Source: Fibrobacterota bacterium (GTDB lineage Bacteria; Fibrobacterota; Fibrobacteria; UBA11236). From it: a stretch of DNA of 64,000 nt. Positions 1 through 64,000 of the stretch are shown in pieces (positions within the stretch are counted from its first letter, which is position 1; the number at the start of each line of letters is the position of its first letter). Under the pieces are notes generated by a model. The model saw only the letters and a list, made by a program, of their open reading frames with translations, was not told the DNA's origin and ran no database searches. Both the position numbers and the translations under genes were made by a program. The DNA lies in contig JAYUVP010000249.1 in NCBI GenBank assembly GCA_043753995.1, positions 1 to 64,000 on the forward strand, read 5' to 3'.

Positions 1-18
1 TCCCCCTGGCGACCCAGC

Positions 19-3000
19 ATGCTTGCTCTTTCCCCGTTTCGCAAATCCCTGCTTTCCAGTGCTTTGAAGCCCAAGCTCGGCCTACCCCTAGCCCTTGCAC
101 TAGCCATCGGCGCGGCCCAGGCTGCCCCACTCTTCCCCGCTTCGCCCAACGCGTCACGCGCGAATGTCATCCCCCGCGGTTTCGCCCACGGCTTAGCCAA
201 GTCGGCAGCGATCCCTACCGATACCTTGGAAGTGTTTTGCATTTACGTGCAATTCAAAAAAGAAGCGACCAAGGTGGGCGACAAAGGCGATGAAGCGGCC
301 ACCACTGGCTTAGGCACTTTCGGATCGGACACGGCTCTTAGCTATAAGCTCGATCCCAATGGCGAGGCGGTGCGCAGTTCCCGCTTTTATCTCGAAAAGC
401 ATTTCGAATTCGCGCGCAATTATTTCGAGACGGTTTCCGGTGGACGGGTGACGGTCATTCCCCGCATTTTCCCACGACCCAATGGCGACGGCCGCATCGA
501 AAAACCCGTTCAACTCAGCGAGCATATCAAGTTTTACAATCCCGCCATTTCGGATAAAAAGAAAAAGCAAAAAATTTCGGATTTCGAAAAGCTGCTCGGT
601 CAGCGTCTCATGCAATTCGTGCGCGAGTCGATTTTGGGCGCCGATGCCTTGGATAGTGCCGACAATCCTTTCAAGGTGGCGAAAGCGGAAGCCTTGCGCA
701 ATCCCAATCCCCATCACAAACGCGTGTTCTTGCTGTTCCATGCGGGACATTCGCGACTCGTCGACGGAGGCGGTTTGGGCATTTTAGGCGCCAATACACA
801 GAATGACTTACTCGACTTTTTTGTGACCAAGTCCGCTTTCTCAGACTATCTCGATTCCCTTTCCACCGATGCGCCGTCAAATAAGGCTATGCGCGCCGAC
901 ACCCTGGGAGTCAAGCTTTCCACTGGCGATACGCTCAGCGAAATCATGTTGCTCTCCGAAGCGGCCTCTCAGGACAAAGTGAATTGGGGCATCAATGGCA
1001 TTTTGGTCAATCAAATCGGCCGCGCCTTGGGCATGCCCGATATGTTCGACGTGATTCGGGGCTTTTCGCAATTGGGCGGTTTTTGCATGATGGATTTCGC
1101 GGGCTATAATAGCCTCGACGGCTTCGTTCCCATTTATCCCTCCGCCTGGGTGCGTTCCTATATGGGTTGGGAATATCCAGAAATCGCCGCACCGAATGGG
1201 TCCGCGATGACTTCGGAATACAAGATATACGCTCCCGATCTCGGGGGTAACGGGCATGCGACTACGGTCAAGGTGCCGCTCAACGAGCGCGAATATCTCC
1301 TGGTGGAAAATCGCCAGCGCAGCCTGCATGACACGGTCACCCTTTATTTCAGCCGTCGCGCCAATGCCAATGACATCGGTTTCGGCAAGCCCGATTCCGT
1401 GCGCGTGCCCTTTACCTTTCTTGATTCGGTTTTCTCCGATTCGGTTTGCTCCGAATACCAGAAAAACAGCACGGCCTGCAAAACCAAAAAAATCAATACC
1501 CTGCGCCCCGAGGGCGTGGTCACGGGAGCCAGCAGTTTTGATCTCGGCCTGCCCGGTTCAGGCCTATTGGTTTGGCGTGTGAATCAATGGTTTATCGATT
1601 GGACGGTGAAATACGGTTTTGTGAACGCCTTTCTCGGCGACACCTTGCGCAGCCAATACAAGGGCGTCGAATTGGTCGAGGCCGACGGCTTTCTCACCAT
1701 AGGCAAGGAATTCAAAGACCCCCTGGGGCAAAGCGCTTTCGACTTCGGCTCGGGCAGCGACATGTTGCCGCATCTTTTCCGCAAGCGAAAGAATCCCCCG
1801 AAGGACACGACATGGGGCGCGTCGGAATCGCTCACCGTCATTTCGCCCTATGGCCAAGCCAATACCAATGCCTGGAATGATGCGCGCACTCACATTCGCC
1901 TCGAAGGGCTCGCCCCCCCCAAGCCCAAATTCGACATCGGCCTCTCGTCCTTTACCGGCGACAGCATTTTCACCTTTCGCGACTCCGCTTTGACCCTGCG
2001 CGTGCGCTGGGCCGACAATGCCTCGATTTCGCGCGCGGGCTTGAGCTGGCCTCGCGCTGCTGCCGTGGGAAAATCCGCCTCGGCCTTGGCGCCGCTTACG
2101 GTTGGAGGCAAGCCCTATGTTTTGGCCCTGAGCGATGATGGATACGCCCAGGCTTATTCCGGGGACGGCAAGCCCGCTTTGTCTCCCCGCAAAATCGTCA
2201 CTCCGCCGCGCGGCTATGATTCGGCGAAGACCTTGCTTCCCGGAGGTAACATACGCGATACGGTACCGGTGCCCGTGAATTCCCTGGTCGATTCCCTGGG
2301 GCCTTCTCTGGGTTCGGCGGTGGCGACGGTGGGTGATTCCCAAGTGGTGGCCGTGCTCACCCCTGCGGCTTTGCAATTGCTCGTTCCTCTCGCCGATTCG
2401 CTGGCGCTCTCCGCGGCCCAATCGGCAGTAGATAGCGCCGATAGCACGGCGCCTGCTCGCGCAGGGGCTCGCCTCATCACCGTAGCCTTGAAGGGCCAGC
2501 TTGGCCCCATCGCGGTGGGAAATCGATTTTGGGTGCTCACCGCCGAAGGCGAATTGCGCGGCTTCGCCGCCGACGGATCGGAAATAGGCAAGGTCACGGT
2601 ACCTGGCGATGCGAAACTCTGGCAATCCCTGGGTGCCTATGCCGCCGACGGCAAGCAAGCCCAGCCGGATCATTTGGCCATAGTGGGCCAAGGCGGAAAG
2701 CTGGCCCTGATCGACATCGCCCAGCTGCGCTCGCAAACCTTGGATTTACAATGGGGTTCCTCGACTCCCGTTGCCGAAGAGATTTTCTCCTTGGCCTTCG
2801 CTGATTTCAATCGCGATGGCCAATGCGATGCCTTGGTCTTGGGATCAAGGGGTCACGTACAAGTAACGTCACTCGCGGCTTCCGGGGATTTGCGGATGGG
2901 CGAAGCCCTGCCCGGTTGGCCGCAAGTCTTTCCCCGATCGGTTCGCTGGGTCGATAGCATCTATCGCTATACTAGCGAGGATTTTTCCGGACCCGCCATC

Positions 3001-3888
3001 GCCGATCTCAATGGCGATCGCTATCCCGACCTTATATTCACGGTCCTCAATAGCGTTTATGCCCTCGATAGACGTGGAGCCCGTTTGCCCGGTTGGCCTG
3101 CCCAAGTGCAGCCTCGTCAAAATGTCGGTTTGCTTTATGGCGGCAGCAAGGCCCCTGAAGCCATAGTGGGTAGCACGCCGGTGGTGCTTTCCTTAGGCGG
3201 ATCGCCCACTGTCTTGGTGGCATCGCCCGACGGCCTCATTCTCGCTTTCGATGCCCTCGGCAAACGTCTCACCCGCTCCTCCTTCGACGACAAAGATCGC
3301 GCGCGCATGGGCCCAGCCATGGTCGATGTGGGCGATTGGCCTCTCTCGGTCGGTGGACTCAGCACCGATACCTCGGCCTATCCCTTTATTCGCATGATGG
3401 CCTCTTCCTTGATCGATCACGGCAAGGACAATGCCATGGAACTGGTCACCTATACTGGCACGGGTGGGCTCGACGCGGTGACTTTAAAAGGCGCGGTGGC
3501 CAAGGCGGGCCAATCCTGGCTCATGCCCGGTGGATCGGCGTCACGCACCGGTTACCTGTCTCTCGGCGATTGGGAAAAAGCTGTTGACGCAGTTTCAGGG
3601 GAAAGCATACAGGCCTTTTGGCTTTTCCCCAGTCCCTTGCGGGGCCCAACTGCAACGGTGCATTTGGAAATCGGCGCTGCCGCCGAGAAGGCGCGCATCA
3701 AGATTTTCGACCTCTCGGGCAATGTGGTCAAGGCGCACGAATGGACGCGTCTCGCGCCCGGCCGCCAGCCGGACAATCAAAAGCTCGATTTGTCCCGACT
3801 CGGTCCGGATGTCTATAGCGTGCTTTGCGAGGTGTGGTTTCCTGGCGGCAAAAAGCAAAAATGGGAACGCTTGGGCGTGGTGCGCTAA
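19..3888 (+). CDS. Secreted M6 (immune inhibitor A)-like metalloprotease homologue, probably catalytically inactive, with FG-GAP-like repeats and a T9SS-type C-terminal sorting domain
   Basis: Signal peptide (..AIGAAQA). M6-type motifs FHAG, LGMPDMFD, FCMMD, SAWVRSYMGW, EYLLVENRQ, GLLVWRV, VELVEADG. FG-GAP-like ADFNRDG and IADLNGDRYPD. C-terminal FPSP..IKIFDLSGNVV. The HExxH position reads NQIGR. Confidence 0.7.
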   Translation: MLALSPFRKSLLSSALKPKLGLPLALALAIGAAQAAPLFPASPNASRANVIPRGFAHGLAKSAAIPTDTLEVFCIYVQFKKEATKVGDKGDEAATTGLGTFGSDTALSYKLDPNGEAVRSSRFYLEKHFEFARNYFETVSGGRVTVIPRIFPRPNGDGRIEKPVQLSEHIKFYNPAISDKKKKQKISDFEKLLGQRLMQFVRESILGADALDSADNPFKVAKAEALRNPNPHHKRVFLLFHAGHSRLVDGGGLGILGANTQNDLLDFFVTKSAFSDYLDSLSTDAPSNKAMRADTLGVKLSTGDTLSEIMLLSEAASQDKVNWGINGILVNQIGRALGMPDMFDVIRGFSQLGGFCMMDFAGYNSLDGFVPIYPSAWVRSYMGWEYPEIAAPNGSAMTSEYKIYAPDLGGNGHATTVKVPLNEREYLLVENRQRSLHDTVTLYFSRRANANDIGFGKPDSVRVPFTFLDSVFSDSVCSEYQKNSTACKTKKINTLRPEGVVTGASSFDLGLPGSGLLVWRVNQWFIDWTVKYGFVNAFLGDTLRSQYKGVELVEADGFLTIGKEFKDPLGQSAFDFGSGSDMLPHLFRKRKNPPKDTTWGASESLTVISPYGQANTNAWNDARTHIRLEGLAPPKPKFDIGLSSFTGDSIFTFRDSALTLRVRWADNASISRAGLSWPRAAAVGKSASALAPLTVGGKPYVLALSDDGYAQAYSGDGKPALSPRKIVTPPRGYDSAKTLLPGGNIRDTVPVPVNSLVDSLGPSLGSAVATVGDSQVVAVLTPAALQLLVPLADSLALSAAQSAVDSADSTAPARAGARLITVALKGQLGPIAVGNRFWVLTAEGELRGFAADGSEIGKVTVPGDAKLWQSLGAYAADGKQAQPDHLAIVGQGGKLALIDIAQLRSQTLDLQWGSSTPVAEEIFSLAFADFNRDGQCDALVLGSRGHVQVTSLAASGDLRMGEALPGWPQVFPRSVRWVDSIYRYTSEDFSGPAIADLNGDRYPDLIFTVLNSVYALDRRGARLPGWPAQVQPRQNVGLLYGGSKAPEAIVGSTPVVLSLGGSPTVLVASPDGLILAFDALGKRLTRSSFDDKDRARMGPAMVDVGDWPLSVGGLSTDTSAYPFIRMMASSLIDHGKDNAMELVTYTGTGGLDAVTLKGAVAKAGQSWLMPGGSASRTGYLSLGDWEKAVDAVSGESIQAFWLFPSPLRGPTATVHLEIGAAAEKARIKIFDLSGNVVKAHEWTRLAPGRQPDNQKLDLSRLGPDVYSVLCEVWFPGGKKQKWERLGVVR

Positions 3889-4007
3889 GCCGCGTTTGCA
3901 CTAAAAATTCGAGTAATCCTTTAAGTCTTGGTTGAGGTTTTGTTTTCTGGTAATGCAACCAAACAAGGCCCTCGTCAAAGCCGTTCGATTAGTCATAGAA
4001 TTAACGG

Positions 4008-6839
4008 ATGTTGTCCAGTGAATTTCTTTGGGCGAATAAAGCCCGTCGACTGTTCTTAATTAATTCGCTTTGCACCCTGCTCTATGTAGGGTGCACCTTG
4101 GCCTCCGGCCTTTTTACCCATGAGACCTCCCTATCGCCGGCAATATGGCTGCCGCATGGTTTGGCTCTCGCGATTTTGATCTTGGGCGGTTGGAGCTATG
4201 CCCCGGGTTTATTTGTCGGCGCCACTATGGCCGAAAGCTGGCTTCACGGCTTCGAACTGCATTCTCTCCTCAACGTGCTTTTCAATAGCCTGGAAGTGAT
4301 AATCGCGGCGGCTTTGTTACGCCGATTTCGGCCACGGGTAACCTCTTATACCCATCCTAGGGATGCTTTGAATTTGTGGATGTCGGCGGGGGCCGGCATT
4401 GGCGTCACGGCTCTGTTACGTTGGGACTGGCAGGGAGTTCGGCCAATCTCGACAGACACACCGCTTTGGATAGGGATGGTGGCGCATTTTTTGGGCATGG
4501 TGCTGATGGCTCAGTCCTGCCTCGTATGGCGACAACCGCCACGATTTTGGTTGCAATCTCCCTCTCGTATCGAAGCCATTGCCCTCTTCTTCCTGGCCTT
4601 CGTCTTGGGTCAAGCGGTTTTTCTTGGCGCCTTGCCAGAAATTTTAGCTCCCTTCGCGTTGGGCTTTTGGATTTTTTTGCTGATCACAGTTGCCGCGGTG
4701 AGGCTTGGAGCGCATTCGGTGACCCTCATGGTCTTGCTTTTCGCATTGCAAGGTATGTGGGGTCTGCTGCACGCCCGCGGGTTTTTCTCGGTTGCGAATT
4801 TGGGCGCTGGTCTTTTCAACTTCACGTCCTTCCTTCTGGTATTACAAGGCGTGGGCCTCACTCTCGCCTGGATCATTCGTGAACGGCAAAGCGCCGACGA
4901 AAGGGTGCGGAATCACGCCAAACTCTGGAGCCATGTTCACGACGCGGTGGTCGCCAGTGACTCCAATTTCAACATGACAAGTTGGAATGAAGCCGCCGAA
5001 ACGCTTTATGGCTGGAAGGCTTCCGAAGTAATAGGGAAAAGCGGCCAAAACCTTTTTGACACTGAATTTCCAGGTAAATCGAGAGAAAGCATACTCGCCG
5101 AAATCAGGCAGCACGGATTTTATTGCGGCGATGCCATCCAATCCCACAAAGATGGCACACGCATTCATGTCGAGGTGGACTCTATCGTGTCACGCGACAA
5201 GGGTGGAAAAATCTCTGGCTATGTGAGCTTCAATCGCGACATCACCGAGCGCAAGCGCGCCGAGGCGGCTGTGCTAAAAAGCGAGCGTTTCCTCAAAACC
5301 ATAGCCCATGGCTTGCCGGGCATGGTCGTCTATTGGAATCAAAATCTTATTTGTGAATTCACCAATGGGGGTTGTCGCGAATGGTTCGGTAAAACCGAAG
5401 CCGAAATGTTGGGCATCACCGTTCAGGAATTACTGGGCGATAAAATATTCCGTTTGAATGAGCCTTATATTCGCGGTGCATTAAACGGCCAAGCCCAAAG
5501 TTTCGAAAGGGAATTTATCAAGCCCAATGGTGAGAAAAGCGTGGTCTGGGCGCAATACGTTCCCGACTTGCAAGACGGGGCAGTCAAGGGCTTTTTTGTC
5601 GTGACCTCGGATATCACCCAGCGCAAAGCCTTGGAAGACGAATTGCACCGGGCTAAAGATGCGGCGGAGAAAGCCAATCAAGCTAAAAGCGATTTCGTGG
5701 CCAATATGAGCCATGAAATACGCACTCCCTTGCATGGCATGCTTGGTATGGCGAATTTGCTTTCCCAGACCCCGCTTAATGCCGAACAAAATGACTTGCT
5801 GCGCACTTTAAAGCAATCCGGTCAATTGCTGCTTCGCCTCATCAATGACATTCTCGACTATTCGAAAATCGAAGCTGGACACCTGGATGTCGTGGCCGTG
5901 CGCATGGACCCCGCCGAAGTGATGCGCGAAGTCGCGGACGTTTTTTCTTTGCAGGCCAGGACCAAGGGCTTGGACTTGGGTGTCGCCGCACCCGGGATCG
6001 GAACTTGTCACCTATTCGCTGATCCACAGAAAGTGAAACAGATATTGTTGAACTTACTGGGCAATGCCGTCAAATTCACGAATCAAGGCAAGGTGACTTT
6101 GGATTTTGTGCACGACGAAAAAACCTTCACCCTGCGCGTAACGGACACCGGCATTGGCATTGAGCCCGAGCAACGGCATCGCCTTTTCCAACGCTTCAGC
6201 CAAGCCGACAGTTCCACCACCCGGACATTCGGCGGTACCGGTTTGGGCTTGTCCATATCCAAGAGTTTGGCTGAATTGATGGGCGGTACGGTCGGCTTCG
6301 AAAGCGAAATGGGTCTTGGTTCAACCTTTTGGGTGAAGCTGCCCCTCGCATCAAAATCCATGGCCGGGCTTGTGCCCGAACCCCATCGCATAGACCCTAC
6401 CCAGGCCTCCGATTCCCTTGTCTCATGGACTCCGGTATTGCCAGAGGTCAAACCCTTGCGCATTCTGCTGGCCGAGGATAATAAGATCAATCAAAAGGTC
6501 GCCTTGGGTCTTTTGCGCCATAGGAATTGTTCGGTCGACCTGGCCAATAACGGCCTTGAGGCTTTGGAAATGGTGAAGCAAATCCATTATGATGTCGTGC
6601 TCATGGATTGCCACATGCCCAAACTGGATGGCTTCAAAGCCACGCAAGCCATACGCGCTTGGGAGAGCGAAAACACCGCGGCGAGCCATTCGCCTTTGTT
6701 CATCGTGGCTTTGACGGCAAGCGCCTTGCCCGAAGATCGCGAACAATGTTATCAAGCCGGCATGAATGACTTTTTGGCCAAGCCCTTCGAGCCCGAAGAC
6801 TTGGACCGCATTTTGGCGCGGGAAAGGACGGGCGTCTGA
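4008..6839 (+). CDS. Hybrid sensor histidine kinase/response regulator (MASE1-like TM domain, two PAS, HisKA, HATPase, receiver)
   Basis: Multi-TM N-terminus with PAIWLP; RDITERK PAS ends; H-box MSHEIRTP; N-box NLLGNAVKFT; DTGIG; GGTGLGL; receiver LLAEDN..VLMDCHMPKLDG..KP. Confidence 0.95.
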   Translation: MLSSEFLWANKARRLFLINSLCTLLYVGCTLASGLFTHETSLSPAIWLPHGLALAILILGGWSYAPGLFVGATMAESWLHGFELHSLLNVLFNSLEVIIAAALLRRFRPRVTSYTHPRDALNLWMSAGAGIGVTALLRWDWQGVRPISTDTPLWIGMVAHFLGMVLMAQSCLVWRQPPRFWLQSPSRIEAIALFFLAFVLGQAVFLGALPEILAPFALGFWIFLLITVAAVRLGAHSVTLMVLLFALQGMWGLLHARGFFSVANLGAGLFNFTSFLLVLQGVGLTLAWIIRERQSADERVRNHAKLWSHVHDAVVASDSNFNMTSWNEAAETLYGWKASEVIGKSGQNLFDTEFPGKSRESILAEIRQHGFYCGDAIQSHKDGTRIHVEVDSIVSRDKGGKISGYVSFNRDITERKRAEAAVLKSERFLKTIAHGLPGMVVYWNQNLICEFTNGGCREWFGKTEAEMLGITVQELLGDKIFRLNEPYIRGALNGQAQSFEREFIKPNGEKSVVWAQYVPDLQDGAVKGFFVVTSDITQRKALEDELHRAKDAAEKANQAKSDFVANMSHEIRTPLHGMLGMANLLSQTPLNAEQNDLLRTLKQSGQLLLRLINDILDYSKIEAGHLDVVAVRMDPAEVMREVADVFSLQARTKGLDLGVAAPGIGTCHLFADPQKVKQILLNLLGNAVKFTNQGKVTLDFVHDEKTFTLRVTDTGIGIEPEQRHRLFQRFSQADSSTTRTFGGTGLGLSISKSLAELMGGTVGFESEMGLGSTFWVKLPLASKSMAGLVPEPHRIDPTQASDSLVSWTPVLPEVKPLRILLAEDNKINQKVALGLLRHRNCSVDLANNGLEALEMVKQIHYDVVLMDCHMPKLDGFKATQAIRAWESENTAASHSPLFIVALTASALPEDREQCYQAGMNDFLAKPFEPEDLDRILARERTGV

Positions 6840-6843
6840 CGTT
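6830..6843 (+). repeat. Direct repeat copy 1 (GGGCGTCTGACGTT), left of the hipBA module
   Basis: 13/14 identical to 8509..8522; contains the kinase stop codon. Confidence 0.45.
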
Positions 6844-6853
6844 AGCCACCCCC

Positions 6854-8110
6854 TCAAAGCGCGGAGGCTGCTCGACTATCCGCATGTTCAAAAGCGGATT
6901 CCATTCTCTCCACCAATGCGCCGTTAAGTCCGATTGCATCCGCGACCTTTCTCCACTTTGAGACGGAAGTAGCCACCTCGCGTACGATGAACTTCGCCAC
7001 CGGCAAGGTGAGTGCAAACCGTTTCACCACTCCAAAAGCGGTTTCCAGAGAAGCATCCGCTTCACCGTCAGCCAACGCAGTCGCATGAACTCTAGGCCTG
7101 ATATCCGTAGGCACCGGATTCAAATCATAGGCCGGCGACAAAGTCCATCCCATGCGGCCGGTATACAGAAATCCGTGGTTTCTCAAATGATCGTCGGTAT
7201 TCGAAATCAGGATATTGAATACCATTCTCCGCCAAAGCGCATGCAGATCCGCCTTGGGATTCGCACTTTGATTTCGGAACACGTCTGCGATTTCCGGATA
7301 ACTTCGCTGCTCCATATCACGTGCGCCCAGCAAGGCCAAGGCGGAAAGAAAGGGAATACGCTTTTCTCCGTCCCTATCAAATCGCTGTATCACCAAAACT
7401 GATTTTTTCGCAACCTTTTCCAGGCGCCATACCGGGACATCAATCCCTGCGCTCCGGGCAAGAGTCAGCGCGACCGCTTCCCAACTTACGACATCGTATT
7501 CATCTCCCGGTTTTGGGAATTTGGCAATAGCCAAAATTCCACCCTTGTCCAGGATGGATGCTTTGGGCCTAGCCCCCCCCAAGGAGGAACCCGGAGCAAG
7601 GAGGAGTTTCAGCTCCTCCGCCGATTCTCCATCCTCCTTTTCGAAGTGCTCGGCGGCGCGCAATAATTTCGATAACTGAATTAACGGAGGAATGGAAGCG
7701 GTTCCCGGTTCCGCCTGGAATGCACCTTCCGCCGCGAACTTGAATCGAAAGGCTCCTTGTCTGGCGCGATCATCCACTTGCATCAGGAAATCAGCTTCAC
7801 CTAAGGTCCGAACCGCATGGGAATTCTTTTTGGCGTGAACCCTTTCCGCCCTGCGCATGAGCCGTCTGCCCCATGTATCCGGCGCGCAATCGCTAAAGGC
7901 CCCGAACAAGGCTTGATCACGCTCGGTATGAAAGGATCCCGCTCCTAGGGGAAGCGCTGGTTCAATTTGAAAGCGATTGGGATGCACAAGCCAACCCGTA
8001 TCGTATTCGAAAGTCGCCGAAGGGCTATTCTTGCCCATGCGCATCCATAGCCTTCCCACTGGGATGGATAGTCCATCGAGATCCACATAGACATGGATGA
8101 GGTTTTCCAT
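6854..8110 (-). CDS. hipA: HipA-family Ser/Thr kinase toxin (type II TA)
   Basis: GSSLGGARPKA, IAKFP, NTDDHLRNHGFL and LSPAYDLNP motifs, plus HipA N-terminal coupling domain (PDTWGRRLM). Confidence 0.9.
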   Translation of the reverse strand: MENLIHVYVDLDGLSIPVGRLWMRMGKNSPSATFEYDTGWLVHPNRFQIEPALPLGAGSFHTERDQALFGAFSDCAPDTWGRRLMRRAERVHAKKNSHAVRTLGEADFLMQVDDRARQGAFRFKFAAEGAFQAEPGTASIPPLIQLSKLLRAAEHFEKEDGESAEELKLLLAPGSSLGGARPKASILDKGGILAIAKFPKPGDEYDVVSWEAVALTLARSAGIDVPVWRLEKVAKKSVLVIQRFDRDGEKRIPFLSALALLGARDMEQRSYPEIADVFRNQSANPKADLHALWRRMVFNILISNTDDHLRNHGFLYTGRMGWTLSPAYDLNPVPTDIRPRVHATALADGEADASLETAFGVVKRFALTLPVAKFIVREVATSVSKWRKVADAIGLNGALVERMESAFEHADSRAASAL

Positions 8111-8119
8111 CTCTTCGCC

Positions 8120-8443
8120 TTAGTTTTTCTTAGGGCGCGGAATCCGCACGCGCTTCGGAAGCCTTTCACTTTCTAAAGACAAGCCGACGCTGTCCTTGGA
8201 GGGATCCGCAAGGCCGGCCAACCCTTCCAAGTGACCCAGGGCGAACAAAGTCGTCGCATAGGCTCCCATCGAAACCGTTGGGTCGCCACGCTCGATTTTA
8301 CGCAAGGTCAGGCGATTAATTCCCGCCCTTTCCGCAAGCAACTGCGCCGGAATGCGCCTCCTTCGCCGCGCCTCGGACAAGTCCACTCCCAAGGACTTCA
8401 GCGTCTTGGTGACGGCCAAGGGATAGGCTTTGGACACTTTCAT
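8120..8443 (-). CDS. XRE-family HTH antitoxin (HipB-like)
   Basis: ARRRRRIPAQLLAERAGINRLTLRKIERGDPTVSMGAY HTH; ends 9 bp upstream of hipA; LPKRVR tail typical of this subfamily. Confidence 0.85.
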   Translation of the reverse strand: MKVSKAYPLAVTKTLKSLGVDLSEARRRRRIPAQLLAERAGINRLTLRKIERGDPTVSMGAYATTLFALGHLEGLAGLADPSKDSVGLSLESERLPKRVRIPRPKKN

Positions 8444-8505
8444 AATGGCTATTATAGTACTTCTTAACCAAATTAAAGGATATTTAATGAATCTTTATAT
8501 GGTTA
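8444..8505 (-). promoter_or_regulatory. AT-rich promoter with imperfect palindrome, putative autoregulatory operator of the hipBA-like operon
   Basis: TAACCA (8465-70)/TGGTTA (8500-05) and TAAAG (8474-78)/CTTTA (8493-97) inverted arms directly upstream of the antitoxin start. Confidence 0.5.
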
Positions 8506-8508
8506 GGT

Positions 8509-8522
8509 GGGCGGCTGACGTT
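8509..8522 (+). repeat. Direct repeat copy 2 (GGGCGGCTGACGTT), right of the hipBA module
   Basis: 13/14 identical to 6830..6843. Confidence 0.45.
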
Positions 8523-8706
8523 CCCGTCTCCGCCCTTAGCGTAAACCGAATCCCCTGGAGCAATCCCCCTCTCAGTCGCATTGATTCCGCGAATAGGAAG
8601 GCGCCAAGCGCCGACCGCTTTCGCAGTCTCAGGGGATAACCTGGGGGTTGCGAAGATTATTTCAGGGTATCGCAGTCTTTTCAACAGCGATAGTCACGGG
8701 GGCGTT

Positions 8707-8725
8707 ACGGGGGTCAGACCCCCGT
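8707..8725. repeat. REP-like perfect palindrome ACGGGGGTC-A-GACCCCCGT
   Basis: Perfect 9-bp inverted arms around one base. Confidence 0.6.
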
Positions 8726-9147
8726 TCGAGGGGGCAGGCCAAGACCCCACAGGCGCCCATATCTCCAAAGCGAAGCGACATGGCGTGGAATCCGCGGTGA
8801 GTTTACCTTCGCCAAGTCTCGTCGCCTGTGCAAGCAAATCGGCGGTCATCGCAAACGGACGGGCGAGTTCCGCCTCGTAACTTGTGGAGAGGCGGCTGTC
8901 CGAGCCCGCCCGGATTGTGATGACATCAGACGATTCGCGTCACAGCGCCGAGGAGGCTTGGCCGAGGGGGACACCATAGGGCGGGATCCGGCAAACCCAT
9001 TTCGGCTACGACCCGCTGCGAAACCCGTCGTCGTCGTTGTGCTCTCTCGTGATAATTCGAACCATTATCCCTCGATCGCACGCCTAGACGACGGGCTTCT
9101 CGCTGGGTCTCGCTATCGAAAGCGGCTTGCCGGAACCCGCCCTCCCC

Positions 9148-10608
9148 CTAAAGCGCGCCCTTACCCGACACCACCACCCAGACCGTTCGCAATAAAATGA
9201 TCAGGTCGAGGGATAGGGACATGTTTTCGAAATACCAGAGATCGAAAAGCACCTTGGTTTTCACGTCTTCGATGGAAGAGTCATAGGTGTGCTTGACTTG
9301 GGCCCAGCCGGTGAGTCCGGGTTTCATCTTGAGGCGGCGCAAGTAGAGCGGCACTTCGTGGCGCAATTGATTGATGAAATGCTCGCGCTCGGGTCTGGGT
9401 CCCACGAGGGACATCTCGCCCTTGAGCACATTCCAGAGCTGGGGCAATTCGTCAAGGCGAGTCTTGCGCAGGAGACGTCCCAGGCGTGTTACCCTGGGGT
9501 CTTTCTTGCCCGCCCATTGTGGTCCGCCTTTTTCGGCATCGATGCGCATGCTGCGAAATTTGTGGAGGAAAAAGCGGCGACCGTATTGGCCAATGCGTTC
9601 TTGCGAATAAAAAACCGGACCGGAGGAGTCGAGGCGCACCGCCAGGGCCACGGCGAAAAAAACCGGCGCGCCCAAAAGCATGACCGAAGCGCTTACGGCG
9701 ATGTCCATGAAGCGTTTGAGTTGGGCTTGCCAGGGCGGCAAATGCTCGGGAAAAAGCTCTTTGAGGGCGAGCCCGTGCACGGCATTGGTTTTGAAATGCC
9801 CTGAGGCCGCGTCATAAAGATCGGGTACGATGAAGACCTTGACGGGAAACTCAGCCACATAGGAGAGCACCCGTAATATTTCATTGTGCGATGTGCTTTC
9901 ATGCGATATCACGAGAGCGCCGATATGCTGAGACGAAACGATATGAGGCAATTCGGCATAGCGCCCGAGCACGGGCAAGCCTCTCACTTTCGCATCGCGC
10001 AAGGCCGGGCGCTCATCGGAATAGCCCCAGATTTTCCAGCCCAGCTCCGGAGCTTTTTCGATTTCTGCATGGATGCCTTGGCCCGCATCCGTGGCCCCGA
10101 GTATAAGCAGGCGATCGAGGCCGATGCCGCGCCGCATAAGGCGCAAGGTAAAGGCCTGGGCCGACAAGCGGAAGCCAGCCACCAGAAATAAAATGGTGCT
10201 CCAATAAGTCGCGAAGGCGATGGCGCGCGACCAAGTGAGAATGCCGGAGAGGCGACCGGTATGAAAGGCCAGCAAGGCATCCGAGCCCGTGGCCATGGCG
10301 GCCAAGACCAAACAACCGATAGTGACCTCTTTCGCCACCGCACCCACATGCAAGGCGCGTGACTGCAAAGTCCAATCGCGGTACAAACCAGAAAAGAAGA
10401 AATAGACCATCCAGGCCAAGCTCAAGGCGAAGGTCGGCGGAACATGATGCCAAAAGCTGCGCTGCGGATTAAAGGTGTCAGGAAAAAGCCCACTGAGATA
10501 GCGCAAATAAAAAATGAAGGCAAAGGCCAAATTGAAGGCCACGACATCGGAGAGGAGAAACAGATATTTCTCCACTTGCCGGACGAGGAGGAAACGCGAG
10601 CCTTCCAT
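9148..10608 (-). CDS. Undecaprenyl-phosphate hexose phosphotransferase (WcaJ/WbaP-family priming sugar transferase)
   Basis: N-terminal TMs; CoA-binding-like LILGA domain; KRFMDI, KFRSM, DPRVT, LDELPQLWNVLKGEMSLVGPRPE, KPGLTGWAQV. Start taken at MEGSRF and is uncertain. Confidence 0.92.
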   Translation of the reverse strand: MEGSRFLLVRQVEKYLFLLSDVVAFNLAFAFIFYLRYLSGLFPDTFNPQRSFWHHVPPTFALSLAWMVYFFFSGLYRDWTLQSRALHVGAVAKEVTIGCLVLAAMATGSDALLAFHTGRLSGILTWSRAIAFATYWSTILFLVAGFRLSAQAFTLRLMRRGIGLDRLLILGATDAGQGIHAEIEKAPELGWKIWGYSDERPALRDAKVRGLPVLGRYAELPHIVSSQHIGALVISHESTSHNEILRVLSYVAEFPVKVFIVPDLYDAASGHFKTNAVHGLALKELFPEHLPPWQAQLKRFMDIAVSASVMLLGAPVFFAVALAVRLDSSGPVFYSQERIGQYGRRFFLHKFRSMRIDAEKGGPQWAGKKDPRVTRLGRLLRKTRLDELPQLWNVLKGEMSLVGPRPEREHFINQLRHEVPLYLRRLKMKPGLTGWAQVKHTYDSSIEDVKTKVLFDLWYFENMSLSLDLIILLRTVWVVVSGKGAL

Positions 10609-10734
10609 GAAGGCATTGCAAATTAGCAGGCTTAGCCGCCTAGCCCCACCTTTGCGGGAGAAATAGGCGGAACTCAGGGTCATTTGGGGTATACTTAACT
10701 TGTAAACATGTTTCGAATCGGATCCCAAAGCCTT

Positions 10735-10970
10735 ATGGGCCCAACGGTTTTTAGAGTAGGTTCGTACCGGTTTTTTTCTCAAGAGAAGAACAAAGGAAAC
10801 ATGTCCATATCATGAGCGGAGAGGGTGAAGCGAAATTTTGGATCGAACCCATAGTGGCGCTCGCAGATGCCTCGGGATTGAATACGAAACTATTGCGGGA
10901 GATTCAGAAAATTGTGGAGGAAAGGCGTGATGAAATCGAAAAAAGTTGGAAAATCCATTTCCGCAGCTGA
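10735..10970 (+). pseudogene. DUF4160-family gene (putative TA toxin) broken by a frameshift in a T7 tract
   Basis: MGPTVFRVGSYRFF in one frame, then FSREEQRKHVHIMSGEGEAKFWIEP..EIQKIVEERRDEIEKSWKIHFRS* in the -1 frame. The junction is TTTTTTT at 10771-10777. Confidence 0.75.
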
Positions 10971-11220
10971 GTCAAATGTCGAAGTCAGCGCCATCACAAG
11001 AAACGGCCTATGGATATTAGTGGAAAATTCGGAGTATTTCCTTGATTACGAGGAATACCCCTGGTTCAAAGGCGCACGAACGGATTTCGTTTTCAATGTG
11101 AAATTGTGGAATGGCGGCCATTTGTTCTGGCCTGATTTGGCTGTGGATTTGATGGTGGATGGCTTAGTGAATCGAGAATTGTACCCGTTGGTCGCAAAAC
11201 CACTTAAACGCCGAGCCTGA
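10930..11220 (+). CDS. DUF2442-family protein (putative antitoxin partner of DUF4160)
   Basis: GLWILV..EYFLDYEEYPWFK..LFWPDLAVDL pattern; overlaps the end of the DUF4160-like gene. Confidence 0.8.
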   Translation: MKSKKVGKSISAAESNVEVSAITRNGLWILVENSEYFLDYEEYPWFKGARTDFVFNVKLWNGGHLFWPDLAVDLMVDGLVNRELYPLVAKPLKRRA

Positions 11221-11377
11221 CCCTTCCGCGGTCATTCGCTCCCGCACCTCTTTCCCGTGGCAACAACCCCCCTCCCCGCCTAGGGAATTTGGGCGTAATT
11301 CCTACCTTTGACTGCATTGCTCCCGAGGTTTTGGCCTCGGTGATTTGTTTGATCGCGTCAGGGAAAGGCTATCATCC

Positions 11378-12049
11378 GTGTTTAAGCCCTTATTGCATTC
11401 CAATGGTTTATTATGCCTCGGTTTGGCCCTTTGCTTGATTTTTTTGGGTTTGCCAGCCTTAGGGGCCACTTCGAAAATTCCTGAACGAAACAAGCGGCCT
11501 CGTCTCGACACCGCGGCCATTCGCAAAAATTATCTCGAAGGCGAATTATCCAAGGTCAGCGACTCCTTGGAAGCTTGGAGACAAAATCCCGTGCTAGGTT
11601 CGCATGCGGATTCGGTTTTCGTCTACCGGCATCTCGGCATTGTTTACGCTTCGAATGAAGCGAACCACAATCGCGCCGAAAGCTATTTCAACTTGCTTTT
11701 GCGCTTGGAGCCTGAGTTGGATGTCTTAGACCCATTCGTTTCGAATACGGTCGAAGAGTTCTGGGAGAAGGTGAAATTAAGGCATGCGAAAGTAGCGGGA
11801 AAGCGGCCAGAAGAACCCTCCAAGTTTGGCGAAAGGCCAGAAACCGTTCCCACACCGAACCCCAAGGTCCAAGCCAAGCAGGATGGCGGTTTTCCGTGGC
11901 TGTGGACCCTGGCGGGCACGGCTCTGGTGGGCGGCGCGGTGGCCTTCTATTTCATTAGCCAGGAGACCCCTAGTTCTCCGCCAAGCTCTAATCAAACGGC
12001 CTCGCTCGACACCGCCAATATTTTAATCAAGGTCCCGAAACAGCCATGA
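11378..12049 (+). CDS. Exported TPR-like helical protein with C-terminal membrane segment (paralogue of 61280..62101)
   Basis: Hydrophobic N-terminus; YLEGEL..FVYRHLGIVYA..RAESYFNLLLRLEP; WLWTLAGTALVGGAVAFYF. Start (GTG 11378 vs TTG 11345) uncertain. Confidence 0.65.
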   Translation: MFKPLLHSNGLLCLGLALCLIFLGLPALGATSKIPERNKRPRLDTAAIRKNYLEGELSKVSDSLEAWRQNPVLGSHADSVFVYRHLGIVYASNEANHNRAESYFNLLLRLEPELDVLDPFVSNTVEEFWEKVKLRHAKVAGKRPEEPSKFGERPETVPTPNPKVQAKQDGGFPWLWTLAGTALVGGAVAFYFISQETPSSPPSSNQTASLDTANILIKVPKQP

Positions 12050-13674
12050 AGACCCTACCCCTATTTTCAGGTCAGGTAGCATTACGGTTACGGCTAGGTT
12101 GCTGTGCAGCCATTTTGGTCGCCGCGTTTTCAGCTTGCGCCCCCTCTACGGAAACTCCTTTAGAACCTGATCACAAATACCCAGTCACTTTTGATTTGGC
12201 TTCGGTGGTGAGCGGCATACCCACGGACAGCATGTCGGTGACCATACGCATTAATGATGGCGAGCCCCAGATTATCGTCGTCAATTTCAAAACTGGCGAA
12301 TCGACAACCCGCATTGCGGCCAAGCCGGGCGACACTTTCCAATTGCACTATGAAATTTTCTCCGGCGGTGTGCGCATCGGAAGCGGGCTTTTACGCGGTG
12401 ATTTGAAGGCGGACTTGGCTCAAACCTTAGAGCCAAGCTATGACTCGGCAGCCATCGCCCAGGTCAAGCGAAGCTTGACCGAAGCGCAATTGCTTCCAGC
12501 GAATCTATTTGATCGCTATGCCCTTGCCATCGTCGATATTCCCTTGAGCTTGCGGCTCGATTCCGTTTCAGGAGTGCGCTACACCTGGGCATTAACTCCC
12601 CAGGGTAGCGCCACGGTGACGTCAGAAGGCCAGGTTTTTTCGTGGACTCCATCCTCAGACCTCATCGGCAAATCCATACCCGTCAAGGTCGAGGCCTGGC
12701 GAGGCGCGACACGCGCGGAGGTACGCAATGGCAACATACTGGTTTTAGCCAAAGCCCCGGATGGCCGGCTTCTGCGGTTGACCACGCGTAGCGACACGTC
12801 GGCTCGCAAGGGAACCTTGACTCGCCTTAGTCATTCGGACGGTTTGACCTTGCGGCAGACTTTTGCCGACCTCGATCCCGCCCGTGATGCTATTCCAATC
12901 GCCGTGGACTCGGTTCAACTCGACAATTTCAATCGACCCTTATTGATTCGCAGCGCCTTGAGCTCAGGGGAAACCATGGACTCGGCTTTCACTTGGTCCT
13001 CTTCGGGGCATTTGCTTTCTCTGAAAGTGCGCCAAGGGCCTTCCATTCTGGCGGATAGCTTTACCTGGGTAGAAAATGCGGTGCGAGAAACTCGACATTT
13101 TCAGAATGACAGCCTGATCGAAAGGCTCGTGCATCATCGTGATCAAGATTCCGGTTCCGATACGCTTTTCACCCTTGCCGACAATGGCAAATGGGAAATC
13201 ACTCGTCTTTTCAAAGTGCGTTATGTCGGCGACAAAATCGTCGAAAAAACCTGGTACTTACTGCGTAATGGCTGGCAGGCGAATCGCCGGGAAACCTTTG
13301 TTTATACCGGGCTAGGCGCTCTACTTCGCTACCAGCGTTATCGCGAAGGTGAAAAATCCGAACCGGAAAATTCGGAATGGTGGACTTTTAGCGATGCTGG
13401 CCTGCCGACCCGCCGCATGGGGCGCGACGACAAAACCGGAGAAATTGAATTGGTTCAAGATTTTACCTGGGAGTCGACCTTGGCAAAGCGGTCGATGTCT
13501 GGTTCAGTTTCCGCGCCTACGGGAAGGACGATTCCATCCCATGCGTCCGTGGGTAATGCACTGTCTACTTTGGCCCAATTCCATCGAGACCAAGCTGAAT
13601 TATCGGTGAAATTGCCCCGTCCGGCGAATAGCAAGAACCCCTTCACCTTGCCTGCTTGGCTTTGGAATCGTTGA
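12046..13674 (+). CDS. Hypothetical lipoprotein with Ig-like and YD/RHS-like beta-hairpin repeats
   Basis: Lipobox AFSAC; repeated F/Y-T-W/Y-x-x-x-G-x-L units; ATGA overlap with the upstream gene. Confidence 0.6.
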
Positions 13675-13675
13675 T

Positions 13676-15808
13676 ATGAAATCCTTTGCACTTCGCCTAT
13701 CATTTAAGTCCACCTGGATTGCCATTTCATTCCTGGGAATTTTTCTTGCCTCACCACGCGCACTCGAAACCGTCTACACGCCCTTCAAAGACGGCTTCGC
13801 CAATCCCCAGCATTTCAATGGCACCTCGCGCGCTTTGCAATTGCGCTCGGGCGACAGCAAGGCCTGGGTGCAACATGCGCTGCCCAATGCCGCCGGCGCG
13901 GATCTCATCGCCGCCCGGCTTTCTGTCTTCGTAAAGGACGTGGTGCGCGATGGCAGCCTCAAAGTTTATTTGGCCTCTTCGCCACGCGGTCTAGAACATC
14001 AGACCCGCTTCGACGAACTCAAGGCCAATGGCGACGCCGTCGGCAGCTTCTCCATCAAGGCCCGCGATCATATTGAGGAACAAATCAGCATTCCCCTGTC
14101 GGATGCCTTTGTCAAAGCTGTGCAATCCGGGAAATTCGTAGGCCTTTTGCTGGAGGCCGCCGACGGCCTCAATGCCGAAGTCGGCGCGGTGGAAGATTCC
14201 CGCGGCGGTTTGCTTTACCTCACCTATTCGGCAGGCCAAAAAATCGGCCAAGATATTTTGGACAGTGTTGCGGCGAGGGTTTTGACCAAAACCGGCGTCG
14301 ATGTACAAGCTGTGATTGGTCCCAAGGGCGATACTGGGGCGAGGGGTCCCAAGGGCGACAAAGGGGATCCCGGTTCGATAGGGCCTCCGGGTCCGGGAGG
14401 TTCGGTGGGCCCAGCGGGAGTGGCGGGATCCAAGGGCGATAAGGGTGACCCCGGGGCTACCGGTGCCATGGGTGCTACCGGTCCCAAGGGGGATACTGGC
14501 CCGGCCGGACCGAGCGGATCGGCGGCTGTCTTGAGCCAAATCCCGGGCAAGGCGAGCCGGTTGCAGATTGAGGCAGACTCGGTAAATGGTTTGGCGGGTC
14601 GGCTGGGTGCGAAGGCTGATACCACGGCGATGAATGCTGCGTTGGCGTTCAAGGCGAATCAGGCGGCGATGACGACGGCCTTGGCGGGGAAAGCGGATCA
14701 AAATACGGTTACTGCGGCGCTGGCGACCAAGGCAGATGCATCAGCATTGGCAGCGAAAGCGAATTTGAGTGGAGGGAGCTTTACAGGAAATGTGGGTATC
14801 GGCGCTCTTGCAGGCGGGGCTAAGCTTCAGGTAGCGAGTGGTAAAACCAAGGTCAACTTGGGTATGGATAGCACGGGCTTAGGTGGATCCTTTTTGGCCA
14901 TTTACAATGATTCGGGATCGGTCATGGATTTTTCCGCTTACAAATACGGATTGGCCGTTGGTTTTGGACCCAATTACACCATTAATTCGAGTAATGGTAC
15001 CGGCGAGATGGCGCGTAGAGGGAACAAGAAGGCGCCTTTTATCTGGATGGACGCGAATAATGGTTCGGTTTCCATTTATGGCGAAAATGGATCGGGTAGC
15101 GACTATCGACCAACTTCGGCGACTATGGGTTTGCACGTAACTTCCATTGGAAACGTAGGAGTTGGAACAACTAGCCCAGGCACAAAATTCGTCGTTTCCC
15201 GCAGTGAAAATGATAGCGCAGCTCCATGCTATTTGCGGGTGGAATCGTTGGGTAGCCCACTCTACGGAGAAACGGGTATGGGGCTTATGGCCGGCGGAAT
15301 GCGCTGGGACTGGTTCATGGACGATGCCTCCGGCAATGATCTCGGTGTGGGAAAGTTCGGCCTGTGGCAATCGACCGGTGGCCTGCGAATGGCTTTTGCA
15401 ACAGATGGTTCAGTCGGTATAGGTATTCGTAACCCGCGCAGCCTTTTGGATGTGGCAGGCCCAGTGCATGCGATATCATTTCCTACCGATTCGGATCGAC
15501 GCTTGAAAAAAGACGTCAAACCCATAAACCAAGGTTTGGAAAAAGTGATGGCTTTGCAAGGCGTGAGCTATCAATGGAATGACAATGCTGCGGATTACCT
15601 CAAGCGGGATAAAGGGATTCATCTCGGCTTCATCGCTCAAGACGTGGAAAAGATTCTCCCCGAAATTGTCGCCACCGATTCAGCAGGCTTCAAGTCCATG
15701 GATTATTCTCGCATCGTTCCCGTTCTGGTCGAAGCGATGAAAGAGTTGTCACGCAAGAACGATGAATTGACGCGTCGCTTAGACGCGATGAAAGCGAAAG
15801 TGCCATGA
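13676..15808 (+). CDS. Secreted collagen-like/tail-fibre-like protein with C-terminal peptidase S74 intramolecular chaperone
   Basis: Signal peptide; G-X-Y run (GPKGDTG..); LAxKAD coiled repeats; [14 protein letters not shown] repeats; [30 protein letters not shown]. Confidence 0.85.
13760..14698 (+). repeat. Duplicated constant region, copy 1
   Basis: Near-identical to 15895..16823; differences mostly at third codon positions. Confidence 0.95.
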
Positions 15809-18225
15809 CACCCATATTTCAAAACCTTGGCCTTTCGCGTAAAGCAATGTCTTCCGTCTTATGCGCCGCCCTTATCTTGATTTCCTCACCCAAAGCACTC
15901 GAAACCGTCTACACGCCTTTCAAAGACGGCTTCGCCAATCCCCAGCATTTCAATGGCACCTCGCGGGCCCTGCAATTGCGTTCGGGCGACAGCAAGGCCT
16001 GGGTACAACATGCTTTGCCCGATGCCGCCGGCGCGGATCTCATCGCCGCCCGGCTTTCTGTCTTCGTTAAGGACGTGGTGCGCGACGGCAGTCTCAAGGT
16101 TTATCTGGCCACTTCGCCGCGTGGCCTGGAGCATCAAACCCGCTTTGATGAGCTCAAGGCTAATGGCGATGCCATCGGCAGCTTCTCCATCAAGGCTCGC
16201 GATCATATCGAAGAGCAAATCAGCATTCCCCTGTCCGAAGCCTTTGTCAAAGCCGTGCAGTCCGGGAAATTCGTGGGGCTTTTGCTTGAGGCTGCCGACG
16301 GCCTCAATGCCGAAGTCGGCGCGGTGGAAGACTCTCGGGGAGGCTTGCTTTACCTCTCCTATTCGGCGGGCCAAAAAATCGGCCAAGATATTTTGGATAG
16401 TGTGGCGGCGAGGGTTTTGACTAAGGCGGGAGTCGACGTTCAAGCTGTGATTGGCCCCAAGGGCGATACGGGGGCGAGGGGGCCAAAGGGTGATAAAGGC
16501 GATCCAGGTTCGATAGGCCCCCCGGGTCCCGCGGGCTCGGTAGGCCCGGCAGGAGTGGCGGGATCCAAGGGCGACAAAGGTGACCCCGGCGCTACCGGTG
16601 CCACGGGTGCTACTGGGGCTCAGGGTGCTGCAGGACCGAGCGGATCGGCGGCCATCTTGAGCCAAATCCCGGGCAAGGCCAGCAGGGCTCAGCTAGAGGC
16701 TGATTCGGTAAACGGTTTGGCGGCGCGACTGGGAGCGAAGGCCGATACGACCGCGATGAATGCCGCGCTGGCAGGTAAAGCGAATCAAGCGGCGATGACG
16801 ACGGCGTTGGCGGGGAAGGTGGATTTGAGTTCACTATCAGGCAAAGCCGATTTAGGCGGCGCAAACTTTACAGGTAGGCTAGGAATTGGAACCTCTAGCC
16901 CAAGGACCATGCTCGATGTCAATGTCACCACACCCGCATTCAATGTGGATACCGTTTTGGCATTTTTCACCCACCGTACCCCAAGCGGGCGGACGGCTGA
17001 TTTGAGATTGGATTATCGTGGCGCAAGTCTGGGAGATGGGTGGCTAGCCTTCAGGGAGGATCGCGCTGGAGCAGATTTCATGAGGGTGAATATGCTATCG
17101 AGTGGGGCAGGGCAACGGGTCATTTTCCCCAATGGAAAAGTGGGTATCGGGACCTCTACTCCAAGAGGTCTATTCGATGTCCTTGGCGGTGTGGCGTCAA
17201 CAGGAGCGGGATCGCCAATAATTGTTGAAGGTCAAACTGGGGCCGCGGGTGCAAATGGTGGAAATATCACCTTGAATGCAGGACCTAATGGTTCGGGAGG
17301 GCTAAATGGTCGTCTGCTTTTCGGTACGGGTGGCGTTCTCAATGCTTCCGGAAATTTCAATTCGGGGGAAAGAATGCGTATTGAGCCCAATGGAGATGTG
17401 GGCATCGGTACCTTTTTGCGAAACTCAAGCGCCATACCATTAGCGACCTTAGACGTATATGGATGGTTAAGGGAAAGCACCCAGCACACGCTCAGGACGG
17501 AAGCAAATTATGGCAGTGGGGTGACCGGCAATTATGTAGCCAATGAAATGATTGCGAGCTATGGGAACAGCTCCACCGGAACTTTAACTGGACTTCAAGT
17601 GGATGTCAGTTCCGGAGACAATTTGGATCTGGATAGAGTAGCGGCCAATTTTTCAGGGGGTCGTGTGAATATCAATGCACGAGGTGATTCCTCAACGCTC
17701 GACATCACTAAGTCAGGTGGTTCAGGGCCGATTTTTCGGGTCTTTAAGGACGAACCAAAGTCACAGGCACAGTTGCTTTTTGAAATCAAACGTGACGGCT
17801 CGATTACCGTTCCTGGAACCCTTACCGTAAATCACTTATCAAAGTCAACAAGTACCTTCGACATCCCTCACCCCGACCCTGAAAAGGCCGCCAAAGGGTT
17901 GCATCTTCGCCATTCGCTCGTGGAATCGCCAACACGTGGCGACAATCTCTATCGCTACCAGGTGCAAATCCGCAATGGATTCGGAGTTGTCCAGCTCCCC
18001 GATTATTTCCGGCACCTCAATGAATACCCGCAGGTATGGCTTTCCCCCGTCGGCCAGTTCGGACAAGCTTACGGCGAAGTGAATTCTGAATTATCCGAAG
18101 TGGAAGTGCACGCCGATCGTGACGGTATTTATAATGTGCTCGTCATCGGCACCCGCCGCGACCTCGATGCACATCGCGGGTGGGACAGCCTGGGCATAGA
18201 ATACTTGAAGCCGGTTTCGCCTTAA
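15805..18225 (+). CDS. Second secreted collagen-like/tail-fibre-like protein; same N-half, different C-terminal tip
   Basis: [13 protein letters not shown] shared with the previous gene; [17 protein letters not shown] repeats; C-terminal [20 protein letters not shown] domain instead of S74. Confidence 0.8.
15895..16823 (+). repeat. Duplicated constant region, copy 2
   Basis: Near-identical to 13760..14698, one collagen triplet shorter. Confidence 0.95.
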
Positions 18226-18235
18226 CGACGAAAGT

Positions 18236-19558
18236 CTATCGCCAAAACCGCAGCACCTGGGTTTTGGCGGTAATGACGTCAAGGGCGTCAATGCGAGCCA
18301 GAGCCTGGCGCACTTGAGCATGCTTGACGGTATGCGTGGTGATGAAAACCGGGACATTTTCAGGGTCATGTTCGGGCTTTTGAAATAACGCGCGTATGCT
18401 GATGCCAGCCTCGCCTAAAATGCCAGTGACCTTGGCGAGCACCCCGGGTCGGTCTAGCGTTGTCAAGCGCAAGAAATATTCGGTTTCGAGTTCGTCGATG
18501 GGTTTGAGCGGGGCGACATTGTCGGCAGCAAACCAAGACAAGTCAGGTGGCTCGGCATGTCCGGTTGCCATTTGCCTGGCCACGGTCACTAGATCCGAAA
18601 GCACCGAGCTGGCCGTGGGCAGTTTTCCTGCTCCTGCTCCGGTCACCAAAAGCGGGCCGACGGCCGAAGTTTTGAGATAGACGGCATTCAATACGCCATT
18701 CACAGCTGCCAATTGATGCGCCTTTTCCACCAAGGCCGGATACACGGCGGCGAAAATGCGACCATCGGCATCTTGCGACACCACGCCCAAGAGTTTCACC
18801 ACGAAGCCCAGTTCGTCCGCCATGGCAATGTCGAGAGCCGAAACGCCGCGAATGCCTTCGACATGCAAAGAGCGAAAGTCCACATGGCAACCATAGGCCA
18901 AGGACGCCAGCAAAGACACCTTGTGTAAGGCATCCCATCCGTCGATGTCGAAAGTGGGATCGGCTTCGGCATAACCCAGGCGCTGGGCTTCGCTCAAGGC
19001 GGCGCCAAAGCTTTCGCCGCGCTGCGACATTTGCGTCAGGATATAATTGCAAGTGCCGTTAATGATGCAGGCCAATCCCCGTATGTCATTGCCGATCAGG
19101 CTTTCTTCCAGGGTTTTGATAATGGGTATGCCGCCGCCCACAGCGGCCTCGAAAGCCAGAAACCGCTTATGCTTGGCCGCCATGGGAAATAGGCTGGTGC
19201 CGTGCTTGGCCAGTAAGGCCTTGTTTGCGGTGATGACATGCTTGCCCGCTGCCAGGGCTGCCGACACGGCTTCCCGGGGCGCATCCTCTCCGCCGGCGAC
19301 TTCGACGAGGATGTCGATATCGGGATGATTGGCCAATGCCAAAGCGTCGTTAGTTAGGAAAGGCGCCGTCGACCCGGCTGCAGCGGGGCCAAGCAAGGCG
19401 AGCGCGGCTTGCAGGGATTTATCGCTGCGAGCGCAAAGCACGGTCACCCGAAAATCAAAGCCCAATTTGCCGATGAAAAAGGGCCGTTGGCTGCGGAGCA
19501 ATTCCAAAACACCCTGGCCTACTGTGCCCACACCTAAGAGTCCGACGCGAATTTGCAT
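18236..19558 (-). CDS. hom: Homoserine dehydrogenase (with C-terminal ACT domain)
   Basis: GLLGVGTVG, HVITANK, FEAAVGGGIP, INGTCNYIL, GYAEADPTFD, GAGAGKLPTAS, DRPGVLA. Confidence 0.95.
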   Translation of the reverse strand: MQIRVGLLGVGTVGQGVLELLRSQRPFFIGKLGFDFRVTVLCARSDKSLQAALALLGPAAAGSTAPFLTNDALALANHPDIDILVEVAGGEDAPREAVSAALAAGKHVITANKALLAKHGTSLFPMAAKHKRFLAFEAAVGGGIPIIKTLEESLIGNDIRGLACIINGTCNYILTQMSQRGESFGAALSEAQRLGYAEADPTFDIDGWDALHKVSLLASLAYGCHVDFRSLHVEGIRGVSALDIAMADELGFVVKLLGVVSQDADGRIFAAVYPALVEKAHQLAAVNGVLNAVYLKTSAVGPLLVTGAGAGKLPTASSVLSDLVTVARQMATGHAEPPDLSWFAADNVAPLKPIDELETEYFLRLTTLDRPGVLAKVTGILGEAGISIRALFQKPEHDPENVPVFITTHTVKHAQVRQALARIDALDVITAKTQVLRFWR

Positions 19559-19676
19559 GGGGGAAAGGTAGCTAGGTGGTAGTAGTGGGGGCGTAAACCG
19601 AGGTTTTTCTACTTTCTTGGGGCTCGGTTTCCTTGTTTGGGAAAATCGCCAAGGTTTTAATCGAAAGGTTGCTGTC

Positions 19677-20720
19677 ATGTCCAAGAAAGTCGCCCTTATT
19701 ACCGGAATCACGGGACAGGACGGATCTTATCTCGCGGAGCTGTTGCTGGAAAAAGGCTATGACATCCATGGCATCATTCGTCGGACGAGCTTGTTCAACC
19801 GCACCCGCATTGAGGATGTACGCGAGGCTGCCAAGAAAAACAACCAGGTTTACGACTTGCATTATGGCGACATGGGCGACAGCAGTAGCCTTAACCGCAT
19901 TGTAGCCGAAGTTCGTCCCGATGAGGTTTACAATCTTGCCGCTCAAAGCCATGTCAAGGTTTCATTTGATTCGCCCGAATTTACGGCGGATGTGGATGGA
20001 ACCGGAGTTTTGCGTTTGCTGGAAGCCATACGCAGCAATAAATTGAATTCACGCTTTTACCAGGCGTCCACCTCCGAACTTTATGGCAAGGTCGTTGAAA
20101 CTCCGCAAAGCGAGACGACGCCTTTTTATCCCAGGTCGCCCTATGGCGTGGCGAAGCTATATGGTTTTTGGATCGTGAAGAATTACCGTGAATCATACAA
20201 CATGCATGCGAGCAACGGTATTCTGTTCAACCATGAATCTCCGCGTCGCGGCGAAAATTTCGTGACACGAAAAGTCACTTTGTCCTTGGCACGCATCAAG
20301 GCGGGTTTGCAGTCCTCGTTGCGTATCGGCAATATGGATGCGAAGCGCGATTGGGGCCATGCCCAAGACTATGTCGAGATGATGTGGCTGATGCTTCAAC
20401 AGCCTGAACCCGACGATTATGTGGCCGCTACGGGTGAAACCCATACGGTACGCGAATTCATCGAAAAAGCGGCGCCGTTTGCGGGCTATGATATTGCATG
20501 GGAAGGCGAAGGCGACACCGAAATCGGCCGAGACAAAAAGTCAGGCAAGGTTATTGTCGAGGTCGACCCGAAATTTTATCGCCCGGCGGAAGTCGAATTG
20601 CTTCTCGGCGATCCAACCAAGGCCAAAACCAAGCTGGGATGGAAACCTAAGATCACTTTTGAAAAATTGATTGAAGTGATGATGAAGGCTGATTTGGAGG
20701 GGTTAGGCAAGGGTTTGTGA
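19677..20720 (+). CDS. gmd: GDP-mannose 4,6-dehydratase
   Basis: [56 protein letters not shown]. Confidence 0.97.
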
Positions 20721-22252
20721 TTGAACGCGAGGCATCTCGGGCTGGGTTTATTCTGCCGTTTTGGGCGGTGCCCAGCATTGTTCTAATAATTATTGGCTCG
20801 GTATTGGGTCGCGACGCTCTTCTAGATTTCGCCGCAGACAATGTTTTCAACCGATCCATAATTCGAAGTCAAACGCGCAATGGTGAAACGCCTTTAATTT
20901 CAGGTTGGCCACGACGATCCAAATCGGTTTCTTTTGAAACGGATTCGGGCTTCACTGAATTCGATCGTCAATTGTCTCGCTTTGCCTTGCCTGATGGCCG
21001 ACCCCATGCCCTTGCCTGGGAAAACCAGACCAAGGGCAATGGTGTTTGGGTGATTCCACGCATGGAAGCGCTTATTGGCTCAAGTTTAGATGCTTCTGGA
21101 ACGACAACCTTAGGAGCCTTTGGGTTAGAAGCCTATGGTCGTGTTGCCCATGCCCTTACCTTTCATACCCAGGGTCTTGTTTATCGAGAAGAGACCAACA
21201 GCAAGCAGTTTAGCCACCAATTCGACCCCGACTATGGAGAAACCTATTCGGTCGAAAAAGGGGCGGGGGACTCATTGCTCGCGGATAGAACCTACAATCG
21301 ATACACTTATTATGCCCTTCTTGATTTGCCGTCCGACATCCTAATCAAGGCGGGCTATGAGCGCCTGCACGTTGGCCCAGGCCACTTCACATCCTTGATC
21401 GCGGCTCGCCAAACGGCTCCCTATTATTTCGTCGAGGCCCGAATCCCGTTTGCGGAATGGTTAACCGTGGACGATTACTTATTACGCATGGTAGACAGCG
21501 AGCATGTCATTCGTAAGTATGCCAATCTGCACCGCTTCGACTTTCATATTTCCAAACAGTTCAATTTTGGATTTACAGGAATAGTGATATACCAAGATCG
21601 TGATCCTGATTGGCGTTATGTCTTACCCTTGATACCTCTCGCCTTCGAAGAACAAAACAATGGGGGTTTGGACAACAGCGCAATGGCCTTTGACGCGCAA
21701 TGGAATGCTTTTCGAGGCTTCAGCCTATGGAGTCAGCTTTTTATTGATGACTTGCTTTCGCCAACCAGTTTTTTTGATGACTTCTGGGAAAACCGCTGGG
21801 CCTTTATGGCCGGTTTCCAAGTTGTTTCTCCGTGGAAAGTCTGCGATGCCGATTGGGTAGTGGAGTATACTCATGTCGAGCCATGGACTTATATCGGACG
21901 CTCGCCCCAAACCAGTTTCAAGCATTTCAATGTCCCCAGCGCGAGCCCGCTTGGGCCTGATTCTCGAACTCTCAACACACAAATTGCTTGGAGGCCCTTG
22001 GCTTGGTTGGAAGTCTCGGGCCAATACTCTTTTTCCCAAAAAGGCAAAGGAAGGCAAGCCACACTTGGGGTGATACATACGGATAGCCTCGACGGCTTAG
22101 AGAAAGAGTTTATGGGAAACGGTTCGATAACTCAAAACCACTTTGAGGGTGGTTTACGTTTTCTCGGATGGGATCGCGTTATGGTGGATTTGGGTGCCTC
22201 CTATAGTGCAGGTGAAGCACGGTGGCAGGTCGGTTTCAAGGGGGCCTGGTGA
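20717..22252 (+). CDS. Outer-membrane beta-barrel, Wzi (capsule assembly)-like
   Basis: Beta-rich; HRFDF, DNSAM, QLFIDD, VEPWTY, LGPDS motifs; terminal W; follows gmd. Confidence 0.65.
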
Positions 22253-22349
22253 AATGAATAACTCAACTCAGAGAGGCCGCTCTAAAAGCTAGAGCAAAAG
22301 ACATCCTTTCCGAGCGGATAACCAGATTACCGCAAGCTATTATGATAAA

Positions 22350-23180
22350 ATGACGACCTCCGAAACACCTGTCGAAATATTTCACTATGAAGATTATCGC
22401 ATTTATTTGAAAGATGTTCTTGCTGGTTTTAAGCGCTCTGATTCCAAGTTTTCACATCGGTTCTTCCTAAAAAAGATAGGAGCAAGTTCTTCGGGGTGGC
22501 TTGCAGACATCATTTCAGCCCGCATCACCCTGACCGACCGATATATCCCAAGAATAGCCAAAGCCTTAGGATTAGGACAACGAGAATCGGATTTCTTTGA
22601 ATCCTTGGTGCGATATAACCAATCGTCTTCTCTGGAAGAGCGCAAGTTTCATCTTGATAAATTGATAGCCTACAAAGAGATTAGCGCTGAAGTCATAGGC
22701 GCAGATCGCATGGATTTTTATAGCGAATGGTGGCATGCTGCGATTCGCGAATTATTAGCCTGCCCCAAAGTGGAGCAATCTTCCGATAAATTAGCGCTCA
22801 AATTATCGCCAAGCCTTGATAGCGAGGAAGTGGCACGCTCCCTGGAAATATTGAAAGCATTAAAACTCATCCGCAAAGACGCGCAGGGTAAATTCAAGCC
22901 GGTCAATGTGCTTCTTAGGAAGGACAAATCAAGCCCTTCCCCTCATTTGCGCAAATATCTACGGGATCTTATGGTGCTCGCCATGGAATCTTTGGAGCGA
23001 TTCCCCAAAGGGGAGAGAGATGTTTCGACCATGACCCTGGCTCTGGGAAAAGAATCCTTCGAAGAGGTGGTGTTGGATCTCAAGACTTTGCGAAAGAAAA
23101 TTCTGGAGCGTGCAGCGAATGATCCTGCACCCGAAAAAGTATTTCAATTAAACATTCAATTTTTTCCCCTGTCGAATTGA
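22350..23180 (+). CDS. TIGR02147-family protein (N-terminal HTH plus DUF4423-like domain)
   Basis: IFHYEDYRIYL..FSHRFF, FYSEWWHAAIRELL, ERDVSTMT, VFQLNIQFFPLS. Confidence 0.85.
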   Translation: MTTSETPVEIFHYEDYRIYLKDVLAGFKRSDSKFSHRFFLKKIGASSSGWLADIISARITLTDRYIPRIAKALGLGQRESDFFESLVRYNQSSSLEERKFHLDKLIAYKEISAEVIGADRMDFYSEWWHAAIRELLACPKVEQSSDKLALKLSPSLDSEEVARSLEILKALKLIRKDAQGKFKPVNVLLRKDKSSPSPHLRKYLRDLMVLAMESLERFPKGERDVSTMTLALGKESFEEVVLDLKTLRKKILERAANDPAPEKVFQLNIQFFPLSN

Positions 23181-25777
23181 GGAATACCGTGTTCTCAGCA
23201 AGATTTCTACCCGTGGCCCTTGTTTTCGCTGCAACCATTATGGTTTCATGCCTTACCGAAAACAAAAAAGACCAAGCTGGCGGCCAAGTCGTTGAAAACG
23301 AACTTGGGGTTGGACGTCTTTATTTTCAAAACGGAGAACCTGCGGCGAATGCCGAAGTTCTTGTGTATTCCGTGGGCCACATTCCTAACCCGGCACTAGG
23401 AAAAAAGTCGAATCAGCAGGAAGTTGTGGCCAAGGTGCGTACCGATTCTGAAGGACGATACCGCGTCGGAGGCGCAGATAAGGGGTTATACAATGTACTC
23501 GCCAGCAAGGATGGCTTGGTTGTATATAAAGATTCAGTATTCCTAGCCCCTGATCCGACGGCCTTGGGATCAGATACCTTACGTGCACCGGGCCAATTGG
23601 CTGGTATCGTAAGATTGCAGCCCAATCACGATCCCCGTAGCGCTACCGTACAAGTTTTGGGCACTAATAATTATTCGAACGTTGATGAGGATGGCAGATT
23701 TCAATTGGTCAATATGGCCGAAGGAAAATATTTGTTGCGCGTCATCACCACACAACCCGAATACACCCCTCTTTTTCAAGAGATACAAATTCAGTCCGGC
23801 GATTCTAATGAACTAGCCGATACATTACGCCCGGTTTTCACGGGATTGCCGATTGTTCAAGGAATCTATTCCGAATATGATACTGTAAAGGGGATAGTCA
23901 CTATTCGATGGAATAAAACGAATTATCGCAATTTGTCCGGCTATGCTATTTATCGCGCACCTGCCGGTAGTGCCGCTATTCCATTTCAAACCCTCAATAC
24001 GAATCGAATCATGGATACGATTTACCGTGATGCTACTACGTTAACCAGTGGAAGCGGGGAAATACTGGGTAATTATTTTGGCGGAGTCGATTCAGTGGGA
24101 CGATCCTGGGAATATTGGGTTGTCTCTCAAGACAAGAATGGTAGTCGTAGCGAGCCCTTTTATTCAACGGTGATTACGGCAGTCCCACCCTATCTCCAAG
24201 AGACCCAATTGCGCATTCGGTGTCTGGAATGCAAAGACAATAATAAAACGAGTATTAACGATACCTTGCATCTTGAGGTGTCTTGGAACAACCCTCTCAA
24301 ACTCAATAAACGGGTGCAATGGAGTCAGGGATCCGAGACGGTCGCCATGAGAGCGGTTGAAATAAACAGCAAGGCAGGTAAGGACACTCTTTCATTTGTG
24401 TGCGGAAAAGAACCAGAAACCATCTCAATCAAGGCGGCGGTCACTGATGAAAAGAATAGGATCTGGTCGCAGCTTTTTTGGTTGGGTGTCGAAAAAGCGG
24501 AGCCTGTAGTGAGCATCACCGCACCGAATTGGGTAATGGTGGGGAAAAGGTTTTCTCTAGTGAGTCGCATCTTTGAGCCGATTGGAAAAGTGATCAAAAG
24601 AGAGTGGGATATCGGAAACACCGGACGGTGGGTTGAAGTGTCAAGCGATACCGTTATGTTCAAGGCTCCGGATAAGCCATCCAATGAATTTATAATTCAT
24701 AATCGGGTGACCGATGATGATGGAAATGTTTCGACGGCTAGTGTGACCTTGAATATCGGCACGTCTAGAATTTTTAGTCCAAAGGGCGCGGAACCATTGA
24801 AATCGCTTCGGATTTTGCCAGTAGGTGAAAAGCTTTTGGCGTACGGAGTCACCGCTGAAGGCATTAATGTTATATACGAATATCGCCCGGACAGCGATTC
24901 CTTGGTGTTGGTAACCAAGGACAAAGCCCAGGGGATACCCTATGTTGGCGGATGGGTTCTAAACAATACGCCTTATTTTTGGGGTTTTTCGGGCGAAGCG
25001 AACAATCAACTTAGCCGGTATGTGGAAAATACCGGTAAAACGGAAGTGGTGGGGCCCACCTTGCTTGACTTCAATGCCAGGTGGGGCGAGGTTTATCAGG
25101 TTGGCAATAAACTTCATGTCTTCGCAAATACAAATAAACAGGGTTCGGTACAAAGCATTCGTGTATTTGATCCATTGAATTCATCTTGGAGCATTCAGCC
25201 GCCGCCGCCTTTTTCGCTGACAAACGGGGCGGTTGCGAATGAGGCGTTTATCTACGCACAGTCACAAAATTATCCGGATTATATTTTTACTCAAGGCGCG
25301 GGTGATAGTGCATTCAGGGCAATTGTCGTTCCTCAGGATTTTAAAAGAGTGGACAATCGCATTTTAATTCCAACCAAAACTGACCTGTTTCTGTTCATTG
25401 CCAGGTGGGAAGGTCAACTAGCCCGATTGGATCCTGTGAGTGAGGCGTGGGGGCGTTCAGAAGAAAACTTCCCCTTTGATTTCATAGAAGGTTCTCGCTA
25501 CTACACAATGAGTAGAGATAATTCGCCCGAAGGCGACTCTTTCTATTTGATAGAGCATATAGGAGGATTTTGGCCTAAACTAAATGTTTACGGATACAAT
25601 CAAAATTCAAAAAAATGGAGACAGGTGAGTTCGATCCAAACGTATCTCATTCCGGGTTATGTCGAAATCGTGGGGGCCAGGTACTGGAAGGGGTCGATTT
25701 TTGTTGAGTTTGGCCGGCCAAATGGAATTGAAAAAGACCCTCAACAAATCTGGGAATTTTCAATCTCCCCCCCTTAA
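23177..25777 (+). CDS. Lipoprotein with carboxypeptidase-regulatory-like/FN3/PKD-like domains and a Kelch-like propeller
   Basis: Lipobox MVSC; TDSEGRY and VDEDGRF repeats; EWDIG..VTDDDGN PKD-like segment; VFDPLNSSW-type repeats. Confidence 0.7.
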   Translation: MRNTVFSARFLPVALVFAATIMVSCLTENKKDQAGGQVVENELGVGRLYFQNGEPAANAEVLVYSVGHIPNPALGKKSNQQEVVAKVRTDSEGRYRVGGADKGLYNVLASKDGLVVYKDSVFLAPDPTALGSDTLRAPGQLAGIVRLQPNHDPRSATVQVLGTNNYSNVDEDGRFQLVNMAEGKYLLRVITTQPEYTPLFQEIQIQSGDSNELADTLRPVFTGLPIVQGIYSEYDTVKGIVTIRWNKTNYRNLSGYAIYRAPAGSAAIPFQTLNTNRIMDTIYRDATTLTSGSGEILGNYFGGVDSVGRSWEYWVVSQDKNGSRSEPFYSTVITAVPPYLQETQLRIRCLECKDNNKTSINDTLHLEVSWNNPLKLNKRVQWSQGSETVAMRAVEINSKAGKDTLSFVCGKEPETISIKAAVTDEKNRIWSQLFWLGVEKAEPVVSITAPNWVMVGKRFSLVSRIFEPIGKVIKREWDIGNTGRWVEVSSDTVMFKAPDKPSNEFIIHNRVTDDDGNVSTASVTLNIGTSRIFSPKGAEPLKSLRILPVGEKLLAYGVTAEGINVIYEYRPDSDSLVLVTKDKAQGIPYVGGWVLNNTPYFWGFSGEANNQLSRYVENTGKTEVVGPTLLDFNARWGEVYQVGNKLHVFANTNKQGSVQSIRVFDPLNSSWSIQPPPPFSLTNGAVANEAFIYAQSQNYPDYIFTQGAGDSAFRAIVVPQDFKRVDNRILIPTKTDLFLFIARWEGQLARLDPVSEAWGRSEENFPFDFIEGSRYYTMSRDNSPEGDSFYLIEHIGGFWPKLNVYGYNQNSKKWRQVSSIQTYLIPGYVEIVGARYWKGSIFVEFGRPNGIEKDPQQIWEFSISPP

Positions 25778-25870
25778 ATTGACGAAATTCGGTATTTTTT
25801 GAACTTTTCAGGTCAACCATAAGTGGGTGGGCCCTGTTTTTACTGGCTCCGATAAATTGGCTGAGGAGCA

Positions 25871-26740
25871 ATGGTTATTGTAAGAATTCAAGGCGGTCTG
25901 GGGAACCAGCTTTTCCAGTACGCTTTGGCCCGCAGCCTGTCCCAGCGGACGGGACAACCTTTCAAACTGGATTTTACCTCGTACGGGCATGATGAATTAC
26001 GGAAACCGGGCTTGCGATCTTTTCGAGCCTCTCTTCCTGTCGCAGGGCGCCTTGAAATTTCCAGGCTAAAGTACGGCTTGGGCGAACACTTCCTTGCCAA
26101 GTTGATGCGGAGAGAGCCGACGAAAGGTGTCGCCTTCATTCAGGAAAAGACCCATTCCTATGACGCTTCGATTTTATCCTTAAAAGACCCAGCTTACCTG
26201 GACGGCTATTGGCAATCCGAAAAGTATTTCCATGATTTTGGCGATCTCATTCGCTCTGAATTGGTATTAAGAGAAGGGCTCCCAGAGGCTTCTCGCAAGT
26301 GGGAAGAAAAGATTCGAGATTGCGAATCCATTAGCATTCACGTGCGCCGCGGAGACTATGTGGCCAATCCCGCCAATCACTCGATCTTCAGTGTATGTTC
26401 GCCTGGCTACTACTTCCGTTCCGCGGAATTGGTGGCGTCTTCCTTTCCGAACGCCCGGTTCTTCCTATTCAGCGACGATCCCAACTGGGTGCGCGAAAAC
26501 TTGGTTCCCAAGCTTGGGGGCAAGGCTGAGGTGATGGCCGTGTCTGCGGATCCGGCCCAAGATATGTACCTCATGTCGCGTTGCCGGCACAACATCATTG
26601 CCAATAGTTCCTTTTCATGGTGGGCCGCATGGCTGAATCCGAACCCGGGAAAAATCGTGGTGGCTCCCAGTGAATGGTTCAAGCAGGCAGAGCGGGAGTC
26701 ACCCGACCTGATCCCTCGTGAATGGAAACGGCTTTCATGA
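25871..26740 (+). CDS. Alpha-1,2-fucosyltransferase (GT11)
   Basis: GGLGNQLFQYA, GYWQSEKYF, HVRRGDY, FSDD, IANSSFSWWAAWL. Confidence 0.93.
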   Translation: MVIVRIQGGLGNQLFQYALARSLSQRTGQPFKLDFTSYGHDELRKPGLRSFRASLPVAGRLEISRLKYGLGEHFLAKLMRREPTKGVAFIQEKTHSYDASILSLKDPAYLDGYWQSEKYFHDFGDLIRSELVLREGLPEASRKWEEKIRDCESISIHVRRGDYVANPANHSIFSVCSPGYYFRSAELVASSFPNARFFLFSDDPNWVRENLVPKLGGKAEVMAVSADPAQDMYLMSRCRHNIIANSSFSWWAAWLNPNPGKIVVAPSEWFKQAERESPDLIPREWKRLS

Positions 26741-27681
26741 TGGGGTCCCCCAAAATTTCCGTGCTCATGCCCGTGTATAACGCGAAGGAATATTTGACCG
26801 AGGCGATGGAGAGTCTGCTGAAGCAATCTTTCGCAGATTTTGAATTGGTAATCATCGACGATTGTTCAAAAGATGGATCTGCAGAATTGGTCTCGCGGAA
26901 TTCCGATCCCCGGATCCGATTAATCAAGAATGAGCAGAACCTGGGGGTGGCGCGGACTCTCAATGTTGGGCTCAGGTTTTGCCGCGGTGAATTCATTGCC
27001 AGAATGGATGCGGATGACATTGCAGATCCTTCCCGACTCGAAAGGCAACACGACTTTTTGGTCTCCCACAAAGATATCGATGTGGTAGGAGCGGATATTA
27101 TTCGCATGGATTCTGCGGGTAATGATCTGGCGGAACAACATCGAAATCCGGACACTTGGGGTAAGCTGAAGTGGCTTATGTTTCTTAATTGCTCCATTGC
27201 CCATCCCACCATCATGGCTAGAAAAACCTTCTTCGAGAAGGTGGGAGAATATTCAATAGTAACTGGCGAAGATTTCGCGCTTTGGCACACAGCCATCGAC
27301 AAGGGCTTGCGGTTACAGAACCTACCGTTGCCTCTCCTTCGGTATCGCGTGCATGTTAAGAGTATTTCCAAAGCGCGAGTCCTCGAACATCTGGAGGCCG
27401 CTGCGGATGTGGTCCGTAATCATGTGGCAAAACGCCTAGGTTTTTCCCTAGACCGAAGCCTCGCTATGGATCATCTGCGTTTGGCCGATCAATCCATACT
27501 CTTGGGTTCGGTCGTCGCGCTGATTCCTTTCTATCTCAGGATTGCATGGGCGAGTTTTAGGGATCCCCAGACCACCCTCGGTGACACACTTTTCATTTGG
27601 CGAAGGTTGGTGAGTCGCTTATTGAAGGGTGCACTTCGCTCCCTATCCTCACGCGGACGAGCCACGGAGACCCATTCATGA
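26737..27681 (+). CDS. Glycosyltransferase family 2
   Basis: ISVLMPVYN, IDDCSKD, ARMDADD, EDFALW. Confidence 0.93.
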   Translation: MMGSPKISVLMPVYNAKEYLTEAMESLLKQSFADFELVIIDDCSKDGSAELVSRNSDPRIRLIKNEQNLGVARTLNVGLRFCRGEFIARMDADDIADPSRLERQHDFLVSHKDIDVVGADIIRMDSAGNDLAEQHRNPDTWGKLKWLMFLNCSIAHPTIMARKTFFEKVGEYSIVTGEDFALWHTAIDKGLRLQNLPLPLLRYRVHVKSISKARVLEHLEAAADVVRNHVAKRLGFSLDRSLAMDHLRLADQSILLGSVVALIPFYLRIAWASFRDPQTTLGDTLFIWRRLVSRLLKGALRSLSSRGRATETHS

Positions 27682-28637
27682 CCCAATCCAAGATGCCGGC
27701 CGAAACCGAATGGATGTTCAACCCGCGCGACTTCGGAGCCTTTCTCTGGAGAAACAAAATCCTAATCGCCGTGGCATTTATCCTTGGCGGCTTGGGCGGC
27801 TACGGTTATTCCCTTCTGCTCCCCGATAGTTATAAGGTGTCCGCGACCATCTTGCCTCAGCAGGCCCAGGAATCCCGCCTGTCCGGGGCTCTTTCCGCTC
27901 TTGGGGGGCTTGCGGGCAATATCGGTGGTGGTGGCGACGCCAGTTCCCGCGTCTATCCGGTCATTTTCAAGAGCCGTAAAATCCTTGAGCCTGCGCTTTT
28001 GGAGCGATATGAAGGCAAGACCTATCAAGACATCTTCATCGAACAATTCCGTCCGAACAAATTCCCCAAGGAAAAAATTATTGGAATTGTCCAAAAAAAG
28101 GTTTTGGATGTTTCTGTAGATAGGACTTCCGGCGTGACCACCCTCACGGTGATTTATCGAGATCCTAAGGTGGCTGCCGCTTTCGCCAATGCGCTTTTAC
28201 GGAAAATGGATCACTTCTTCAATTTTCAATATCAGACCGCAGCCAGCTTGCAGAAGAAAATGACCGAAACGCGCCTTGAATCCGTGGGAGATTCCCTGCG
28301 TATCTGTGAGAATCGGCTCGCCGAATTCCTCACCCGGAATCGTTCGTACGAACAATCCCCAAACTTGGCGATCGGTGAAATGAGGCTGCGACGCGAACTT
28401 GAGGTGCAGTCGACCCTATATAAGGAATTGCTTCGTCAGCGCGAAACCGTGAAGTTTAACGAATTGTCCATGAATCCGGTGCTCAATGTGCTGGATGAAG
28501 CCGCCCCGGCCATCGAAAAGTTCGCGCCCATACGGCGAAAAATCGCCCTCGCTGCCGGTCTTGCATCCATGATATTTGCGATGGTTGTTTTGAAATTGAT
28601 TTCCATGCTAAGAGTTCGGTCGCCGGGCGAAAAATGA
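27678..28637 (+). CDS. Wzz/GNVR-type polysaccharide chain-length regulator (co-polymerase)
   Basis: Two TMs flanking a coiled periplasmic part; DPKVAAAFAN; VLDEAAP..P before TM2. Confidence 0.8.
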   Translation: MTQSKMPAETEWMFNPRDFGAFLWRNKILIAVAFILGGLGGYGYSLLLPDSYKVSATILPQQAQESRLSGALSALGGLAGNIGGGGDASSRVYPVIFKSRKILEPALLERYEGKTYQDIFIEQFRPNKFPKEKIIGIVQKKVLDVSVDRTSGVTTLTVIYRDPKVAAAFANALLRKMDHFFNFQYQTAASLQKKMTETRLESVGDSLRICENRLAEFLTRNRSYEQSPNLAIGEMRLRRELEVQSTLYKELLRQRETVKFNELSMNPVLNVLDEAAPAIEKFAPIRRKIALAAGLASMIFAMVVLKLISMLRVRSPGEK

Positions 28638-29770
28638 AAATCGGATTCGACTCCCATGCCTTGCGGCCCCCCTTTACGGGAATCGGGAATTACTCCTGGA
28701 ACCTGATCAAGGGCCTGCGGGAGATTGATGCTACCTCCGATTTCACTTTCTTCAGCTACTACTTGCGAGGCCAGGATATCCGTGTGCCTGAGCATCCGCG
28801 CAATAAGATTCAAGTACGGCGCAAGCTGCCTTGGATGCTGATGCAAAAGGCCTGGATGGCTCTGGGCATTCCGAGCACGGAGCGTTGGTTCGGTGACTTC
28901 GATATCGTGCACGGGCTGTTTAACTTCGCTCCGCCTAGCAGGCGATCCAAGCGAGTCATCACCGTTTATGATGTCGCATTCCTCAAGTACCCTGAGAGAT
29001 TCACACCCGCCCACGCGCGGCATTTCGACCGCTCGACGGGCTATTCGGTCCGCAGTTGCGACGCCGTTATCGCCATTTCCGAGAATACCAAGCGGGATAT
29101 CGTGGATTGCTACGGCATAAGCCCTTCCAAGGTCACCGCAACACCGTTGGGGATTGACCTAGAAACCTTTCATCCCATTTTGGATGCACAAGCGCTCGAG
29201 GCCGGCAGAAAGCGCTTTGGATTGAAAGGGAAGGTCATTCTTTATATCGGAACCCTTGAACCGAGGAAGAATCTCGGCGTGCTCCTCGATGCATTCGACA
29301 CGCTCAACGCAAAATACAAAGGGGAATTCCAGCTTGTGCTGGCGGGAAAACAAGGCCACGGTATGGAGGCACTGATGCCGCGGCTGGAAAAGCTCGTGAG
29401 TGCAGGCTTGGCCTTGGTGCCGGGATACGTTTCGCAAGCGGATGCTGTTCTACTCTATAGCCTCGCCGAGGTATTCGCATACCCCAGCGTTTACGAGGGG
29501 TTTGGGTTCCCCCCGTTGGAGGCGATGGCCTCGGGTTGCCCGGTGGTGACGAGTAATACTTCTTCGTTGCCGGAAGTGGTCGGGACGGCTGGACTCACGG
29601 TAGATCCGCTGGATCCGACGGCCTTGGCGGAGGCTTTGTTACGGATTGCGACGGAACCAGAGCTGCGGCAGAAGCTCGTCATGGACGGCCTGTCGCGGGC
29701 GAAGGAGTTCACTTGGGCACGGACGGCCAGGATGACTTGGGAGCTATATCAGAGCCTGTCGTCCCGATAG
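28634..29770 (+). CDS. Glycosyltransferase family 4
   Basis: TGIGNY, GTLEPRKN, PSVYEGFGFPPLEAMASG, SSLPEV. Confidence 0.95.
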   Translation: MKIGFDSHALRPPFTGIGNYSWNLIKGLREIDATSDFTFFSYYLRGQDIRVPEHPRNKIQVRRKLPWMLMQKAWMALGIPSTERWFGDFDIVHGLFNFAPPSRRSKRVITVYDVAFLKYPERFTPAHARHFDRSTGYSVRSCDAVIAISENTKRDIVDCYGISPSKVTATPLGIDLETFHPILDAQALEAGRKRFGLKGKVILYIGTLEPRKNLGVLLDAFDTLNAKYKGEFQLVLAGKQGHGMEALMPRLEKLVSAGLALVPGYVSQADAVLLYSLAEVFAYPSVYEGFGFPPLEAMASGCPVVTSNTSSLPEVVGTAGLTVDPLDPTALAEALLRIATEPELRQKLVMDGLSRAKEFTWARTARMTWELYQSLSSR

Positions 29771-29792
29771 GGGCGCAAGTCGGAGTGATGCG

Positions 29793-30554
29793 ATGAAAAT
29801 TTCTGTTGTGATCATAACCAAAAACGAAGAGCACAATATCGGCCCCTGCCTCGACCTGCTGGACTGGGCGGACGATGTGATTGTTGTCGACTCGGAAAGC
29901 ACGGACAGGACCGTGGAAATATGCGCTACGTATCCGAATGTAAAGGCAATTGTTAAGCCGTATCGCGGCGAAGCGTCCCAGCGCAACTTCGGAATAGAAA
30001 TGGTCCAAGGGGAATGGATCCTTGTGCTCGACGCCGACGAAAGAGTCACGCCGGAGTTGCGTGCGGAATTGCTGGCTTTCCGATCAGGCCCCGCTCCGGA
30101 TATGGAAGGCTATCTCATTCCCTACAAGCACTTCATCGGGGGCCGATGGATGAGTCATGGAGACTATTATCCCGATCCCAAGCTGCGTTTCATCCGCCGC
30201 GATCAACGCTTTACTAAAGAGATGCATGCCTATGTACCTGCGACGCGCATTGGTCATTTCCAGGGCGGCCTCATTCACTATACCTACAAGAATCTTGAGG
30301 ACGCTCTAACCAAAATCAACCGGTATACCTCGGTTGAGGCTGGTATCCTTAAAGACGCCTTTACATTCAAGTGGTATACGTGGCTGCGGCCATTCTATTA
30401 CTTCTTCAAAGTGTATGTTCTCCTTGGCGCCTATAAAAACGGTCCTGTGGGCCTGATGAGTTCGTTCCTTCGCCTCTACAACAACTTCTCGCTCTACTAC
30501 AAAATTTGGGAACTACAAAAGGGCTTGAAAGTGACGGATCATGGAAATCCGTAG
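29793..30554 (+). CDS. Glycosyltransferase family 2 (beta-1,4-glucosyltransferase-like)
   Basis: ITKNEE, VVDSESTDRT, QRNFG, LDADER, KINRYT. Confidence 0.92.
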   Translation: MKISVVIITKNEEHNIGPCLDLLDWADDVIVVDSESTDRTVEICATYPNVKAIVKPYRGEASQRNFGIEMVQGEWILVLDADERVTPELRAELLAFRSGPAPDMEGYLIPYKHFIGGRWMSHGDYYPDPKLRFIRRDQRFTKEMHAYVPATRIGHFQGGLIHYTYKNLEDALTKINRYTSVEAGILKDAFTFKWYTWLRPFYYFFKVYVLLGAYKNGPVGLMSSFLRLYNNFSLYYKIWELQKGLKVTDHGNP

Positions 30555-30583
30555 GCAGGAAAATTTACAGGTAGCTGTCTGAG

Positions 30584-31978
30584 ATGTTGGCCTTAGCAAT
30601 CTTGCTTTCCTTGCCTGTTGCCGCCGTGGTGCTGCTTACCGGCGGCTTCCGCTGGAAGTTTCTGGCGTTATTCGCCATGATTATCACCTTTCAAAACCTG
30701 GCGACCATGGTGTTGCTTAAGAGCGGGGCGGTGGGAATTCGCGAGGGCATGCTCCTGTTGTATGTCAAGGAAGTGGTGTTGGCGTTAGCCTTGACGATTG
30801 AATTCATTCGCAGAGTTCTCTCAGGTCGTATTTCCATCGACAAGACCGACATGCTATGTGGTGTTTACCTGCTTTACTGCATTTTCCATTTCGCATTCCT
30901 GAGCGGCGAGATTCCCTTGGGTTTTCGATTGGCGGGATTCCGCGCCTTGGCGATTCTTCCTTGCATCTACCTCTTGGGGAGGTGGGTTTTTCGGAGGGGC
31001 GAGGAAGGCATATCCCTCCGGTTCGGTCGCCTTTACCTAGGTGTGGCGATGGCAGTAGCGGTGGTGGGCATCGCGGAATTTTTTTTCGCGCCGGACTCAT
31101 TCTGGATCGCAATAGGGCAGCCCGAATTTTACATGATGAAGGTGGGATTCGAAGGGGATGACGGATCTCTATATGGAAACATGTATGCCAGTTTCGGGGA
31201 TTTTTTCTTGCGGCGCGCAGCGTCCCTGATCGCGGATCCCATTATGTCTACGTACTTCATCGTATTCGGGATGTTTGTCTTCACCTTTGTGAAACCGACT
31301 TCGCGCTTGAAATGGCTGGTGCTTTGCATGGGCGCGGCGGTATGCATGGGCCGGAGCGCCATCCTGACCTTTTTCGCGGGAGTGACCGAGTTTTATCTGC
31401 ACAAGCGCCGCATTATTCCCTTCGGATGGTTCTCCATCCTGGCGGTTGTGGCTCTAGTGGCTATTCCATTACTACCGGTGCCGACGGAGACCTTGGTGAA
31501 CTATTTGGGAACGCATTACAAAGGTCTTGCGAATGCGATGGAAATTGTCAAGGAAAAGCCTCTGGGAAGCGGCATCGGCAGTGCTTCTAACCTCGTCGCG
31601 TCTCTCCTCAGCGCATTGGGAGAAGAGGCATCCGATATGGCCGTAGGCGATACCTTTATCGGATCCTTGGTTGCACAAATCGGCCTGCCCGGGCTGGGAC
31701 TATTTCTCGCCTTCAATTTCAGCCTTGCCTCACGGCTCCTAGCCATGGCCGACTGGGATCAAGGATCCTTTCGCCCGATTTCGATTTATTACCGGGCAAC
31801 GGCGGTTTTTACAATGGGGGTTACAGTCTTGAGCGCTATCAATGAAAGCGGATATGGCTTTATTTCCGGGGGGATGGGTTTTTTGCTGGCAGGACTTCTG
31901 ACCTCGGAATTCTATACGCGGATTGTTCCCGCTTCGGTTAAAGAGGATCACCTAGAACTTCGGGCGGTACTCCCATGA
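30584..31978 (+). CDS. Multi-pass membrane protein, probable Wzy polymerase/O-antigen ligase family
   Basis: About ten or more TMs; RAAS..DP, GRSA, PLGSGIG, QIGLPGL; lies within a GT operon. Confidence 0.7.
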   Translation: MLALAILLSLPVAAVVLLTGGFRWKFLALFAMIITFQNLATMVLLKSGAVGIREGMLLLYVKEVVLALALTIEFIRRVLSGRISIDKTDMLCGVYLLYCIFHFAFLSGEIPLGFRLAGFRALAILPCIYLLGRWVFRRGEEGISLRFGRLYLGVAMAVAVVGIAEFFFAPDSFWIAIGQPEFYMMKVGFEGDDGSLYGNMYASFGDFFLRRAASLIADPIMSTYFIVFGMFVFTFVKPTSRLKWLVLCMGAAVCMGRSAILTFFAGVTEFYLHKRRIIPFGWFSILAVVALVAIPLLPVPTETLVNYLGTHYKGLANAMEIVKEKPLGSGIGSASNLVASLLSALGEEASDMAVGDTFIGSLVAQIGLPGLGLFLAFNFSLASRLLAMADWDQGSFRPISIYYRATAVFTMGVTVLSAINESGYGFISGGMGFLLAGLLTSEFYTRIVPASVKEDHLELRAVLP

Positions 31979-33153
31979 AAATCCTCATGATCGAGCCGAT
32001 TGGTTACAGCGGTATCTGCATTTACACTGCGCAATTGTGCAAAGGTCTGGCGAGTGCTGGGGTCCAAGTCTCCCTTGTTACGAGTCGACTTTATGATCCT
32101 GCGGTCATGAAACCTGCTTACGGGTACCATGCAGTGTTGGGCGGTTGCGATCGTAAAACCTCCCGTATCCGCCGGGCCTTGGACTATATGCAAAGTTGGA
32201 AGGCGCTCCCGGGAATTCTGAGATCGGAAAAGCCGGATGCGATCCATTTCCAGAATGCTCTAGTGCCCCCGCTCGATCTCCTCGTCCTCCTCTTTCTTCG
32301 GTGGGTAGGGTATCCGGTCGTCTATACGGTTCATGATGTAGACCGCAGCGGCATGATGAGCCGTCAGCGGATGCGTGTACGCTTGAATCGCTTTGTCGAT
32401 CGAGCTGTTTATCGCGCGGTTAGCCGCCTTATCGTGCATACCAAAGGCAGCGGCGAAGAATTGCAATCTCTCTATTCCATTCCTTCGCAGAAGATCCAAC
32501 GTATCGAACATGGCAACCAAGCTTTCCACCTGGATGGGGTGGAGGTTCCTGTAAAGTCGGAAGCCAGGAAGCGCTTGAGCCTCGATCCCGATGCATTTAC
32601 CGTTCTCTTTTTCGGAGACCGCCGGCCCTCCAAGGGCCTGGATTTGCTGCTACGAGCGCTGGCGAAGGCGCGTCAGAGTGCACCCGGGATGCGTCTGCTC
32701 ATCGCTGGAGAGAGGCGGATGCTTGACACAACCGATTATGAAGGGCTCGCAGCGTCTGAAGGAGTAAGCGACCTTTGCGCCTTTCACGATCGCTTCATCC
32801 CTAACGAAGAGGTTCCTGTCTTTTTTGTCGCCTGCGATATCGTGGCGCTTCCTTATCGGAAAATCTATCAGAGCGGAGTGGTGCATCTCGCCTTCGCCTT
32901 TGCGCGTCCCGTGTTGGCGTCGCGGGTGGGCGGATTGCAAGAAACGGTGGAGGAAGGCAAGACGGGATTTTTTGTCGAAGATCCCGAGGATCTCGATCAA
33001 TTGGCGGCTGTCCTGCTGGAAGCCTACCGGAAGCGCGACTCCCTGCCCGCCATGGGTGCCGAAGCCCGCCGCATCGAAATGGAAGAGCATGGTTGGGAGG
33101 AAATCGCCAAAACCACGCTTAGGATGTATGAAGCCATCCAGGCGGAGCGATGA
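31975..33153 (+). CDS. Glycosyltransferase family 4
   Basis: YTVHD, FFG..KGLDLL, LPY..QSGV, SRVGGL. Confidence 0.93.
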   Translation: MKILMIEPIGYSGICIYTAQLCKGLASAGVQVSLVTSRLYDPAVMKPAYGYHAVLGGCDRKTSRIRRALDYMQSWKALPGILRSEKPDAIHFQNALVPPLDLLVLLFLRWVGYPVVYTVHDVDRSGMMSRQRMRVRLNRFVDRAVYRAVSRLIVHTKGSGEELQSLYSIPSQKIQRIEHGNQAFHLDGVEVPVKSEARKRLSLDPDAFTVLFFGDRRPSKGLDLLLRALAKARQSAPGMRLLIAGERRMLDTTDYEGLAASEGVSDLCAFHDRFIPNEEVPVFFVACDIVALPYRKIYQSGVVHLAFAFARPVLASRVGGLQETVEEGKTGFFVEDPEDLDQLAAVLLEAYRKRDSLPAMGAEARRIEMEEHGWEEIAKTTLRMYEAIQAER

Positions 33154-33941
33154 CCCCGGGAGTGGCCGAGCAAGCGCAGCAAAAAGTTTCCATTTTCGGG
33201 ATTCGCTTCCGAATTTTAACTGTATGTGATCTCATTGACTTTATTTTGAAATCAGCTGGCAAAAGCGAGCGTGTCATCATCGATTATGTGAATGTCCGCT
33301 CGCTCAATCTGGCATACCGAGATCCATGGTTGAAAAATTTCCTCAACCGTTGCGATATGCTCTTCTGCGACGGGATAGGTGTCGTGATCGGCGCCAACAT
33401 GCTGGGTTACCGTATGGGCAAGAAGCACCGGATGACCTGTCCTGACTTCCTGGATGGCCTGGCATCTCAACTGGCTGCAGAATCCCGCAGCTTGTACCTG
33501 CTAGCAGGCGCACCTGGAGTGGCCGCGCGCGCGGCCGAACTGTTGGTGCAGCGCCACCCTTCCCTCAAGGTGGCCCAGCATCACGGCTACTTCAAAAAAA
33601 CTGGCCCGGAGAATGAGCAAGTCTTGGAAGCGTTGGAGCGGTTCCGGCCCGACGTGCTGTACGTGGGATTCGGAATGCCCATTCAGGAACATTGGATCGA
33701 AGACAATCTCGACCGGTTACCGGCCAAGGTCATACTGCCCCTGGGGGCTTGCTTGGATTTCTACACCGGCATGGCCTACCGAGGCCCACGTTGGATGACC
33801 GACCATGGCTTGGAATGGCTGGGCCGGTTGTTCACGGAATCGCCCAAGCGCGTCTTTGGTCGTTATGTGATGGGAAATCCGTTATTCCTATTACGCGTCT
33901 TGATAGAAAGGCTCCGGGGGGGCGGAGCCTCGCGGGCTTAG
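33150..33941 (+). CDS. WecB/TagA/CpsF (GT26) glycosyltransferase
   Basis: CDGIGV, HHGYF, VGFGMPIQE, GACLDF, GLEWLGRL. Confidence 0.92.
   Translation: MTPGVAEQAQQKVSIFGIRFRILTVCDLIDFILKSAGKSERVIIDYVNVRSLNLAYRDPWLKNFLNRCDMLFCDGIGVVIGANMLGYRMGKKHRMTCPDFLDGLASQLAAESRSLYLLAGAPGVAARAAELLVQRHPSLKVAQHHGYFKKTGPENEQVLEALERFRPDVLYVGFGMPIQEHWIEDNLDRLPAKVILPLGACLDFYTGMAYRGPRWMTDHGLEWLGRLFTESPKRVFGRYVMGNPLFLLRVLIERLRGGGASRA
33909..33930 (-). terminator. GC hairpin at a convergent gene junction, possible terminator of the minus-strand lipoprotein gene
   Basis: AGGCTCCG/CGGAGCCT perfect 8-bp stem with only a weak U-tail. Confidence 0.35.
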
Positions 33942-36385
33942 TTTTCCAATGCGGGGTCGTATTCCTCAACATCGTATTGATCTCCGTCCTGCCAATCCAT
34001 GAATCCGTTCCCGGTAGTAATCTTGCCCCCAAAGCAATAAATCTTACTCTTACTTTCAACGCATGCGGAATGGGTAATTGGAAGGAGGCGGTCACTCACC
34101 CTTTTAGAAGTTCCCAGCTCCAAGTTAAAGGCATCGACCCTCGTTTTTCCAGTTTTAAGGACACCATTCTCATACCACTCATTATAGCCGCCGATGGTAT
34201 AGACTAAATCATTCAGTTGCACCAATGAAAACAGTCGTTTGCTAGCAGGTTCTGGCCACTTCTTATTTTTAATCCACACCTTACTGGTAGTGTCATAAAT
34301 ATCAATAAACATAGGTAGATCGCGATATCCGTCTACTCCAAATACCGTATACAATTTTCCGTTTGACCAAAAACAAGTAGGAACTGAAATCGCATCGGAG
34401 TCTTGTTTGATGGTCCACGTTTCCTCGGTGGGCCTGTACTCAAATAGTGTTCTCTTATTCTGCTCAAAATCCTGTCCGACCATTAGGAATTTATCACCAG
34501 TATAAGATCCGGATAGGTTGTATTGTTGGATTTCAGTCGAAGCACCCAGACGCCATTTTGGAGAAATGGGGTCAAAGATAAAGGCCTGAGTTTTTCTTTC
34601 GCGTGGAGTATTCCCAAAGGCATAAATTAAGCCATTTCCCCTTTGGCAATAGGACAAGTAGGACATAACTGGAAGTTCATAATAAGTAGTATTTGACCAT
34701 TTATTAGTAGAGGGGAAATAATAAGCGTGTTGAGTGTAATCTGGATTGGAATGTTGCATTAAAAGAATGCTGTCTCCCATATTTATGGCAAATAGGCTGC
34801 GATACATAGATCCTCCAAAAGGCATTTTTGATTTCAATGACCAGCCATTGGGTTTTATAAAGATATCTACAGGCCCTAAATTTGCGCTACGACGACCATC
34901 GTTGACCGTGATCGAAATCCTTGAAACAAGTCCTTTATCGCTATTGGTTGGAGTTCCAGTCATTACTCCTGTCAGGGTGTCCAAAGTCATCCATTTCGGA
35001 AGGCCTGATGCGGTTATCCTAAGTTTATCTCCATCTGCATCGGAAATTTTCGGTCTCCAGGACACAAGAGAATTGGCCCAGATACTATCTGGCCAATTCA
35101 AGCTAATTTCTGGTCCTCTATTACTCATCACCCATACAGTCTTATTCCAAACCGTGCCGCCCACGTCTTTCACCTTGATGTAGACTCCATAGATGCCCTC
35201 TTTGGGCCAACCGAATTTCAACAGCGCGGTCGCTTGTCGCTGGCCTCCCAAAGTGGTCGTGGCAATGATGGAATCCGGACGTCCCAAGGCCCACGTAACC
35301 TCGGCAAGACCCCTTCCAGTGCTTTCCAACTGGGCGACCACTTCGGTGGAATCCACCGACTTCTCGGCATCCCATCTTACACTTGTGACGCTGGCATTGA
35401 TGGTGGTCGCTGCGGCAGAGGGAGGCGGTGCACTGACCTCCGCGAATTCATAACCAAGACCGATCTGATCGGAGCGGCTACGGATACGGACCCGATAGCG
35501 ATACCGCATTCCTGATGGGTCTGATTGGGAATACGGAAAGTTCAAAGTGGATCGAACCAAGGTATCTGCGTAGCTGCTATCGGTTGTAATTCCGATAGGT
35601 AGGTAAGAGAGACTGACGGCATTGGCGGGATCGCGATAAATCAGGTATTCCGAAAAATTGCGATAAGCGACCGGCTTCCAACTCAAATGCATAATGCCAT
35701 TCAGGGTATCATAGGAGGCGGCGATCTCCCGCACCACTGGAATGCCCGTGAATGGAAGCCACAGCGTGTCCTTCAGAGAGTCGACTTTCCCACCTTCGAC
35801 GCGGATCGTTTTGTAAAGGGGCGGGTACTCGAGTAAGGTGGTCAAAACGCGCAAGGTATAAGTTCCCCGTGCAAGATTGTTCAACCGGAAATGTCCATCC
35901 CCTTCCACATTGGCAAAGGCATTGGTTCCCATCACTTGCACGGTGGTCGTAATAGGGTCGTGGTTCGGCTGCAATCCAACAATTCCCGCAACCGAGCCGG
36001 GTGCTCCTAAGGTGTCATTGGAAATGGTTGTGGTTTGCTCCGAGATGAATACAGAGTCTGTAAAGGAATACTGGCCCTTCAATTCGCTCAGGACATTGTA
36101 TTCGCCACGGACCAGGGAGTCGACTTGGTATTTGCCCTGCTCATCGGCGAAGTCAGAAAAGGCTGGCGCGCCAGAGTCGGGCAAATGATCGACAGGGAAT
36201 AAGCGGACTCGTGCTCCCTTGGCGGGTGTGCCGTCGGCCAAGTAGACAAAGCCCACGCGGAGTTCATTGTCGACGATGGTGCCGCGCTTGGTTTCCTTAT
36301 CTGATTCGAAGAGGCAACCGGAACCCAAAAGGGTTGCCGATGCAAGCAGGGTTATCCATTTCTGTTTGATCACTTTGAGCCTCAT
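33938..36385 (-). CDS. Lipoprotein with carboxypeptidase-regulatory-like, putative Ig and Kelch-repeat domains (paralogue of 23177..25777)
   Basis: Lipobox GSGC; LQPNHDP..TVQV.GTN shared with the paralogue; GLPKWMTLD..TGTP Ig; YTIGGY, IYCFGG and VEEYDP Kelch motifs. Confidence 0.78.
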   Translation of the reverse strand: MRLKVIKQKWITLLASATLLGSGCLFESDKETKRGTIVDNELRVGFVYLADGTPAKGARVRLFPVDHLPDSGAPAFSDFADEQGKYQVDSLVRGEYNVLSELKGQYSFTDSVFISEQTTTISNDTLGAPGSVAGIVGLQPNHDPITTTVQVMGTNAFANVEGDGHFRLNNLARGTYTLRVLTTLLEYPPLYKTIRVEGGKVDSLKDTLWLPFTGIPVVREIAASYDTLNGIMHLSWKPVAYRNFSEYLIYRDPANAVSLSYLPIGITTDSSYADTLVRSTLNFPYSQSDPSGMRYRYRVRIRSRSDQIGLGYEFAEVSAPPPSAAATTINASVTSVRWDAEKSVDSTEVVAQLESTGRGLAEVTWALGRPDSIIATTTLGGQRQATALLKFGWPKEGIYGVYIKVKDVGGTVWNKTVWVMSNRGPEISLNWPDSIWANSLVSWRPKISDADGDKLRITASGLPKWMTLDTLTGVMTGTPTNSDKGLVSRISITVNDGRRSANLGPVDIFIKPNGWSLKSKMPFGGSMYRSLFAINMGDSILLMQHSNPDYTQHAYYFPSTNKWSNTTYYELPVMSYLSYCQRGNGLIYAFGNTPRERKTQAFIFDPISPKWRLGASTEIQQYNLSGSYTGDKFLMVGQDFEQNKRTLFEYRPTEETWTIKQDSDAISVPTCFWSNGKLYTVFGVDGYRDLPMFIDIYDTTSKVWIKNKKWPEPASKRLFSLVQLNDLVYTIGGYNEWYENGVLKTGKTRVDAFNLELGTSKRVSDRLLPITHSACVESKSKIYCFGGKITTGNGFMDWQDGDQYDVEEYDPALEN

Positions 36386-37206
36386 CGGGTCACGGGAAAA
36401 AATTGAATGTTGAATTGGTAGACGCGCTCCGGTGCCGCATCTTCTTCCATGAGGAGCATCAGCCGTTTCCGCAGGACTTCGATTTCGTTCACTGCGTTCT
36501 CAAACCCTTTTTTGGAGAATGAAAAAGTGATGGCGGAGATATGTCTTTCCTCTTTCTCCACCTCTTCAAGCGCGGTCATGGCGAGTTCCATGGTGGTACG
36601 CAAAAAATTTGCCACATACAGGGATTTGAAGCTGGGATCCTTTTTCAAGGTGGATTCCCTGGGCTTGTATTTACCCTGCGCGTTTTTGCGCACGAAACCC
36701 AGCTTTTCCAGCAGTGCCATGGCGTCACGAGCCTGAGATGGCTTGATAGGGGGCATCAGCTTTTTGGCTAAGGCGTCCACATCTCCCGAGAAATCATGGA
36801 TGAAAAGCAATTCCCGGATAACGGTGTTGTACCAACTGCTAAAGAATTCCAACTGCTCGCGCCCGACGAGGTCGACCCGTCGGTCCTTGAAGGAAACGAG
36901 TTTGCGGAAATGGCGATTCCGTTCCTCAAGCGTACTGGACTGGTTATAGAGCACCAGGGTTTCCAAGTAGTCGACTTCTTTTTCCCTCAACTCTAGGAGT
37001 TCGGCGAGTTTGACAATAGTTGCGCTCCCGAGATTTGCTCTTCCTTTTAGAACATCACCGAACCACCCGCTGGATGCAAATCCCAGTCGGGAGCTGATAT
37101 AGCGGTGTGAAAATCGAGGGTTTTTGGCTCTGGTATGGGCATAAAAATCTTTTAGGAAAAGGCGGAAATCGGTATAGGCGAAAATGGAGGGGGTTTGTGA
37201 TTGCAT
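36382..37206 (-). CDS. TIGR02147-family protein
   Basis: IFAYTDFRLFL..FSHRY, FFSSWYNTVIRELL, ERHIS, VYQFNIQFFPV; ATGA overlap with the lipoprotein gene. Confidence 0.85.
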   Translation of the reverse strand: MQSQTPSIFAYTDFRLFLKDFYAHTRAKNPRFSHRYISSRLGFASSGWFGDVLKGRANLGSATIVKLAELLELREKEVDYLETLVLYNQSSTLEERNRHFRKLVSFKDRRVDLVGREQLEFFSSWYNTVIRELLFIHDFSGDVDALAKKLMPPIKPSQARDAMALLEKLGFVRKNAQGKYKPRESTLKKDPSFKSLYVANFLRTTMELAMTALEEVEKEERHISAITFSFSKKGFENAVNEIEVLRKRLMLLMEEDAAPERVYQFNIQFFPVTR

Positions 37207-37351
37207 GGGCGTTGGTTTAGTATAGGTCGATATCCCGGTGACCTGATTGCCATAGAAGCAAGAAGCGCTCTTTTTTTCCGGACGGTTGGCTATGCGGAAC
37301 CTTCGGATGTTTTCATGACAAACCTTGCCGAGGCACCTACTTTCCAATGGA

Positions 37352-38074
37352 ATGAAAATCGTCATGACATCGGCTTGGAACCCCATCATCCCCAAGTCTG
37401 AAGCCGTCCTTACCGAACGCCGGAACAGGCTGCTGGCTAGTCTGAAGTTCTATCGCAAGTTCGAACCGATTACCCAGATCATTCTGCTCGATTCTACCCT
37501 GCTACCCCAGGACCGGGAGCAGCTTCGCGCAACCCATGGGGAAAGTCTTCAACTCCCAACCTTGAAAACGTATCCCGTTGGGGAATACCGAGGGCCAAGT
37601 TATTTGGAGTCTCTCCTCTACGCCCAATACCACCCCGATTTCGAGCCGGAAAAGGATTTCGTTTTCAAGATCACCGGTGGATATATCGTCAGGAATTTCG
37701 CCGCCATCCTTCAACGCGTGTCCGAACTACAGCTGTCGGCGATGGGGTTTCTCATCCAGCCGCCTTTGGATTTGCGGATGCACTATGCACTGACCGGTTG
37801 CCTTGGCCTACGCAGTGATTATTTCGCGGACTTTCTCCGGTTCGCATCCAGCCGCTCTGAGGAGCTGCGTACCGAACCGTTGGAGCGGATTTACTGCACC
37901 TATCTACGCAGTCTGGGGGGCAAACGTGGCGCGCGCATCCCTTATCCGGATATCGACGCCTATTTCTCCACATCGGGGTTTACCGACAAAGATTCTCGAT
38001 ACCGTAATCAATATTACGGCTGGAGGTTCTTCGCCGCCCTAGGCTTGAACACCATCACCTTAAGAAACCGCTGA
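37352..38074 (+). CDS. Hypothetical protein of a polysaccharide locus (possible glycosyltransferase-like)
   Basis: 240-aa ORF; GPSYLESLL..FKITGGYIVRN resembles the KxTGRY motif seen in EPS-cluster hypotheticals. Confidence 0.55.
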   Translation: MKIVMTSAWNPIIPKSEAVLTERRNRLLASLKFYRKFEPITQIILLDSTLLPQDREQLRATHGESLQLPTLKTYPVGEYRGPSYLESLLYAQYHPDFEPEKDFVFKITGGYIVRNFAAILQRVSELQLSAMGFLIQPPLDLRMHYALTGCLGLRSDYFADFLRFASSRSEELRTEPLERIYCTYLRSLGGKRGARIPYPDIDAYFSTSGFTDKDSRYRNQYYGWRFFAALGLNTITLRNR

Positions 38075-39337
38075 AGTCGCGGCTCCCGTAGGAGCCCGGC
38101 AGCGAATGCGAGCGTACCAAAAATACGCTACGAACGAAGCAAAGGAGGCCGATAGCCCCGAGAGGGCCGCTCCGAAAAAGCTGATATGCGGGATAAGGAG
38201 TATGTTCAGTCCAATAGTGATTCCTGCTGTCGCCACCACCACCAGAATACCGATGTAGGTCTGTTCGAAATAGACTATGAAATTGGCGAATAAATGTTGG
38301 AGGCATTGGAACACGGTGCCGACTATCATGATGGGGAGCACCGGAAGAACGCTCCAATAGTCATGCTTGATGATGCCAATTTTCAGGCAAAACCAAAAGG
38401 TGACCCACTCGGCGACGCCCAGCAAGGTGAACACCAAGGCGACCACTTTCGCTGCCTTGACGACCTTGGCGAAGGCGGTAGATCGATCCTTTTCCTTGAA
38501 GAACATGGGTACCCACACGCCCTGGAACGAAGAGAAGGTCAGCATAATGACGCTGCAAATGGTCACACAAAGGTTCAACGTGGCCATCTCAGACAGGGGA
38601 TAGAACTTTTCCATAATGAACTTATCAGAAAAGCCGTAGGCGACCCCTATGACGGAAGACAGGGTGGTGGGCAATCCGATCTTAAGCGCCGTTCGTGCCA
38701 TATTCGCATCGAAATGAATACGCATCATCCGCACATAAGGGATAGCGAAAGTCAGGATGAGCAAGCCTTCGAAAATGGTAAGAGCCTTAAAACGGATCAG
38801 GGCCTTGTCGCCGGGTATCAGATAAAGCGTGGCCAAAATAAGGGGTGCTACGATGATCAAACGGCTCAGGTTGAATTTCTGTATCGTACGGATCTGGATG
38901 CTGTTGAAAAAGTGGGTCGTGACCATGGTCGAATAGATCGAGGAAGTCACGGCGGCCAGAAAGAACCATCGATACGCAGGGTAATCAATGGGATTATTCC
39001 GGAATAGGAATCCGGAAAGGCGGACATCGAGACCGGTAACTGCGATAAGTCCCAGGGCCCCCGCCAAGAAGCCTACCATAAGCAAGTTGATTGTAAATAG
39101 GAGCGCCCCTTTCCTTTCCGGAGGGAAATCATGGAACATCTTGCCCTGGGAAACGAACAGGCCGAAGTTGAGCATGGTTGCGTAAGCGCCAACGATCGAA
39201 ATCAGGTAGCTGTAGGTACCGAATTCCGATTTGCTCATTACCTTCAGGTAAAATGGGAGCAGGAATACGTTAGATGCCTTGACAATGGCATCGACACTGA
39301 GAACTCTGGAAAAACGCGATACCAACTCGGTCTTCAT
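38060..39337 (-). CDS. Wzx-like polysaccharide flippase
   Basis: LLPFYL..SEFG.Y, SDKFI, LNILLIP..GAA motifs; about 12 TMs. Confidence 0.85.
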   Translation of the reverse strand: MKTELVSRFSRVLSVDAIVKASNVFLLPFYLKVMSKSEFGTYSYLISIVGAYATMLNFGLFVSQGKMFHDFPPERKGALLFTINLLMVGFLAGALGLIAVTGLDVRLSGFLFRNNPIDYPAYRWFFLAAVTSSIYSTMVTTHFFNSIQIRTIQKFNLSRLIIVAPLILATLYLIPGDKALIRFKALTIFEGLLILTFAIPYVRMMRIHFDANMARTALKIGLPTTLSSVIGVAYGFSDKFIMEKFYPLSEMATLNLCVTICSVIMLTFSSFQGVWVPMFFKEKDRSTAFAKVVKAAKVVALVFTLLGVAEWVTFWFCLKIGIIKHDYWSVLPVLPIMIVGTVFQCLQHLFANFIVYFEQTYIGILVVVATAGITIGLNILLIPHISFFGAALSGLSASFASFVAYFWYARIRCRAPTGAATSAVS

Positions 39338-39395
39338 GAGAGACCGGATTCTTTCGCGGAGGGGAAGGGTTCTGGTGGGGATTTTCTTTCCCCTT

Positions 39396-41696
39396 TTACT
39401 TTTGAATTGCCTGTATTGACAAAATAACTGCCGCCGCAACTCCAAGCGTGCCCAACAAAGCATTTATGCCGACAATCCAATCCACCGGCTTGGGCTCTGG
39501 CCCCTGTGGCACATAAATCACGCTCCCCGCATCTGGCTTTCGGTTGAAGGCCCCTTCGCTAGAAGCTTCCCCGTTAGCATACTGAACCACAACCCTGCCC
39601 TTTTCGCTGCGTCTCGTAAACCCTCCGGCATGCTCGATGTAGTACCCGGTGGAAGCTCCTTCCTTGTACAATACACTGGTCTCAAACCCAACCTCGCCCA
39701 TCACCTTCACGGTGCTGGAAACCTCAGGTACAAACAAACTATCCCGGCCCACCAGTGAAATATTGCTCTTCTTCTTTGGGTGTTTCACCGCATAAGCCAC
39801 ATCCACGCCTACGCGACCAATGCTGTCTTTATGCCTGAAAAACCGAGCGCCTTCTACATAGGCCCCTTCTTTAAAACCACCCGCCCGCTCCACAACACTT
39901 GCCAATTTTTCTCCTGGATAAAGCAAAGCATATTTCCCTGGCCTATTGAACAAACCATTTAGTACCACGACTTCCTTGAGATACCAACGGGGGTCCACTG
40001 GGATATGCACCACATCATAGGGCTCCAGCCCTAGATTCTTTTCGTCCTTGTCTAAGCCGCCATCCATGGAAATTTCCACTTGCTTGACCTTGCGTTCGTG
40101 GGCATCGCCGCGAAAGACCAAGGCTTTCCCACTTTCGTGGTCGGGCAAGAACCCACCGGCTTGCATGACGAGGTCCTTCACGGTCATGCCTTTCCTGAAC
40201 TCGTATTTTCCTGGATTGAAAACTGAACCGGCGATTTCAACGCTGTCGGGTAAGAACATGTCTTTCACGCTATAGAGAATGACATTGTCCTTGGGCTCAA
40301 GATGAATAGAATCGGGTGATGTCTCTTGCACCCCATAGGCGAAAAGTTCGCTGGAGCCATCGGGATGAAAGCGCACCACGTGGACGCGACCCAGAAAGGC
40401 ATCTTCGCGCAGGCCACCGGCCTTTTGAATAAGCTGGGTGACCGAAGCAATACCTTCGCTTTGATAGGTGCCAGGGTATTTGACGGGGCCAGTGATGGTG
40501 AAATAGTTACGCGTAGGTTCGGTCGATTTCTCAATCAAAACCTTATCGCCGTCTCGCAACGTGAACGTTGCCTTGCCCGTCAAAAAATCCTGCGGCGGAG
40601 GTAGATCGATATAGTCCGATTTGCCGTCTTCAAAGACCCGCTGCAAAGTCATTTTCTGAGTCGCCGCCGTGGCATTCAAGCCGCCAGCATAGATCAACAA
40701 TTCCTTTATACCTTCGGTCTTTTTCATTTCATACATGGCGGGCCTTCCCACGTCACCGGAAATTTCCACCAGAATCTCCGCTCGCGCTGCAAAGACAATA
40801 TCGCCATCCTGCACCACGTCGGGCTTCAGGGTTTCGCCCCGTAGCAGATAATCGTATAAGTCGAGCGGATATTTTTTCCCGCCGCGATTCAGCACCAAAT
40901 TGCGAACCGTGCCGATGTCGGTGGGTCCTTGGGCAAAGTACATAGCGGTCAATATGCTGGTATGTCCTGTAAAGACATATCCGCCGGGGATTTTCACTTC
41001 TCCCAGCACGAATACTTTTTTCGGGCCGACTCGACCCACGGTGAGATTGACATTGGTGGTGCCGCGATTGATGCCTGAATAAATACGCGACAGGCGCTCG
41101 CGAACCCGCTTTTCAGCCTCGCCGACATTCAATCCAGCCAGGGGGATTTGCCCCACGCCTTCTAAGAAAATGGCGCCTTCGGCATTCAGGGTGAGCGGAT
41201 ATTCTTTTTCCTTGTCGCCCCAGAGCGAGACGGTCACGCCATCATTGGGACCGAGAATGTATTCCCGGCCAACGGCCCCAGTCGAACTGGAAAAAGCGCT
41301 TTTATCGACTGTTTGAAAAATTCTCTGTTCATAACGCTTGGCCAGGCGTTTTTTCTTCTTCCGTCCACCTTTGGTGGTATCGGCAGGGCCAGCCAGCGTG
41401 TCAAATTCCGATTCCAAGCTGTCCATGCTTTTCGGCCCGGCAATCAAGGAGTCGAGAATGGCTTCTTCAATAGCCTTGTCGGAGAGGCGTGAGTTTTCGG
41501 ATCCCTTGCGTCCGCCCGCTTGATTTTTCTTGAGCTGAACCAAGGAATCCAAGGTGGCTTGGTCCACGCCCATCATGCTTTGGGCCTGAAGCTGGCGGGC
41601 TTGCGAAACCTTGTCCTCCAAGCTTTGGCTATGGCTTGCAGAGCCCAAAGAAAAAACGAGGGCCGCCAAGGACCATCCGACATAAGATCTTGACAT
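39396..41696 (-). CDS. Polysaccharide export protein with multiple SLBB domains (Wza/KpsD-like)
   Basis: YILGPND Poly_export motif; repeated V.GEV..PG.Y..AGG SLBB units; signal peptide. Confidence 0.9.
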   Translation of the reverse strand: MSRSYVGWSLAALVFSLGSASHSQSLEDKVSQARQLQAQSMMGVDQATLDSLVQLKKNQAGGRKGSENSRLSDKAIEEAILDSLIAGPKSMDSLESEFDTLAGPADTTKGGRKKKKRLAKRYEQRIFQTVDKSAFSSSTGAVGREYILGPNDGVTVSLWGDKEKEYPLTLNAEGAIFLEGVGQIPLAGLNVGEAEKRVRERLSRIYSGINRGTTNVNLTVGRVGPKKVFVLGEVKIPGGYVFTGHTSILTAMYFAQGPTDIGTVRNLVLNRGGKKYPLDLYDYLLRGETLKPDVVQDGDIVFAARAEILVEISGDVGRPAMYEMKKTEGIKELLIYAGGLNATAATQKMTLQRVFEDGKSDYIDLPPPQDFLTGKATFTLRDGDKVLIEKSTEPTRNYFTITGPVKYPGTYQSEGIASVTQLIQKAGGLREDAFLGRVHVVRFHPDGSSELFAYGVQETSPDSIHLEPKDNVILYSVKDMFLPDSVEIAGSVFNPGKYEFRKGMTVKDLVMQAGGFLPDHESGKALVFRGDAHERKVKQVEISMDGGLDKDEKNLGLEPYDVVHIPVDPRWYLKEVVVLNGLFNRPGKYALLYPGEKLASVVERAGGFKEGAYVEGARFFRHKDSIGRVGVDVAYAVKHPKKKSNISLVGRDSLFVPEVSSTVKVMGEVGFETSVLYKEGASTGYYIEHAGGFTRRSEKGRVVVQYANGEASSEGAFNRKPDAGSVIYVPQGPEPKPVDWIVGINALLGTLGVAAAVILSIQAIQK

Positions 41697-41774
41697 AAAA
41701 GGAAGTGTAAAAAATCCCATGATCGAAGCCAAAGAAGGAAGGCCAGCGCTAACCCTTTGCGCCTAGAGGCCCTC

Positions 41775-42710
41775 TTACATTCGCACCTTTCCGTTTAAAA
41801 AGTCTTGATAAGACTTGGCAATGCCGTCCCGCAAAGTAACCTTGGCCTTGAAGCCCAGCCCATTCAGCTTGCCCACATCGAGAAGCTTGCGCGGGGTGCC
41901 ATCAGGCTTGGAAGAGTCGAATACCAAGTCGCCTTTGAAACCCACGATATCACGCACGGTCTCGGCGAGTTCGCGAATGGTGACTTCCTGGCCGCTACCC
42001 ACATTCACTGTTTCATTCCCTAAATACTCATTCATCAAAAACAAACAGGCGTCGGCCAAATCGTCGACATAAAGGAATTCGCGCTTAGGCGAGCCTGTGC
42101 CCCAAACCACGAAATTCGGCTGCTTATTCGTTTTGGCTTCGTGCACCTTGCGCAATAAGGCTGGCAGCACATGCGCATTCATCAAGTCATAATTGTCATT
42201 CGGACCATACAAATTGGTCGGCATGCAGGAAATGAAGCTGGTGTGATATTGCTTGTTATAAGCTTCGCACATCTTGATGCCCGCGATTTTGGCGAGGGCA
42301 TAAGGCTCATTGGTAGGCTCTAAGGCGCCTGTCAGCAAGCTTTCCTCTTTCATAGGCTGCTCGGCGAATTTGGGATAAATACACGAGCTTCCCAGGAACA
42401 AAAGCTTTTTCACGCGAAATACATAAGCCGCATGAATGATATTGTTTTGAATGCAAAGATTGCTGTAAATAAACTGGGCCGGATAGGTGTTATTGGCATA
42501 AATGCCACCCACCTTGGCGGCCGCCAAAAAGACATAATCGGGCCGCTCTTGCTTGAAAAAATCATGCACGGCCTGTTGATTAGTGAGGTCGAGTTCACCG
42601 GAAGAATGCCCCTGAATATTGTTGAAGCCTTGGTCGCGTAAACGCCTGGCAATGGCAGCGCCCACCATTCCATAAAGACCGGCGACATAGATTTTTGCGG
42701 ATTTTTCCAT
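41775..42710 (-). CDS. fcl: GDP-L-fucose synthase
   Basis: [48 protein letters not shown]. Confidence 0.97.
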
Positions 42711-43010
42711 AATACCCTCAAATACGGGAGGTTAAAACTAGCTCTTCTTGGGGTTGAGACCCTTCTTTTTGAGGGAAAACCCTCATAGTGGAGGGGGCGA
42801 GACCGCGTATGGCCAAGGCGGCCCCGCCCCTCGCTGCGGCCTGGATTTCCCTGCTGGGCATGTCGGCCTCCGCGACCCCACCCATTGGAATATTGAAGTC
42901 AGAAGGGATAACCTAATGGCTCCGGTATCCTCGTCCCATCGGTTACCCAAGCCTATCGACCCAAGTCTAAACCTAGCGCCTGCGCGATAGGCAGGAGTTA
43001 AAGGCTGAAA

Positions 43011-45035
43011 ATGAAGCAGACCACGAATCGCCAGCCGAGCTCGTCGCCATCCCAAGGCGTTTTCCTTCAGCGTGAATGCGAGTCTTGCGGCAAGAAAAAA
43101 AAGCTGCAGCGCAAGGCCAGTTCATCGAGCCACTCCGAAGAGATTTCCCCTTTCGCCCGTGTCAATCAAGTCCTGGCTACCTCGGGGTCACCGCTCGACC
43201 CGGGGACGCGCGGTTTCCTGGAAACGGGGTTCGGGGATGCTCGCCCCCGTGTGGCGCCGGGCTTTGGCATGCAGGGCAAGCTCGCCATTTCTCCCACCAC
43301 CGATCCGGCGGAGACCGAAGCCGACAATTTCAGCGAGCGGGTCCTTTCGCGCCAGGGAGGCCGTCCGCATTCCGCCAAGGCACCCAACTTCGCTTCGATT
43401 CGCATTCATGACGACAGCGCCGCGCATGCTTCGGCGGCCGCCGTGGGCGCCCGCGCTTATACGGTGGGCCATCACATCGTCTTCGGGGCGGGGCAATTCA
43501 ATCGCCATTCGCATCAGGGCCGAGGCCTCCTTGCTCACGAAGCCACCCATGTTCTGCAACAATCGGTCGCCGCGCCGGTCCTGCAGCGGGACGCCTGTTC
43601 CACCCTTCGAGGTGAAATCGAGGCGCATCCCGTTTACAAAGGCGTGCAAGCCACGGGAGGAGACACCGCCACCGAAGCCAAGGACGTGCTGGACTTGTCG
43701 CAGGGCGGTAAATCTTGCGTGTCTGAACTCACGAAATACAAATTGCTCTACGATACCAAGGATTTGGCCAGCGGAGCGTCTTCCAGCGCTTCGACCGAAG
43801 CGGAGCGTATTCAGGCTATCAAAGATTCGCGCATCGCGGGAATCATCGCCAAGTCCAAGGAAAATACACGTCTATCCGCGGGGGAGGGCATGGGACGTAA
43901 GGGGGAAGAAGAGGCTGCGACGAGCGTGGCCGCTGGCTGGCGAACCGTCAAAAACAATGACAAACCCGTGGCCAAGGAATTTCAAATCAATACCGCCGAC
44001 TTCAAAAACATTATGGTGAAAGCGAAGGTAAAGCTCTCACCCGCCAATGCCGCGGGGGATGTCGGTTCCCTTCCCGCCGATGCAAGTGATGTCGGCCGTA
44101 TCGAAGGCCTGGAAGATGCGATTGAGAAAGTCGCCTCCACTCTGGGCTATTCGCTGAACCTGGAATTCGTGAAGGCCTCCGGCCCTGATGTCATGGAGGC
44201 CAATGTCGATTTGGGCGAGTGGATCAATTCCGGCAATTGGGTCGGCAAAGATTCCAAAGAGGATGTTGCGGCCGGTCTCGCTCATGAATTGCATCATCGC
44301 TTGGGCTTACGCGATCGCTACGACTACATGAGCCATGCGAGCAATGAAACCATGAGCATACCCGATCGCATTCATTGGTTTCATGTGCAAATGCTCAAAG
44401 GCGGCCTCGATCCCCTGGACAAGGTCTCGCTGATGGGAAGCGGGTCCGTGCTTCATCCCGATGACATTTGTCGCGTAGCGAACGGGCTGATGGGCGACCT
44501 GCCCAAGGATGATGAAGCCAAGTTAGCGGCGGATCCCGCCTTGAAGGCTCAATTCGAAAAATGCCTCAAGGAAAGAAGCGGGCTGACCGCCGAAAAAGCC
44601 AAGCCCGCTCAGGATGCGGCCGCCGCCGCCGTCACCACGGCTTGGACCCATGTCTTCTTGGCCCCATTGGCCATGGCTGATTTTGCGCCTTTAGCCTTGA
44701 ATTTGACGGGTGAAACCGTGACCCATTCTGACATCCGTACCCGCCTCACTAAAATTGCCGACAAGACACGGGCGGCGGTGCAAGTGATTTCCAATCGCGA
44801 TAAATCTTGCGATAACGAGGACGGTCGCACGGGTTCGGGAGCTTTCCCTATCATGCTGTGCCCGGCTTTTTTCAATAAGTCCTTGCCCGAACAAACCGAT
44901 GTGATACTACGGCATGCATCCGCCCTGACCTTGGGCACGCCCTTGAAACGCTCCGATATTTGCGCCAAATACGACTGCAAGACGCAATGCGGCAAACCCG
45001 CCGATCGCTGGGTGCATTTCATCAAATGCGCTTAA
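43011..45035 (+). CDS. DUF4157 (eCIS core domain) protein with an additional zinc-metallopeptidase-like region
   Basis: LQRK repeats; IRIHDD..GARAYTVGHHIVFG..LLAHEATHVLQQ; second AHELHHRLGLRDRY followed by SLMG. Confidence 0.85.
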   Translation: MKQTTNRQPSSSPSQGVFLQRECESCGKKKKLQRKASSSSHSEEISPFARVNQVLATSGSPLDPGTRGFLETGFGDARPRVAPGFGMQGKLAISPTTDPAETEADNFSERVLSRQGGRPHSAKAPNFASIRIHDDSAAHASAAAVGARAYTVGHHIVFGAGQFNRHSHQGRGLLAHEATHVLQQSVAAPVLQRDACSTLRGEIEAHPVYKGVQATGGDTATEAKDVLDLSQGGKSCVSELTKYKLLYDTKDLASGASSSASTEAERIQAIKDSRIAGIIAKSKENTRLSAGEGMGRKGEEEAATSVAAGWRTVKNNDKPVAKEFQINTADFKNIMVKAKVKLSPANAAGDVGSLPADASDVGRIEGLEDAIEKVASTLGYSLNLEFVKASGPDVMEANVDLGEWINSGNWVGKDSKEDVAAGLAHELHHRLGLRDRYDYMSHASNETMSIPDRIHWFHVQMLKGGLDPLDKVSLMGSGSVLHPDDICRVANGLMGDLPKDDEAKLAADPALKAQFEKCLKERSGLTAEKAKPAQDAAAAAVTTAWTHVFLAPLAMADFAPLALNLTGETVTHSDIRTRLTKIADKTRAAVQVISNRDKSCDNEDGRTGSGAFPIMLCPAFFNKSLPEQTDVILRHASALTLGTPLKRSDICAKYDCKTQCGKPADRWVHFIKCA

Positions 45036-45094
45036 GCGGCCCTTGAGTCGACCAAAAGGCTCGCTCCTCCTCCTCATTCTTGAATTTCGGTAGC

Positions 45095-46075
45095 TTAACT
45101 TTGTTCTTCACATGTAATGCCGGGCGTAATGATTGTTGCGCCAAACCTCCGATGCAGCATCCAATAAGCATACCCCGGATGCCGTCGGGTCACCGCCTCC
45201 AGCCAGCGATGATAACGAGCCAGCACTCTCCCCTCCAATTCCGTCTTACGTGCCTCTATTTCCCGAGAACCGTCCGGCGTATGCAGGCAAAGCAATCTCA
45301 CCTTTCCATCGGGCTGCAAATACCCCGCATAGATCGCCAAGTCCGGCCCGAGATGCCCCATGAGCCAGCCCGGCAGGGGATCGCAAATCACCGCCTCGCC
45401 GAAAAAAGCCCCCGTCACGCCCGCGTTACCCGGCGGCCGCTGGTCCCAAAGCAAAGCCAAGCACCCCCCGGTTTGCACATGGCGCAAGGCCTCTCGCAAC
45501 CAAATCGCCGGCGCCGAGATTTTGCGGAGAGGTTCCGCGGTTTTATCTGAAAGTTGGGCCCGTGTCGACTCTGGTGTTTGGCCCGCCTCACGGGCCCCTC
45601 GGGGCCGCTTCTGTGGCCGAGCACTCCAGATCACCGGATTGCCGATGAGCTCCCGAAGCCTTACCAGCCACCTCTGCGCCCAAGCCCGACTCATCGGCCG
45701 CGCCACTGCGCGCAGGGGCACGCCTTCCGCCGCCAAAAAGGCCGCGAAAGCCTCAAAGTGATGCACATGGGCCGTGAGGAAAAGGCATTTACCCCGGCGC
45801 ATGTCCGCCAAATGACCGGCGCTTCGCTTCGCCACCACCATCTGCTTTGGATAGCTAGCGCTGAACAAGCCGAGCAAATCGCGCAGGGCATGATAGAGCA
45901 ATAGCCAACGTAAACCACCGAACCCCACCCGAACCAGACCCGCCCGGCGAGCATTTTCGGCCACCACACGACGGCGCCAGGGGCTCATCCAGAGCAAACA
46001 GGCCAGCAAAAAGGCCCAAAACGCCAAATTGGGGCGGGGGCCCGGCCGCAAGGAAGTCGAAGACTTGGCCTGCAT
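45095..46075 (-). CDS. Lysophospholipid/lipid A acyltransferase family (LpxL/HtrB-like)
   Basis: [25 protein letters not shown]. Start uncertain. Confidence 0.75.
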
Positions 46076-46142
46076 GCCCTTGAATTTAAAGGGGTTGGGG
46101 AAGTACATTGAATCCCCCTTATATCTAGCTCGGGAAGACTTT

Positions 46143-46304
46143 ATGAAGCGTACCTTCCAGCCCAGGAATCGCAAGCGCGTGAACAAACACGGTTTTCGCG
46201 CCCGCATGGCCACCAAAGACGGCCGCCAAGTCTTGAATCGCCGTCGTGCCAAGGGCCGTCATCGCCTGACGGTCAGCAGCGAAATGGCATTCAAGGATAT
46301 CTAG
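46143..46304 (+). CDS. rpmH: 50S ribosomal protein L34
   Basis: [39 protein letters not shown]. Confidence 0.98.
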
Positions 46305-46766
46305 TTGGGCTCCGGGCCATTGCCCCCCGGTAAAGCCCTGCCCAAGGTTTTTCAAAAGCCCCGACCCTCACATCGACTCACGCGGCCCTGGATGTTCAAG
46401 GCCGTGCTTGAGAAGGGGAAGTCGTTGAAATCTCCGCCTCTCAGTCTTCGGTATTTGCGTCGCTTCGACAAAGAGGGCGTTGAGGCGGTCGACATGACCC
46501 GCTTGGGTTTCATTGTGCGAAAAAAAACCGGTCACTCCCCCATGAGAAATGCTTTGCGTCGCGTCTTGCGCGAGGTCTTTCGCTCTCATGCCGAAAAAGT
46601 GACCGTTCCCACTTGGTTGGTTTTCGACATACTTCCCCAAGCAGCCAAGCTTACGCGCACGGCTTTTCGCCTCAAAGGCGAGGAATTGATGCAGCGTCTC
46701 TTAAGCCTACCTCCAGGCTTGCCTTCCGATTCGGCCTCCCAAGGTCGCATGGAGAACGCGGCGTGA
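46305..46766 (+). CDS. rnpA: Ribonuclease P protein component
   Basis: RL..F..V..GK, RLGFIVRKK, RNALRRVLRE; position after rpmH. Start uncertain. Confidence 0.85.
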   Translation: MGSGPLPPGKALPKVFQKPRPSHRLTRPWMFKAVLEKGKSLKSPPLSLRYLRRFDKEGVEAVDMTRLGFIVRKKTGHSPMRNALRRVLREVFRSHAEKVTVPTWLVFDILPQAAKLTRTAFRLKGEELMQRLLSLPPGLPSDSASQGRMENAA

Positions 46767-47131
46767 AATTGCGTCCTCGGCATCTCTTGCGCGGCGGGGT
46801 GAAGGTCTATCAAGCCTTGCATCCCATGGTATTCAGCGGCTGCTGCCGCTTTTCGCCGTCCTGTTCGCAGTATGCCCTGCAAGCCCTGGAAACTCACGGC
46901 TCGCTCAAAGGCGCCATGTTATCGGCCGCGCGTATTTGGCGCTGCCAACCCCTGTATCCTGCAGGTTACGATCCCGTCCCCGAAGCCCATGTCGGACTGC
47001 GCGCGAGTTTGCGCGCTTGGTCTTATCTGGGTCCGGGACCGCTGGATCGCCTGCGTCACTGGTTTTTTAAACTCGCGGGCATTTCGCAAGAAAACCCGCC
47101 GCATGATTTGCAGAAAGCGAGGACGCTTTGA
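46763..47131 (+). CDS. yidD: Membrane protein insertion efficiency factor
   Basis: CRFSPSCSQYA, RIWRCQP, GYDPVP. Confidence 0.92.
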   Translation: MKLRPRHLLRGGVKVYQALHPMVFSGCCRFSPSCSQYALQALETHGSLKGAMLSAARIWRCQPLYPAGYDPVPEAHVGLRASLRAWSYLGPGPLDRLRHWFFKLAGISQENPPHDLQKARTL

Positions 47132-48966
47132 AGTTCAATCGTTGGAGCCTATTTGGCTGGATGGCCTTGATGGCCATGTTCATGTTCTGGACCCAGCTCA
47201 AAGGCAAGCAGGCCAAGGCTGCGCATGAAAAGGCCGTGGCCGATTCTTTGGCCCGCGTGGCTGCGATGCCGAAAACCCCCGTCAAGGGCGAAGCGTCCTT
47301 GGGCCCGGTTGCCGGCGATTCTATGCAGGCGACCCGCGAAGCCATCGGCGTAGCGAATGCTCCTGCCGAAAGCGGCATGGTGGCCGACAGTATTCCCCAG
47401 GTGGCACGCAAAAGCATCACGGTGAAGACTCACCGCTTCACCGCCGTGCTCGAAAATGAAGGCGCGCGCATTTCCGAATTGCGCATCGACAGTTTGCAGG
47501 GTCATGCCTTGCACAATCCGCTATTGATCGATCCTGCTCGCGGCGGTGCTCTCACCTTGAGCATCAATCAGCAAAGCCTGGCGAAAACGCTGTGGCGAAC
47601 CGATGCGGTGAAAGATGTCTATACGCTCGACCGAGATTCCTTGGTTCTCAGCTTCACAACCCGCCTCAATAGTGGCCGTGAAGTGACACGCCGCTACACC
47701 TTTTTCGCCGATAGCCCATCGGTGCATCATCGCGCCAAGGTTCCGAACGGCATTCAGAATTGGTCCATGGAATGGCCCGCCGGACTTTCTGAAAACGAAG
47801 ACATTCCCGAAGGCAAGGGCATTGGCCTGATGAGCAGCTATTTCAGCGAAGTGGTTTTCGACAATGGCAGCATGGCCAGCCGCGAAACCTTCGACGGAAA
47901 AAAGTCTTTCAATGCTGAAAGCGGCATTTTGCGCTGGGTGGGTTTACGTCGCAAATACGTAGCGGCCTTCCTCGACTTTCATAAAGAAACCGGCAATCGC
48001 GTTGACGCCGAAGGGTCTTTGCCGCAGGGACGCGAAAAGGGTTTTCCTCACGACTATCGCCTGAAAATCAGCAATGGCCAATGGGATGAAGGCGCTCTCG
48101 ATTTCGACTTCATGATTTTGCCGCTGCAATACGACAAGATCAAGGCCTATGGCCGCAATTACGAGCAAATCCTATTCACGGGTTGGGAGTCTTTCTTCCG
48201 CGCCGACATCTGGTATGTGAAGCTCTGCGGCTTGGTTTTGCATTTGCTGAATTTCTTCCACTCCATGATACCCAATTGGGGTATAGCCATTATCCTGCTC
48301 ACCTTGTTGGTGCGCTTCATCACCTTGCCGCTCACCTTGTCGCAGACGCGGCAAATGGCCCGCATGCAGGAGCACCAGCCCGAGATCAACAAGATTCGCG
48401 AGCGCAATAAAGGCGAGCCCGCCAAGGCTCAACAGGAAATGATGGCTTATTACAAGCAAGTGGGCATATCCCCGCTGGCTCCGGTACTTGGCTGCTTTCC
48501 CATGCTTTTGCAAATGCCGATTTTCATCGCCCTGTTCAATGTGCTGGGCCGCTCGGTGGAATTGAAGCAGGCTTATTTCTTCGGCTGGATACACGACTTG
48601 AGCCAGCCCGACGTGATTTTGCCCGCCCTCAAGGTGCCTTATCTGTTTCCTGTTGGTCTCACCGTGCTTCCCTTCCTGATGGCCGTGACCATGTATTTCC
48701 AGATGAAGCTCACCATCAAGGATCCGAATCAAAAGGCCATGGTTTGGCTCATGCCCATCATGATGTTCGTCTTCTCCTGCTCTTTCCCTTCGGGCTTGGT
48801 GCTGTATTGGAGCGTCTCCAATGTCTTCACTATCACGCAAACCTGGTTGCAGACCAGCAAGAAGCGCAAAGCCGAATCGGAGAAGGCCGCTGCCGCCATG
48901 GATAAGCCGGTGATCAAGACCAAGCCTATTGTCGGCACGCGTCCTAAGGACGGCAAGAAGAAGTAA
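47128..48966 (+). CDS. yidC: Membrane protein insertase YidC
   Basis: NWGIAIILLTLLVR, GCFPMLLQMPIF, WIHDLSQPD, PSGLVLYW. Confidence 0.96.
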   Translation: MKFNRWSLFGWMALMAMFMFWTQLKGKQAKAAHEKAVADSLARVAAMPKTPVKGEASLGPVAGDSMQATREAIGVANAPAESGMVADSIPQVARKSITVKTHRFTAVLENEGARISELRIDSLQGHALHNPLLIDPARGGALTLSINQQSLAKTLWRTDAVKDVYTLDRDSLVLSFTTRLNSGREVTRRYTFFADSPSVHHRAKVPNGIQNWSMEWPAGLSENEDIPEGKGIGLMSSYFSEVVFDNGSMASRETFDGKKSFNAESGILRWVGLRRKYVAAFLDFHKETGNRVDAEGSLPQGREKGFPHDYRLKISNGQWDEGALDFDFMILPLQYDKIKAYGRNYEQILFTGWESFFRADIWYVKLCGLVLHLLNFFHSMIPNWGIAIILLTLLVRFITLPLTLSQTRQMARMQEHQPEINKIRERNKGEPAKAQQEMMAYYKQVGISPLAPVLGCFPMLLQMPIFIALFNVLGRSVELKQAYFFGWIHDLSQPDVILPALKVPYLFPVGLTVLPFLMAVTMYFQMKLTIKDPNQKAMVWLMPIMMFVFSCSFPSGLVLYWSVSNVFTITQTWLQTSKKRKAESEKAAAAMDKPVIKTKPIVGTRPKDGKKK

Positions 48967-49029
48967 GCGCGGCCCTGGGCGCGGTCCCGGGAAGCGCAAT
49001 CCATCGCATTCGAGACGGCGGCGAAGGTC

Positions 49030-50460
49030 ATGGGGAAAGAAACCATCGCGGCCCCGGCCACTCCTCCGGGAATGTCGGGGCTGGCCATAGTCCGGCTTTC
49101 CGGACCGGATTGCCCCGCTGTTCTATTACACTGCCTGGGGCGTACTCTCGGAGTTACCGAAGCTCCGGAGTTACCCAAGGCCTCGCAGAAGCCGGTGCGC
49201 CCTCGGCATATGCATTATGGCGAGTTTCGCCATCCCGAAACCGGCGAAACGCTGGACCGGCTCACCTTCGTCTATTATCCCGCGCCTAAAAGCCCGACCG
49301 GCGAGGATGTGCTTGAGCTCTTCCCCCACGGCAATCGCCTGCTGGTCGAAAATATTCTGCATGCCTTATTGACCTTACCGGGCTTACGCTTGGCCGGCCC
49401 CGGCGAATTCACGCGCCGCGCCTGCGAGAATGGCAAGCTCGATTTGGTGCAAGCCGAAGGCCTCATGGCCTTGGTTCATGCCCAGTCGCAGGCCGCCTTG
49501 CGACATGCCGGACGCGTGCTGGACGGCGCCCTCTCGAAGCGCTTCTTGGCTTTACGGGGCAAACTGATTGACTTGCTGGTTCACCTCGAACTCGATGTCG
49601 ACTTCGCGGAAGAAGAGGCCGATCCCGACTATGCCTCTTGGCGTCCCCGCGTGCAAGACGCGCTCGCCGACATCGAAGCCTTGCTCCGCAGCCATGATCG
49701 CGGCGCCCGCCTGGAGCGCATCCCCCGCGTGGTCTTGCTGGGCGCGCCTAATGCGGGCAAAAGCAGTTTGATCAATGCCTTGCTGCGCGAGGAAAGGCTT
49801 TTGGTTTCCGACATTCCCGGTACGACGCGTGACTTCGTCGAAGTGCCTTTGCATTTGCCTTCGGGGCTAGTGCATTTGGTCGACACCGCGGGGCTGGGCG
49901 AAGCTGTCGATAGCCTGGACGCTCGCGCCCAGGGAAAAACACGCGAGCAAGCCGACAAGGCCGATTTGCGACTCTGGGTTGCCAATGGTAACGCACCGGT
50001 CGATGCGCTTGCGTGGGCGGGAGATCCGCTCCAGACACTTGCAGGGGACGTCACTCCAACCATACGGGTGCGCACGCGCCGTGATCAGCCTGGCTTTTGC
50101 TCTGAGGTCGGAGCCCTAGCCGTCGCCAATACCACCGGCGACGGTTTGCCTGAATTGATGGAAGCCCTGGAGACGATTTTGTTTGCGCCCGCCAAGGTTG
50201 TCAGATTAAAAGCTCCCGATGGGCAAGCAGGGGAAGGGGCCGACGAGGTTTTCCTCACCACGGAGCGTCAGCGAGAGGCCTTGGAAAAGGCCGCCGCGAA
50301 TTTGCGCGCGGCATTGAATCAGCTCGATGGCCAACCCGCCATTGAAATTCTCGCCTTCGAAGCGCGCGAGGCCGTGCAGGCACTGCGCGAATTGCTGGGC
50401 GAGGTGAGCGCTGACGATGTGCTCAATCGCTTGTTCTCAGGGTTTTGCATCGGGAAATAG
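49030..50460 (+). CDS. mnmE: tRNA modification GTPase MnmE
   Basis: TIAAPATP, GEFTRRA, DLVQAE, GAPNAGKSS, PGTTRD, DTAG, FCIGK. Confidence 0.96.
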   Translation: MGKETIAAPATPPGMSGLAIVRLSGPDCPAVLLHCLGRTLGVTEAPELPKASQKPVRPRHMHYGEFRHPETGETLDRLTFVYYPAPKSPTGEDVLELFPHGNRLLVENILHALLTLPGLRLAGPGEFTRRACENGKLDLVQAEGLMALVHAQSQAALRHAGRVLDGALSKRFLALRGKLIDLLVHLELDVDFAEEEADPDYASWRPRVQDALADIEALLRSHDRGARLERIPRVVLLGAPNAGKSSLINALLREERLLVSDIPGTTRDFVEVPLHLPSGLVHLVDTAGLGEAVDSLDARAQGKTREQADKADLRLWVANGNAPVDALAWAGDPLQTLAGDVTPTIRVRTRRDQPGFCSEVGALAVANTTGDGLPELMEALETILFAPAKVVRLKAPDGQAGEGADEVFLTTERQREALEKAAANLRAALNQLDGQPAIEILAFEAREAVQALRELLGEVSADDVLNRLFSGFCIGK

Positions 50461-50520
50461 TCCGATCGCAGTAGACCCAAACATATGGGCGAGGGAAAAT
50501 TCCGCGCTGGGTTCCGGGCC

Positions 50521-51441
50521 CTAATGGGTTGAAGCTGGCGTCGAAGTGCGTCCCGCTTGGGCTCGCTTCAATTGTCGCAGCATATAGTGCAAGGATTCCG
50601 AGGAATAGCCGTGCAGCAGCAATCGGAAACCTGCGCGTAAAGTGGAAAGCGGCAACATGGGGTGGCGATTGTTCACTCGCCACAAACGCGAATCGTCGTC
50701 TAGCAAAGTCGAGACATATATTCCAATTGTTTCGTCGAGTTGCAGGGAATTCGAAGCCCGCCAAAAGTCATTGTCGGAAAGTAGGAACTGGAAAATCGGA
50801 GTATAAATCTCGATGGCGGTTTCGACGTCCATGAAATTATGCCAGGAGTCGGGCAATTCTTCGAATTCGAAAGGCCCGTCGGTAATGGCTTGCAAGTTTA
50901 TCGTCGTGACGGCATGCAAAACCTTGCCTTCTTTCTGCAAGGTTTGATTCAGGCGAATGATGAAATTGAAGAGATTGATATCATGAAACAGGAAAAGGTG
51001 GTCTTTCACATCGGCCAGTCGCTTGGGCTTGAGTGGGTTGAGTGGAATATCGACCCCGCTATTGTCTCGAATGAATTCGAGAATTTCGGAACCAATGTGG
51101 AAATGCCTCATGATCAGCAAATTCGCTTCGCGGCTGGCAAAATACCGGAGTCCCAAATAAATGAGGTGATGCAAAAGCCGTGACGACTTGAAAGCAGAAG
51201 GAAAGGGTGTTTTCAGCACCATAATTAGGCAAATCAAGGTGCGCATGATGGGCCGGAGCAGGGGCAAAAGGAATTGCCGAGTCTTGGATTGCAGCCCAAA
51301 CAGCAAGGCGCCCTTCACTTCGGGATCTATGGGCGTAGAATTGTCGAGAAACAAAGCTTGGGTAGGCAGCGGATCTTCCGGATCATGCTTCAGCCCGTTG
51401 AAATAACTTTGATACCGGGTATGGCGCGTATTTTCAGTCAT
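50521..51441 (-). CDS. Conserved hypothetical protein (DUF6999-like), last gene of the lipid biosynthetic operon
   Basis: LFLDNSTP..RQFLLPLLRP, RHFHIGSEIL, ASNSLQLDET, NNRHP. Family recalled from memory. TAATG coupling to the upstream gene. Confidence 0.6.
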   Translation of the reverse strand: MTENTRHTRYQSYFNGLKHDPEDPLPTQALFLDNSTPIDPEVKGALLFGLQSKTRQFLLPLLRPIMRTLICLIMVLKTPFPSAFKSSRLLHHLIYLGLRYFASREANLLIMRHFHIGSEILEFIRDNSGVDIPLNPLKPKRLADVKDHLFLFHDINLFNFIIRLNQTLQKEGKVLHAVTTINLQAITDGPFEFEELPDSWHNFMDVETAIEIYTPIFQFLLSDNDFWRASNSLQLDETIGIYVSTLLDDDSRLWRVNNRHPMLPLSTLRAGFRLLLHGYSSESLHYMLRQLKRAQAGRTSTPASTH

Positions 51442-53318
51442 TAGTAATTGCCTATTTCTTCGAGTTGCAACCGGTAGAGGCGTGCCGTGGTTTTGGCTGC
51501 TTTTACGATTTCATCGGCAAGCATTGGGGTCAAGGGTAAAAGTTTCATCGCCGTATGCATTTCTTCGAGGTGATGCTCGTCATTGTGACCGTGATAGAGA
51601 AGAAAGGACACCGCATCGGAACTCAGTTGAAGGGCCCTTTGGATTTTCTCGCCCCAAGCCTTGGCCAGGTTTTTTCCAAGTCCTTCGATGATAAAAACCG
51701 AGCCTAGCATGTGAAAAGGATTTTCCCTTCCGGCCTGGTGAAACATATAAGCGGAAAAGGCCTCGGATCCAATATTCTTGGGATGGGAAAGTATGTCCCC
51801 GCGTTCGCCCCCGGAGGCGACATAGTTGGCTTCGAGCATGCGGAAATCGCGGTGCTCATCCCAGGAATGCTTGAGATAGAGAGAGCGCAATTCAAAATGC
51901 TCCGTGGTGATATTCGAGGCCGCTTTGGAAATCCAGCGACTGCCCTCCATGACTTGCTGGCGCAGGTTGAGAAGCAATTCCCTGTAGTCGGATCGGGTTA
52001 AGTTTCCGGTCTCGATTTTGTGGATGAGGGATAACTTGCTTAGTCCCAATTCGAAATCCGACCACACCAGGAAGAGGCGACGGAAAAGGGAGGCCAGTAA
52101 ATCCTCGCCCGGCTGAAGCGGGATGTCGCTCGGAGTGGCGGATATTTCTTGTTGCGCCGGTAACAATGATTTTTTTTCCGTTGGCGATTCGCCGACTACG
52201 GTCAATAGCATAAAACTGGTGATAAAGCGACCGCTCTCGGGGACTTGGCAAAGGATTTTCTGCCCGGATTGAAGCCGTCCCGATTGCCATAGTTCTTCGA
52301 GCATGATCAACAGGGAGGCCGCGCCTGTATTGCCCTTGTGATATAGGTTGGTGAACCACTTATGCGCAGGAATGTCGGCCAGGCATTTCTGCAATAGGTC
52401 GACGATTTGATCCTTGAAGACATGCGAGGAATAGTGACAAAGAAACCAGTCGAAATCGGGTTTGAGCTTGCCCTCTTCGATAAGCGAGAGATAATGCGAC
52501 ACACCCAAGGGGACGATTTTGTCGAGCATGGCGAGATCTTGTCTTAGGGTAAACAGACCTTGCCGAACGGCGTCACCATAATTCGCCATTTCTCCCGTGG
52601 TAACCCGTATGCTTCCGTCTTCGGATTTTTCACCGCCGGCATACATGCAAACATCCAGGCTATCGGCATGTGATTTCAAGTCTATCCACTCGATACGGAG
52701 GGATAGGCCACTTTCCTTGGGCCGGTCTTGCAGAAGCGCGGCGCCCGCACCATCCGACAACATCCAGCGTAAAAATTCGGTGTCGAGCGGTATGCGCTTC
52801 TCATTCTGAAAGCTGTCTAGTTCTTCGAGTATCGGGGCCCGGAATTGACGGCTGGGAAATTCGCTGCCGCAAACCATGCCGGTCTTGTGCTTGCCGCAGG
52901 CAATGGCGTGATAGGCCCCTTGAAGCGCGGACATGACGCTCGCGCAAACACCTTGAAAAGAGGCGACATCGCAGCAGGCGATCTTGGCTTCGCCTTGCAC
53001 CATGCTCGAAAAGCCGGGTACGAAGAGATCGCCTTGGGTGGTGGCGGTGGCCAAATAGTCAATACCCTTGGCGTCGATGGAGGAGTCTTTGAGGGCGGCG
53101 TGAATGGCGAGGGAAGCCATTTGCGCATTGCGATGTGTGGGTTTGCCATTTTCGTCGAGAGCATAATGGCGGGTTTCGATGCGATTGAGTTTGAGCACTC
53201 GCTTTTTCGCGATCGATGGCTTTCCTCCCACGAGTCCGAGTCGCTTCTCGGCGGCTTCGGAGTCTAGCGCGGGTCCAGGAAGAAAGGCTCCGAGCGAAGT
53301 GATATAAACGGGTCGCAT
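51441..53318 (-). CDS. StlD/DarB-type ketosynthase III fused to a C-terminal heme-oxygenase-like (iron redox) domain
   Basis: Triad GVCAS, CHYSS, GNTGAAS; FLRWMLSDGAGA and VPESGRF typical of DarB/StlD; C-terminal QVMEG..HSWDEH..IEG..HGHNDEHH ligands. Confidence 0.85.
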   Translation of the reverse strand: MRPVYITSLGAFLPGPALDSEAAEKRLGLVGGKPSIAKKRVLKLNRIETRHYALDENGKPTHRNAQMASLAIHAALKDSSIDAKGIDYLATATTQGDLFVPGFSSMVQGEAKIACCDVASFQGVCASVMSALQGAYHAIACGKHKTGMVCGSEFPSRQFRAPILEELDSFQNEKRIPLDTEFLRWMLSDGAGAALLQDRPKESGLSLRIEWIDLKSHADSLDVCMYAGGEKSEDGSIRVTTGEMANYGDAVRQGLFTLRQDLAMLDKIVPLGVSHYLSLIEEGKLKPDFDWFLCHYSSHVFKDQIVDLLQKCLADIPAHKWFTNLYHKGNTGAASLLIMLEELWQSGRLQSGQKILCQVPESGRFITSFMLLTVVGESPTEKKSLLPAQQEISATPSDIPLQPGEDLLASLFRRLFLVWSDFELGLSKLSLIHKIETGNLTRSDYRELLLNLRQQVMEGSRWISKAASNITTEHFELRSLYLKHSWDEHRDFRMLEANYVASGGERGDILSHPKNIGSEAFSAYMFHQAGRENPFHMLGSVFIIEGLGKNLAKAWGEKIQRALQLSSDAVSFLLYHGHNDEHHLEEMHTAMKLLPLTPMLADEIVKAAKTTARLYRLQLEEIGNY

Positions 53319-53332
53319 GAATGTCCTGAGGT

Positions 53333-54265
53333 TTAGACGGGCGAAGGGGAATGGGCAGGTGCAGGAGCTTGCAAGGAATCGGATCGGCGAAAATCGAAAG
53401 TTCGATAGCGGCGAACGAAATGCTGTAAGACGAAAATTTTCAAGAAGTAAAAGGCGAGACTAGGCTCATTCAATTGGGGATGGATCCAATGACGTAGGCG
53501 ATCGTGTTCCTTAGGCCATTGCGACCAATGCATGTTGATATTGCGGTGATGGACAAGATGATAACCGTGATTAAAGGTGATGCGGTTCAGCCAAACGCCG
53601 ACGAAATTTCGGCTGGAATCATAGGGGTGATGGGGGGCTGTGTGATGATGTTGAAAATAGCCGGTGCCTACCATGGCCAAAACGCCGAAGGCTTGCGGCA
53701 AGAGTAGGGCATAGGCGGTGGTCTTCGCGTCGATTCGCCAGAGATAAAGGGTCAAGGTAAGCCAAGCGGCGATTTGCAGCGACCAAAAAAGGCCGAGCCG
53801 AAATCCCGAGGTGTTCCGAGGTTTCGCCATCAAGGAAAGCCAATAAAGGAAGCTTGCCCGAAAGTAAACCCTGACTCCATGCGCGAGATAACGAAAGAAC
53901 TGCAAAAAATTATTGTGATGGGAATAACGGTAGGTGTAAGTGTAATCGTCGCTGCTGTTGGCATAACGGTGGTGATTGGCATTGTGCGTCGCTTTCCAGG
54001 CATAGCAGCCATCAAAGCGGTAGAGGGTGAAGAGGAATTCGATGGCGCGATTGGCCAACCTGGAGCGGAAAAAGGGCCAATGGCCGTGACAATGCTGAAT
54101 GCAGCCGACCACATAGGTGATTAAAGCGGTGAGCACCGAAAGCCACAGGCGCGGCCCTATCAGGAAGTGCCAAGTCACGAGTAGCGGATAAACAGCCAAG
54201 ACGCCAAGGCAGCGAAGGTCTTGTTTGTTTCTAAGGCCTAGAACGGAAGAAGACGCCTGCGGCAT
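53333..54265 (-). CDS. Membrane fatty acid desaturase
   Basis: His boxes HCHGH, HNANHH, QHHH, HLVHH. Confidence 0.88.
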   Translation of the reverse strand: MPQASSSVLGLRNKQDLRCLGVLAVYPLLVTWHFLIGPRLWLSVLTALITYVVGCIQHCHGHWPFFRSRLANRAIEFLFTLYRFDGCYAWKATHNANHHRYANSSDDYTYTYRYSHHNNFLQFFRYLAHGVRVYFRASFLYWLSLMAKPRNTSGFRLGLFWSLQIAAWLTLTLYLWRIDAKTTAYALLLPQAFGVLAMVGTGYFQHHHTAPHHPYDSSRNFVGVWLNRITFNHGYHLVHHRNINMHWSQWPKEHDRLRHWIHPQLNEPSLAFYFLKIFVLQHFVRRYRTFDFRRSDSLQAPAPAHSPSPV

Positions 54266-54268
54266 GAC

Positions 54269-55033
54269 TTATTCCGCCGGGCTATGCGCGCGACGACGGT
54301 AGCCCGAGGCCAGCCAGCGGTCAAGCCAGGGCGTCCAGAAGCCGAAATTGCGTGTCGCCTTGCGGTGGTGGGTGCCATGGCGCCAATTGTTTTCCAGAAA
54401 ACTCGCGCCTTGAGTGTGGGTTGGCCAGGAGAAATTGGCATGCCCGAAAGTATTGGCAGTCATGCTGATAGCCGGCCAAAGCATGATGGCGAGGATGTCG
54501 AAGTCATGCACAAGCATGATGAGAATCATGGTTCCGCTATAGAGTAAGGCCTCGAACCAGTGAAAGCTAAGGCTACTGAAAGGCGTAGTGGTCACGCTGT
54601 AATGATGCACGGAATGCACACGACGAAAAAGGAAAGGTCTATGCAATAACCAATGGCAGGAAAAGAAATAAAGCTCATTCCAAGCGGCGAAGAGAAGCAA
54701 GTCGCCGAGTGCGCGTACTAGGGAAAAGTCTTTCCATAAAATGGTGAGCATTCCATGCTCTTCCAATTTGAGCGCTAAAACCGCGAAGAAACTGAGAAAA
54801 AGCATGGCACTCATGGACTTCCGAATTTCATGGCCTATTTGACCCGCCTTGATTGGGCGGTTGTCGATATAAAATCCCAGTTTCCGTTTGATCAGAACGT
54901 CACGAATGAAAAGGAAAGATATGGCGGACAAGGAAAAATAAGCCACCAAAAAACCCGCAATATGCCAGGCATAGTATTCGGGCCAACTCAGACTATGCGA
55001 CAGCGTTTGCAGGGCGCCGAAGTCGAGCATCAC
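54269..55033 (-). CDS. Sterol desaturase/fatty acid hydroxylase family protein
   Basis: HWLLH, HSVHH, SFHWFEA, GH, HGTHH..NFG. Confidence 0.9.
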   Translation of the reverse strand: MMLDFGALQTLSHSLSWPEYYAWHIAGFLVAYFSLSAISFLFIRDVLIKRKLGFYIDNRPIKAGQIGHEIRKSMSAMLFLSFFAVLALKLEEHGMLTILWKDFSLVRALGDLLLFAAWNELYFFSCHWLLHRPFLFRRVHSVHHYSVTTTPFSSLSFHWFEALLYSGTMILIMLVHDFDILAIMLWPAISMTANTFGHANFSWPTHTQGASFLENNWRHGTHHRKATRNFGFWTPWLDRWLASGYRRRAHSPAE

Positions 55034-55800
55034 GATTTCTCCAAGGGCTCGTCATAATTGAAGCGGGCCGAACGCGTCCGGAAAGTTTCGTCGAACCAGG
55101 GAAAGGCAAAACCGTAATTGCCCTTGATATGGGTGTGATGCAAGGTGTGTCGACGGCAAGAAGAGAAAAGATGATTCAAGGCGAGCTTGGGAAAAACGGC
55201 ATAATTCATATGGCCGATATTGTTCATGAAAAGACTCAAAGCCGGGAAGAGAATGATGGCTCCCATGCTCAGAGGCGCGAAGGCCATATAGGTCACCATG
55301 ACGCTGCTCAGCAAGACGGCTTCGAACCAGTGAAAGCTATAGGTCGAAAAGGGAGTGGGCACAACCGAAAGATGGTGATGCCGATGCACATGTCGGTAAA
55401 ACCAGGGTAGGTGCAAGAGATAATGCGAGGCATAGAAATGAACTTCATTCCATAAGGTGAGCAGAATGAGATCGAGGACTAGACGCCAGGGTGAATGAAT
55501 CCAATCGATGTGAATCAGGCCCAGCCGCTGCAAGCCCAAGGTCAATCCACCATAAGCGCCGAAGACGAGAATGGAGATTAAGGAAAGTCTCACTTCACGC
55601 GTGATTTGCCGGGGTGGAATGGGGCGTGAATCGATGACGCGGCCAATTTTGAAAGTCGGAAGGACTTTTTGGGTGAGCTGAAGCGTGATAAAAGCCAGGG
55701 CGAAGTAAATGAAAGCAAAACCGAGTGCAACTAAGGCGGCAATTTGCCAGAGCCTAAGTTCGAACATGAAATCGCGTAGTCCGATTTGCAAGGCCGTCAT
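55030..55800 (-). CDS. Sterol desaturase/fatty acid hydroxylase family protein
   Basis: HYLLH, HRHHH, SFHWFEA, GH, HTLHH..NYG. Confidence 0.9.
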   Translation of the reverse strand: MTALQIGLRDFMFELRLWQIAALVALGFAFIYFALAFITLQLTQKVLPTFKIGRVIDSRPIPPRQITREVRLSLISILVFGAYGGLTLGLQRLGLIHIDWIHSPWRLVLDLILLTLWNEVHFYASHYLLHLPWFYRHVHRHHHLSVVPTPFSTYSFHWFEAVLLSSVMVTYMAFAPLSMGAIILFPALSLFMNNIGHMNYAVFPKLALNHLFSSCRRHTLHHTHIKGNYGFAFPWFDETFRTRSARFNYDEPLEKS

Positions 55801-56039
55801 GCTGCGCTTTCTAGGCGAAGTATCACATCGCCAATGGTGGCGGCGGCCATCAATTCTTCCAAAGGGATTTCAGCCAGGCCGCTTTGATGCAGTTCATACT
55901 CCAATTCGAGAGCGCTTAAAGAGTCGAGCCCTAAATCCTTTTTCAAGGACATATCATGGCTCAGGGATTCGACTGGGCGATGGGAGACTCGGCTGATGGC
56001 TTGCATCACCTTGATTTCAATAGCAGGCATACGGGTCAA
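55797..56039 (-). CDS. Acyl carrier protein
   Basis: DLGLDSL phosphopantetheine site; TIGDV. Confidence 0.88.
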   Translation of the reverse strand: MTRMPAIEIKVMQAISRVSHRPVESLSHDMSLKKDLGLDSLSALELEYELHQSGLAEIPLEELMAAATIGDVILRLESAA

Positions 56040-57250
56040 TCTTGATGACGCGAAAAAAGGAGGGAAACATTATTCGAGCCGAAACCGAAAGAATTCTTGA
56101 GGATGTTTCGCAATGGCGCATGTTGATTCGCCGATTCAGTCGCTGTCATACCTTCCTGAAGGTGAAAGGCTTGCGGCAATTGCTGCTTCATCAAGGCTTG
56201 GACGCATAGAATGGATTCGAGGATACCACAAGCCCCAAGACTATGTCCGATTTGGTTTTTTGGAGCCACCACGAGCTTGCCGCCGAGTTCCTTGCCAAAT
56301 ACCGAATGCATGCCGAGATATTCGACTTCATCATTCTTCAGGGTACCGGTGCCATGCGCGCAAATGGCATCGATATCTTTGGCCTCTATTCCGGCGCAAG
56401 CTAAGGCTTTGTGCATGACGGCAATAATATCGCTCGCATCGGGCTTCGGTGCGACTGGATGATATGCACCTGAATTCTGTGCCACGCCGGAAAGCTTTGC
56501 CAAGATCGGTGCGCCACGCCTGCGCGCCGACTCTGGTGATTCAAGTATAAGGAAGCCAGCTCCCTCGGCGAGTATAAAGCCGTCGCGCTCCGGGTGAAAG
56601 GAGCGTCCCGGCTGCAGGGGATCGCGTTGGGCGCTGAGCACTTTCAATTGCTTATAAGCATGATAATTGAAGGGTGAAAGCGGGGCTTCTGCGCCGCCCA
56701 CCAAAGCGATGTCCCATTGCCCAGTAGCGATTTTCCAAAAGCCTTCAGCAAGGGCATTTGCGCTTGAGGAGCAGGCCGTAGAGATGCAGAGGTTCGGACC
56801 GGTAATGCCGGTTTGTTGGGCTATCCATGACCCCAGGGCACTGGGCATCACCTTGGGGACGGTGAAGGGATGTATCGCGCGCATGCCTTCTTGCAAGGCT
56901 TTGGCGATCATTTCTTCATGAAAGTCCAGACCACCGAGACCACTGCCCAGGCAAATGCCGATGCGATAGTCGGAAGTGTCGCCGGACAAGCCCGCTTGAT
57001 CCAAAGCCTCGCGGGCAGCGATGATACCTAAGTGTACGCAGCGAGCAGAGCGAGCGAGAATTTCGGGTGGTAGTCGCTTGGCGACATCGATATGGACCTT
57101 GCCAACCAAAACCGGATCGATAGCAAAACCGTCCTGAAATGAGAATTGGGCTTTGCCGGAAGACATTTCATCCCAAAAAGCATCTACTCCGCAGGCGCGG
57201 CCGACGAGCGCACCCAAGCCGGTGATGACAGGAAAGGTTACCATCAACAA
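56036..57250 (-). CDS. Beta-ketoacyl-ACP synthase (FabF-like)
   Basis: VITGLG, STACSSS, AHGTGT, KNQIGHSLGA, NSFGFG. Confidence 0.92.
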   Translation of the reverse strand: MLMVTFPVITGLGALVGRACGVDAFWDEMSSGKAQFSFQDGFAIDPVLVGKVHIDVAKRLPPEILARSARCVHLGIIAAREALDQAGLSGDTSDYRIGICLGSGLGGLDFHEEMIAKALQEGMRAIHPFTVPKVMPSALGSWIAQQTGITGPNLCISTACSSSANALAEGFWKIATGQWDIALVGGAEAPLSPFNYHAYKQLKVLSAQRDPLQPGRSFHPERDGFILAEGAGFLILESPESARRRGAPILAKLSGVAQNSGAYHPVAPKPDASDIIAVMHKALACAGIEAKDIDAICAHGTGTLKNDEVEYLGMHSVFGKELGGKLVVAPKNQIGHSLGACGILESILCVQALMKQQLPQAFHLQEGMTATESANQHAPLRNILKNSFGFGSNNVSLLFSRHQD

Positions 57251-57259
57251 CCCCTCAAA

Positions 57260-57841
57260 TCATTGCTCTTGCTCGGGCATATCGAATAAAAAACCGATCT
57301 GAAAAAACATCTCTAAGTTGGCTGACGCCCCACGCCTAACAAACGAGTTATTGTTCGATCCCATGGGAATAAAAATCTCGATAGCATTTCCGGCGGCCAT
57401 CTTAAAGTGACCCGCCTGAAAATGGAATTTGCCCCCTGGTGCAATGAGGGCGTCCTCGGATTTGAAGGAACCATAGTAGTCGCGCTCACGATAATACCGA
57501 TATCCGAATTCGATTTCAGGAGTAAAGCCCCAGCGGTAGCCCTGCCAAACGCTATAGCCAAAATAGATGGACGGGCTAAGGTATTTGCTTGTCTTCGACT
57601 GGGTCTGAATTTGAATCAAATTGATAATTCCCGGCTTTAAACCGAATTCAAAGCGATCCACATGTCTTTCCAAAAAAAGTTCGATGGGAAAAATGCCAAC
57701 CGTGCCTCCGCTATAGCTACGGTCAACCTGGGATTCTCCAGCGGAGGACAAAATGAAACCGACTTGATTATCATAGGCGCTTGCTCCAGAGTGAAACAAG
57801 GGCAAGGTGCTGAGCAGGAATAAAAACCGCGGTAGGAACAT
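57260..57841 (-). CDS. Hypothetical exported protein, possible small outer-membrane beta-barrel
   Basis: Signal peptide (..SGASA); alternating aromatic beta strands; FQIGFLF near the C-terminus. Confidence 0.5.
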   Translation of the reverse strand: MFLPRFLFLLSTLPLFHSGASAYDNQVGFILSSAGESQVDRSYSGGTVGIFPIELFLERHVDRFEFGLKPGIINLIQIQTQSKTSKYLSPSIYFGYSVWQGYRWGFTPEIEFGYRYYRERDYYGSFKSEDALIAPGGKFHFQAGHFKMAAGNAIEIFIPMGSNNNSFVRRGASANLEMFFQIGFLFDMPEQEQ

Positions 57842-57866
57842 GGGGTGCAAAGTAATATTCCCAATC

Positions 57867-58166
57867 ATGAGCCAGCCTTCGTCATCCCATGATTCTTGTC
57901 GCCAAAAGCCGGGTCTTTTCAAACCCATTGTCAATCATTCGCGCTGTGAAGGCAAAAGCGATTGCGTGGTGGTCTGTCCGGTGAATGTTTTCGAAGTGCG
58001 CCGCATCGAAGATTCTGATTTCGCGGCACTAGGCATACTGGCCAAGGTCAAAGTCATGGTCCATGGCAGAAAAACGGCCTATACGCCCCGCGCCGAGGCT
58101 TGCGAAGCCTGCGGCCTATGCGTCACGGCTTGTCCGGAAAAGGCGATTCGCCTGATGAAGGTTTAA
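57867..58166 (+). CDS. Ferredoxin-family protein (dicluster type)
   Basis: CEGKSDCVVVCP and CEACGLCVTACP. Confidence 0.85.
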   Translation: MSQPSSSHDSCRQKPGLFKPIVNHSRCEGKSDCVVVCPVNVFEVRRIEDSDFAALGILAKVKVMVHGRKTAYTPRAEACEACGLCVTACPEKAIRLMKV

Positions 58167-58172
58167 GCGGTT

Positions 58173-61100
58173 TTAATTCGGCGGGGTTCCCCATTTGAAC
58201 CAGGCATTCAAGGTGGCCAGTTCGGTGGGAGTGAGTTGCACACCCGAAGCGGGCATATATCCTGCGGATAGGAATGGACGATTGATGCGATCGTAAACCT
58301 TGCTTCGCGTCAAGGAGTCGGCGACAGTCGTGGAATCGCAAACCGCGGTGGCGTTCACCTTCCCGGGCCCGTGGCATGTCAGGCAGTAGGTGTTTAGAAC
58401 GGTGGAAACGCCGGAGTTAAAAGGCGGCAAAACCGTATTGCGAGCCAAGGCATGAATAGGCCCGTCCGTGGCGGTGGCCGTGATGGTTGTCGTGCCGGTG
58501 ATCATTTTCAAGACTTGAACTTGGGTGGAGCTCACCACTTTCAAAACCGCAGGATTGCTGCTGGTCAAGGCATAGGTCTTGAGCGTGGTGGAATCTGGCG
58601 CGAAAACCGCTGTGCTTTGCACCGTCGTTCCCACCACGAGCCGTGGCAGGGTTAGGGCGATTCCCGTAGCCACCACATTCCCCACGGTTACATTGAAATT
58701 CGCTGTTTTCGCCCCGTCGGTCGAAGTCACGCGCCATACCGAATTCCCCGCCGCTGTTCCCGATAATTGAGTTGTTCCTACCAGAGTGGCACCTGTACCT
58801 GACACCAAGGAAAGGGTATAGCCCTTATTTGTCGCCGATGACGGCGTCCAGGATAAAGTTGGCGCCTTGGTACTGCCAACAAAAAGGCTGAGGTTAGCCG
58901 CGCTCACGCTCTGCACCGGGACCGGGCCCACGACCACGGTGAAGGTGTCCTTGACCGTGGGATTTTGCACCGAAGTCGCGACAATCTTCACCGAGCCCAA
59001 TGCGGATGCCGTCACCTTGCCTCCGGGCAAAACCGTGACGCCCAAGCCCAAGGAGGTGAGGGTATAGCTCTTACTCGTCGCCTCCTCAGGAAAGGCGCCT
59101 ACCTGTGGAATCACGGTGTCGCCGACTTGAAAGGAAGTGTCTGCTCCGACCAAGCTGTCGACGGGCCACGGAATCACGGTCACTTTAAAGGACTTGGATT
59201 TCGCTCCTTCTTCGGTGGTCAATCCGACATTGGCCGATCCCACGTAGGCGCCATGAATTCGAATACCCGTGGGCGTGGTCACTGTGGTATCGAAGGAAAC
59301 CAAGCTATAGCCCTTATTGCTCGCATCCCCCGGCGCAAAAGTCACCTTGGGGAATTTCGTGTCGCCAAGCCTCACCGTGTCTTCCGCCACCGTCACGTTT
59401 TGCAAGGGGACGAAATGGGCATTGAGCCAGCCCAGTAAAATGCCCAGCTGGCTGGGAGTCAAGTCGCCTTCAGCCGGCATGCGATCCTTGTCGGTTTTCG
59501 CGAGTTGCAAGCGCCGTAGCGATTCCGCGCCCTTGATCAAGAAAACGCTGGAGTCTTGCAAGTTGAAAGTAATGGTGGGGCTATGGCATTTGCCGCATTT
59601 CTCGGTGGTGATGGGCTTAACATGCGCGTCGAATTGCGGCGTCACGGCCATAGCGGTGAAGGTGGCCGTCTTGTCTCCATCTTCGGCGCGCACCGTGATT
59701 TTTGCCGAGCCCAATACCCCGGCCACCAGGCGATTGCCGACCGGTTTGATGGCGGCGCTATTGTCGCTTTCCAAGGTGTAATTCTTATTGGTGGCGTCAT
59801 TCGGTAAGAAGACCACTCTGGGCGTGATGGTGTCGCCGAGGGCGATGGCGGTGTCCTTGGCAGAGAGGCTAAGCACCGTTTTCACATTGCGGCCCAACCA
59901 GAGCAGCATCAAATCGAGATCGCGCTTGTCCATGGTGGTGTCGGCAGGCATATGCGCCGTGTTTCCGAAAGGCAAGGACAATCGCGCGAGGGCCTTGCTT
60001 CCACGGCCGACGAGTACAGCCGAGTCCTGCAGATTGAAGGTAATGGTGGGGCTATGGCATTTGCCACACCACTTCTTGGAAATGGGTTGTATATCGGCAA
60101 AGGTTGGGCCTCGTACGGTCACCGTAAAGGTGTCCTTTGCTCCGCCGGCAGTTGCGGTAACCGTCACCTGCGCCGAGCCTTCGGCGCGCAAGGCGAGGCG
60201 CTTGCCGACGACACGGACTCGGGTGGTATCATCGCTTGCTATTTCAAATTCGCGCTCGGTGGCATTGGAAGGCATGAAGACGATGTTCGGTGTAAGGGTG
60301 TCATAAAGCAAACCCGTGGTGTCCACCGCGTCCAGCGCAGTCGGGGCGATGCTCTTGTCGCTAATCGAGAATGAGAAGGTGGCCTTGGCGCTGCCACGGT
60401 TGGCCTGCACCGTCACCTGGGTGCTACCTGCGGCGAGAGCGACGAGGCGAAGCCCGCTCAGCACCTTGGCCTTGGTGGTGTCCGCTACGATCAATTGCAC
60501 GCCCTTGTCGGTGGCGCCGTCAGGCTCCAAGGTCGGCGTGACTGTCACGGTATCACCGGTTTTGGCGCCGAGATTCGATACCGAGATGGAGCTAAGCAAG
60601 ATCACCTTTTCGGTGATGGTCACTGAGAAAGACATACGGGCCGTGTCGCGATGGGCTCGCACTTCGATAGTGACCTTGCCCGTATCACGGCATAGCACGG
60701 CATGGCCGCGCGTTCCCGCGCGCAAGGTGTCGACGGCATGCAGGCTGTATTCCTTGTCGGCGGCGGTGTCGGGACGCACGGTCACCCGGGCATTCACCGT
60801 GTCTCCCGCCTGGCAGTCCAGATCTTCGGCTGTCAGTCGCGTGCGCGCCCTGTCTACCTGCGCCAAGCTGTCTTGATGCGCGACACTATCGGCGAGGATG
60901 ACGCTGTCCTTGCGGGCCTTGACGTCCACCACGGCGCTGTCGCGCTTCTGTCCTTTTTCGGCATAGTCGAAGCGCTTTTCAAAGGCCACGGCATTGTCTT
61001 TCAGCCCCGTGATGACGGCCGAAAAATTGGGCGACACGTTTTCGGGCAAATCGAATTGCACCGTGCTCTGGCCCGGCTTCAAAACAAAGGTTTTGCTGAA

Positions 61101-61280
61101 CAGGGTTTTGCCCGTGTCGAGTCCCTTAGGATAAAGCGAAACCTTCACGCTGTCGAATTTCCCCACCAGAGTGGAATCGAGCTGGAATTGCAATTCGGTT
61201 TTTTCCTTGGGATTGCTCAGGCAGGAAAATAGCCCGAGCAAGACAAAGCCGAGAAGCGAAAGGGAAAGCAGGGTTTTCAT
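58173..61280 (-). CDS. Large lipoprotein with tandem Ig-like (Big_2-type) domains and three c-type cytochrome domains
   Basis: Lipobox LFSC; repeated P.NAT.K.Y.L.S..G.A.ITV units; CGKCH, CGKCH and CLTCH, each followed by an xMP motif. Confidence 0.82.
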   Translation of the reverse strand: MKTLLSLSLLGFVLLGLFSCLSNPKEKTELQFQLDSTLVGKFDSVKVSLYPKGLDTGKTLFSKTFVLKPGQSTVQFDLPENVSPNFSAVITGLKDNAVAFEKRFDYAEKGQKRDSAVVDVKARKDSVILADSVAHQDSLAQVDRARTRLTAEDLDCQAGDTVNARVTVRPDTAADKEYSLHAVDTLRAGTRGHAVLCRDTGKVTIEVRAHRDTARMSFSVTITEKVILLSSISVSNLGAKTGDTVTVTPTLEPDGATDKGVQLIVADTTKAKVLSGLRLVALAAGSTQVTVQANRGSAKATFSFSISDKSIAPTALDAVDTTGLLYDTLTPNIVFMPSNATEREFEIASDDTTRVRVVGKRLALRAEGSAQVTVTATAGGAKDTFTVTVRGPTFADIQPISKKWCGKCHSPTITFNLQDSAVLVGRGSKALARLSLPFGNTAHMPADTTMDKRDLDLMLLWLGRNVKTVLSLSAKDTAIALGDTITPRVVFLPNDATNKNYTLESDNSAAIKPVGNRLVAGVLGSAKITVRAEDGDKTATFTAMAVTPQFDAHVKPITTEKCGKCHSPTITFNLQDSSVFLIKGAESLRRLQLAKTDKDRMPAEGDLTPSQLGILLGWLNAHFVPLQNVTVAEDTVRLGDTKFPKVTFAPGDASNKGYSLVSFDTTVTTPTGIRIHGAYVGSANVGLTTEEGAKSKSFKVTVIPWPVDSLVGADTSFQVGDTVIPQVGAFPEEATSKSYTLTSLGLGVTVLPGGKVTASALGSVKIVATSVQNPTVKDTFTVVVGPVPVQSVSAANLSLFVGSTKAPTLSWTPSSATNKGYTLSLVSGTGATLVGTTQLSGTAAGNSVWRVTSTDGAKTANFNVTVGNVVATGIALTLPRLVVGTTVQSTAVFAPDSTTLKTYALTSSNPAVLKVVSSTQVQVLKMITGTTTITATATDGPIHALARNTVLPPFNSGVSTVLNTYCLTCHGPGKVNATAVCDSTTVADSLTRSKVYDRINRPFLSAGYMPASGVQLTPTELATLNAWFKWGTPPN

Positions 61281-62101
61281 TATTTCACCTTGGTCACGAC
61301 GGTCGTCGTTTGCGTGCCGGGATCGCTCATGAGCATAATGGTGGTGATGCCGACTAGAGTCACCGCAGCTGCACCTCCCGCCACCCACAGCCAGGTTTTA
61401 TTGCCTTTGCCGTCGCCGGAGGTCGCAGCGGCGTTACCCCCCGCCTGAGATGCCGGATCCGAGGTCTTGGCACCTGCCGACCCAATAACCGCATTAGCTC
61501 CCGTGTCAGGCCTCACCTCGATGAGATTACGCCCGGTCGAGTCAATGGGATAGCCGAAAGTCTTCAAGTTCTTGCGTACGCGCTCGCGCTCGGCCACGCT
61601 ATCGCTGTCGCTGGCGGTGCGATCATAACGCTTGCGCACCTCACGAAACATGTCCAGAATGGCATCACCCACTTCGAGGTCTTCCAAATCTTGGCGCGGA
61701 TCGAGCTTAAGCATTTGATACAGAAAAGATTCTGCCTTGCGACGCGTTCCCATGTCGGCGCCATACACCACACCGAGGTATTTATAGATGAAAATGCTGT
61801 CTTCCTTGTCGCGAATGCGGCGATCGCGGCGCATGTTTTCCAAAAGGGCGATGAGTTGATCGAAGTCGCCGCCATGATAAAGCTCTTCCACCGTTTTTTT
61901 ATCGAGCACGGCTGATTTTTTCAACTTGGTCGCCGAGGTTTTCGCGGGCGACGCAGCGGGGGTGGCCTTGGTCGTGTTCGTTGAGTTCGCGGTCGTAGTT
62001 GCGGGCGTGGCTTTTTCGGGTTGCGGCGTTGCCGACCATGAAGTCATGACCCCAAAAACCGTAAGCGCGAGAAACCCGGCCAAGGTGCTGAAAAACCTCA
62101 T
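61280..62101 (-). CDS. Exported TPR-like helical protein with C-terminal membrane segment (paralogue of 11378..12049)
   Basis: YHGGDF..FIYKYLGVVYG..KAESFLYQMLKLDP; WLWVAGGAAAVTLVG; TAATG overlap with the lipoprotein gene. Confidence 0.7.
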   Translation of the reverse strand: MRFFSTLAGFLALTVFGVMTSWSATPQPEKATPATTTANSTNTTKATPAASPAKTSATKLKKSAVLDKKTVEELYHGGDFDQLIALLENMRRDRRIRDKEDSIFIYKYLGVVYGADMGTRRKAESFLYQMLKLDPRQDLEDLEVGDAILDMFREVRKRYDRTASDSDSVAERERVRKNLKTFGYPIDSTGRNLIEVRPDTGANAVIGSAGAKTSDPASQAGGNAAATSGDGKGNKTWLWVAGGAAAVTLVGITTIMLMSDPGTQTTTVVTKVK

Positions 62102-62265
62102 GTGTACACCCCTTTTCACTACGCAAAGGTATCAAAGCGATTCGAACGGCTTCAAAGCATGATACACTTGCGGGGGTGGCTTCTGCCTCCCCCGGCTTGG
62201 CCCGCAAATATCTCCAAGCCCGGTCGGCCTCGCCTTCCCCACCGGCGACCTACCTTTGCCTGCCT

Positions 62266-64000
62266 ATGTTCTCGCCAAATTCAAATGCGAAGCCCCGCCC
62301 CGAAGTGCTGGCTCCCGTCGCCAGCATGGAAATGGCTCAGGCCGCGGTGCAAAACGGCGCGAATGCCATCTATGTGGGCTTTCCCGGTTTCAATGCGCGG
62401 GGCCGCACGCCGGATTTGGATCCCACGGCTTATGCGGAATTGGCCCAGCTCTGCCGCTTTCACGGGGTCAAGGTTTATGTGGCCCTCAATGTGCTCGTTT
62501 TTGAAGACGAGCTCGCCTCCCTCCTCGACACGGCCCGCACCCTCATCGCCTTGGGCATCGATGCCTTCATCGTGCAGGATTTGGGGGTCGCGCGCCTGTT
62601 ACGTCGCCTGCATCCGGGCGTGCGCTTGCATGCTTCGACGCAAATGACGGTGACGGCTCCCGAGGCGGTGGCCTTGACCGAGGATTTGCATCTGGCGCGA
62701 TATGTCCTAGCGCGCGAGCTTTCCCTGCAAGACATCGAAGCGGTGCGCCTTGGCACCGATAAAGAGCTGGAAGTCTTCGTGCACGGGGCCTTATGCGTTT
62801 CCTATTCCGGGCAATGCCTCACTTCCGAAAGCTTCGGAGGACGGTCGGCCAATCGCGGCCAATGCGCGCAAAGCTGCCGGCTCGACTATGATTTGCTCGT
62901 CGACGGAGAAAAGCGAGATTTAGGCGAGAAGCGCTACTTGGTTTCCCCGCAAGATCTCTGCGGCCTCGACGAAGTGCCGGCTCTCGCCGAATTGGGTGTG
63001 AATAGCCTCAAAATCGAAGGCCGCCTCAAGACTCCCGCTTATGTGGCCGCCGCCTCCAAAGCCTATCAAGAGGCCGTGCAGCGGGCCATGCCTGCGAAGA
63101 GCGAGGACGGCATTCCCACCGTCGATGCCTTGTCCGCCAAGGAAGCTCGGCGTGATTTGGCCGTTACTTATTCGCGCGGCTTTTTCTCAGGTTGGCTTCA
63201 CGGCGTGGATCATCAAGCCTTGGTACCCGCTACCTTCAGCCATCATCGCGGCCTAGCCCTGGGGCCGGTGCTTCGGCGCGAAGGCGATGCCGTGCTGGTG
63301 GCCGGGCCGCGCCGGCCGCAGCGTGGCGATGGCGTTTTATTCGTGGCCACCGAAGGCATGCCTTCGGATGACGGCGTGGCGGGCCGGGTTTATGAGGTCG
63401 AGTTCGCCCGCGAGGGGAATTGGCTGCGCTTCGACCGTAACTTACCCGTGACGCGCATCGAGGCCGGCTGGGTAGCCTATCTCAATGATTCTCCGGCCTT
63501 AGAGCATGATCTTACCGCCTCCTGGCGGGATCGCGAAACCCAGACCCGAGTCCCAGTCATTGCCGCCGTGCAAGCCATTCCCGGCGAGCCCTTGCGCCTC
63601 ACTCTCGACGATGGTCTCCGGCAAGTGACGGTGACGGGCGAGGAACCCCTCCTGCCCGCGCGCAATGCCCCGCTCGATGCCGGGCAATTAAACGAAGAGC
63701 TGGAGCGCATGCAAGGCGAGGGCTTTCAGCTCGAAAGCCTCGACGCCCACATCGCCGGGCCCGTTTTCCTGCACGGCAAGGCCTTGCGCAAATTGCGCCA
63801 AGCCGCTGTCGCCGAATTAAAAGCGGCACGATCCCTGGCCGCTCCTGTGGCGCTGGCCGAGGACGCGGCCGTGCTGTCCTGGATGGAAGAACAAGCTGCC
63901 GAATTGCGTTCGTCGGCTTCCCTGCCTGCCTACGCCTCCGAGCCTGCACCCACCGCGGCCCCCCGCCTTCATGTGTTGCTGCGCGAAATCGCCCAGGTCG
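62266..64000 (+). CDS. Peptidase U32-family Fe-S protein (long RlhA-like form), truncated by the window end
   Basis: Absent from the ORF track because it has no stop in the window. Translated by eye: PEVLAP, AIYVG, HASTQM, ARELS, HGALCVSYSGQC..SANRGQCAQSCR, LKIEGRLK. Confidence 0.9.
   Translation, partial: MFSPNSNAKPRPEVLAPVASMEMAQAAVQNGANAIYVGFPGFNARGRTPDLDPTAYAELAQLCRFHGVKVYVALNVLVFEDELASLLDTARTLIALGIDAFIVQDLGVARLLRRLHPGVRLHASTQMTVTAPEAVALTEDLHLARYVLARELSLQDIEAVRLGTDKELEVFVHGALCVSYSGQCLTSESFGGRSANRGQCAQSCRLDYDLLVDGEKRDLGEKRYLVSPQDLCGLDEVPALAELGVNSLKIEGRLKTPAYVAAASKAYQEAVQRAMPAKSEDGIPTVDALSAKEARRDLAVTYSRGFFSGWLHGVDHQALVPATFSHHRGLALGPVLRREGDAVLVAGPRRPQRGDGVLFVATEGMPSDDGVAGRVYEVEFAREGNWLRFDRNLPVTRIEAGWVAYLNDSPALEHDLTASWRDRETQTRVPVIAAVQAIPGEPLRLTLDDGLRQVTVTGEEPLLPARNAPLDAGQLNEELERMQGEGFQLESLDAHIAGPVFLHGKALRKLRQAAVAELKAARSLAAPVALAEDAAVLSWMEEQAAELRSSASLPAYASEPAPTAAPRLHVLLREIAQV

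Follow-up and report, generated by a model that had tools for sequence, protein, structure and literature searches.

A DarA-less operon of a Fibrobacterota bacterium as a likely lipid-tailored version of a widespread KS-HDO-DUF6999 module

Which product would be expected from an operon in which a StlD/DarB-like ketosynthase (KS) is joined to a heme-oxygenase-like dimetal (HDO) domain and a DUF6999 protein and not to DarA? This question is raised by positions 50521..57250 of the window analysed here, a 64,000-nucleotide stretch of a Fibrobacterota contig. In excerpts of two reviews, the products of DarB homologues without DarA are reported as undetermined (PMC6836626, PMC10088813), and one of them warns that such homologues may not yield carboxy-cyclohexanediones (PMC6836626). 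We argue that the operon is likely a lipid-tailored version of a widespread KS-HDO-DUF6999 module producing a ring-shaped lipid, and that the route is likely undescribed, since its KS travels with an HDO and with DUF6999, a protein without a clear solved-fold match, and not with DarA.

Gene content and layout of the operon

All seven minus-strand ORFs that a preliminary description had placed in this segment were found there, and their tight coupling, with gaps of at most 14 bp, agrees with intergenic distances of -4, -4, -1, +3, +14 and -1 bp from FabF to DUF6999. Pfam matches above cut-off were obtained for a FabF-type ketoacyl synthase, PP-binding, FA_hydroxylase (twice), FA_desaturase, ACP_syn_III together with Haem_oxygenas_2, and DUF6999. 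The features, in the direction of transcription, are:

57260..~57841 (-), possible eighth gene, start uncertain; assigned to no family; 15 bp separate it from the FabF ATG downstream
56036..57244 (-), FabF-type beta-ketoacyl-ACP synthase II, 402 aa; Pfam ketoacyl-synt 126.5 bits; alternative TTG start at 57250
55797..56039 (-), acyl carrier protein (ACP), 80 aa from TTG; PF00550 34.8 bits; DSL Ser40 read from the sequence
55030..55800 (-), fatty-acid hydroxylase/sterol-desaturase family membrane enzyme 1, 256 aa; PF04116 73.7 bits; His boxes; three hydrophobic segments
54269..55033 (-), fatty-acid hydroxylase/sterol-desaturase family membrane enzyme 2, 253-254 aa; PF04116 66.6 bits; His boxes
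53333..54265 (-), membrane fatty-acid desaturase family enzyme, 310 aa; PF00487 70.1 bits; boxes HCHGH, HNANHH and HGYHLVHH
52188..53318 (-), core 1, StlD/DarB-like KS domain, aa 1-377 of the fusion; C125, E153, H295, N330
51441..52118 (-), core 2, HDO domain, aa 401-625 of the fusion; PF14518 33 bits, above cut-off
50521..51441 (-), core 3, DUF6999 protein, 306 aa; Pfam DUF6999 372 bits, full length

The KAS III::heme-oxygenase-like fusion described earlier is borne out by the two domains sharing a single 625-aa ORF, the DUF6999-like gene by its full-length match, and the intact catalytic motifs by C158/H297/H334 of FabF (present also in 12 close relatives), the ACP serine, the His boxes of all three membrane enzymes and the Cys-His-Asn triad of the KS. 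The three presumed desaturases are indeed His-box membrane enzymes, but two of them are PF04116 paralogues (38% identity) and only one belongs to PF00487, with generic FA_desaturase matches only. FabF is likely a divergent, dedicated paralogue; it scores below the NCBIfam fabF cut-off (305 < 493.75) and shares 30-31% identity with other FabF-like genes of the same genome. An AMP-binding domain was absent from the 8 cluster ORFs scanned with Pfam, consistent with the reported lack of an acyl-AMP ligase and in contrast to JamABC-type and polyyne desaturase cassettes, which combine a fatty acyl-AMP ligase, an ACP and a desaturase. The possible eighth gene had no Pfam or NCBIfam match and no homologue in 63 related loci; by eye, its product has a signal-peptide-like start and an alternating aromatic/beta pattern.

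A three-part core and the exchange of partners with DarA

Synteny, to which the preliminary description had pointed, is strongly conserved for the core but not for the operon as a whole. The order KS-HDO-DUF6999 was found in 48/49 loci with at least 2.3 kb upstream, whereas a hydroxylase plus desaturase occurred in 4/63 loci, a desaturase alone in 1/63 and FabF or ACP in 0/63; the loci are not fully independent, as they include five identical KS pairs. The conserved system is thus the three-part module, and the hydroxylases and desaturase are accessory. Desaturase homologues lie upstream of the KS in loci L063-L067, and none was found on plasmids. Accessory genes elsewhere also act on lipids, being desaturases in some loci and an MFS-acyltransferase-AMP-binding protein in four. 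FabF and ACP appear to be tied only to this lineage's version of the module. Their absence from the related loci would fit an upstream FabF-ACP-hydroxylase block that is an unrelated lipid module lying ahead of the core by chance, as would the two closest FabF relatives (P0396, 90%; P0397, 67%), which had no counterpart among the KS::HDO or DUF6999 matches listed. We consider this very improbable: stop and start codons overlap throughout, for five of the seven closest KS::HDO relatives, a close FabF relative appears to lie on the same contig, which in four cases is only 9-12 kb long, and four unrelated proteobacterial genomes likewise have the hydroxylase and desaturase, in this order, ahead of KS::HDO.

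DarB-family KSs were found in 18/401 Pseudomonadota genomes, and these fall into two groups. In the 11 whose KS exceeds the cut-off, a gene of ~305 aa always lies upstream, DUF6999 is absent genome-wide and HDO is absent within 1.5 kb; the remaining 7 are exactly the 7 genomes with DUF6999. We take the ~305-aa gene to be a putative DarA, a name based on position and not on a curated model; one of two copies scanned had a weak flavodoxin/FMN-reductase match. A profile of these 11 putative DarA proteins found no match at E <= 1 in the six-frame translation of the operon's own genome (97% complete), so that the lack of DarA noted previously holds genome-wide, nor did it match in the HDO-type loci examined or in the 63 related loci. 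Such a clean exchange of DarA for HDO and DUF6999 would most simply mean that the same job is done by another enzyme. DUF6999 itself is widespread but patchy, occurring in 6/400 sampled Pseudomonadota and, among 14 control genomes, only in Caulobacter vibrioides.

With DarABC, StlCDE and BrtCD, which make dialkylresorcinols, bacterial stilbenes and bartolosides, the operon shares a StlD/DarB-like KS and an ACP in the cluster, and for microcarbonin the excerpted text of PMC6836626 mentions a proposed DarAB cluster that contains a desaturase. It differs from them in that DarA is missing from the genome and the KS is fused to an HDO, followed by DUF6999. Cyanobacterial 'DarA-less' DarB homologues are alike in lacking DarA, and differ by description only, as the excerpted text names no HDO or DUF6999 partner (PMC6836626, PMC10088813). 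A Nostoc plasmid carries an apparently broken KS-HDO-DUF6999 set.

Conserved residues of the three core components

The relation to DarB/StlD that had been proposed stands insofar as the KS is DarB/StlD-like, but it falls under both curated cut-offs (NF005293, 387.9 < 450; NF053539, 348.4 < 550). Missing these cut-offs need not mean different chemistry, because a Streptomyces plasmid KS (381.9 bits) also misses the NCBIfam cut-off and adjoins a DarA-like gene, ACPs and FabF. The DarB-invariant columns C125, E153, R184, Q260, H295, N330, MLSDG and PESG are all kept; C125, H295 and N330 occur in 58/58 KSs, and the E153 position is E or D in every one. E153 aligns with the StlD glutamate (5GK0), which presumably has a catalytic role. 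On the other hand, HDO-linked KSs are distinct from canonical DarB at the sequence level, having fixed residues of their own (R157 in 57/58, G254 in 58/58) and a long branch, which counts against plain DarB chemistry. In a quick, unrooted tree of 38 of 78 rows, 24 HDO-linked KSs split from 11 DarA-linked and two orphan KSs (branch 0.68, SH-aLRT 99), placing the KS outside the canonical DarB clade, and the same split was seen in a second comparison.

This position, together with the scores below cut-off, would also suit a KS that, without cyclising, releases a pyrone or a linear beta-keto acid formed head-to-head; decarboxylation or oxidation of either by the HDO would yield an unsaturated ketone or a similar lipid. 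OleA, NocG and PpyS, which condense without decarboxylation, are likewise stand-alone KS III-type enzymes joining two acyl chains, and NocG is described as releasing linear beta-keto acids (PMC9486936, excerpt). Their catalytic glutamate sits 24-26 residues before the Cys according to the same source; none of the residues listed at the corresponding columns 99-101 was Glu (0/58 KSs), and the cluster holds no OleBCD-type or FAAL gene. Since the StlD-type glutamate position is retained instead, identity to DarA-linked DarBs is 38-44%, and among solved structures StlD matches best (E 2e-81, against <= 1e-9 for other KS III), we regard a non-cyclising KS as unlikely.

A heme-oxygenase-like helical fold of core 2 is supported by PF14518, a profile match to 3DDE (E 5.5e-14), an hhalign match to a second HDO (97.9%) and an all-helical structure model (pLDDT 94.6). 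Its predicted ligands are E488, D491, E545, H576, D580 and H583, plus the invariant H484. By sequence profile the domain shares its fold with UndA, BesC, SznF, AetD, HrmI, PolF, MboA and CADD, and in the 3DDE alignment E545, H576-x3-D580-x2-H583 and E488 agree with canonical ligand positions. Unlike in these enzymes, an aspartate, D491, lies opposite the canonical first His in both comparisons, the other five positions matching, and it is invariant in 120/120 and 24/24 sequences. In place of the canonical 3-His/3-carboxylate set we therefore predict a 2-His/4-carboxylate core, to which H484 may add a ligand, and because of this replacement UndA-like reactivity cannot be assumed. The ligand sets listed in the excerpted text of a 2026 review are 3H/3C, 3H/4C and mononuclear, and no HDO fused to a KS is listed there (PMC13108848).

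The DUF6999 protein is all-alpha with one hydrophobic helix (aa 58-76), and its confidently predicted fold had no clear match among solved structures. Its invariant H113, H153, D154, D205, D236, H277 and E282 point to a metal site and make it a candidate metalloenzyme. Its earlier reading as a cyclase is unsupported, because DarB-type KSs cyclise by themselves (PMC10088813, PMC6836626, excerpts).

Proposed pathway and alternative readings

The observations are the gene content, the conserved order of the genes, the separation of KSs linked to DarA from those linked to HDO/DUF6999, and the patterns of residues. Together with a literature search that found no product for the module, the conserved core synteny and retained DarB-type residues uphold the earlier proposal of a dedicated, undescribed condensed-lipid pathway. 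Our main reading, to which we give a probability of roughly 0.4, is that the operon makes a dialkylresorcinol-type ring lipid without DarA, the KS joining the chains and the fused HDO aromatising the ring by oxidative decarboxylation. The dedicated FabF and ACP would provide acyl-ACP chains, and double bonds or hydroxyls would be introduced into them, either before the ring forms or afterwards, by the desaturase and both hydroxylase-family enzymes. Judged by its residues and family, the KS would form a 2,5-dialkyl-4-carboxy-cyclohexane-1,3-dione by condensing a beta-ketoacyl thioester with an alpha,beta-unsaturated one. Carboxy-cyclohexanediones are the substrates of DarA, which are decarboxylated during aromatisation (PMC6836626, excerpt), and in oxidative decarboxylation by UndA the substrate binds Fe1 through its carboxylate (PMC13108848, excerpt). 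By analogy with fatty acids in UndA, the ring carboxylate might bind Fe1 of the HDO, and loss of CO2 and the adjacent C5-H would give the ene-dione tautomer of a resorcinol, the same two-electron change as with DarA. Through fusion or translational coupling, the labile beta-keto acid would be captured ahead of its spontaneous decarboxylation. In the least certain step, DUF6999, as a candidate membrane-associated metalloprotein, might further oxidise the ring or service the HDO.

Aromatisation calls for a single enzyme; since two partners are strictly conserved here, what finally results may be something other than a simple resorcinol. Tentatively, the KS could make the cyclohexanedione while HDO and DUF6999 do something other than simple aromatisation, such as hydroxylating the ring to a quinone or triol, cleaving a C-C bond or contracting the ring, leading to a new scaffold. 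The non-canonical, carboxylate-rich ligand set of the HDO, the invariant His/Asp/Glu residues of DUF6999 and the lack of a clear fold match for it would be in keeping with this, and HDOs carry out C-C cleavage and rearrangements (PMC13108848, excerpt); against it, the simplest view of the DarA exchange speaks for an unchanged reaction. It is possible, if doubtful, that KS-HDO-DUF6999 represents a separate class of pathway that builds rings from fatty acids, in which a 2-His/4-carboxylate HDO subtype and a new-fold metalloenzyme would act in tandem on the cyclohexanedione to give an oxygenated, cleaved or contracted ring, with this operon as its most fully equipped version, carrying a module of its own for chain building and threefold chain oxidation.

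The HDO might instead act upstream, desaturating acyl-ACP to supply the alpha,beta-unsaturated substrate of the KS, with DUF6999 substituting for DarA, which it equals in size and conservation. HDOs such as PolF and MboA can desaturate (PMC13108848, PMC13185094, excerpts), but DarB systems draw enoyl-ACP from primary metabolism without such an enzyme (PMC6836626, excerpt), and characterised HDOs bind their substrate through a free carboxylate, a group absent from acyl-ACP; we judge this improbable.

The module names replacement partners for DarA, so that the question of what DarA-less DarB homologues produce becomes directly testable, including in Caulobacter vibrioides. It also adds an HDO ligand set outside those listed, in the excerpted text, for about a dozen characterised HDOs (PMC13108848), and DUF6999, which is conserved and confidently modelled but has no clear structural match. 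As the module is widespread though patchy, with at least 3000 DUF6999 protein clusters, bacteria may commonly make its product, as a lipid or signal that has been overlooked.

Gene content and genomic setting of the operon

The seven minus-strand genes at 50521..57250 are as tightly coupled as the preliminary description had stated, with gaps of -4, -4, -1, +3, +14 and -1 bp, and inspection of residues and motifs bore out its claim of intact catalytic motifs. By Pfam, the order in the direction of transcription is a FabF-type KS II, an acyl carrier protein (ACP), two members of the fatty-acid-hydroxylase family, an FA_desaturase, a 625-aa KAS III::Haem_oxygenas_2 fusion and DUF6999, the last being a full-length match where a DUF6999-like gene had been proposed. 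The three genes originally listed as desaturases do encode three membrane enzymes, but only one is an FA_desaturase; the other two belong to the fatty-acid-hydroxylase family and are paralogues with 38% identity. The operon genes are single-copy in their own genome, except that FabF has distant paralogues (30-31%) and that the genome encodes one other, distant heme-oxygenase-like dimetal (HDO) protein. The operon is flanked by the following features:

49030-50521 region, tail-to-tail with the operon, which ends 60 bp from its stop: mnmE/trmE-like gene
57260-57841, minus strand: ORF without family, with a signal-peptide-like start, abutting or overlapping the divergent ferredoxin gene
57807-58166, plus strand, divergent from the operon: 4Fe-4S ferredoxin gene

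The arrangement of the last two leaves little space for an operon promoter. The mnmE-like gene, so named by its motifs, belongs to a putative rpmH-rnpA-yidD-yidC-mnmE region; the trmE 3' end is where islands are known to integrate in other bacteria. In the operon, third-position GC ranges over 0.54-0.61, against 0.68-0.70 for three flanking genes and 0.59 for the ferredoxin gene. When 40 relatives were searched at the DNA level, matches were essentially confined to the mnmE-like gene, the ferredoxin gene (in a single genome) and two weak stretches in one further relative (G008). DUF6999 occurs in 2 of 41 genomes (relatives and self) and, across the phylum, in 2 of 201. Taken together, the GC contrast, the sparse DNA matches and the rarity of DUF6999 fit an acquired island. 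The ferredoxin could serve as an HDO reductant, but its gene has a DNA match in G012, a genome without DUF6999, and so appears to be resident.

A conserved KS-HDO-DUF6999 unit and its accessory genes

Neighbours were mapped within 7 kb of 63 DUF6999 loci besides that of the window (18 GTDB, 32 metagenome, 2 plasmid and 11 genome regions). The synteny expected of a genuine system was found for the core: the order ketosynthase (KS)-HDO-DUF6999 is kept in 48 of the 49 loci with at least 2.3 kb upstream, one of them with a desaturase inserted ahead of DUF6999, while FabF, ACP and the upstream ORF occur in 0 of 63. The sole exception, L110, retains just a 40-residue remnant of DUF6999. Among the 14 shorter, contig-limited loci, DUF6999 is immediately preceded by HDO, or by KS and HDO, in 12; one shows a desaturase and one nothing. 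Five locus pairs share identical KSs, which means that the set is not fully independent. In some lineages one gene encodes KS and HDO as a fusion, in others the two are neighbouring genes; the core order persists at DUF6999 identity as low as 29% (a Pseudoalteromonas plasmid). One metagenomic protein (P0023) reads as a KS-HDO-DUF6999 triple fusion, which may be genuine or stem from a frameshift in the assembly.

The DUF6999 family is large (at least 3000 proteins among 3916 candidates; 517 fusion-length HDO matches among 2229) and patchy, being found in 7 of 401 Pseudomonadota genomes and, in two other phyla, in 4 of 251 and 2 of 201, each count including one centre genome picked for carrying DUF6999. 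Among 14 control genomes, only Caulobacter vibrioides carried it.

In four loci (L063-L066), homologues of the fatty-acid-hydroxylase and desaturase genes lie ahead of KS::HDO, ordered as in the window; in L067 only the desaturase homologue does so. L001, L023 and L027 contain other desaturases. Four loci have an MFS-acyltransferase-AMP-binding protein, and MFS transporters and TetR neighbour 12 and 7 of the 63, respectively. In five loci from different phyla (among them L002:10864-11436, L021:7684-8238, L027 and L062) the core is flanked by an unnamed protein of ~190 aa without a Pfam match, whose His/Glu-rich motifs, seen by eye, suggest another membrane metalloenzyme.

Close FabF relatives comprise 11 proteins at 62-90% identity, the next being at most 44%. 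Five of the seven closest KS::HDO relatives (71-74%) agree with a close FabF relative in source and in the length of the longest contig (10228, 11848, 68906, 8966, 9828), and for three of these five the DUF6999 relative has that length too. These agreements point indirectly to conservation of the extended operon in this lineage. Against this, P0396 and P0397, the two FabF relatives nearest to the window's, lack a KS::HDO or DUF6999 counterpart among the matches listed.

The ketosynthase and its relation to DarB

The closest solved structure to the KS is StlD (E 2e-81), yet the KS scores below both curated cut-offs. A search of the same 401 Pseudomonadota genomes with NF005293 (E <= 1e-60) returned 18 matches, which fall into a high band of 11 (561-608 bits) and a low band of 7 (302-364 bits); the seven low-band genomes are exactly the seven with DUF6999. 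All 11 high-band KSs have a gene of ~305 aa upstream, which matches no NCBIfam model, shows weak flavodoxin similarity in one of two scanned, and which we take, from its position, to be a putative DarA. A profile of these 11 putative DarA proteins matched nothing in the window's genome, in agreement with the earlier statement that no DarA is visible, and nothing in HDO-type loci; its one match lies beside a Streptomyces plasmid KS. In the canonical loci (L070-L080), a conserved ~135-aa gene lies 3' of 11/11 DarB genes, followed in 10/11 by a ~330-aa gene.

A quick tree built from 38 rows out of the 78 in the KS alignment separated 24 HDO-linked KSs from 11 DarA-linked and two orphan KSs by a branch of length 0.68 (SH-aLRT 99), and a larger tree gave the same split; the Streptomyces KS was weakly placed (support 63). 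Both groups share C125, E153, R184, Q260, H295, N330 and the MLSDG and PESG motifs, whereas R157, G254 and others mark the HDO-linked group. The glutamate 24-26 residues before the Cys that OleA, NocG and PpyS use in catalysis (PMC9486936) is absent from the KS alignment. Thus the KS resembles DarB in residues, motifs and best solved relative, but differs in cut-off, clade and partner, and is predicted to work most like DarB while standing outside DarB membership.

One Streptomyces plasmid (NZ_CP108315) carries an orphan resorcinol-type cluster whose KS is below the cut-off and outside the canonical DarB clade:

L088:6709-15116: ACP, DarB-like KS, DarA-like gene, FAD monooxygenase, SCP2, FabF, P450, ACP, FabG

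Two further Streptomyces plasmids have similar KS and DarA-like matches. Plasmids of Bacteroides (L089) and Prevotella (L090) carry DarB-clade KSs that lack both DarA and HDO/DUF6999 in their vicinity, a third, orphan arrangement.

The HDO domain and the proposed chemistry

H484, E488, D491, E545, H576, D580 and H583 are invariant in 120/120 fusion proteins and 24/24 diverse domains, while H489 varies. D491 aligns opposite the canonical ExxH His in comparisons with both 3DDE and the second HDO of the same genome. Canonical ligands are three His and three carboxylates (PMC13185094), and the accessible text of a 2026 review describes 3H/3C, 3H/4C and mononuclear variants among about a dozen characterised enzymes, with no KS fusion in its lists (PMC13108848). 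From the aligned residues, the metal core here is predicted to be 2-His/4-carboxylate, unless H484 binds too. The predicted model of the domain is confident and all-helical (pLDDT 94.6). The second HDO gene (locus L069, G000:C85:472-4511) has a canonical HxxxExxH motif and sits in a small orphan cluster between two genes each with a weak FeeM/GNAT (N-acyl amino acid synthase-like) domain.

DarB joins a beta-ketoacyl and an enoyl thioester to a carboxy-cyclohexanedione, which DarA aromatises with decarboxylation, as described in three papers (PMC6836626, PMC10088813, PMC13748660). The DarA step is thus an oxidative decarboxylation that involves two electrons, as is the reaction of the HDO UndA, which holds the substrate carboxylate on Fe1 (PMC13108848). 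Because HDO and DUF6999 occur exactly where DarA is missing, our best reading, the chemistry of which we infer throughout, is that HDO replaces DarA in this step (probability roughly 0.4). The KS::HDO fusion would then protect the labile beta-keto acid, DUF6999 might add or assist an oxidation, and FabF, ACP and the desaturases might feed and tailor the acyl chains. The main alternative, that HDO and DUF6999 carry the chemistry beyond aromatisation, draws on the strict retention of two partners; we consider it somewhat less likely.

Two reviews note that the products of DarA-less DarB clusters are unknown (PMC6836626, PMC10088813), and searches of the openly available literature turned up no description of the KS-HDO-DUF6999 module. 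The operon is real and uncharacterised, a DarAB-related variant with two unusual enzymes, and what the window newly contributes is an extended version of the core with FabF, ACP and triple-oxidase genes.
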